Source: Octopus vulgaris
Taxonomy: Eukaryota
Reading direction: 5' to 3'
NCBI GenBank assembly: GCA_951406725.2
Contig: OX597823.1
Span: 59,458,001-59,522,000 of the forward strand
Length of the DNA stretch: 64,000 nucleotides
The translations under genes were made by a program, and so were the position numbers. The notes beneath the pieces are model-generated. The model ran no database searches. It saw nothing but the letters and a program-made list of their open reading frames with translations, and had not been told where the DNA came from. Below, piece by piece: positions 1-64,000 of this stretch (position 1 is its first letter; every line of letters starts with the position of its first letter).

Positions 1-13302: not shown

Positions 13303-13712
13303 CCATTTATTTGCTTCAGTCACTGGACTGTGGCCATGCTGGAGCACCACCTTGAAAGGTTTTAGTTGAACAAATCAGCCCTAGTACTCATTTTTGAAAG
13401 CCTGGTACTTATCAGTCTCTTTTGCTAAGTTACAGGGATGTAAACAAATCAACATTGGTTTTCAAATGGTGGAGGGCAGACAGAAACACAAAAACACGCA
13501 CACACAAACACACTCGCACACACAGACACACACACATATATATATATACAAGGGATTTCTCTCAATTTCCTTCAATCAAATCCACTCACAAGGCTTTAAT
13601 CAGACTAAGGCTATAGTAGAAGACATTTGCCCGAAGTATCCCTCAGTGAGAGTGAACCCAAAAGTATGATGTTGAGGACCAACCTTCTTACCACACAACC
13701 ATGCCTATGCCT
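13303..13712 (-). mobile_element. SINE family A
   Basis: Reverse-complement copy of family A. Confidence 0.8.
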
Positions 13713-13799
13713 ATAAAGAATGTTTACAACACCTACCAGTCACCCATCTAGATTTGGCATAGCTTAACTCTGGTGATCAAACAAGAACCACTGGTCATA

Positions 13800-14040
13800 A
13801 TGCGTTTCCAAATCTTTCTAAATTGTGCTGTTCTGTTTCATCTTGGCCCAAATTTTTTAATTAAATCATCTTCCCATCATCATGGAGGCCTTCTGATAGG
13901 CCTTTCCTGATCTCTTGGCTACCACTCAGCAACTGTATTGGTTCCCCTGGTGTCTGTGAATTTTGTGACATGTCTGACTCAGCAGAAGTTGTGCTTATAA
14001 AATTTCAATGATCATGTTGTTCACTCTTCTCCATTCTCTT
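13800..14040 (-). mobile_element. Degenerate LINE C-terminal fragment (RTE-like)
   Basis: Minus strand HVTKFTDTRGTNTVAEW*PRDQERPIRRPP..WEDDL resembles the GH..RW..W.P...R.RGRP..RW.DD motif. Confidence 0.55.
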
Positions 14041-15031
14041 TGACAAAATTTGTAAATAAGAATATTAAAACAAATACAAATTTTATTAATTTAAAAGCAT
14101 CAATTCCAAATTTAAGAGAAAACTTATTTACTTATTTGGCAACTGACAAGAATTGTTAGCAAGAGAATGATAATCCAACAATTAGATTAGGAGATTTAAT
14201 AATGATGACAGCTAATGAAATGATTAAGTTAATCCTTTGTTAAGTCTTTTAAATCCAACTGACTGTCACTTAACTTAACTGTATGTTGACGATAAATAAA
14301 TTCAAATTCATCTTTGCCCCATGGATAAGGCACTAATCAACAATAGTTAAATTTCTCAGGGCATCAATTAAATTTATTTGTATAATGTTTTGTTACAGGA
14401 AGAACGAATGTCCATATTTACTTAGCAGTGACCTCTGAGACATTCTTACTGGCCGAGTGTGGCAGAGGAGACTGTCAGTACTCAGGACTTTTGTAGACTC
14501 TCTGTGGCAGGTGAGTTTAATACTGTTAATGTTCCACTTAGATTGTTGTAGTTAACACCTGCAAGGAAAAACATGAGCAGAGAGAAGATTGAAGGAGGCA
14601 AATATTCTGGGCAGAGGTGACTGAGCATAATAGGGAATGCAGAGCCAAGGAAGTTGGACTCAACAATGTCGATGAATAAGGGGGTGACATATGGGTCAGA
14701 GGTAGCTCAGTGGAGGAGACAGAGAACCAGACAGCTTTGAGGAACAGAAGCTAATAAAGTAGTAATAAAAAGACAGACAGTAAGCTTGTATGCCAGATGC
14801 CAAAGCAGATCCACTGGGGATTGAACACCAACCAATAGGGTAGACCTTCTCTGGATGTGGTCCAAGTAGTCAGTGTGTATAGCTTTAGCACTGTCTCAGA
14901 TGTGAGAGCAATACGCCACAGAAGGTTTCACTTGACTCCATTTTGGGGTTAACATAATTCTCCAATGGAACTAGCATGACACAGCTTGATAAGGCCAGGC
15001 TAGACTTTTTTTTATATTACAAGTACAATAA

Positions 15032-15250
15032 AGGTGACAAGCTGGCTGGCAAAATTGTTAGCATACCTGCAAAATTCTTAGCAGCATTTCAATTGTCTTT
15101 ACATTCTGAGTTCAAATTCCACCGAGGTTGACTTTGCCTTTCATCCTTTTCAGAGTTGGTAAAACAAGTACCAGTTGAGCACAGTGGTTGATGTAATCAA
15201 CTCACTCCTTCCCTCGAAAATTCTAGCCTTGAGCCAAAATGTAAAAACAA
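15032..15250 (+). mobile_element. SINE family B (old)
   Basis: ctgagttcaaattccaccgaggttgactttgcctttcatcc. Confidence 0.75.
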
Positions 15251-16006
15251 ATTTCAAGTACATCCATCCAACAGTTTTCCACACAATTTCCATCTACCCT
15301 ATTTCACACACAAACTTTGGGTTATTCAGAGGCTACGTTAAAAAAACCCACTTGCCCTAGATGCTATATAGTGCAATCAAATCTGCAGCTTTGTGATTGC
15401 GAATTAAAGTTCTTAACCATTTCTTTATGCACCATTGAAGCAAATGAGATGCTGTTGAGCTGGCAGTGCCATCTTACATGCATATGGACACGCTGGACAG
15501 TTACCAGGGTGGTGGGTAGGTCTTACAGGAATAGGGACCTGATATATATAAGCTATAGCATGCTGTCAATAAATAAATACTATAGGACATGGTACATTGA
15601 TTTATCCAGGGGCCTACAATGCTGCTAAATTGGCCTCAAGCACTGGATACAGAAAATGACAGGAATGACAAAAGTAGGAAGGTCTTTGCTTGTAGGCATG
15701 CTTGAGCAAGGGAGCTAATGTGGATCCAAAAGCGACGACAAGTTTCTTCATCTGTACAGTGTCTGTTCATACTCGTAGCTAGATGGGCAAAATGATGGTG
15801 TGCTGGTGTCAGAAGGTAAATGGTTAACCTCCCACTCTCTTGTCTACTTTTCTATTCAGTGCAATATCAGTTGTCTCTTAAATCATATTCATTGTTACTG
15901 AAGAGTGGTAAATGGAGGGTAAACAGTCTACAATGGAAACATGGGGATGAATGATGGCAGTAAAGAAGAAATCAATATCAGGAACAGTAATGACCAGCTT
16001 TAATAA

Positions 16007-16632
16007 AGATGACGTTAATGATGATGTTGGTGATCGTAGTGATGACAATGATGATGATGATAGCGATGAGGACGAGGATGATGACAACAATGGGGATGAC
16101 GATAATATTAATAGGGATGATGGGAATATTGATGATGCTGGTGAGGATGAGGATGACGATGATGCTGATTATGATATGACGATGCTTATGATGATGATAC
16201 AAACAACGACAAAAACGATGACGATAATTATGATTGTAAAGACTTTTCAGAAAGATGACATGACTGCTTCTTCTTCTTCTTCTTCTGATGCTGCTGCTGC
16301 TGCTGATGATGATAATGGTGATGATGATGCTCATGACGACGACTTGGTCCCCAACAACAACAACGACAAGGAAGTAGATGATCGTGATGGTGATGATGAT
16401 CATAATGTTGATGGTGACTATGACAGATGTCAATAATGATGATAATGATGATGATAACGATCATGATTATAATGATGATTATAATGACGATAATGCTGAG
16501 GATAATGATGATGATGATGGTGAAGCCGATAATCGTGAGTGCCATCACGATGGCAATGATGACAATGGTCATGATGATCATGATAGTGGTGATGATGTTG
16601 TTGATGTTGATGATGATGATGATGATGATGAT
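16007..16632. repeat. Degenerate (GAT)n trinucleotide array
   Basis: GAT/GAC/AAT triplets giving low-complexity ORFs in several frames. Confidence 0.9.
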
Positions 16633-17759
16633 AAGTTTTGTTTTTGTTATTTCTTCATGTCATTCCTATCTGCATGAGACATGAATGTTTTCCACATCGC
16701 CAATTTCCTCATTCCTCATTTCATGCAGCATTGTGTACTTCGTGCCACTGAATTCACTTCTGTTACTTGTCATTTGTCGAAAAAATAATGGCAGGCACAA
16801 TGTTTTTTTTCTTTTTGTAACGTGTGTGTGTGTGTGTGCATGTGTGTGCATGTACGTATGTATGTATTCTCGCACGTAATATTTCTTTTCATTTTTTTAT
16901 TGCTAGATATGATATATGATATTTTTGTTGCTTTTTTGTTTATTTTTGTGTGTGTATGTGTATGCATGTGTATGTGTGCCTATATACGTATGAAAGTATG
17001 TCAGCTTATATATATTTGTGTGAACACATGTGTAGATATATATATATATATATATATATATAAGTATGTATGTATGTATGTATGTATGTATGTATGTATG
17101 CATGTGTTTGCAATCAAGCATATCTATGAATATGTCTATAGATATAGGTATGTAGTATGTACACATATGTGAGTATGTGTGTGAGTATACATACATACAT
17201 ATATATACATGCATTCATACATGTGTGTGTGTGTGCGCACGCGCGCATGCCAAACTGTCTTTATGCCCACTCAGGGAATCCTGCCTCTCTAAAGACGCTG
17301 TGCAGCATGTAATCATAAAACACGCTAAACATTAAAATTCAACATCCCTCTCATAACTCACTTGGAACTTCAAGGACAAATTACTAACATACTCTCTTAT
17401 AACATAGATCATTGTTGATTATACACTATACTTTTACAGAACACAGTAATCTAAATAGCAGATGGTTCACCTAAGAAAATCCTTAGATTTTATAAAATGT
17501 TCTCTTAACTTAATTCTTGTCTCTTTGTGTATAACTTCCAAGTCTCCAAATGTCTCAACACCCCAATTTTCAGCTTGAGCGTAACACAAACAACCTTGGT
17601 ATGAAACAGCACTGAGTTCCCTATATCTCCAACATGCTCTTGTGCAAGAGCAGAGATATATTTATATATAGATTTATTTATATATACAGAGAGAGAGAGA
17701 GAGTATAAAAGAGAATAAATTATCCTCGTGGATAACGTTATATTAAGCAAAGAATTGCC

Positions 17760-18025
17760 AGTCAATTAAATTATTTAGATATAGGAACAAAATAAATACT
17801 ACTCGCCCTAGTAAACTAATTTGGGCACCAAAAGACAGGAACAAAGTATATTTGATTGGGAAATAATTAGTAAGGCAAAACCTTATAGTAGATGATAGTA
17901 GATGTGACTTTTGTATGGAAGAAATGTATCAAATTTTTACTTCTAAATTTACTCTTATAAACATGACAGGAACAGGCTGTAAGATGCCCACACTTGAGAA
18001 AATACATTGTTAAATAATTTAAGTA
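17760..18025 (+). mobile_element. Penelope-like element, degenerate C-terminus of the GIY-YIG region
   Basis: FRYRNKINTT..SKLIW, WEIISKAKPYS..RCDFCMEEMYQI and CPHLRKYI across frameshifts. Confidence 0.65.
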
Positions 18026-18109
18026 AATACAATTCACCATCTATAGTAATTATGCTAGTTATAATAATGATTATCATAATTAGTTATAATAAAACAAATG
18101 ATAATAATA

Positions 18110-18880
18110 ATACGTGAAGGAGTCATACCCAGTGACTGGCATAGCAGCACCATAATCAACTGCTACAAAGGTAAAGGTGATGCTTTAGATAGAAATAACT
18201 ACAGGAGTATCAAACTGCTGGATCAGGTGATGAAGGTCACGGAGAGGGTCATAGCTCAACTAATTAGGAAGAGAGTCTGCTTAGATAAGATGCAGTTCGC
18301 TTTTGTGCCAGGTAGAAGCACAACTGATGCTATATTACTGGTACAGCAATTGCAGGAGAAATACCTAGCCAAAGATAAACCTCTATACTTGGCTTTTGTG
18401 GACTTGGAGAAAGCCTTTGACATGGGCCCCTAATCCCTTATCTGGTGGGCGATGTGGAAACTGGGGATTGATGAGTGGTTAATAAGAGCTGTACAGGCCC
18501 TGTACAGAGATGCCATTAGTAAAGTAAGGGTTGGCAATGAGTATAGTGAAGAATTCCAAGTAAAAGTAGGTGTTCACCAAGGATCAGCCCTCAGCCCATT
18601 TTTATTCATCATAGTCCTCTAGACAATAATAGAGGAATTCAAGACAGGTTGCCCCAGGGACCTCCTCTATGCCGATGACCTTGTTCTCATAGCAGAATCA
18701 CTACCAGGCCTTAGAGTCAATGTTGCAAAAACCATAATCCCAGTAAGTAGGAAGGCAAACACTTCACAAACTCCTTCAGGTAGATGGCCCTGCTCAATCT
18801 GTAGAAAAGGTATAAGTAGAAACTCCATAAGATATACCCAGTGTAAGCTATGGATGCATAAGAGTGCAACAACATCAAAG
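18110..18880 (+). mobile_element. RTE-clade LINE reverse transcriptase fragment (pseudogenised)
   Basis: IPSDW..YKGKGDA..NYRSIKLL, QFAFVPGRSTTDAI, AFVDLEKAFD, VHQGSALSP and LLYADDLV motifs, with stops and frameshifts. Confidence 0.92.
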
Positions 18881-19216
18881 GAATATATATATATATATAT
18901 ATAAAGGCTAAAAATTATTAAACATGATAATTTATACCAGTGGCCAACATGCGTAAAAATTGTGTGTAGACTATAAAATACTTTTATATATATATATATA
19001 CATGTGAATAAGTTAGACACTGAGAGGTGATTTTGTCATTTATTTGTATTTAAAACTTGTTGCTTCAAATCAGAGAATAAAATATTATTATGATATATTA
19101 TTATACTATGAGTTTTTCATAGTAGGTTTCTCTCCGTAACTTACAAAGCCTTTCATGTTTGTTTACAAATATTATATATATATATATATATATGAAGTAT
19201 GCATATTTATACATAT

Positions 19217-19268
<52 letters not shown>

Positions 19269-19639
19269 GTATATATATATATGTATATGTATACACGCAT
19301 ATATACATACAAACATTTATACATACATATGAATATTTATACAGATACACATGCACAAATATATATATATATGTATTTATATATACACACACATTAATGT
19401 TTGTTTTTATATAACGACTCCTTTTAAGGAATATTTAATACTTTTCATAGAGTATATATTTATTGTACATTTGCAAGAATAGTAGCGACTGTAACTTCAA
19501 AATTTTGGCCTGCTGTCTCTATCTCTCTACAATACCATTAATCCCTCAACTGGCACAAAGCCACCCACCTCTCAATATTATACTTCCCCGTCCTCCCAAT
19601 TGAGGGGTTTTGCCTATATTTTTTGTCTCTTTTTTGTCT

Positions 19640-20012
19640 TGCAAGATACTTGGTAACCCTGTCAGTGATGGTGCCACATAAAAACCACTGGTGCTGGTGT
19701 CATGTAAAAAACGCTGGTGCTGGTACCACAAAAGAAAAGCACCAGTGCTGGTACCACAAAAATAAGCACTGGTGCTGATGTCATATAAAAAATACTGGTG
19801 CTGGTACCACAAAAAAATTACTGGTGCTGGTGTCATATAAAATGTACACAGTACATTCTGTAAAGTGGTTGGTGTTAGGAAGGGTATCCAGCCATAGAAA
19901 CCATGTCAAAACAGGCTCCCAGACTTGATAGCTTTGGTCAAACCTTCCAACACAGGCCAGCATGGAAAAGAGATGCCAAATTATGATGATAATGATGACA
20001 ACAATGATGATG
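19640..20012 (+). mobile_element. RTE-related 3' tail element with an internal ~26-bp tandem expansion
   Basis: About 7 ggtg(c/t)ca..aaaa..cactggtgct units, then the standard tail. Confidence 0.75.
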
Positions 20013-21534
20013 AAGTCCACAAACATTTGCAAGTTCCAAATGAATTGCAATAATGGAATGCATTCCAGTTGTACTGTGTATATTTTCCTTCACTCAAGCA
20101 TGATAAATGCTAAATGCAAAATTTCATTATTCAGCATAGTAATAATTGTTTTTAAAGACATTAGTATGTAATTTGAAAAAGAATTGTCTGATATTTCTAA
20201 CAGGTCAAGTAACTATATTGGTTTGTATTATTTTTAGATTATTCTGAGACTGAACTCCAGCCCATCTGTCCATCTGTTTCTCTCTCTTTTTTTCACTCTC
20301 TCTCTCCTTCTCTGTCTCATTCACAGGATAATGAATAATTATTTTTGCAATATATATCAGAGCTTTATTGTTTTTATAACATTTTGTACTTTCTCTAACT
20401 TATTCTTACCTTAATCAGAACTTCTCTTCCCATCCAGGTGATGTATGCTCAATAGAAAATACCTTCAATATTTTTTTTAAACACAATATCAATTATTTAT
20501 TTCATGAAAATGTAGAAAAAGTATTATTATACTAAGTTCCTTCCATGACATTTTCTTTTTAGCTTCTACTATTTCAAATATTGCATATTTATCATAGCTA
20601 AATCTCAAGAGAAAAAGAAATGAAAATGAAACAACCAGAGGAAGAAAATTAATAACAATATGAAAAAAAGGAGGAAAAAAATAGTAGCCCTGACAATGTG
20701 TGAAGATTTCTTTTTCATTTGACAGCATATTAAATACATTGATAATCTTTTTTTTTAATCCTTCAGAAACGTAACTTTATATAGATATCTTTATATGTGA
20801 GTGTATGTGCTTATATGTGGTACTATGGATATATGTATATGCATTTATACACATAAATATATGCACGTATATATATATATCTAGACATGAATATGTATGC
20901 ATATATATATATATATATGTATGTATGTATGTATGTATATGTGTGTGTATGTATGTGTGTGTATATATATATATATATATAAACGCATACATATACATAT
21001 CTATGTGTGTGTATGTGTGTACGATATGTATATACATACATACATACATATATATATATATATATGCATATATATATATTTACACATTTCGCACACGTTT
21101 ATCTGTGAGATGTATGTCTTTCATTTTATATGCATATCTGTATATATGTGTATGTCTAATGTATAATTATGAGAAATATATCTCTTATCTTACAAAAAAA
21201 TTCCTGCAACAAAAGCTATCCCCTCTATCTCTTCAATATGTTAAAATCATGAAAGAGCAAATAAGTTAATGGAAAAATACATTCCATTGTTTTCAGAGTC
21301 TTGATGTTCTTGAAAGTTTACTTATATAAAAGAGAAACACTCATAGATTCACAGCAAACGACAGCAATATCTTCCCACTGATGAAATTATTAAGACAAGT
21401 CTTGTACGGCTATTGCATGCCACTTTTATCAAGTGTCTTCTATCAGATCCTGGGGTTGAATAACTTGAAAGTGAAATTTGGTAAATTTGGTTAACAGAAG
21501 CTGAATGAGATGCCATTGTGTGTATGTATGCATG

Positions 21535-21599
<65 letters not shown>

Positions 21600-23292
21600 A
21601 CAAGTGGTAGCGTTGTTTGTATTCCTCCATAAACAAATCGTCACCTGGTTTTGTATCTTCAAAGATGCATGGAATGAGAGATCCCTAACTTACGAAAAAA
21701 AGAAAACAGGTAAAGGTTAATGACAGGAGAAGAATATACATATATATATAAGTATAAGCACAAGAACAACTTGATTAACAATAGATTAGACCTAAGAGTA
21801 TCATGCATACATAGTGTGACACAGACATTTAAATATTTTCGAAATTAACATTTTATAGGTGTTGTGCTTGAACTGGATTGATGGAAACTAACTTTTAAAA
21901 TTTTAGTGTTCATGAACTAGAGTACCCCTTCACTCATAACAGAAACTCTGATATGCTCTATATTGAAACTTCAGTTATGTATCATCATTTATTCCTTATA
22001 CAGATGATTCTTGTTAAAATCTCTTTTGTTAAATTTTAATTCCTTTCATTGTGAATTATTTTGTTTGTAACAAATGGTGCTTCTAGCAGTGGTATAGTAT
22101 GTGCAGTAATTGAATTGGCACTCCCTGCCTTAAAAATGACATACCCTCAAATACAAGCAAACTCACATGCATTGTGTAGCTCACACAATCCATGCAATAC
22201 GGCTTTTCCTTAGTAGGATCCAAATTGGTGCTAGCAGATCTGGTTTTTGTTGAAGTACAGTTAAGAAGTTTTGTAACTTCCACAAAAGAAAGGAAAAGAG
22301 TGTCCCATGACCCTTGCAGGCCCTCTGAGAACAGTTGAAAGTATTTTCAAATTGAAGTCCTGGTTTCAATTCTTGCAACAGAGAGCCTGGTTCTGTTAAA
22401 GGTATCAAAGGTGTCAGACAGGATATGAACACAGAATGCAAAACGCCAGAAGAAACACTGCAGGACAACCAGTTCAATGTTCTTATAGTTCTACCAATAT
22501 GCCTCTCTAGATTGGCACATTTTTATAAGCACGAAACAAATGAAAGGAAAATTGGCCTTCATGGGATGTGAACTCAGAATATAACAAGCTGGAACATACT
22601 CTGCAGGCATTTTTAATTGGTTAAAATAAGACAAAGTGATCCAATCCATTATCAAATGAATTCACCTTTACTCTTTGCAAAAGACTTCTGAAAATCTTTG
22701 AGAATCATGAGGTGGAATAACTTATGTGAAATTAAAGTCTATATCTTATGTTTACACACTCTCTTGGCTATATTTTTCCAAGCAATGAAGGATACTAGTT
22801 TGGATAATGTTACTTGTCATGTTTTATAGAAAAGGATGTGCTACATCTAGATAACCCAGCTTCAGAAACACTGAGTGATCTAATATGAGGTGAAATCAGT
22901 TTTAGAAGAAGAGATTTTCTGGAGTAACTTCTTTTTGCAGAGACAATTTTCATGGATTACCTCAGGAATCAATATTCTATGCAATTGTTATCTTTTTGCT
23001 CTGTCTGGTATATTCAGGAGATAAATCATTAAATGCTTCTGTGACGATGTTCATTGTGACATTATCTCTACATACAATCATCTAAACTTGAAGCACAGTG
23101 ACCTGGCTACTATCATGCAAAGTAGAGGACTACATGCATAAATGTTCCGAAAAAACATTTTTCAAAAGAACAAGCGTCATTTGTAGCATAAAGAGTTCAT
23201 TCTTTAGACTTGTGTACACATAGATTATGTTCGTACAAATCATATCAGTTTGCAGGGAAGCTGGAATTTATCCATGTTTATGAGAGAAAGAG

Positions 23293-23392
23293 NNNNNNNN
23301 NNNNNNNNNNNNNNNNNNNNNNNNNNNNNNNNNNNNNNNNNNNNNNNNNNNNNNNNNNNNNNNNNNNNNNNNNNNNNNNNNNNNNNNNNNNN
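23293..23392. other. Assembly gap (100 N)
   Basis: Run of N. Confidence 1.
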
Positions 23393-23845
23393 CATATCAA
23401 GATAAACATCACATGACCTTGCAGGTGGGAGCCCAGTTAGAATTTTCTTCTAGTTGAGTAACCCATCCTGCTCAAAAGGTCCCTGAATAAGGGTTGTTTA
23501 AGGATGTTGAATGAAACACCCATGTTCCCAGAGGTGAATTATCCAAGCCCCAAAGGCTTCCTCTCAACACATCGCTATGATATTCCCACGATACGTCTGC
23601 TCGTGATCAGAGATGCACATATCGTCAGCCACTAAGGGACATGCTCAACTGGTTACGGTCAAACAGCTGATAAGCAAATCAGTGGTATTGAGCAGAATAT
23701 TTGCTGTAGCCCATCTTTTATACCAAGACAAAACAATGTAGATGATAACACTTCCAATCAGTTACGATCATAAGATCAGAAGCCATGAGAGCCACTGCCT
23801 GGTACTGCATCATCATCATCATTATCATCGTCATCGTCATCATCA

Positions 23846-23883
<38 letters not shown>

Positions 23884-23886
<3 letters not shown>

Positions 23887-25270
23887 TAGTTTTATTTTTA
23901 TAGCGTGCTTTCACTTCACTACCGAGCGCAGCTCTGTGTGCCTTGGGTATGTGCTGTGATTTGTTGTGATGCTCTGATGGTTATTGTATGGAAAGTGTTC
24001 TGCGTAGGATGTGTGCAGTGCCTAGTAGTGCAATTTTCTGTATGTTATATGTGTTTGTAAGTCCTGGTGTTTTTGTTATGTATTTGTCTGAATATTTTTT
24101 TATCATGCCTAATGCACCTACTATGATAGGAATTGTTTCTGTTTTCAGATTCCACATTCTAGTTACCTCTATTTCCAGGTCTTTGTATTTTGAGAGTTTC
24201 TCCATTTCTTTTAGAGACACGTTGTCATCTGCCGGTATTGATACATCAATTAGAAAGCATTTTTTTCTTCATGATCTCTGACAACTATATCTGGTCTGTT
24301 AGCCTTAATTTCTCTATCTGTGTGTATCGGCATATCCCAGAGTATGGTTGCTTTCTCATTTTCTGTGACCTTTTCTGGTGTGTGCCTATACCATCTTTTT
24401 TCTGTTGTTATTCCATAATGTTGGCATAGCTTCCAATGTATGTAGGTTCCAACTCTGTCATGTCTGTGAATATATTCCTTCTTAGCCAGGACTGGGCAGC
24501 TAGAGATAATATGATTTATTGTTTCTTGTCCATCTCCACATATTCTGCAGTTACTTGTAATATTTCTTTTCATTACATGTTTTTGGTAATTTCTGGTGGG
24601 GAGGCTTTGGTCTTGTGCTGCAATTAAAAATCCCTCTGTTTCTGCTTTGAGTCCTGAGCTTCTCAACCATTGCTGGGATTTTTCTTTGTCTATTTCTTTT
24701 GCGTTTAGTTTAGTGCAGTATTTACCATGAAGGGGTTTTTCTTGCCATCGTTTTATCATGGCTCGTTGCTGTTCTATTTTTAGTTTGGATTTCATTTGTT
24801 TTATAGCTTTTGTTGTTTCTTCAACATCTTCTTCTTCTTCTTTGTGTTTATTAGGTGGTATGATTTCTTGTTTGTATTTGTCAGCTTCCTTAAATACTGA
24901 GAACAGTTTTTTGTTTTGCTCGTGTTTTGCTGCTATCTGGATCAGTTTTCCTTCCTTCTGAAGTAGGTATTTTTGCAGTCCTATGGTGGTTATTTTATAG
25001 TAGTTTTCCAGCTGTATAAGGCCTCTACCACCTTCTATAAGTTGTATATATAGTCTTTCTATGTCAGATTTTGGGTGATGCATCCTAGATCCTGTCAGTA
25101 TTTTTCTTGTTTTCCTATCTATTTTGGACAGTTCATTTCGTGTCCAGTTAAGGATATTGTAGCTGTAACTTATAACTGGGACAGCTAAAGTGTTGATACC
25201 TATTATCTTGTTTTTAGCATTGAGCTCTGTTTTTAGTATTGATCTAACTCGTCTATAATATTCTTTTTAT
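23884..25270 (-). mobile_element. 5'-truncated R4/Dong-like non-LTR retrotransposon (C-terminal RT region, CCHC knuckle, REL endonuclease)
   Basis: ORF with CRICGDGQETINHIISSC, RHD, ILWD, NRPDIVV..IDVSIP, KLSKYKDL and ALLGTAHILR. A single frameshift in a homopolymer near 24260. (ATT)n tracts on both sides. Confidence 0.9.
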
Positions 25271-25281
25271 TATTATTATTA

Positions 25282-25330
<49 letters not shown>

Positions 25331-26211
25331 CATTATTATTGTGTCAAGTTCCAGTTCAGCACGGGGTTCGATGTAATCGACTAACACACTTCGAAATTTC
25401 ATGTCTTGTGCCTGTAGTAAAAAAGATAATTATTTGTGGCAGTAGAATTAGCCGAGTCATTAATGCGTCAGACAAAGTGCCTTATACTATTTGTTCTGTT
25501 TTCATATTGGGCCGAGATCAATTTTGCTTTCCACCCTTCTGGGTTCGGTAAAATAAAATACCAGCAAGTGCTGGGGTTGATCGACTAATCCCATCCACGA
25601 AATTTCAAACGTTGTACCAATGAAAAGGAATTATAATCTCTCAATGCTGAATTCCGTATTTTCTGGTTGAAAATTTTTGAATTGGATTTTTGAAGGATTA
25701 TTGAACGAACTATTTCCAAAAGGATTATTGAAGGACTATTTTCAAAAGGAAATCTTACGAGTTTGCCCCCTATACCTAGAGCGAATAAGATAGATATGTA
25801 TTTTTAGACATATCAAAATTTTATTTTTATGCTCTTACATACAGTTTCAATATGGCTTCTAATGCTAGAGCAATTAGAAACATCCCTAAATAAAATAGCT
25901 TCGAATTTAGCAATACAGAGTGTGGAAACAAACAATAAAAAAGAAACACACTCGGTTAAAAAAATAAGTTACATATTTTGTTAAATGAGAAATATAACTC
26001 AGTTTTAACAGACGAGAATTTTAATTTATACTAATCAAACAAAAATGACAATCGTTGCTTTTGCCATATCTGTGTCTCTTGTATTTTGTTGGAGTATTTA
26101 CACTGCAACACGAATTTTTGGACAGGTCAATTTTTACATTTCAATATGATACAGGTTCTCTGTGCATTAGAAAGAATTCTTTACCAATTTGTAACATTCA
26201 TAGACTTTAAC

Positions 26212-26269
<58 letters not shown>

Positions 26270-26379
26270 TATATATATATGTATACATATATATATGCCA
26301 GGGATGTAGTTTCAAATGAGTATAAACTGAAACAATGAGAGCACCCTTTTTACAGGGTAGTGATTTAACCCAACCATCC

Positions 26380-27775
26380 CAGGGGGTGGTGAGAATGGGG
26401 ACATGTATAGGAAAGACTTGGGATAAGTAATATTTTAATTGATTGTACACTAAGATGAAACACTAACATAACTACATATAAATGATTGTGCATTATTTTG
26501 AGCAACATCACATCAAGAAACGCAACGTAGAAGGAGCCCTACACCTTGAAAAAACTAAAAAAGATTGGAAATGTCGAACATCAAAACTAGCCTATATACA
26601 TCCGGTTTCATCTGCGTTATAAATGTCGTGGCATTCAAACTTATGCGGGTCCATAATACTCTTTAAGTTGTAAAATTTGCCAACGTTATGGCGATTGAAC
26701 GCACCTGCTCTAGCAAGAGATATAGCCTCTGGTGTTTGAATTGCTAGGTGGTTTCTTTCTTTAAAGGCTATCCAAATATGCTCGACAGTCGTTCCATTTT
26801 ATTGCCAAGAATCAGGGATGTAACATTGTTTTTTAATGCCTATTCCACTACCAACTCACGGCATTTATTTCGTGTGAGTCCGTGGAACTGCTCGGTTAAA
26901 GTCTTTATGTGAGTCGATAACTCAGCTTCCATCTCCCATGAAGATGTCATATTTTCTATCCTGTAATTTTTGTACCCAAACACTTTGTTTTACCCGTCAT
27001 TTTGTTGATTGCATTTGTCTACATAGCTTTTTGGTGTCATTCTTGCTATATTGAAAGCCTTGACAGCACCACGGATACTGTATCCTTCCCTGACGCGATC
27101 TTTGACCCTACTCAAATCGTCCTTTGCAGCCCCACGATTGGTCATTCAGACATATTTCCAAGGCATCTGAAAAAGTCAATACATGTGCAAATTTTAGCCA
27201 GTATAATGGTATAAAGGTAGGTAGATCAAAATTTAATCTTTTATGTTGAATTGAAGCCCTATGCAGTTTAGCTTCAAGGCACTTAAACTCTAAAGCAAAC
27301 ACAGCTCATTAACAGTTACCAGAGCTTTTGATATTCATCACAGGAAGTAAAATTAACAGATTAAAATTGTTTTTTCATCATGCATCAATAAAGGGAGAGT
27401 TGGGACACTTCTCAGCTCTCCCATACATAGCTGTCCCAACTCTCCATTGTAACTTTAATGTTAGTTATACGGGTTTTTTTTAACGATTACAGTGATAGAG
27501 AAACGATATAGGTATATGACAAAATGCATTCGATCAGAATGCTACATACTACTACAGAAATATGAACATGCTTACCTTCAAGGCCAACATTTACATTTTG
27601 GTGTAAAATTGATTTTTTTTTCAAAAAATAATTGTATAAACGGCCTACACTTATTAAATGTGTTAGATCAGCAGGAACATTTCTAGAAGTGCTTCTAATA
27701 GGTGGTAGTAATTACTTTTTATATTTTACAGATTTAGGGAAAATTATTGTGGCTCAACTCTCCTAAGTTTCCCCA
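26380..27775 (-). mobile_element. Pogo-like DNA transposon relic (HTH plus start of DDE_1); coding remnant ~26601-27166
   Basis: MPWKYV*..SIRGAVKAFNI..EAELSTHIK..FHGLT..CRELV..TPEAISLARAGAFN..IYNADETG. Repeated GGAGAGTTGGGACA motifs near the ends. Confidence 0.85.
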
Positions 27776-27789
27776 ACATTTGCATTATC

Positions 27790-28200
27790 AGCAGAATTCG
27801 TACACAATTTATTCAGATCCATCTGTGGACGCTTTTTAGTTCCATTGGGAGTTGATTATCCATTTTCGCTGTTGATTCAATGTTAGCGTTGTAAAATGCA
27901 AGTTATGCAATCTCCCCCACTTCAGAATTATTAAGAAATACTTTGCACCTTCGTTTGAAACCTCATTTGCAACTGAGACGGGCAAACCACGTTCCTTTAT
28001 ATTCTCTACATTCTTTGGGGCAGAATACGGCACTAGAATATTTTCACATTGAGTTTTTGCTTTAAGTCTCCCACATATTAACACTCTTTTTTGTTAATGG
28101 ATCACTTTATATTTTGTCAACTTTAACTTCACAGTCAACGGTTCTATATATATGGCTGTTGATGTTTTGATACAGCGTACAGAGTTCATCAAGCTATGGG
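27790..28200 (-). mobile_element. Degenerate hAT-like transposase fragment
   Basis: CGRLKA..NILVPYS..SVANEVSNEG resembles the hAT CGRTK..NVL.P..FS..TDASN.G segment. Confidence 0.45.
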
Positions 28201-28642
28201 CATTGTGTACTTATTTACGATATAGAATATCTAGCTCTACACTAACCAATACATACTTCGTTTATTGATGCCGTAGAGTAGTATTTCAAGGTGATTTGCT
28301 TACTATTTCACTCGGATGAAGCAAACATGCTTCAGCGCTCTTTGACTGGTTGGTTAGTATTTTAGTAGGTTAGAATAAGATTTGTTGGTTATTCCAACCA
28401 GATTGAACAACTAATTGTATGGACATTACATAGCATGCAATGTGTACATTGCAAAATATATAAATATGTATAAAATTTGAACCTTTTTAATATGATCACT
28501 GAATTAAACTGGAAATATTGATCATTTCATTAAAAAAAAAGGAAAATAATTAACGTCAACACAAAACCGATAATCAAATTAAAAAAGATAATTTAAGCAA
28601 ATTCATTGCCAAAGAGAATATATTTTATCAATATACACACAC

Positions 28643-28726
<84 letters not shown>

Positions 28727-28879
28727 CTATATATATATGAATGTATATAAATTATTCAATATTTCGTTTATAAAACATTTATAAATATTATTGACATATA
28801 ATATCTATTTCTAGAAAATAGTGACATATGTAAATAACTTGATGTGTTGTTGCAAGACATTAATTAGTAGCAATGGGTG

Positions 28880-28911
<32 letters not shown>

Positions 28912-29009
28912 TGTATGTATGTATGTATGTATGTATGTATGTATGTATGTATGTATATACGTATGTATTTATGTGTATATATGTATATATATATATATAT
29001 ATATATACG

Positions 29010-29380
29010 CAGTGTGTCCCAAAAAATATATACATACTTTAAAAGTTGATAACTCTTTTTCATTTTCATTTTCTCTTTTTTAAGATTGAACCTATCTGAA
29101 TTAACGAAGTGAGACAGAATGAGCTTTAAACAAAGAAAATTCATCGGAAAGTGCTACTGGAGGTTCGAAAATGCGCTCAATGATTCAAAGTAGAAAGGCA
29201 ATCTAGGAAGGAGTTTCAGACAGAACCACTCTTTCGAGTTACCATCACTCAGATAAAAGGTAAGTTTCAGGCAAGTGGAACTTCTCAGAATGTCCATGAG
29301 AAATGGCCGAGAAAATCTCAGACACCGACGAGCCACACAATGTAAGAAAAGTATTACTGGAGTTGAAAATAAAAACAATC
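29010..29380 (+). mobile_element. Tc1/mariner-type 5' fragment (DUF4817-like HTH)
   Basis: CAGTGTGTCCC terminus after a (TA)n tract; SFKQRKFIGKCYWRFENA..RKEFQTEP..RVTITQIKGKFQASG. Confidence 0.6.
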
Positions 29381-30679
29381 TACTCGATGGGTTTTAAAAG
29401 TTTCCCTCTGCCCGATTGCGGTCAAAAGGCAAATCATCAGTAACCTTTATAACCTCTTGACGGCAGTAGTTTAATCCCAAAACATTAAAATATCTAAAAA
29501 TGTAAACTGTGATATGTAAGTATATATGTGTATACATACATAAATATATACATACATACGGACAGATAAGTAGACAGGCAGACAGGCACATACATACATG
29601 CATGAATCTGTGTGCATACCCTAAATATACGTATGCACACGTATATATCTATGTGTATGAATGTTTTGGTGCTTTAGTGCTATTTTCCTCGGTAGTGTTG
29701 TTCTTGATTTCAACCATGGTCGAGCTAGCGAAATTCCTTGTGGCATAAGGTATATTTTTTAAAACTCTAGTCTGAATGACGCCTCGTTGGTAAGTAAAAA
29801 GTGTTCCTCTTATTTATGGCTAGAGAATTAAATCAGTTACTGATTTAGGATGAAGGAGTTGGCACGAATGTGGAAAACATTTAAAAAGAAATTGAAAACG
29901 GTTCTCTACGCCAGCATGTCTGATGCTGACAGCGCTATCTTTGTATGTATGTATGTATGTATGTATGTATGTATTATGTATGTATGTATATGTATGTATA
30001 AGGAATTAGTACAAACGATAAAAACATGAGACAGGACAAACCAAAAATAATGAAGATTTAACCTTCTTCAGCTGTCTCATTAAGGGTTATAGCAGTTTCG
30101 ACACCTCTAGGTAGAAAAGAGTACCTTAGAGCATCAACAACTTTAAGATACCTTGGTTAGACTACTAATAGAATGGAAATGAGCCAATAAGAGGAAAACC
30201 ATTTATTTGAGTCTTTGTTACTCAAATAAAAATACAAGGGTGAAAAACATATATAGTGACAACAACAGAAAAATTATATGAATAATAGGTCTGTTCACTA
30301 TAAATTTAAGTATAGCACAATTCGTTTTAAACATAAAAATGAAGTATTTCTCAATTGCTATGAATATAAAACAAAACAAAGAATATCAAACAATAGCAGA
30401 AGTACTACACGAATGGTATGGAGAATATATAATAAGTTGTTGGACGATGTCTTTGTGCAAGTAACTGCATAGAGGATACAGTTGAAAGCAAAAATAGATT
30501 AGTAGCCAAAATGGAAATAAGAAATATTAGAGAGAGATAGAAGAGAGAGGGGTAAAAGGGAAGGAGAAAAGTACAGAAAGAGACAGGAAGTAGAAAAGAT
30601 CACAGCAATCAAAACAAACAGATCAATGTGACACAGTGTTCAAGGCTAGATTTTTGAATAACCATTACAGTCTATCGGT

Positions 30680-31064
30680 GGAGGCGCAATGGCCCAGTGG
30701 TTAGGGCAGCGGACTCGCGGTCATAGGATTGCGGTTTCGATTCTCAGACCGGGCGTTGTGAGTGTTTATTGAGCGAAAACACCTAAAGCTCCACGAGGCT
30801 CCGGCAGGGGATGGTGGTGATCCCTGCTGTACTCTTTCACCACAACTTTCTCTCACTCTTACTTCCTGTTTCTGTTGTACCTGTATCTCGAAGGGCCGGC
30901 CTTGTCACTCTCTGTGTCACGCTGAATATCCCCGAGAACTACGTTAAGGGTACACGTGTCTGTGGAGTGCTCAGCCACTTACACGTTAATTTCACGAGCA
31001 GGCTGTTCCGTTGATTCGGATCAACCGGAACCCTCCTCGTCGTAACCGACGGAGTGCTTCCCAT
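30680..31064 (+). mobile_element. Young tRNA-derived SINE (family C head) with 11-bp TSD
   Basis: A and B boxes present; TSD agtctatcggt at 30669-30679 and 31065-31075. Confidence 0.92.
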
Positions 31065-32162
31065 AGTCTATCGGTAAAAAATGTCAGGACACTGTCCTGG
31101 AAAACGCTTGTCAGTGTGGAAAGACCAACGTAATATAATGATGACAATAACAATATGATGATGATGATGATGAGAATGATGATGGGGGTTGGGGTAAATA
31201 TAGCAGCATCACATTTATTCTCAAAAAAATTCTCAAAATGCTTATCCCTGTTTGTTTGGTTCTAGAAGGAATCCAGCCCTGCTGCATTTGAAACATATTG
31301 GAGTAGCGTAGACCTTGTTCAATTGTATCAACTTCTTCATTAGAGATTACTTTATGATCTGTATTTAAGCCCAAAACTTTTTATCCTATTTGCTAACTCA
31401 GGTGCGCAATGCAAAAAGATCTGAACTTTTGAATTCCTGCGGGTACGCTTGAAAAATATTTATTCCATATCTCTTTCCATTTTTAATTTTTTATTTTTTA
31501 TTTTTTTAAAAGTCTACTTGTTAATTTCTGTGACCTTACGCCGTCGTTTTGATATCATCTTTATTTCACTATACTGAATATTTTTATCATATTGAGGTTA
31601 TTTCTCCTGGCCGGTATGCCTGTTTTGCGCATTTCGTATTTTGAATTTTATTATCTTCGTGGACAAACTTCTCTTATATAGTTTAGTTTCCTTTCCTTTG
31701 CACCTGCTAATCTCCGTGGATTTCAGATTCTAATTTCAAGTTCAAATTTATTATATTTTTCTTTGCCTTTCGTTATTAATGGCCTTTTTCTTGACTTATA
31801 TTTATAATCATATACGCTTATGTCACCCCTAGACACACGTATTATTATATGCCTTTGATATTTTACTTACATCGTTATACTAATTGACTTTTTCATTTCA
31901 CTGATCTTCTTTTCTCTCTTTTTTTCTATTTGTCCTAATACTACACTCTCGTTCATTGTCATCTTCCTTTTGTTTTTCTCTTTTCATTCCTATCTCTTTC
32001 TCTTTCAGTGTTATACACACACACAGAGTAGTTAAGAAAATAGGTCGATTTAATTTATTGCTCTTCGCTTCCCAAATTTCAGACCAGGCTACAGTGATCA
32101 ACAAACAACTCCTTACACTAACTTTCAAAACCAAAGTTTTATTACTCCTACTACTACTACTA

Positions 32163-33305
32163 TTTCCTCTTTATCACAAGTTTTGTTGGAGCTCCTGAAG
32201 TCTTGCATGCGTAGCGGGCTTACTACCTGCAGCCTACGGTACCATGCTATTCGTTCTTTTCAGCTATCTAATACTTTCCTGATTATTCTGGCTGTGCCAA
32301 TGAGGCAAAACCTTTTGCAACAGTTCTACTGGACACTCTATTCCAATCTCCTTTATATTTCTCTTCATGCCTTCTGATGCTGCTTCCTAAGAGATCAACG
32401 ATAACTGGCACTATCTTCACCTTATTCATTTTCCATAACTGGACTATTTCGTACTTAAAAGAGTTGTATCTATCTGTCTTTTCGTCTTCTTTCTTGACTA
32501 TTCGTGGGTCAAAGGGGCATACAACGTCAACTATATAGTATATGTGGTGCGCTTTGTCCACCACCACTAGATCCTGTCTCTTATGCTCTAACGTCTGATC
32601 TGTTTGGATTGGGAAATCCCAGAGGATTTTGCTAGTGTGCAACTCCGCCGTTCTCTGCGGTTTGTGCTCAACCACGTCTTACCTTTCTCTAGCCCCCACT
32701 TTCGCAGTTTCCAATGTAGCACTTTCGCTACCTGGCCATGTCGCCACAACTTGTGATGATTTGGGGCAAGTCTTGAGCAATCGTTCGTGATATGGGCAAT
32801 AGTTTCATACACTCTATTGTAGATGTGACACAGTGGAGACACTTGCTCCAGTTCGTGGCCAAGTATAGTGCTCTCGGTCAATTTTTTTTAGGGTTCCAAT
32901 CCCACCTATTTTTCCAGCAACTTCTGCTGTGGCTACATGGTATTGATTAGTGGCGCGGCGAGCTGGCAGAAACGTTAGCACGCCGGGCGAAATGCATAGC
33001 GGTATTTCGTTTGCGTTACGTTGTGAGTTCAAATTCCGCCGAGGTCGACTTTGCCTTTCATCCTTTCGGGGTCGATAAATTAAGTACCAGTCACGCACTG
33101 GGGTCGATGTAATCGACTTAATACCTATGTCTGTCCTTGTTTGGACCCTTGTGGGTAATAAAGAAATAGGTATTGATTGTGTAGAACCTTGTTGTGTAAT
33201 TCTTCTTCGTATCTTTTTTGTACTTCTTCCTTTGTTTTGCCTTTTTTCTGCTCTCAATATTCCCTCGTTCCTGACTGTCACTAGTAAAGTTTCCATACTT
33301 TGGGA
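32163..33305 (-). mobile_element. Degenerate R4/Dong-like REL retrotransposon fragment, interrupted by a SINE
   Basis: ETIAHITNDCSRLA, RHGQVAKVLHW, KILWDFPIQTD, DLVVVD, VDVVCPFD and IGTARIIRKVL. Flanked by (TAC)n and (ATT)n. Confidence 0.82.
32953..33168 (+). mobile_element. SINE family B inserted in the Dong-like element, 10-bp TSD
   Basis: TSD ggtattgatt at 32939-32948 and 33169-33178. Confidence 0.9.
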
Positions 33306-33365
<60 letters not shown>

Positions 33366-33659
33366 CATTATTATTTTTATTTCTCGATTTTGTAAGTATG
33401 ATTGAATCAATTACAATATCGTATGCAGAATATTGTTAGAGTAAAAAAAAATTCTTATCAGCAAAGGTTAATTCTATTACTTTTCTTTCTTTCTTTCTTA
33501 ACACTGAACCTAATCACAGAGATAGTTACCTTCATTAACTTCGTTACAATATTACAATTCTTAAATCGCTAACAATTATTCTTTGACTCTATGTAAGAAA
33601 TATTATCTATTTTATTTTACTAAAAATATCATCGGTAAAAGAAGAAAGCCCATTCTTTA

Positions 33660-34460
33660 AACAATTATATACTAGTATTCAACTTTTTGTCTACTTCGGA
33701 AATACATCAAGTCTTTAGGAGACACAGGAAAATGTTTAACATAAGGATAAGACTTTATCGTAGGACTAGCAACAAATTTGTTTATACTTATCAGTTCATT
33801 TATTTGTTGAAGGGGATGAATATATTTGCTATGACAAGTAATTCGTACAGTATTCTCTTCACAAACCCTGCAAAGTCTAATGCATTGTATGGATTCTTCA
33901 TTTTGTAAAATAAATGGCTGGTCATGAGACAATACTTTCCAGTTAATGCTAAATAGTGTATTTTTAACTTTAGTGTCCATATATATTTAGATAGTGATGT
34001 GTCAATTTTTTCACTTTGTGTTTCAGAAAGTATGAATATGTTGGTTGTGTGGTATTTCGTACCGCTTTGCTGTTGGCCTAGTATATGTGAATACAGTTGA
34101 TATATAATTCGTGGTTCCAGTTGGGCTATCGATTATATTATTTGTGAGGCAATTTCCTTTCAGAGAGCAGGATAAAGAATTATTACAGTTTCAATTAATG
34201 ATGCCAGGTGTGTGGTTTTGTTTTTCATACTTTGAAAGTTTTTGTGGTTATAATTTGCTATAGCTATTTCGCAGTTGTTAACTGCGGAATCTGATATTTT
34301 TATGTTGTATTTGTTTATTAGACTGTGGTACCTGTGGTTTGGGTGGAAGTGTTTTTGGAGCATTTGGCTGCAAAAGAGATAACTGAATCAGATAATTTTG
34401 CTTTCCTATTTTATGTTTTGGGATTATTGTGGATGCGATATTAATTATGTAGTGTACTTT
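33660..34460 (-). mobile_element. Penelope-like element remnant
   Basis: FSINWKVLSH..LCRVCEE..INELIS resembles the Penelope C-terminal I.WKIL..C.LC..E..LN.R.EL pattern. Highly decayed. Confidence 0.45.
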
Positions 34461-34583
34461 TCCCTGTAGTTGTTGCTACGAACAGCTTATTTATATGGAC
34501 TTGTTATTTCATTGGACATATTTTTATTGGAACAGAAAGAAGAGAGCCTTTACAAACAGTTCTTGGATAGGATTTTAACTTTA

Positions 34584-35389
34584 CAGGGTGGGTGGAGAGT
34601 AACAAGGCATTAGAAATTGCTTATAGAATTTAGTATCACTGAAGTCATGACGTATTTTTATTGTCTTATTTCTTATTTTCCAGATGTCCAGTCGCTTGAC
34701 TGTTCAGGAGCGAGCTAAGACAGCAGCACACTATGAAGTGTGGAATTCCATTGTTTTGGTTTAGAGATAGTGGCGTGCATGGAACACTACATCGTGCAAA
34801 GCTGATGACCACAGACTCTGTGAACGTTGCAACAAGGAGTGGCTGTCCAACTACATCCCAATCAGCAGCGAAGGACGAGGCAACAATGCAGGAAATGTTT
34901 AATTACAGCCCGCAAAAATCAACACGTCAAGCAGCTCGTGAAAGTGGGCTAACAAGACATACAATGCGTAGAGTGTTGCATAAAGAATTGGATTTTCATC
35001 CGTGGAAACCGCATTACGTGCAGGAGCTAAAAACCTAAAGACTGACCGCAGAAGTCCAGAACGCCGGAAGTCCAGATCTCACTCCATGTGATTTTTGCCT
35101 GTGGGGTTACACAAAAGATGAGCTGTACAAGACAAAACTTCTCACACCGGAGGACTTGGAGACACGGATTCAGGAGGTCCTCAATGATCCTTCAGAAGGT
35201 TGTTCATTCCATCTGTGGTCGTTCGAGGAAACTGGTTGACGCCACCGGTGCTTAAGTTGAAATATGAAGATTTACTTTCATTTTCCCATGTGATAAAGAA
35301 CACATATGATTTGTTGCAATAAATTTGTAAAAAGAATATGGATCCTATTACCAATTTTTAATGCCTACTTACTTTTCACCTATCCCGTG
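34584..35389 (+). mobile_element. Internally deleted Tc1/mariner-superfamily element (DUF4817 type)
   Basis: ~36-bp imperfect TIRs (cagggtgggtggagagtaac.. / ..ttacttttcacctatcccgtg). MSSRLTVQERAK, SPQKSTRQAARESG..LHKEL.FHPWK and RSPDLTPCDFCLWGY. The catalytic middle is missing. Confidence 0.85.
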
Positions 35390-35957
35390 CTTTTAGGATT
35401 CTTGGACTGTCTCTGCATAAAATGGAACATTTTCGTTTTCATATGGTTTATAAACAGAAGATTCTAAACACAGAGTGACATCGACAGAGTTGACTGATTT
35501 AAGATGTGTGACTACGGAAATGGAGATACCTAAGTTTTTAAAGAAGAGACATAATTCTTGCCCAGTTTTAACGTTTTTGTTTTAGATTAAAATGTCTTAG
35601 GATGTCTGGATAATCATCTCTGTAGAGGCCACCTCAAACAACACATCTTTGCATAATGTTGATGGTATATATAGGCCGAAACTTAAAAGTCACTGTAAAA
35701 TTTTGATAAATGTTTACTCTACTAAAAATTAGTGTGTCATCCTTCAGAATAATGTTCAACATTTTATACGTAACTTGACATAAAACAAAAATACACACAC
35801 ACATATACATGTAGGGAGGAATCTGTATGTCTGTGTAAACGATGTGTGTATAATGATGCAAACTTCTTAACTACATGACCATACACATAAGTAACTATCT
35901 ATATTCATAAAATTACCAAAGGTTTCATGTAAGACTTTCTTTCCTTACGATACGAGC

Positions 35958-36003
<46 letters not shown>

Positions 36004-36614
36004 CATTATTATTATTATTATTATTATTAAAATGCTTAGGGGCGCCTCACGTGTATATATGCTTGCTCAAATGTCACCTTTTATCTATATTTTTTGTCTC
36101 AGACATAGAACTGCAATTATGCTGATGCACTGTCTTATTTCAAGATTTCTAAATTTATCAGATCAATATATCAACCCCAGTATATATTTCAAAAGGAAAA
36201 TTCTCTAATTTGACAAAAGGGCTGCAGTACAACATGCCCTTACTCCGCTATACACAAACAGCGGATGCGTTTTCTAACAGAAGAACTTGAACAGAGTTTC
36301 TTTGACTGGCAATTGCTTACTTAACATTCTAGAAAAGTAGGATGTGATTTGGGAGAGATTTGCTGACTTTCTCGTTGAACAAACAAAACGAAATTTTATA
36401 TCGTACGAAATATGAAGAGTGTTCTAACACTATATGTGACCTGAACTGTTTTGAAGATGAATACTTAATTAAACTAGAAAGTATTGATCATTTCATAAAA
36501 ATATACAATAATCTACTTCAGTACAAATCCAATAATCTAATTAAAAAATGAATTAACAAAAAACATTTCCAATGGGAATATGTTTTGTCTAGAATTTGTA
36601 GAAGCGTGAGTCTG

Positions 36615-36652
<38 letters not shown>

Positions 36653-36924
36653 TATATATGTATATATGTGTGTATGTGTTCGTGTATGTTTGTAAGCGCG
36701 AATGTTTACCAAAAATTTTTTTGCAATATTTCATTTATAAAACACTTATAAATATTATTGACATATAATATATATTGTTTTAGAATAGTGACATATGTAG
36801 ATAATAATAACTTGATGTCACGCAAAATAATGTTAAAAGCAAATTGAATATATATACTCGTATATAAAGTTAGGTTGGTAGACAGAAAGATAGAAATCTA
36901 CGTATATATATATATATAAATATA

Positions 36925-36974
<50 letters not shown>

Positions 36975-37077
36975 AGATAAATTCTAATGCCAAATATGCC
37001 GAAACAAAAAATTGTTGATACCCATTATAATTAATGCGTCTCGAAAACAAACCGATAGAAATCTCTAAAAAATTCGT

Positions 37078-37143
37078 TATTACCGTATTGGTCCAATTTC
37101 GGGGTTAATTCATAAGAAATTTTCCCCTCTTCAGCGGCAAATA
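37078..37143 (-). ncRNA. Type I hammerhead ribozyme (left arm of foldback)
   Basis: Reverse complement of the 37264-37329 motif. Confidence 0.82.
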
Positions 37144-37263
37144 CGCGAGATATAAATACTTACTCATACCCATGGAAAAAGCAAGCACTAAGTCCTGAGC
37201 AGACTTAAGTACCCCAAATATTTTTTCCATGGGTATGAGTCAGTATTTCATTTATATCTCGCG

Positions 37264-37329
37264 TATTTGCCGCTGAAGAGGGGAAAATTTCTTATGAATT
37301 AACCCCGAAATTGGACCAATACGGTAATA
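37264..37329 (+). ncRNA. Type I hammerhead ribozyme (right arm of foldback)
   Basis: tatttgccg-CTGAAGA-gggg-(19 nt)-cccc-GAAA-ttggaccaa-TA-cggtaata. All core nucleotides are present and the three stems pair. Confidence 0.82.
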
Positions 37330-37562
37330 ACGAATTTTTTAGAGATTTCTATCGGTTTGTTTCGAGACGCATAAATTATAATGGTTATCAACAATTTTTT
37401 GTTTCGGCATATTTGGCATTAGAATTTTTCTTCTGCCCTTGTCTTGTAAATTATGTATAAATTTTACCTTTAAAGGCATTTTTTGATATGCTGGCCATTG
37501 ATAAAAATTTTTCCCGAAAAAAATTTTATCCTATATTAATTATATATATATATATATATATG

Positions 37563-38480
37563 TATGTATAGAAATTAAATATAAATTACAAAATGGGACA
37601 AGAACGCAAAAACACACAAAGAGACGACACAAAAAAACAGACGGGTCATTCGAAGCCTCTAATCTTCAGTCAGGAACCGGATCATCTTAGCAATTTCGGC
37701 TGATTAATCCTGATATCGCTCCGATCCGGCCAGCCCCAAAGAAAAACTTAGCCACGGGCATTAGATCTCTTGGAAAGAGGATCGAATGTATACGAAACTA
37801 GGACAGGATGCCACACGAATATAAATACAAGAAAAAAATAGAAATAAAAAACAAGAATAGTAATAACAGGACAAAACAGCGGGTGTCTTACGACTTCAGA
37901 CAATTTTTAACTTATCTTGGCTGGCGTATTTGAAAAAATGCCTTTGCGGCAAACGAAGACAACAGTGTTAACATGGCAGCGGTCAAGCCGGAAAGACCAG
38001 TTTGAAGGCAGTCACGTAAGAGGACGGAAGAGAGAGAAAGAAAAGCAGGGGGCAAGGAATCAAAGAGAGAGAGAAAGAAAGGGACGAAGGCACCAAGGGG
38101 GAGAGAGAGAGAAGGAAGGAATTAAAGAGGGGAGAAGAAACAGGATTGGCTCAGCAATAGAAATAATGGTGCAAAGTAAGAAAGACGGAGAAATGTGATA
38201 GAGTGGGGGAAGAATCAGAGGCAAGGAAAGAGAAAGACACAGACTATAGAGAAAGTGTGTGTAAAGAAGTCGTACAAGGTGGAATGTGCATACATAGGAG
38301 ATAGGGTACGTTACGCCGCAATAATATATGTATAGAAATTAAATATAAATTACAAAATGGGACAAGAACGCAAAAACACACAAAGTGACGACGCAAAAAA
38401 ACAGACGGGTCATTCGAAGCCTCTAATCTTCAGTCAGGAACCGGATCATCTAAGCAATTTCAGCTGATTAATCCTGATAT
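37563..38480. mobile_element. Element with 154-bp direct repeats (37563-37716 and 38327-38480); partial-tandem Penelope-like structure
   Basis: Two almost identical 154-bp copies flanked by (TA)n around a purine-rich interior. Confidence 0.6.
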
Positions 38481-38834
38481 ATATATATATCAATTTTTAT
38501 ACACAGTTACAAATGAGCTACTAATAGATTCATGTTTTATGATACATTGAATTGGCAGATATATAAGCTATGCCATGTATCTCCTAGCAATCTTTCAGGC
38601 TCAGTTCATAACGTTAGACGTATCTAAAAACGAGGACGCTAGACTATGAGAGAACATGAGAAAAAATAAACGAGAAAACTTTGAAGATAGGTGGCGCAAA
38701 AATTGGAACGTTTTAGTAGGTGCAAGCACATGGAGAGATTTCTTTTGTCGAACTGGAGAAAACCACCCACTTCGGATTGAGTAACTATCTTGCAGATTTT
38801 AGCCTCTTTTCTGTTATATTATTCTGTATCAGCT

Positions 38835-38877
<43 letters not shown>

Positions 38878-41536
38878 GAAACAGAGTCAGAGAGAGAAAG
38901 AGAGAGAGTGTGTGTATATTTAGCTGATGAAGTGATGTTTGCTTGTCAATATTTCAATTCTGTTTTGTTTTTAATTGTTATTTACTTGGGATCAAAGATA
39001 TTTCCTCAGGTTAAAATGTGAACATGGACAGGAAAAGCATTTCAAGAAGCATTTCAGAGAACATAGTATATTGTGCAATGTTTGTTTTTGACGCATTCTG
39101 GGGGCCGAAAAGAGGAACATGCTTCGATATCAGAAGAAAGACATTGGGTTATGCTGCTTGTTTGTTTAGTGTAGCAAAATCCATTTGTTTGCCAGGTAAA
39201 AGTAGTAAAAAAAAACCTCTTGTAGCTGGAGGGAGTTTGCAAGCTTTTAATGAAGCTATATGAAACAGATGAAACTAGAACTATGATAAAGGGAGAGAAA
39301 TACCCTTCTCCAAACAAGTAAAAAGAGAGAGAGATAAACAAATGATGCTTACTTTTCATTAATGCTAATGAATTAGCCTTCATATTACTCTTATAATATT
39401 TTTTGCTCACCGTGGTATGTATTAAAGCTTGTTCTTACTTATCTGTTCTGTATCAAAACGCACTCTTCAGCTATTTTCCAATGCCTTTATAATTACTTAT
39501 GAGTGTGTAGCAGCTTGTATATGTCTCTTTCATGTCTCTGTAGATGGCTTACATCCTTTCTGTAATATTCTGAGTGCCACAAAGTAATTCCAGTTATAAG
39601 GTGTTAATTTTTAATGCTATAACAGTAACAGTAATAAATAACCATTGGTTATTACTCGTTTCATTGTACATCCCTGAGTTAGGTACTTTTAATATAGTTA
39701 AAATTTTGCATAAAAAATAACATATTGACTCATTGTAAAATCCTTAACTTTTCTAAGAGAGAATTTTTTGCTTCACACTATCTAAGACGATTGATATAAA
39801 AATTTTCTCTCCTGTATTTCCTATGTTTGTTGATGATGTTAACTCTTACTTAGACTGTTTTTGTGAGTTGTAATAATCTTTTTTTCATGTTTTACCCAAG
39901 ATAAAATGTTCAAGCTTTGATTCCATTACATTGCTTTTCAATTATCTTAATCCATCTCATTATTGTTTTGCTATATATTTAAAGAAAGAAAATACTTCAG
40001 AACAGCGAAAAATTCCTTTATAAAATCAGTTTGTTTGTTTTTTTTTGTATCTTTTTTTTTGATGATGATAAAATTAACAAAATATATACTTATCAAACTT
40101 TCTTCATTGTGTCTAATTTTAAGTTAGCACCAGTATTTCACAGAAGAAAACAACAAAACGTTTGCTTTTTTCTGCAGTTAAAAACAAATTTCAAGCCATA
40201 AAAATACACTGAACAAAAATAAAAAGATAAACCGTTTTTTTATCATTCTTATCACTATTTCCACCAGCTTCAGTTTTACAAAAATACTTTTCTGATTGAA
40301 TAGAGATGGATTAACAAGGAATGATTTAAACAGAAATCAAGTGGACACTTTTCTAATTATTCTAAATTGAAATTTGCTTCTTTTATTTTTCAAACCCATT
40401 CAAACCATAGAACACAGCGCGATTTTTTCTACAGATTACTCATTTCCATATTAATTGGAGAAAGATTCACTTCCTCCAATATTTACTGTAAATCTTGTTA
40501 TTAACCATCATAGAATAGATTTAATAGTATACAAGCAGCAAATTCAGATAAGGACAATAATAGTTGTTTGCAATCAGTGAAATAGGTGCAGTTGGTCTGT
40601 TTTCTTTACAAACCTATGATTCAAGTATTAATCAAATTAGAAGCATGAGTTAAATCTGAAATTGGTCTTACTATATATCCCTAGGCTCTGAGTCTGAATG
40701 AAATGATTTATTTGATAGTAACAAAAGATATTCCTGAAGAATATTGCCTTCCAGAAATAACATAAATTGATTCGTATACATTTTTCCTTACAAAATAATA
40801 TAATAGTTTTCCTACAAACCTGTTGTAAATAAATAGTGTTTTAATTTGGAACATATAAGCTCTGATAAAAACAATGTGCTATAATTAAGCCATGTTGTCA
40901 ATTACATGCCAATAATGCAGACACTGTTTTCTTTCACTGCAATGTTTCATTTGTTTAGCTTTCTCAACAACATTGAAAACAGCTTTGTGTTTCGTGTTAG
41001 CAGCTGCTGTTTCTTGTTTAACAAAATCGTGTGTGTGTGTGTGAGAGTGTGTATGAGTGAGTGTGTGTGTGTGTGTGTGAGAGAGAGAGTGCGCGCGTGT
41101 GTGTGTATGTGTGTGTGTACATACCAAGAATGAATTCTGTTCCTTTTATTAAAGATGCCAAAGCTTCAGAAATGTTATCGTGGAAATAGTTTACTGAGAC
41201 TAGTTTTATTTATAGCTTGACAATTATTGTTTTGTGAATTAAATGAGTCATTTAGCGAGGCCAATTTTTAGAACAATGAATCTTTGGAAACAATGAATTA
41301 TTAAGAATGATGGTCATTTATCATTTTACCTATTAATTAATTATTGAAAAATATCACCAGCAAATTATTATTTCTTACATTGTGTAATGTATATAATTAA
41401 ACCATCTCTCTGTCTTATACATACATACATGTATACATACATATTTATATATACATATATGATATATATTATATATATATGATATACATATATATAATAT
41501 GATATAAATATATACTATTATATATATATATGTATG

Positions 41537-41609
<73 letters not shown>

Positions 41610-42785
41610 ATATATGCACACACATAATGGAAGATAAACATGTAACCAAAACAGTCTAGATTTAATACACAAGACAGTGATAGAAGAAATATATCCAGCA
41701 TGGTTTGTTATTTAAAAGGCTGGTAACAATTTGCATAATAATTTTCAGTACTTCAATATATATTTTTGTGACAAAATGATTGATTAAAAGCGAACTTGTG
41801 CTGATACCTGCTGGTGTGTGTCAGCATCAAGAAGTGAAGTACTTTAGAATCATTGTGTGTCCCAGACAAAAATAAAACTAAAGTAGCAGACAGCTGAAGA
41901 AAATGGTGAAAAGACGATGAATGTAAGTTCCATTATTTTGTTTTGGCTTTGATAGTCTGCACCAAGGAAAAAAAAAATAGAAGTTTATTTTGAAGAAATG
42001 AGATTTATAGTGATGGAATCAGTAGGAGAGTTTTGTTTCTTCTTTTGTAATCTACACGTTGTAGATTTGTATAACCATCTGAAATGGTTAACTTACATGT
42101 ATGCGTCTATGCATGTCTGTGTATTTATTATATGTGTATATGTAGACAGTGACAGCAAACTTTTGTATCACATGCCACCAACACAGCTTGCTTGTACCAA
42201 TGGAACAATGGTGGACTTTCATCAAAAGTCAAGGAAAAACTAACTGAGAATGATGGATCATTTATGTAATTTCAAAGGAAGCAAATAACTTCTAGTAAAT
42301 AACAGAGGTATCATGAGGCAGTTGCTTATTCAGAAACGTATTTAGTTTTCTATGTGAAAGTTTAATTTTGTGCAGCATGGAAAACATGATAATAGCGTCG
42401 AGGGAAATCAATAATACGAAAGAGAGTTGCAAATCGTTGTAATCACTATACATACATACACACATGTTTACACTTATACACACATACACATGTACACATA
42501 TATATATATATATTATATTAGGATACACATATATAAAGATAGGTTGATAGATGCATTTTTATGCACATATATATAGAAATATATATAAAAGAGTAAAAGA
42601 GAGAATTCATACACACGCACGCATACATATATACATATGTATACACGCACAAACATGCACACACACACACATAGACGCCTATTTTTATATTTGTATCTAC
42701 CTGGCATATATATATATGGCAAAAATACTCATCCAGGCAATACAGACTTGGACATAACATTTGACCACTATAAAATTACGCAGCT

Positions 42786-42947
42786 GCACAGGCATGACTG
42801 TGTGGTAAGAAGCTTGCTTCCCAACCACATGGTTCCAGGTTCAATCCCAATGTGTTTCACCCTGGGCAAGTGTCTTCTACAATAGCTGCAGGCTAACCAA
42901 AGCCTTGTGGGTGGATTTGGTAGACAGAAACTGAAAGAAGCCCTTCG

Positions 42948-42980
<33 letters not shown>

Positions 42981-43224
42981 GTATGTATGTATGTATGTAT
43001 ATATATGTGTGTGTTGGGGTTTGTCCCACTTTTACCACTTGACAATTGGTGTTGGTGTGTTTATATCCCTGTAACTTGATGGTTCAGCAAAAGAGAGCGA
43101 TAAAATAAAGTACTAGGCTTTTAAAAAAAATTAGTCCTTGGGTCAATTTCTTCGACTAAAACCCTTTAAGGTAGTGCTCCAGCATGGCCACAAATGACTG
43201 AAACAATCAAAAGAATAAAAGAAT
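42786..43224 (+). mobile_element. SINE family A
   Basis: Full-length family A copy. Confidence 0.85.
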
Positions 43225-43514
43225 CACTAACAGTATATATACTGATGGTGATAACATGAAATTCTAGAACCATCCATAATTATAATGAATGTGAGATCTT
43301 ATTGTTCCAAAGAAACTGTAAGGGACTCCTCATTGTTTCCAGTATGTTTAAATGATGTACTGTTCTTTTTTACATGCAATAAGCACCCTGAATCCTTACT
43401 CTCTCTGTATTATTGACTTCTTTCTCATTACAGATTATTACAATCTTCTAACAAATAGATAAGTAGATAGATACACAGATAGATAGCTAGATACATTGAC
43501 AGACACACAGCTAG

Positions 43515-43800
43515 ATATCTTTATTGGCCATGCTGGGCTAAATACAGAAGGGACAAAATGCAAAGTAGAGCTTTTCTTTTGGGGAAGAAGAGAAGGGGGG
43601 AAAAAAGGGGGGGGCGAATTCCAATCAAAAGGGATCGTGAGAAGAAGAAAAAAAGAAACAAGGGGAGTGAATTCCGATCGATAGGGATCGTGTATCACTG
43701 TAAAAGGGGAGAACAGATTAGGTTTGTCCGTGGATAGAAAAGCCTATGGAAAAGACCACGGGAACCTTGGGCAATAGTGTCATGCGAAAAGAAAACACAT
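43515..43800 (-). mobile_element. Probable LINE 3' UTR inserted in a (GATA)n tract
   Basis: Minus strand ends ccAATAAAga next to (TATC)n and is pyrimidine-rich. Clade not established. Confidence 0.4.
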
Positions 43801-44510
43801 TACAGTAAATGGCTCTCTTTTTCCATCTTTTTTTTTTCTTTTGGTTCATAGGATTATGCTCAAGAGAAGATAGATAGATGGATAGATAGATGGATAGATA
43901 GACAGACAGACAGACACACAGATAGATAGATAGATAGACAGATAGAGAAATAGATAGATAGACACACAGATATAAAGATGGCCATGTAATTTCTTTTGAA
44001 AGATATGTAGGACATCAAATGTATCTTTTCATTATTTGAGACTGCTGGGTTGGGTGAATTTTAAGATGGTTGGCCAACATCCTAGAAATAGCAACCATAC
44101 CTTACTGTCTTAAACAAAGAAAAGGCACATTAAATAATGTGATCATATTGCGGCTACTTTCCATTCATAAACATTTTAACTGTTGACGTCAGTTTTGTTT
44201 CTACCATCAACAAATAATGATTTGGCCAGACTGACTGATTTTAGTTTGTTGTTGCCATGGTGACCATCGAAGTTTTAAGATTTTGTATTGTGTTTTGCTA
44301 TTAATATAACTTCTATGATGAATCGTCTTGGAAGTAATATTTTTGAGAAATTCTATGTAAGGTTGCTATGGCATCGTAGGTGTCAGCATCACTGTGTAGT
44401 TGAGAAATTTGCATTGCAGCCATATGTTTTAGGTTCAATCTCACAGCACATTTGTGCAGCTGTAAGTGTACCATAGCTTCATAGTGTAGATGTCTATATG
44501 TATGCATATA

Positions 44511-44560
<50 letters not shown>

Positions 44561-44562
<2 letters not shown>

Positions 44563-44961
44563 CGTAGGAGTGGCTGTGTGGTAAGTAGCTTGCTTACCAA
44601 CCACATGGTTCTTGGTTCAGTCCCTCTGCGTGGCACCTTGGACAAGTGTCTTCTACTATAGCATCGGGCCGACCAAAGCCTTGTGAGTGGATTTGGTAGA
44701 CAGAAACTGAAAGAAGCCCATCGTATATATGTATATATATATATTTGTGTGTCTGTGTTTGCCTGCCCCCTCAACATTGCTTGACAACCAATGCTGGTGT
44801 GTTTACGTCCCCGTAACTAAGTGCTTCGGTAAAAGAGACTGATAGAATAAGTACTCAGCTTACAAAGAATAAATACTCGGATCGATTTGCTCGACTGAAG
44901 GCGGTGCTCCAGCATGGCCACAGTCAAATGACTGAAACAAGTAAAAGAGTAAAAGAAAAGA
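44561..44961 (+). mobile_element. SINE family A
   Basis: Full-length, little-diverged copy. Confidence 0.9.
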
Positions 44962-45014
44962 GTATATATACATCTTAAAGAAAATGAGATAATAAAAACC
45001 AAGGCTGTGTGAAA

Positions 45015-45371
45015 TTTTACTCTCTTGTTTCAGACATTTGACTGTGGCCATGCTGGAGCACCGCATTTAGTCAAACAAATCAACCCCAGGACTTATTCTT
45101 TGGAAGCCTAGTACATATTTTATCGGTCTCTCTTGCCAAACCATTGGTTGTCAAGCGATGTTGGGGTCAAACAAAGACACAAACATATACACACACATGC
45201 ATATATACGACGGGCTTCTTTCAGTTTCTGTCTACCAAATCCACTCACAAGGCTTTGGTTGGCCCGAGGCTATAGTAGAAGACACTTGCCCAAGGTGCCA
45301 CGCAGTGAGACTGAACCCGAAACCATGTGGTTGGTAAGCAAATTACTTACCACACGGCCACTCCTACGTCT
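45015..45371 (-). mobile_element. SINE family A (inverted relative to 44561-44961)
   Basis: Reverse-complement copy with a small internal deletion. Confidence 0.9.
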
Positions 45372-45397
45372 ATAGGACATTTATAAAGAAAAAGGAA

Positions 45398-45445
45398 GTC
45401 TTACAACTGTTTCTGAGGTATTAGGAATATCTCTTCATCAGAGAC
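45398..45445 (-). ncRNA. Type I hammerhead ribozyme
   Basis: Minus strand gtct-CTGATGA-a-gagatatt-cct-aatacctc-a-GAAA-cagttg-TA-agac. Stem III is one change from the CAGCTG palindrome, GUA triplet. Confidence 0.65.
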
Positions 45446-46091
45446 GATATGAGAGAGTTAACTAGAGGGAAATAGTAGAGTTCAATATAAGGTGATATTT
45501 TGGAAAAGAATGGACATAAGACAGACAAAGGGAAATAAGAGAACAAAAATAAAAAATAAAAGTAAAAATATATGTAGGATGTTACAGTTTCAGTTCCATA
45601 TATAAGTAAGTATGTATGTATGTATGTACGTATGTATGTATGTATGTATGTATGTATGTATGTATGTATGTATGTGTGTATGTATATATGTACGTGTGTG
45701 TGTATGTGTGTATGTATATGAATATCATCTGCTTTAAAAAGCAACTAACAGTCTTGTTATCAGTTTGAAAATGATGAAATATATTACTGCTTTGCCCAGG
45801 AAACTGTAGGAAATGTCTGCATTATGTCTGCACTGGGATGTAGTGGTTGATAACTTTGTGGGTGTTTACCAAGTCCGTCGCCAGACGCCGGAGCTTCAGT
45901 GAATCCATGCCTTCTCAAGAGAGCTCAAGCTGAATGCTAACAAAGCAACAAGACTTTTTGAGTTAAGAGAGTTCCCAGTGTTTGTAAATATGTGGTTGAG
46001 TTGGTGTGTTGATTGAACTGTTGATCCATACACCAAAGTGTGTGCATCTATTCACGTGAGAAATCTCAGATGGAAAATGTTTGGAATGTTT

Positions 46092-46463
46092 AGGTGCAGG
46101 AGTGGCTGTGTGGTAAGTAGCTTGCTTACTAACCACATGTTCAGTCCCACTGTGTGGCACCTTGGGCAAGTGTCTCCTACTACAGCTACAGGCCGACCAA
46201 AGCCTTGTGAGTGGATTTGCTAGACAGAAACTGAAAGAAGCCCATTGTATATATGTATATATATATGTATGTGTATGTGTTTGTGTCTGTGCTTGTCCCC
46301 CCAACATTGCTTGACAACCAATGCTGGTGTATTTATGTCCCTGTAACTTAGCGGTTCGGCAAAAAGAGACCAATAGAATAAGTACTAGGCTTACAAAGAA
46401 TAAGTCCTGGGGTTGATTTGCTCAACTAATGTTGGTGCAAATCAAATAAAAGAATAAAAGAAT
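46092..46463 (+). mobile_element. SINE family A (partial copy follows at ~46760-46983)
   Basis: Family A head, core and tail. Confidence 0.85.
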
Positions 46464-48714
46464 GTTTAACAAATTTTCACTGTGCCAGTGATAGATTGAA
46501 TTTGGAGAACCCACAACAGTTTCTTTTGCTCTTTCTCCATGAAAATGAGTATTTCTAGTAATTAGTGCAAATTTGTTGATGCATAAACTAATGTACTAAA
46601 TGATAGTTACAAATGAGAATTCATAGTCTGGGTAGTATGCATGTATGTATGCATGCATGTATGTGTGTGTAAGTATATGTTTATGTATGTATGTATGTAT
46701 GTGTGTGTCTTTGTGTGTTCTGCAAGTCTGCTTGCATGTAAAGCAAAACAAAATAAACTCTGGGTTCAGTCCCACTGCATGGCACTTTGGGCAAATGTCT
46801 TCTACTATAGCCTCGGGCCGACCAAAGTCTTGTGAGTGGATTTGGTAGACAGAAACGGAAAGAAGCCCATCGTATAAGTATATGTATATGTGTGTATATG
46901 TTTGTATGTCTGTGTTTGTCCCCTCCACCATCGCTTGACAACAGATGTTGGTGTAATTAGTTTTAGCCCTTGTAACTTAGCAGTATGTATGTATGTTTGT
47001 TTTGTATTTAGAGGTGGCTCATCATAAAGATGAAGAAATTCACAAGTTACAAAAAGGATTCAGTTCCGTTAATGACAGGGTATATTTTATTTATTTTGTA
47101 GCTACTTGCAATCTGTAAAATTGTTCCAGTTCTTAAAACGACTTGATGAGAGTTAATGGAGAAATATAAAAACTGAAGCAAATTTGATTTAAAACAGAGG
47201 TAAATGTAGATATGAAGATAAAAAGTCTAAAGGAAGACATGAATGTGTTAAAAGTTGTTGGAGTTGGAATAAAATAATTGTTTTAACTAAATAATTGCTT
47301 TAACAAAATTACAATATTGCTCAAATTTATATCTTATCATTCTACCAACAAGATTGCATTTTAATTTGGTGCCAAACCAACAAAATAGATTTTTTTTAAT
47401 GCAAATATTTACGATACATATTTAGATATATTTTGCTAATAATTGTAGTAAATTCAACTTCTACTAATTATTATGTATCATCATAGGTGTTTACTGTAAT
47501 ATTTGGTGTTAACCCTTTAGTATTCAAACTGGTCATATCCAGCTCAAATAGTCTACTTGTTGTATGTTCAAAGTGACTGCAGCTCCAAGCTGACTGAAGC
47601 CTTGTGAGTGGATTAGGTAAGCGGAAACTGAAATGAAACCTATCATGTGTGTGTGTGCGTTTATTTATGTGTATGTAAGTGTGCTACTGCCTCCTTGTCT
47701 CCTTGTCTTGACATAGCATGATAGTTGTAATGCCAACTGTGTCCTTTATTCCCAATCTTTCATGAAAACATGTTTGATTATGGCAACGGGAAGGGCATCA
47801 AGCTGTAGAAAACCTGCTCCAAGAAATTCCATCCAACCTACTGAAGCATGGAAAAGCGGTCATCAAAATAATAATGACGACGACGACGACGATGATGATG
47901 ACAACGACGACGATGATGATGATGATGATGACAATGATGATGATGACGATAATGATGATGGTGATGATGATGATGATAATGACGACAACCGTGGCGACGC
48001 TGATGATGATGAAGGTTTATGATACAACCAAAATAACTTAACTTATCCTTTATTAATTTAATCAGTTAATATATGGGTTTTTATTTTTTAATTATTTAAT
48101 CTATACCAAAATTCAAATTTATATTTCATCTATTCTGTGTTCCTTTTTCTTATGAGGAAAAACATTTTTATTTCCCACTCCACCTTCTTCCAAAAGCTTC
48201 ATGGCTTTCTGAGCTCATTTCTTTTTTTTTTTTTTTTTCTCACACCTTCAATTTGACACCTATATATTGCAATCTTTATGATCTGTTCTCAGTTAACTCT
48301 GATAAATTTATTTATTTTAAAAACTGATACAATATTGCATATTGTAAGCATTAATGGTATAATTATAAAATACTCCCTTCTAACCACATTTACTCTTTCA
48401 TTCACATTATGGATCACTTTGTTTTTGTCAGCAAACACATTTTCAAACATGCACATATATACACACAAACAAACAAACACACACATACACATACACACAT
48501 ACATACATACATACATACAGATATATGCAAATACATATGCACATACATTTTAAAATTCCTCTTTCTGTTATCATTACCATCGTCATCTTTATTATTTTAT
48601 TATCATCATTATTGTTGTCGTTGTTATTATTATTATTATTATTATTATCATTATTATTAATATTATTATTATCATCGTATGTTTATATTATACAACTGCA
48701 TATGCAAAAACATG

Positions 48715-48802
<88 letters not shown>

Positions 48803-49472
48803 CTGTGTGCATGTGTATGTGTGTGTGTTATATATTATATATTAAATTATTAGACTGAAAGATTTAAACGACAATACTATATACCGAAATTGAAAAAAAA
48901 AAAAAAGAAAAATGAAAAATAGATCTTTGCAAAGAAATAATGGCTTTAATATTATATTATATTCTGTTAGAATATAAACATATTGATTTTCTTTTTTACT
49001 AAGCAAAAGAAGCAATATTTTACAGTGGATAGGTTATAGTTGATTAATTTGATTCCAGTATTTACTGGCACAGATTTATTGACCTCAGAATGAAGAAAAA
49101 CATGATCTAACCCCTGGGCAAATATGAATTAAAAATGCAGATACAACTCTATATTGCATCTACAATAGGTATATCAAAATATCAAGCTAGAAATATCAGC
49201 CAAATATGCCTTTTGCAAGAATATCCTAAAAAGGATGTGTTGGATTATAAAGTCCATGTTAGTCAACGGCTCAAAACAGGATGAATAATTACTACTGGAA
49301 AGCCCTTCCTCATAGATCTGCTCAGTCAAGGATATCCTGGAATTAAACAACAGACTCTGCAATGCATTTTGATTACTCTCACTTTAACCCACCTGATGCT
49401 GCGGCTTGTCTTTGATGCAATATATTTCACAATGTTCATATTTATTCCAGCATGCCCCATAATAATTTTATC

Positions 49473-49696
49473 TCTTTTATTATTTTACTTCTTTCAGTCA
49501 TTTGACTGTGGCCATGCTGGAGCACTGCCTTTAGTCGGGCGAATCAACCCCAGGACTAATTCTTTGTAAGCCTAGTACTTATTCTATCAGTCTCTTTTGC
49601 TGAACCACAAAGTTACGGGGATGAAAACACACCACCATTGGTTGTCAAGTGATGTTGGCGGGGACAAACACAGACAAACAAACATATACACACACT

Positions 49697-49740
<44 letters not shown>

Positions 49741-49905
49741 TACGATGAGCTTCTTTCAGTTTCCGTCTACCAAATCCACTTACAAGGCTTTGGTTGGCTT
49801 GAGGGTATAGCAGAAGATACTTGCCCACGGTGCCATGCAGTGGGACTGAACCCAGAACCATGTGTTTGGTAAGCAAGCTACTTACCACACAGCCACTCCT
49901 ACGCC
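49473..49905 (-). mobile_element. SINE family A
   Basis: Reverse-complement copy. Confidence 0.85.
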
Positions 49906-50064
49906 TTATCTCAGAACTTTTTGTTGATTTATGTGCCAAAACACCACCTTAATAAAGAAAGGGAAGTTAATTATGTTAATAAAGCCCTTCTCAATTCTAA
50001 TTTTTACTTGTTTCTACTGTTTCAAAGAGTAGTTTCTAAGCAATGTAAACTTCATCATCTGTGG

Positions 50065-50128
<64 letters not shown>

Positions 50129-50156
50129 CAACAATAATAATAATAATAATAATAAC

Positions 50157-50204
<48 letters not shown>

Positions 50205-50650
50205 CTTTTGTACTATAGGCACAAGACGTGAAATTTAGTGGAAGGAGGCCAGTCAATTAGACAGACCCCACTACTCAACTGGTAGTTAATTTATCAACCC
50301 CAAAAGGATGAAAAGCAAAGTCAACTTCAGCAGAATTTGAACTCACAACATAAGGACAGATCAAATGCCACTAAGCATTTTGCCCAGCATGCTAACAATT
50401 CTGCCACCTCGCTGTTCTCCAATAATTATAATAATAATAATAATGGTTTCAATTTTTAGCACAAGGTCAGCAAGCTGGAGAACAGACTAGTTGATTATAT
50501 CAACCCGCAGTGGACAACTGGTACATATTTTATTGACCCCGAATATGAAAGACAAAGTTGACCTCAGAAGAATTTGAACTTAGCATGTAAAGCCAAAGAA
50601 ATGCTTCTAACCATTTTATTCAGAGTGCTAACAATTTTGTCAGCATGCCA
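50205..50650 (-). mobile_element. Two adjacent SINE family B copies
   Basis: Each has aaaggatgaaa..caaagt.(g)ac.tc.gcagaatttgaact; separated by (AAT)n. Confidence 0.75.
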
Positions 50651-51674
50651 ATTTCACTTTCCAATTTTAATTTTAGAAATTAATTACAGCATATAAACTA
50701 TGTATTTCTTTGAGAAACATGTAATCGAAGGGGTTAAGTGTATTTAAACTGCTCGTATCCAGCCCAGATATTCTATCTGTTTTATTGTTCAAACCAGCCA
50801 AATCTAGCCTCTCACAATTACCATACAATATCAATGAAAAATACACAATAACATCATTGAAATCTCAAAGTTACAGGATAATGCATGATTAATTTGAAAC
50901 AATGTGAATAAGTAAGCATTACATTTGACTGAGTAATCTGAATGGTTAAAGGTTTAAAAACTAATTATTTGACAAAATCTTGGATTAGCCAACACACTTA
51001 TCAAGGAGGTTCTTTGATTAGATCTGTCTTTGTCAAAGGAAAATCAAGGCTAGTACATCTGAAAGGGACAAGCAGATGCAAAGGTTGGTGAGATTCAGTA
51101 GTACTCAGCTCAGTTACCTTAGTGGTAATTTGTAGCTTTTATAGCTGGCCATTGACTCATTGTTGAGTTCATCCGGTTTTGTAGTCAGATACTGATTTTT
51201 CCCTATGTAGGTATTCATCTACCCTTCAAATACTAGAGTGAATCCACAGAGTAGTCGATAGCAGTTGAGTCACGGTTGTTCTGATCATGAAACAAGAAGC
51301 ACAGGTTTACATGATTATCAATAGTATTTTATTTTTGAGATGATCTGAACTGACATGTAACATGTACATCTACATTAGTTAATGTGTCTTTTCCTTAATT
51401 AAAATTGTAGGTTGAAATTGAGCAAGATTCAGCTGTTATGTCTTTGAGGTTGTGGACGCATGTAAGGGCATCCTCATTGGCTTGATCTGCAGGGAATTCA
51501 TTCTAGCTGGAAATCAGTAGAAATAAGAAGTAACATGAAATAGCTCAATGACACAATGACTCTTACACTACAGATGCAGCTCAATTAAGAGCTCAGCTTC
51601 TCCCCACTCTAAATCACTCATACACATGTATATCTGTATGTATCTATATATGTATGTATGTGTGTATGTATGTA

Positions 51675-51970
51675 TCATCATCATCATCATCGTTCAACGT
51701 CCGCTTTCCATGCTAGCATGGGTTGGACGGTTCAACTGGGGTCTGGGAAGCCCGAAGGCTGCACCAGGCCAGTCAGATCAGCCGGTGTTTCTACAGCTGG
51801 ATGCCCTGCCTAACGCCAACCACTCCGTGAGTGTAGTGAGTGCTTTTTATGTGCCACCGACACAGGTGCCAGACTAGGCTGGTGAACGGCCATGCTGAGA
51901 TGGTGCTTTTTATGTGCCACCAGCACAGAGGCCAGGTGAGGCTGGCAACAGCCACGATCGGATGGTCTTT
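51675..51970 (-). mobile_element. RTE-related 3' tail element
   Basis: (TCA)n-cgttcaacgtccgctttccatgctagcatgggttggacgg..ctacagctggatgccc. Confidence 0.8.
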
Positions 51971-51995
51971 GTTATGTATATATGTATGTGTGTAC

Positions 51996-52059
<64 letters not shown>

Positions 52060-52376
52060 GTATATACACATCTATGTATATAATCATGTTCCATGCTTGC
52101 ATGGGCTGGACAAAAATGTTTTTCAGTGCCTACTGGAATCATAATCCAGACACACCATAAATTGTGCAGACATGCTAAACACTAAGGCAATTGTCATTTT
52201 ATTCATTCTTTCACTCATTCATCCATTCATCCATCCATTCATCCATTCATACATACATACATGTTTTGTGCATGTGTGTGTAATTGCACACACAATTACG
52301 GAGAAAGAGAGTGAGAAATGGTAAAGTGTAATGCATAAATGAAAATCAGAAGAATTCCGTTTTTCCTTTGTTGCAG

Positions 52377-52430
52377 ATTGCAGAAGAGATGGAAAAAGAA
52401 AGAAAAATGTTTCAGTTACAAGCATGTGAA
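52377..52430 (+). CDS. ASAP: Internal coding exon (phase 0/0) of an ASAP-family Arf-GAP, BAR domain
   Basis: Acceptor ttttcctttgttgcAG, 54-nt open exon IAEEMEKERKMFQLQACE, donor GTAAGT. Resembles vertebrate ASAP1/2 BAR sequence IAEEMEKERR(L/F)FQLQMCE (from memory). No other ASAP exon was recognised in the window. Confidence 0.82.
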
Positions 52431-52882
52431 GTAAGTATCTTTAATGACAGGACGGGCATCTGACTGTAAAGCAATGCTTTAGTAATATTTATTCGTCTGA
52501 CCTTTACTACCACTGCAAAATAGACAATATAATGAACAAAATATCAGAATGAAAATTGTATTTTTACCATTCAGCTGGTCATTATATTTCTTGACCATCC
52601 AACACTGACATCAACAGATCAGCTGTCCTCTATTATAATGACCATCACTAATGGCATTTCAAGTTTACCAGGTCGCTATGTAACTGACCACTAATAACTG
52701 ATATCTACTTATTGCTGACGTTAAACGATGATGATGATATGTAATAAACCCTTAAAGAGAGAGCCCCAGGATGACCACAGTCCAATGACTGAAACAAGAA
52801 AAGGATAAAAGATAGATAGTCCCCTAAAACATCTAGTCATGGGACCCCTAGGCTAATCCCTGCTTTGATAGTGAAATTGGGC

Positions 52883-53108
52883 TTAACTCTAGCATTTAAT
52901 CCAGCCATTTCTGGTCCAGATATTCTCCTGGTTTTATGTTAAAATTGAGCAGATCCAATGTCTCACACTTACCCTACAAGGTCATTCTAAAAATAAACAA
53001 CTACATCATAGAAATTGTGAAGCTATGAGAAAATGCATGATTAATTCAAAACAATGTGAATAAATAAGGTTTACATTTGACAAAGAAATCTGAATGTTCA
53101 AGAGTTAA
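52883..53108. mobile_element. TTAA-flanked piggyBac-like MITE (related copies at ~50735-50956 and partially ~47510-47575)
   Basis: TTAActctagcatt ... gaatgttcaagagTTAA; the interior is shared with 50735-50956. Confidence 0.6.
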
Positions 53109-53166
53109 AGTTGTATTTGTGTGGTCTATTCTATCCATATTAGATACCATAAGCATCCACATAAAT

Positions 53167-53620
53167 TTTTGGCATTGCTAGCTTTCCATACTTTGCGATT
53201 TTGGCATTGCTAGCTTTCCATAATTTGTGATTTTGGCATTGCTAGCTTTCCACACTTTGTGATTTTGGCACTGCTAGCTTTCCATACTTTGTGATTTTGG
53301 CACTGCTAGCTTTCCATACTTTTGATTTTGGCACTGCTAGCTTTCCATACTTTGTGATTTTGGCACTGCTAGGTTTCCATACTTTGTGATTTTGGCACTG
53401 CTAGGTTTCCATACTTTGTGATTTTGGCACTGCTAGCTTTCCATACTTTGTGAATTTTGGCATTGCTAGCTTTCCATACTTTGTGAATTTGGCACTGCTA
53501 GCTTTCCATACTTTGTGATTTTGGCACTGCTAGCTTTCCATACTTTGTGATTTTAGCATTGCTAGCTTTCTATACTTTGTGATTTTGGCATTGCTAGCTT
53601 TCCATACTTTGATTTTGGCA
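53167..53620. repeat. 32-bp minisatellite, ~14 copies
   Basis: Unit ttttggcactgctagctttccatactttgtga. Confidence 0.95.
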
Positions 53621-53662
53621 TATATATACATATATTCATATATATATATATGTGTGTGTGTG

Positions 53663-53804
53663 TGTGGTAAGTAGCTTGCTTACCAGCCACATGGTTCTGA
53701 GTTCAGTCCTACAGCATGGCACCTTGGGAAAGTGTCTTCTACTATAGCCTTGTGAGTGGATTTGGTAGACGGAAACTGAAAGAAACCCGTCATATATATG
53801 TTTA

Positions 53805-53869
<65 letters not shown>

Positions 53870-54092
53870 GTGTGTATATGTTTGAGTGTCTGTGTTTGCC
53901 CCCCCCCCAACATCACTTGACAACCGATGCTGGTGTGTTTACGTCCCCGTAACTTAGCGGTTCGGCAAAAGAGATCCATTAGAATAAGTACTAGGCTTAC
54001 AAAGAATAAATCCCGGGGTCGATTTGCTTGACTAAAGGTGGTGCTCCAGCATGGCCACAGTCAAATGACTGAAACAAGTAAAAGAGTAAAAG
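53663..54092 (+). mobile_element. SINE family A
   Basis: Family A copy with an expanded internal (TA)n. Confidence 0.85.
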
Positions 54093-54154
54093 ATGTATAT
54101 ATATATGTATGTATGTATGTATGTATATGTATGTATGTATGTATGTATGTATTT

Positions 54155-54201
<47 letters not shown>

Positions 54202-54678
54202 GAGAATCTAAAAGTAGGCCACCAAGACCAGATCTTTTATAAGACAGAGAGAACATCAATACTTCATGTTTCTGAGTTCAGATCTTGCATAGCTTGACAT
54301 TTCACCTTTTATTTTTGATCAATAAAATAAGTATTTTGGATGAAAACAACATCAACTAGAGAAGATCAATTACTTAATCCGAAGTCTAGACTTGTTATTG
54401 TCTCCCTCGTATATTAAAGAAGAAAAGGACATTGATTTTAATGTGGCCAATCTGCAGTTCATGCATAATTATAGATAAAGGAGTGCGCGCATGTGTGTGT
54501 GTGTGTGTGTGTGCGTTGATGTTCATTCAAATTGACTTTGCCTGGTACATCGTTCATTATCATCTAGAAACGGTCATAAAAGTTAAAAAATTTAACAAAA
54601 GTGATGGACCTAGATATGCAATGAAAGTAGTTAAGTATGATATACATCATGCATAGACATGTAAAAAACTTATGATTT

Positions 54679-54709
<31 letters not shown>

Positions 54710-55461
54710 GAGAGAAAGAGAGAGAAATGTATGTGTATATGTATGTGTGCATGTATGTACATTTATATATATATATATGCATAAGTACATCTATATAAAT
54801 ACATATATATATATATAAGTGTAATAAACGTATGCTTATCTATCTAACCTCTGACTGTCCCTTACTCTCTCCACATGTATGTGTATGCGAAGGATGGTGT
54901 GTGCTTGTGTATGAGTGTTTATTATATGAAAAGTTGATAGTCTTTTCTGCTTTGTCCCAGACTTGTCTGTTCACGAATCTGAAGTAGAATAAATTCTTTG
55001 CAATTTACAAAGTGGTGTTCTGAGCTTAGATATATGGAAGTGGGTGCTAATAAGTGCCTATGAAAATTAATTTAAAGATTCCTTCTTCAGGGTATTCATT
55101 ATATCCCATACTTGATCGTTGGTGAATCAGACATCAGGAACATTATGCAGTTCCAATAGGGAAGGTCTTCTTATATCTTGCATTTGGTCTGTATATCATT
55201 CTATTTCCCAAGTATCTTTTCTCGGTTTTTTTTTTGTCAGTATTTTTCCCAAATGTTCATTGATGAGAGATGCTACAAGACTTTGTGAACTCTGACAGCT
55301 TCATGATGAGCTGGTATCTCCCACAGACTCTTGGAGCTGTACCTCATCATTGACTTCCAGCATTGAAGATCAGATTATTTTTCTCACTGTTCTTATTTTT
55401 ATCAGAAATACTCTGAAAACAGTGCTTCCATTGACCTGATATTGTTGTTACTATCTCTGTA

Positions 55462-55958
55462 CAGTAATCTCTTGCCATATCACAGTCCACCTATCACGTC
55501 CTCAGTACATCATGGATTTTTCTCGCTAATGCATGTAAATTTATATTGTGGTCACCTCAGTATATCGAGGGTTTCTGCAGCCCGTAGGTATTTGTATTTT
55601 TTTCAGATTTTAATTATATCTCTGGTAAAATAAGAATCTTTACGCCAAATAATTAATAAATTAATAAATAGAAATACAGTACAATATTGCATTGCATAAC
55701 ACATTAATTAAAATATATTAAAAGAGAATACATAGTGTACCATAGAGGAATAAATAAAGAATCACACATACTGTATGGAAAACGAAACTTGAGAGGTAAG
55801 TGTATGATGTTGTTTTGCATTTATAATAAAATAAATATGTACAAATTATAAAAATGATAATAAAAAATAAACAGTACAGTACTGTTTACACTTTGTGGAT
55901 TTTCACCTTTTGCAGGGATTTTTGGAATGTAACACCCATGATAGTTGAGGGATCACTG
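55462..55958. mobile_element. Tigger/pogo-type MITE
   Basis: TA-cagtaatctcttgccatatc ... gatagttgagggatcactg-TA imperfect TIRs. Confidence 0.65.
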
Positions 55959-58274
55959 TAGTCCTCTACCATTTCTCTGCTTTGCCTCCACTTCTTGCTT
56001 TTCACCATCAACTCTAACACTTAATTCTATATGTGAGAGCCAAATTTTCTGCATCACCACACCTTTTTCATTTGTTCTTGCTATGAGATACGTTATTGGG
56101 AGAGCCTTGTGGTCTTTGATAACTTCAAAACCTGCAAGTCATATGCAGCAGATCTCATCCAGCCACTTAATTTTTGTTTGATTCTTCTTTACATCTTCTT
56201 TTAGTCAGAAGAGCAGAGAAAATTTCATGTTCCTTTGCAAGTTCTTCAAGAATTGTTTGGGTAGGGAGGTAATTATCTTGAAAATGCATAGTGGGCCTGA
56301 AGGCTTGCAACAGAACTAACTGCATGATTTCTACAATTGGATGCTCTTCCTACTGTCAGCCCTTTTACAGAGTGTACTTGGTGCTTTTTACATAGTACCA
56401 ACACAGGTACCTTTTACGTGGCATCAGCAGTTGTTAAACTATAAATATCTATGTTTAAAAATGTTAGTACGTTGCCATATTCTCCTGCTTATATTTTATT
56501 AATCCATGTATGTTTGCTTCAAAATTTTCAATTATCAAATTTTGAGGATCGTATTTGTTGCTACCTCATTTGAGACTAACAAGGAAGGCAAAAATATAAG
56601 GTGTCAAAGACTGTTCAATGTCAAAAATTGTCAGTGCCCAAACTTCTAAAATTCCTTGCAGGAAAATGAGACAAAAGAAAACAAGACAAAAGACCTTTCC
56701 TTTCCAGCAAATTAAAAATGGTAAATTCAATTCTTTGCCAGAGTCATACTAGAGACATCTCTTCACCAAGATCGGAAATATTATGAATCATTATAATTAA
56801 GGTATCAGCAAAATGGTCAGATTTTTAGATAGAATTTATTGTCGTATTTTTTTAGGCTCTCTGCTGTTGGAGTTTGAATTCTGCTGAAGTTACTTTTGTG
56901 TTTTATCTTCCAGGGTTGATAAATAAACCACCGGTACAGATTTGAGATTTAGTAGAATAGAATGGGCATTGCATGAGATGACTTGCAGTAACTTTTCCAG
57001 TTCTTTATGCTCTGTGTTCAAATTTTGCCCAGACATTCACTTCCCGTTAATGGCCAAGTCTATCATCAAATCATGAGGGCCACAATTTTTTATGAAAGCT
57101 GCAGCATATTGGAGGAGGAGGTTGGGAGAATTTATGAAACTAAAGATGAAGAGAAGTGGCGGAGTAAGAAAAATTTATGATACTAAAGATGAAGAAAACA
57201 AGAAGGGTGAGAGAGCCAAAGCAGGAAAGAAGAAGAAGAAGAAGGTGGGAAGAAGAAGAAGAAGAAGAAGAAGAAGAAGAAGGTGGAAAAAGAAGAAGAA
57301 GATGAAGATGAAGAAGAAGAAGAAGAAGAACAACAACAACAACAACAAGACAATATTATAAATTGTACATTTGATTAGCTATGTGGTAGGCATCTAGTAA
57401 CAAAATTAAAAAGGGAGAAAAAAAAGAGACATAGATATGAACATGTTTGTATAAATATATATATGTTTATATAAAATATATTTACATCCACCATTTACCT
57501 CCTCCACTGTGCCTCGACTGACCTGCAAATGACCTTACTATATATATTATTGTTCTATATTTGATCAGAAATTCTATAATTTGGCAAGCCTGTCTGTTTC
57601 TATTTTCAGTCTAGTGATAGATTCCTATGTATAAACTGCTTATATGCACAGATAAACAAATATAATGTACAAAATGTGCATGTGTGCATTTGGATATGGA
57701 AGTACATGTGTTTGCTTAGCTGTGTAAATAGACAGCTTTCAGCTCGTACTGTTTTATGTGTGTGCTCTTTTTATTATCTTACTATATACACATGTGTGAG
57801 TATGAATTCATAAACAGACATACACAGACACACACATACATATACACAAACACACATGCACAGATGTATGTATATGAAGCCATTTATATATCTACATTGT
57901 GTGCATGTATGTGTTAGTGAATGTATATACGGGCATATTAATGGCTATTGATTTGCTGTACATATAACAGTATCAGGCAATTTTCTTTCTCTCTCTGTAT
58001 CAATCGTTTACTATATGCTATATGTATGCATGCAAATACATACATGCATACATGCATACACACATACACACACACATACATACATACATACATATATATA
58101 TAAATATATATTTGTGTGTGTATGTATATCTGAGTATGTGTATATGTATGTATATCTATATATACATATATATGTGTGTATATGTATATTTATCTATCTA
58201 TATATATATATGTATGTATGTGTGCATATATATATATTTATTTATTTATACTTATATTGCATATATCACATGTA

Positions 58275-58762
58275 TATGCAGTCTGATCAATAAGTATTGG
58301 GACTGTTGCTATAGTAACGAAGCTAAAGCATGTAGAGTGAAACTGCTAGGCACAGATTAACCTTGAACTTTTCTGTGCATGTGCACTTAGTTTTTATGCT
58401 CTAGCACACTCCCACTGTTTACAGCAGTGCTTGGAAGGAAGGTGTGTAGTGTGTGATTGCCACATTGACCATGACAGAGAGAGAGAGTTGAGCAGAGAGT
58501 CTGCAACAAATTTTTCCAGAAGCTCGGTGATACCTACTCAGAGGCCTATGCAAAGTTTTCAAAGCATTTTCATCATTCTCGACACAATCAAGGAAATCTT
58601 GTGTAACTGAAACCAGAGTGTCTTTTTGGTCAACTGAAAGCAGCTTTGGCACAAACTTGGCAGACATGTATCTCATACTCAAATCTTCTGCGATAATGGA
58701 CTGAACAGAACTGTAACTATCTGCACATCCTCTGATAACTCATGGATGGTGATTTGACGATG
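58275..58762. mobile_element. Rearranged mariner fragment
   Basis: Plus strand ..EQRVCNKFFQKLGDTYSEAYAK from ATG 58471, joined at ~58555 to minus strand RQITIHELSEDVQI..MRYMSAKFVPKLLSVDQK. Confidence 0.8.
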
Positions 58763-58766
58763 CTAC

Positions 58767-58809
58767 TCCAGACTGATGATGAGTAATGACTCTGAAACTA
58801 GTCTCTGGA
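58767..58809 (+). ncRNA. Minimal type I hammerhead ribozyme
   Basis: tccaga-CTGATGA-t-gagt-aatg-actc-t-GAAA-ctag-TC-tctgga. 6-bp stem I, 4-bp stem II, ACTAGT palindromic stem III, GUC triplet. Confidence 0.75.
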
Positions 58810-59083
58810 TGCTGGCTTTGCTGGGTGGAGGTGCTTATCTCTCCTTTGTAAATATAAGGACACAGGAAATGCATCAAGGCCAACAGAAAACAATGTTTCC
58901 TAGGGTTAAATAGCAGTTGCATTCTTCCCTTTCATGGGACTGTCACATTAAGTTGACAACATACCATCACTTTATTGCACTGCTGCTGTATAAATCTCTC
59001 TGAGAGATTTAGAAATGTGTTATTTCAAATAATGCATTAATGTTGATTATGAATATCAACAGCAGAGCTGAATATTGATTTCA

Positions 59084-59345
59084 GATTTTGACACAAGGCC
59101 AGCAATTTCAAGGAAGGAGTAAGTCGACTGCATAAATCCCAATGCTCAACTGGTACTTACTTTATCAACCCTGAAAGGATGAAAGACAAAGTTGACTTTA
59201 GTGGGATTTGAACTCGGAACATAAGAACGAACAAAATACTGCTAAGCATTCTGCCTGGCATGCTAATGATTCTACCAGCTTGCCACCACAAATACCGTTG
59301 AGCATTTTGCCCGGCGTTCTAATGATTCTGGCAGCTTGCTACCTT
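59084..59345 (-). mobile_element. SINE family B
   Basis: Family B core with a duplicated 5' segment. Confidence 0.75.
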
Positions 59346-59904
59346 AGATCAGGTGAATATTGGCAACATTGAAGTAAATCCATTGAAAAATCATGCAAGT
59401 GTTGTCAACATGAAGAGCATTCCTAGAAAATCAGGTAACTATTGACAACAAGAATGGCACCTGACTCTAAAAATCCTACTTCTCATACCAACCCATATCT
59501 AAGCTATTTTGGTATAGAAAAGCAAATGTTAAATGAATGAACAAACCTATGTATAGTGATAACTTGATCAACGAATGGAAGCGTGTATGATTTAATGCAT
59601 GCATCAGTGTGTGTGTGCATGCATGCACAAGTGTGTGTGTGTGTGCATGCATGTGTGTGTGTGTGCATGTGTGAGCAAGTTTCTATGCATATATAAATGT
59701 ATCTAATCAGACAAGCACAAAGCAGATCAACGTACAATCAAAGAATTGTTGTAAATGCTACCTCAGACTGAAGCTCATTGTTCCAAACCTGGATTAAGAA
59801 AGCTGTTTACAGATTAATGTTGTTATCTTTCCATTGGAAATGTATTAATTGATATCTCCCATGCACACTAATGAGCATTGTAATTTATTCACATGCATGT
59901 TTCT

Positions 59905-59909
59905 ATTAC

Positions 59910-59948
<39 letters not shown>

Positions 59949-59974
59949 CATTATTATTATTATTATTATCATTA

Positions 59975-60018
<44 letters not shown>

Positions 60019-60092
60019 TATCATCATCATTATTATTATTATTATTATTATTATCATTATTATCATTATTATCATTATTATTATTATTATCA

Positions 60093-60123
<31 letters not shown>

Positions 60124-60170
60124 CATTATTATCATTATTATCATTATTATTATTATCATTATCATTATTA

Positions 60171-60208
<38 letters not shown>
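59905..60208. repeat. (ATT/ATC)n microsatellite; similar tracts at 50065-50203, 47870-48012 (GAT/GAC) and 57227-57348 (AAG/AAC)
   Basis: Direct inspection. Confidence 0.95.
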
Positions 60209-60209
<1 letters not shown>

Positions 60210-60695
60210 GTTGTTACACATATGTATCACCTAGATTTGACATCCATTTAACGAAATTTCTGGCTGCAAATTGCTTCTTTTTTTTTTTCATGATCATCGT
60301 TATTGTTGCTGATGATGTTGTTGATGATGATGTTGATGATGTTGTTTGATGCTACATTTATTTAGTCTCATATCAGCCTTAAATCAGTTAATACATGATC
60401 AATTGCATTTCACCTATGACCATCCTAGCTTATTTTTCAGGTATACTATTCCTTGGACTACTTGTATATGCAAGCATACATGTGCGTATTGCAAGTCTTA
60501 TATATATATATATATATATTCATGTATGTATAAATAGATGCATAAGTAAATGAATGGAATTTTAGTATTTATTTGATTGGCTACCTGCTTGGTGACAAGA
60601 TTGTAAAGGAAACAGTCTCGTGCTATTAGATATCATTCATAGACGATTCATTCTCCAAAACTTTAGGAGGCTTTGCAAAGTTTTTGCTGTTCCAG

Positions 60696-60726
<31 letters not shown>

Positions 60727-60840
60727 CCATCATCGTCTCAGTGTTCTCGGTCTTACTTGCACTGGTTGATTTTTTGAGAGAGGACAAGAACTTTTTGTTA
60801 TTCTTCTTCTTCTTCTTCTTCTTCTTATTATTATTATTAT

Positions 60841-61033
60841 AGACATCGCACAGTATTCAATAACGTGAGGTTGTTGATTGAAGATATTGTACCGACCAGG
60901 GGTTTGTACAGTTTGCTAAGTCACAACAAGGACCTCAGACAGACAGTACTTTACACAATATGCGTGCAGTTCCAAGCAATGCCGACTTTTGCAATACACC
61001 TAGTATGTAGGGTATTTCTAAGGTTTTCAGATG
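60841..61033 (-). mobile_element. 3' end of a third R4/Dong-like element
   Basis: Minus-strand HLKTLEIPYILGVLQKSALLGTARILCKVLSV*, then a short 3' UTR ending in a (TAA)n tract at 60826-60840. Confidence 0.72.
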
Positions 61034-61039
61034 TTTTTT

Positions 61040-61528
61040 TCAGATTGGGTGGTATTGAATCATTAGTGCACTGGACAAAATGTTTCATGGTATTTCACTT
61101 ATCACTATGTTCTGAGTTTAAATTCTGCCTAGGTCGACTTTGCCTCTCATTTTTTCAAGGTCAATAAATTAAGTCCCAACAAAACATTAGGTTCAATGTC
61201 TCCTCACCCATATTTCAGGCCTTGTGGCTTTAGTAGAAAGGATTATTATTATTGTTGTTATTATTATTATTGTTATTATAATTGTTATTATTATTATCAT
61301 TATTATTATTAGTGAAGGCAGAAAATGGCAGAATTGTTAGCATGCCAGACAAAATACTTAGTGGTATTTCATCTATCTTTATGTTCTGACTTCAAATTCT
61401 TCAGAATTCAATTTTGCCTTTCATCCTTTCAGAGTCAATAAAATAAGTACCAGTTGAGTACTGGGACTGATGTAGTCAACTAATTCCCTCTCCCAATTTT
61501 CAGGTTTTGTGCCTATAACTGAAAGAAT
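61040..61528 (+). mobile_element. Two adjacent SINE family B copies
   Basis: Family B cores at ~61110 and ~61390, separated by (ATT)n. Confidence 0.7.
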
Positions 61529-61811
61529 TATTGTTGTTGTTGTTACTTATAGTATATGAGTTATGTAGCTGTGTTGTTTCTTCAAGAATTCAAGCTCTAT
61601 GATACTTTGATACAAGTAGATTTATGCATATCCACCCACCAGTAATTAGTAAAAAGCTGAATATATTACATGTTGGTCCTAGATTTGTAAGCTCCTCATC
61701 AGTGGCCTCTCTATATCAACTACCTTTATTTATATAAATACAACGAGCTTCCACGCAGTTTTCTAGCTACAGAATTCATTCACAGAGAATTGGTCAGCTT
61801 GGTCTTATACT

Positions 61812-62230
61812 CTTTACTCTTTTTACTCTTTTACTTGTTTCAGTCATTTGACTGTGGCCATGCTGGAGCATCACCTTTAGTCGAGCAAATCGACCCCAGG
61901 ACTTATTCCTTGTAAGCCTAGTACTTACTCTATCACACTCTTTTGCTGAACTGCTAAGTTATGGGGACGTAAGCACACCAGCATCGGTTGTCAAGTGATG
62001 TTGGGAGGGGGGGTACAAACACAGACACACAAACACATATACATACATATAAATATATACATATATACAACAGGCTTCTTTCAGTTTCCATCTACCAAAT
62101 CCACTCACAAGGCTTTAGTCGGCTCGAGGCTATAGTAGAAGACACTTGCCTAAAGTGCCACACAGTGGGACTGAACCCAGACCATGTGGTTGGTAAGCAA
62201 GCTACTTACAACACAGCCACTCCTATGCCT
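61812..62230 (-). mobile_element. SINE family A
   Basis: Reverse-complement copy. Confidence 0.85.
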
Positions 62231-64000
62231 ATAGTAGAAAATCCTTGCCCAAGGTTCCATACAGTGGTCCTAAACCTAACTCTGTGTGTATATAAAGCAA
62301 GCTTCTTAATTGCACGGTCATATGGATCTTGTTTTAACATTGTGGTCTCAGACTGCAATATCAAGTTGATCATGTTTGGTTTTATTAATGTTTCTATATT
62401 TAGGTTCCATTCATATTTTTTCAATTCATCGGTTTCAATATTTTCATTTTTATTCATTGCTGTTTTTTCTCCTTCACTTTTTGTTCCAGATTGTTCTGGC
62501 TGCCATGTTATGTCTCATGGGATGTTAGTATATAAATGATATTCTTTTACAGTTGGTAATAATGTGAGTAGTGTCATTGGTTTTGATTTTACCTAGCATA
62601 CATTTGTTGTCAGCTGATGTTTCCTAATTTTTGTGTTACAGGTCCTGGTGAGGATTTCTTGTTCCTGAATTTCATAGCAGTACCCTTCAAATTGAAATAG
62701 TTCTGTATATATCAATGTGTGTGTGTGTTTGTATGCATATATATATATGTATGTATTGATATATGTATAGACTGCATGTATGTATGTGTGTATGTATGCA
62801 TGCATGTATTGATATATGTATAGACTATGTGCATGCATTTAGATATGTATTTATGAAGTATGTATAAACAGAATATATATGTATGTATATATGTATTTTT
62901 GTATGTATTTATGTATGTATGTATGTATGTATGTATGCATGTATGTATGTATATACATTTTCTATTCCTGAGCATTATACTAATACATCTGTTTGTTTTG
63001 TACACCACCTGTCTTCGTCTTTTGTTTTTTTCGTGAACTCTCCCTATATATATATATATATATATATAGGACGTCTGTATGTATTTATTATTGTATTTAC
63101 ACATCTATGATGTATAGATGTATGATGTGTGTATATGTGATGTGTGTGATGTATATATGTATAATGTTTGTATGATGTATGTATACGTACATATGATGTG
63201 TGCACATGTATGGATGTATATATGTACATATACATAAATCATTTAGTTATCTAAAATTTCTATTTAACTCTAAACTATTGAAACAACGCTGGTTGTTAAT
63301 TTGAACTCAGAGAGGTTAAAAACAAAATCAATAAACAAGATATAAAAAAACAAAATCTTTTTTTTTAAAGAACATTCTAATTTATTAAATAAATAGAAAA
63401 AACAATCATAGTGCAAGCAGAAAATAATTTTTTAAAAATACAGAAATAAATTTGTAAAACTTTAATGAAAATGAAAATAAAAGTATGTAAAAAAATAAAG
63501 AGAAATACAATACCTCCTCAGAAAGAATTTTAATTCTTTCAAGTTCTAGAGGACAATAAGAACTTGGAACTGTTTGGACATGACTAGAAATGATAGCTAA
63601 CTCTACATTATAGATAAAAGTGGCAGTTTTATGAAACTAAATGAGTCGTAATGTTGTGTTAAAAATAGTGATCTTTATGAAAACAATACTAAGTTCACAT
63701 TATATTGTTTTTTATTCAGGTTTTTTTTCTGACTTGATTCATTCGTTGGTTAAAAATAGAATGTTTACTAAAGATGAGGATAATAACATAAGTCAGAATG
63801 CATAATATGATATTCATGGCTTTTGTGATACTGAAAAAATACAACAACAAAAAAGCTAAAATATTCTTTAGTAATACAAAAGAAAATACAATTCTAATGT
63901 AACAATTTTTGTATTCTGGACAGAAATTATTTTTCTTCACTTTTAGCTGGTTCATATATTTATTTAAAGGACCAAAATATATATATAAGAAATCTACATA

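Follow-up and report, generated by a model that had tools for sequence, protein, structure and literature searches.

Two head-to-head copies of a hammerhead-bearing repeat between TA tracts in Octopus vulgaris: the likely scar of a single Penelope-like retrotransposition

A 567-nt insertion in the window (the whole 64-kb stretch of Octopus vulgaris DNA analysed here) consists of two copies of a single abundant, hammerhead-bearing repeat, 5'-truncated to different extents and placed head to head between (TA)n tracts. The locus is likely to be what a single Penelope-like retrotransposition left behind when its cDNA folded back or changed template close to a hinge hairpin, and the repeat itself would be either the pseudo-LTR (pLTR) of a Penelope-like element (PLE) or a non-autonomous derivative. 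Both outer ends of the insertion rest on TA tracts, and no flank is duplicated. The features of the locus, with the evidence on which each is drawn, are as follows.

36903..36972, no strand: interrupted (TA)n tract, the left target site (sequence; TA bias of PLEs described in PMC8557442)
36974..37221, minus strand: left copy, 248 nt, with the longer 5' end, containing the 41-nt centre, its 3' end abutting the TA tract (family contig joints, alignment)
37075..37145, minus strand: left-copy type I hammerhead motif, core 37134-37128, predicted cleavage 3' of 37086 (descriptor scans; lies within a 113-nt identical block)
37183..37214, minus strand: hinge hairpin, stronger on the ribozyme-sense strand (RNA and DNA folding against shuffles)
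37221..37222, no strand: inferred head-to-head inversion junction (other family contigs diverge behind 37221)
37222..37540, plus strand: right copy, 319 nt, with the shorter 5' end and a longer 3' end running into (TA)10 (family contigs, 30 of 30 bins)
37262..37332, plus strand: right-copy type I hammerhead motif, core 37273-37279 and 37307-37310, predicted cleavage 3' of 37321 (descriptor scans, folding)
37433..37540, plus strand: 3' extension, 108 nt, absent from the left copy (family contigs cover it in four of four runs)
37541..37560, no strand: (TA)10 tract, the right target site, common to the neighbouring repeat (sequence)

The two arms, 207 nt on the left (36974-37180) and 211 nt on the right (37222-37432), are mutually inverted and align over 206 columns with four substitutions, one 5-nt indel and one 1-nt indel. 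This alignment bears out a sequence-only reading that had described near-perfect inverted arms of about 207 bp beside a (TA)n tract. Other parts of that reading gave way: the element, said to end at 37432, continues as family sequence to about 37538-37540 and then meets a second (TA)10 tract, and the foldback is asymmetric, its 41-nt centre being no neutral spacer but the native upstream part of the left copy. Within the arms, the blocks 37045-37157 and 37250-37362 (113 nt) are 100% complementary; this perfect block over the ribozymes is near chance expectation (P=0.054) and was not accepted as a signal of selection or conversion. A blastn search of the 64-kb window returned no further copies of the arm.

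The repeat belongs to a family represented in public sequencing runs. The stretch, or part of it, is contained in 20 of 24 public runs, which come from four organisms and of which none is recorded as RNA. Contigs of four runs were placed on 37181-37540 (360 nt, comprising the centre, the right arm and the 3' extension), where 3520, 2715, 2012 and 76 contigs fitted per run, with 30 of 30 bins covered in each of the four. These contig counts and the complete coverage indicate a high-copy family, summed depth by itself giving no copy number. In runs X2 and X3, the summed depth of the 41-nt centre was 137-153k versus 102-252k for the hammerhead region, and an opposite-strand joint from 37181 to 37222 (reversed centre to arm start), which is the left copy's own sequence, was present in all four runs, and loose ends at 37221-37225 correspond to the reversed centre. 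Because the depth of the centre is close to that of the hammerhead region, the centre-to-arm joints occur in every run and these loose ends match, the centre is regarded as native family sequence. Contigs departing from the window behind 37221 with a common native continuation numbered 20, 26, 19 and 2 in the four runs, and these departures place the inversion junction at 37221/37222.

Loose ends behind 37538 start with TA-like runs (20, 27 and 18 contigs in three runs), and the 5' loose ends of family contigs go on into more family sequence. Summed depth is highest in the 3' half, as predicted by 5' truncation (up to about 900k, a depth and not a copy number). Behind 37538, the same 6-letter word follows an AT-rich run at the same offset in two of the three DNA-type runs, a weak hint that longer copies may continue into the body of the element.

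Joints between family sequences speak to how variable the arrangement is. Among the 15 of 18 joints listed, seven represent the native centre-to-arm link and four are same-strand deletions; in two, a shorter partner is joined head to head close to the same hinge (37220 to 37402, and 37221 to about 37469), and two are opposite-strand joints elsewhere in the arm (37237/37381 and 37244/37430), whose orientation is not given. The position of the junction thus varies among copies, so the inverted pair looks like a by-product of insertion. Clustering of junctions at the hinge is a hint rather than a result, because the reference exposes only junctions in or near the placed stretch.

Published descriptions of PLE insertions, as far as the cited texts cover them, match this anatomy. 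PLE insertions often carry an inverted 5'-truncated copy right at the 5' end, together with a one-sided tail and a microsatellite bias (PMC8557442), pLTRs of about 180-220 bp that meet head to head at palindromic junctions have been interpreted as products of self-priming (PMC3846280), and dual hammerheads occur on opposite strands 100-700 bp apart (Cervera 2014; PMC4209133). The present locus resembles the endonuclease-bearing PLEs described in PMC8557442 and PMC3846280 (Penelope/Poseidon, Neptune, Nematis; Adineta Pen2/Pen2a) in its inverted, 5'-truncated terminal repeats of about 200 bp lying head to head, and likewise in its unequal 3' ends, its hairpin or palindrome at the junction, its microsatellite target and the hammerhead within the repeat. 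Truncated copies with an adjacent head-to-head inverted partner are found at the locus itself and in two clear joints elsewhere, with two further joints of unknown orientation; the hammerhead lies inside the terminal repeat; and the AT-rich target is represented by TA tracts on both sides and by TA-like loose ends in three runs. Unlike the insertions in those descriptions, the locus carries neither an ORF nor a direct pLTR, the direct repeat being absent here, and its ends differ by 108 nt, compared with an optional tail of 30-40 nt. No ORF for a reverse transcriptase (RT) or a GIY-YIG endonuclease lies within the 567-nt insertion, as expected for truncated ends, and searches of the insertion and of metagenome and viral contigs gave no link between the family and an RT/GIY-YIG partner. 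The Penelope-like pseudo-LTR context proposed in the sequence-only reading is supported by the high copy number of the family, the 3' ends in TA runs and the varying head-to-head joints, which match the published anatomy. By analogy, the locus works like an inverted PLE insertion.

The main alternative to PLE membership, which we consider improbable, is that the repeat is a free-standing, short, non-autonomous element, a retrozyme-like derivative of the non-LTR type or a SINE-like unit, without an autonomous copy bearing it as a terminal repeat; the inversion would still be a by-product of insertion. The unit seen here, about 360-400 nt, is AT-rich and has a near-canonical type I hammerhead, with 6 bp in helix I and 4 bp in helix II, comparable to the elements of PMC7229834, and a preprint derives retrozymes from PLE pLTRs (10.64898/2026.07.22.740005). 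Like the metazoan non-LTR retrozymes treated in these two sources, the family is short, AT-rich, non-coding and high-copy, with a type I hammerhead of canonical size. Retrozymes, however, are by definition head-to-tail tandem repeats, whereas the locus is head to head, and no joint connecting the 3' terminus with the 5' region appears among the 15 of 18 joints listed. The TA-like runs at the 3' loose ends and the entry of 5' loose ends into more family sequence also weigh against an independent short unit.

In public collections, two patterns gave no matches in metagenome contigs; in viral contigs, a loose pattern gave two matches, both lacking stem II, and a family 3' pattern gave none. A full-text literature search returned no paper on this family, with Dfam, Repbase and paper supplements outside its scope.

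Both arms contain every base of the type I hammerhead core (CUGANGA, GAAA and NUH, in order), with helices of 6, 4 and 4 bp and an open helix I. On the plus strand, CUGAAGA occupies 37273-37279, stem II pairs GGGG with CCCC (37280-83/37303-06) around a 19-nt loop, and GAAA follows at 37307-10. Helix III (37310-37320) may form 4 bp around a 3-nt loop or, in a dimer, 5+5 bp around a central A-A mismatch; the AUA triplet predicts cleavage 3' of 37321, and helix I consists of 6 bp and, past a 2x2 internal loop, another 3 bp. A strict descriptor (stem II at least 4, stem III at least 4 and stem I at least 5 bp) matched twice in the 64-kb window, in the two arms, and never in 100 dinucleotide shuffles; a loose one (2/3/3 bp) gave the same two window matches and 20 in the 100 shuffles. 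The core, the stems and the AUA at 37321 therefore agree with the earlier claim of an intact type I hammerhead in each arm. The covariance-model check suggested for it turned out otherwise: Rfam returned no hammerhead match at the gathering score in the window, or at E<=10 in 36800-38600. Since Rfam does not recognize the motif, the hammerhead call rests on the descriptor. Sub-threshold Rfam matches to miRNA models over 36800-38600 were attributed to the long hairpin and discarded. The hammerhead motif lies 112 and 219 nt from the 3' ends of the two copies.

These motifs share with PLE hammerheads, including the dual motifs of Schistosoma mansoni as described in PMC4209133, the type I topology, the G10.1-C11.1 pair, a helix III that is short, palindromic and predicted to function in a dimer, and the occurrence in opposite-strand pairs. 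They depart from the minimal PLE form (min-HHR, 4-5 and 7-8 bp) in a helix I of 6 bp plus extension and a helix II of 4 bp, which gives a canonical size, and from the hammerheads of the same source in a helix III that can close 4 bp as a monomer, in the AUA triplet and in the 19-nt loop II.

Variation among family contigs offers weak support for ribozyme activity, as judged from sequence. Five of seven stem substitutions keep pairing (four of these being C>T changes that lead to G-U) and two break it, with no two-sided stem change visible in the family contig variant table. None of the 13 core positions varies, against 33 variable positions of 360, a difference that is not significant alone (P=0.28). 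A diverged family variant, seen in two contigs of run X7, keeps the CUGANGA core with altered stems and another base at the free position. A one-G insertion in loop III at 37312, carried by part of the family (about 9% of depth in X3 and 6% in X4), would make a 4-nt monomer loop. Elsewhere in the window, a decayed hammerhead-like motif at 35620-35691 on the plus strand has a core with one mismatch, a GGCC/GGCC stem II, GAAA, a 4-bp helix III and GUC, but no helix I; no hammerhead fold is predicted for it, and it is unrelated to the arm by alignment.

Folding predictions favour a dimeric ribozyme. The 71-nt monomer adopts the hammerhead fold with P=0.03 of the predicted ensemble, helix III alone costing +1.8 kcal/mol, while the predicted minimum-energy structure of the dimer is a double hammerhead at -40.7 versus 2 x -15.3 kcal/mol. 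On these models, dimers formed through the near-palindromic helix III would be the main working form of the hammerhead, which agrees with the dimer model put forward for PLE hammerheads (PMC4209133; review PMC6765202). The parent element would provide a partner in the form of a tandem copy on the same strand; the motifs at the present locus lie on opposite strands, so no dimer can form in cis within one RNA.

For the whole inverted segment, a single hairpin at -329.6 kcal/mol is predicted (z -42 against 100 shuffles), which would give a long dsRNA on read-through, and siRNAs have been reported to map to inverted regions of rearranged Penelope copies in transgenic flies (PMC3681739). Like those Drosophila copies, the locus is an inverted repeat able to yield long dsRNA, here as predicted from its sequence. 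In the full read-through RNA of either strand, the antisense arm is transcribed first, and for that reason formation of the hammerhead has a predicted cost of +98.3 kcal/mol; in an RNA starting after the hammerhead region of the opposite arm, the predicted cost is +1.6 to +2.3 kcal/mol. A difference of about 98 versus about 2 kcal/mol makes a two-state switch in one RNA unlikely, and the start site would decide the outcome. Read-through transcripts from either side would lock the hammerhead in a 200-bp duplex, an incidental ADAR or Dicer substrate, and only an RNA beginning at or inside the hinge could fold the ribozyme. No promoter or host gene was found around the locus in the Pfam scan of 150 frames, from which short exons could escape. 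In run X7, presumed to be RNA, family contigs are present, and every A>G or T>C difference is also seen in DNA runs, which makes this run uninformative for the locus. Moreover, the hammerhead of an Anolis PLE assayed in vitro cleaved only with protein and was dispensable for insertion, with no read ends at the site (PMC11167929); accordingly, even an intact motif need not act at this locus.

Two functional scenarios were considered. One, a long shot, is a programmed fold-back at the sense-strand hairpin, by which the family would repeatedly land as twin-ribozyme inverted units, combined with a bidirectional promoter at the hinge; two short RNAs of identical sense would then pair as a trans dimer and cleave one another, and read-through from the host would give a silencing duplex. 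If this were true, the choice of start site would select between activating and silencing the family. The other, which seems highly improbable, is the proposal of the sequence-only reading that a maintained element alternates between an RNA that cleaves itself and a 200-bp hairpin open to ADAR or Dicer. Both hammerhead motifs are intact, a strong hairpin is predicted, and the siRNAs from inverted Penelope copies provide a precedent (PMC3681739). Against such a toggle stand the 98.3 kcal/mol penalty in read-through compared with the small cost in RNA that starts beyond the opposite hammerhead region, the earlier transcription of the antisense arm, junctions that differ among copies and a clean 113-nt block that is near chance (P=0.054). 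The ingredients of the ribozyme and dsRNA idea are each already published, in the sources cited here, as by-products of PLE biology.

Under the preferred reading, that of a single Penelope-like insertion, a GIY-YIG nick in the (TA)n tract would prime reverse transcription; the new cDNA would then fold back or switch template near the hinge hairpin and copy itself, so that the inversion would arise by self-priming. At the position equivalent to 37390, both arms have A, but G prevails in the family contigs of three DNA-type runs (99.5%, 99.5% and 97.9%). An allele at or below 2% in the family that is common to both arms implies that the arms likely come from one template, later gene conversion being the alternative. 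The hinge (37181-37221) folds as RNA at -13.1 kcal/mol on the minus strand (z -2.91; 1 of 200 shuffles as good) and at -4.7 kcal/mol on the plus strand (z -1.23); folded as DNA, the values are -3.8 (z -1.88) and -2.5 (z -1.23), and the hairpin on the cDNA strand is weak (z -1.23). The left copy ends 7 nt beyond the hairpin, and on the opposite side the start of the right copy lies 2-3 nt past it; these flanking ends would fit, and at most suggest, a cDNA that stalled and folded back.

The shared rare allele and the hairpin at the hinge would equally suit a later inverted duplication at the DNA level, arising from replication or repair fold-back of a single inserted copy at the hinge hairpin. 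This explanation is hard to credit, since the duplication would have to stop inside the element on the left, both outer ends rest on TA tracts with no flank duplicated, and comparable joints recur in other copies.

An assembly or library fold-back artefact is very remote. The window's own junction at 37221/37222 was found on 0 of the 32 listed among 8,412 contig pieces, and inverted head-to-head structures are described as troublesome for short-read assemblies (PMC8557442); yet the arms differ at six places and have different 3' ends and flanks, which would be unexpected from a chimeric read, and comparable joints occur in a run of another organism. A MITE or foldback DNA transposon inserted at TA, to which the long inverted arms, the TA on both sides and the absence of an ORF might point, is largely refuted and can be practically discounted, as one end carries an additional 108 nt of family sequence, one of the arms includes the centre as a native part and the junction is not fixed across copies, in place of symmetric terminal inverted repeats with fixed ends.

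Read as a Penelope-like insertion, the locus cleanly exemplifies an insertion pattern already described, in a high-copy family with hammerheads that occurs in runs of four organisms. It is a possible substrate for two open questions from the cited papers, namely how PLEs make head-to-head inversions and whether their hammerheads cleave in vivo. Greater importance would follow only if junctions cluster at the hinge hairpin or if the hinge is a bidirectional promoter.

The surroundings of the insertion are rich in other repeats. The left flank (36449-36970) belongs to an older repeat with a second copy in the window at 28484-29007 (68% similarity over 540 nt), and the insertion sits in its TA tract. 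Directly to the right, a second TA-flanked repeat (37560-38480) has direct repeats at 37560-37716 and 38324-38480 (157 nt, 97% identical, 764 apart) and resembles a partial-tandem pLTR unit on the minus strand; it contains a CTGAAGA box, without a canonical hammerhead or an Rfam match. Further upstream, broken frames at 33420-34600 on the minus strand resemble a PLE protein in its C-terminal region, with a Cys-rich linker followed by a GIY-YIG end, a likeness that none of the scans bore out. As a PLE endonuclease, the decayed frames at 33675-34132 on that strand drew no Pfam, homolog or atlas support, and as a relative of the arm they were rejected too, the 3' region not aligning and 183 of 200 shuffles scoring as well. 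The Pfam scan of 150 frames recognized LINE-type RT pieces only (RVT_1 at 18080-18430 and a sub-cutoff zf-RVT at 24250-25263), besides one sub-cutoff DUF3915. At many places between 4600 and 62240, dispersed SINE-like families, at least two in number (one of about 430 nt with 67-88% similarity, one of about 200 nt), accompany LINE RT fragments (18080-18430 and 24250-25266), and a U6 snRNA gene or copy at 6997-7097 on the plus strand (102.9 bits) is the only Rfam match at the gathering score in the window.
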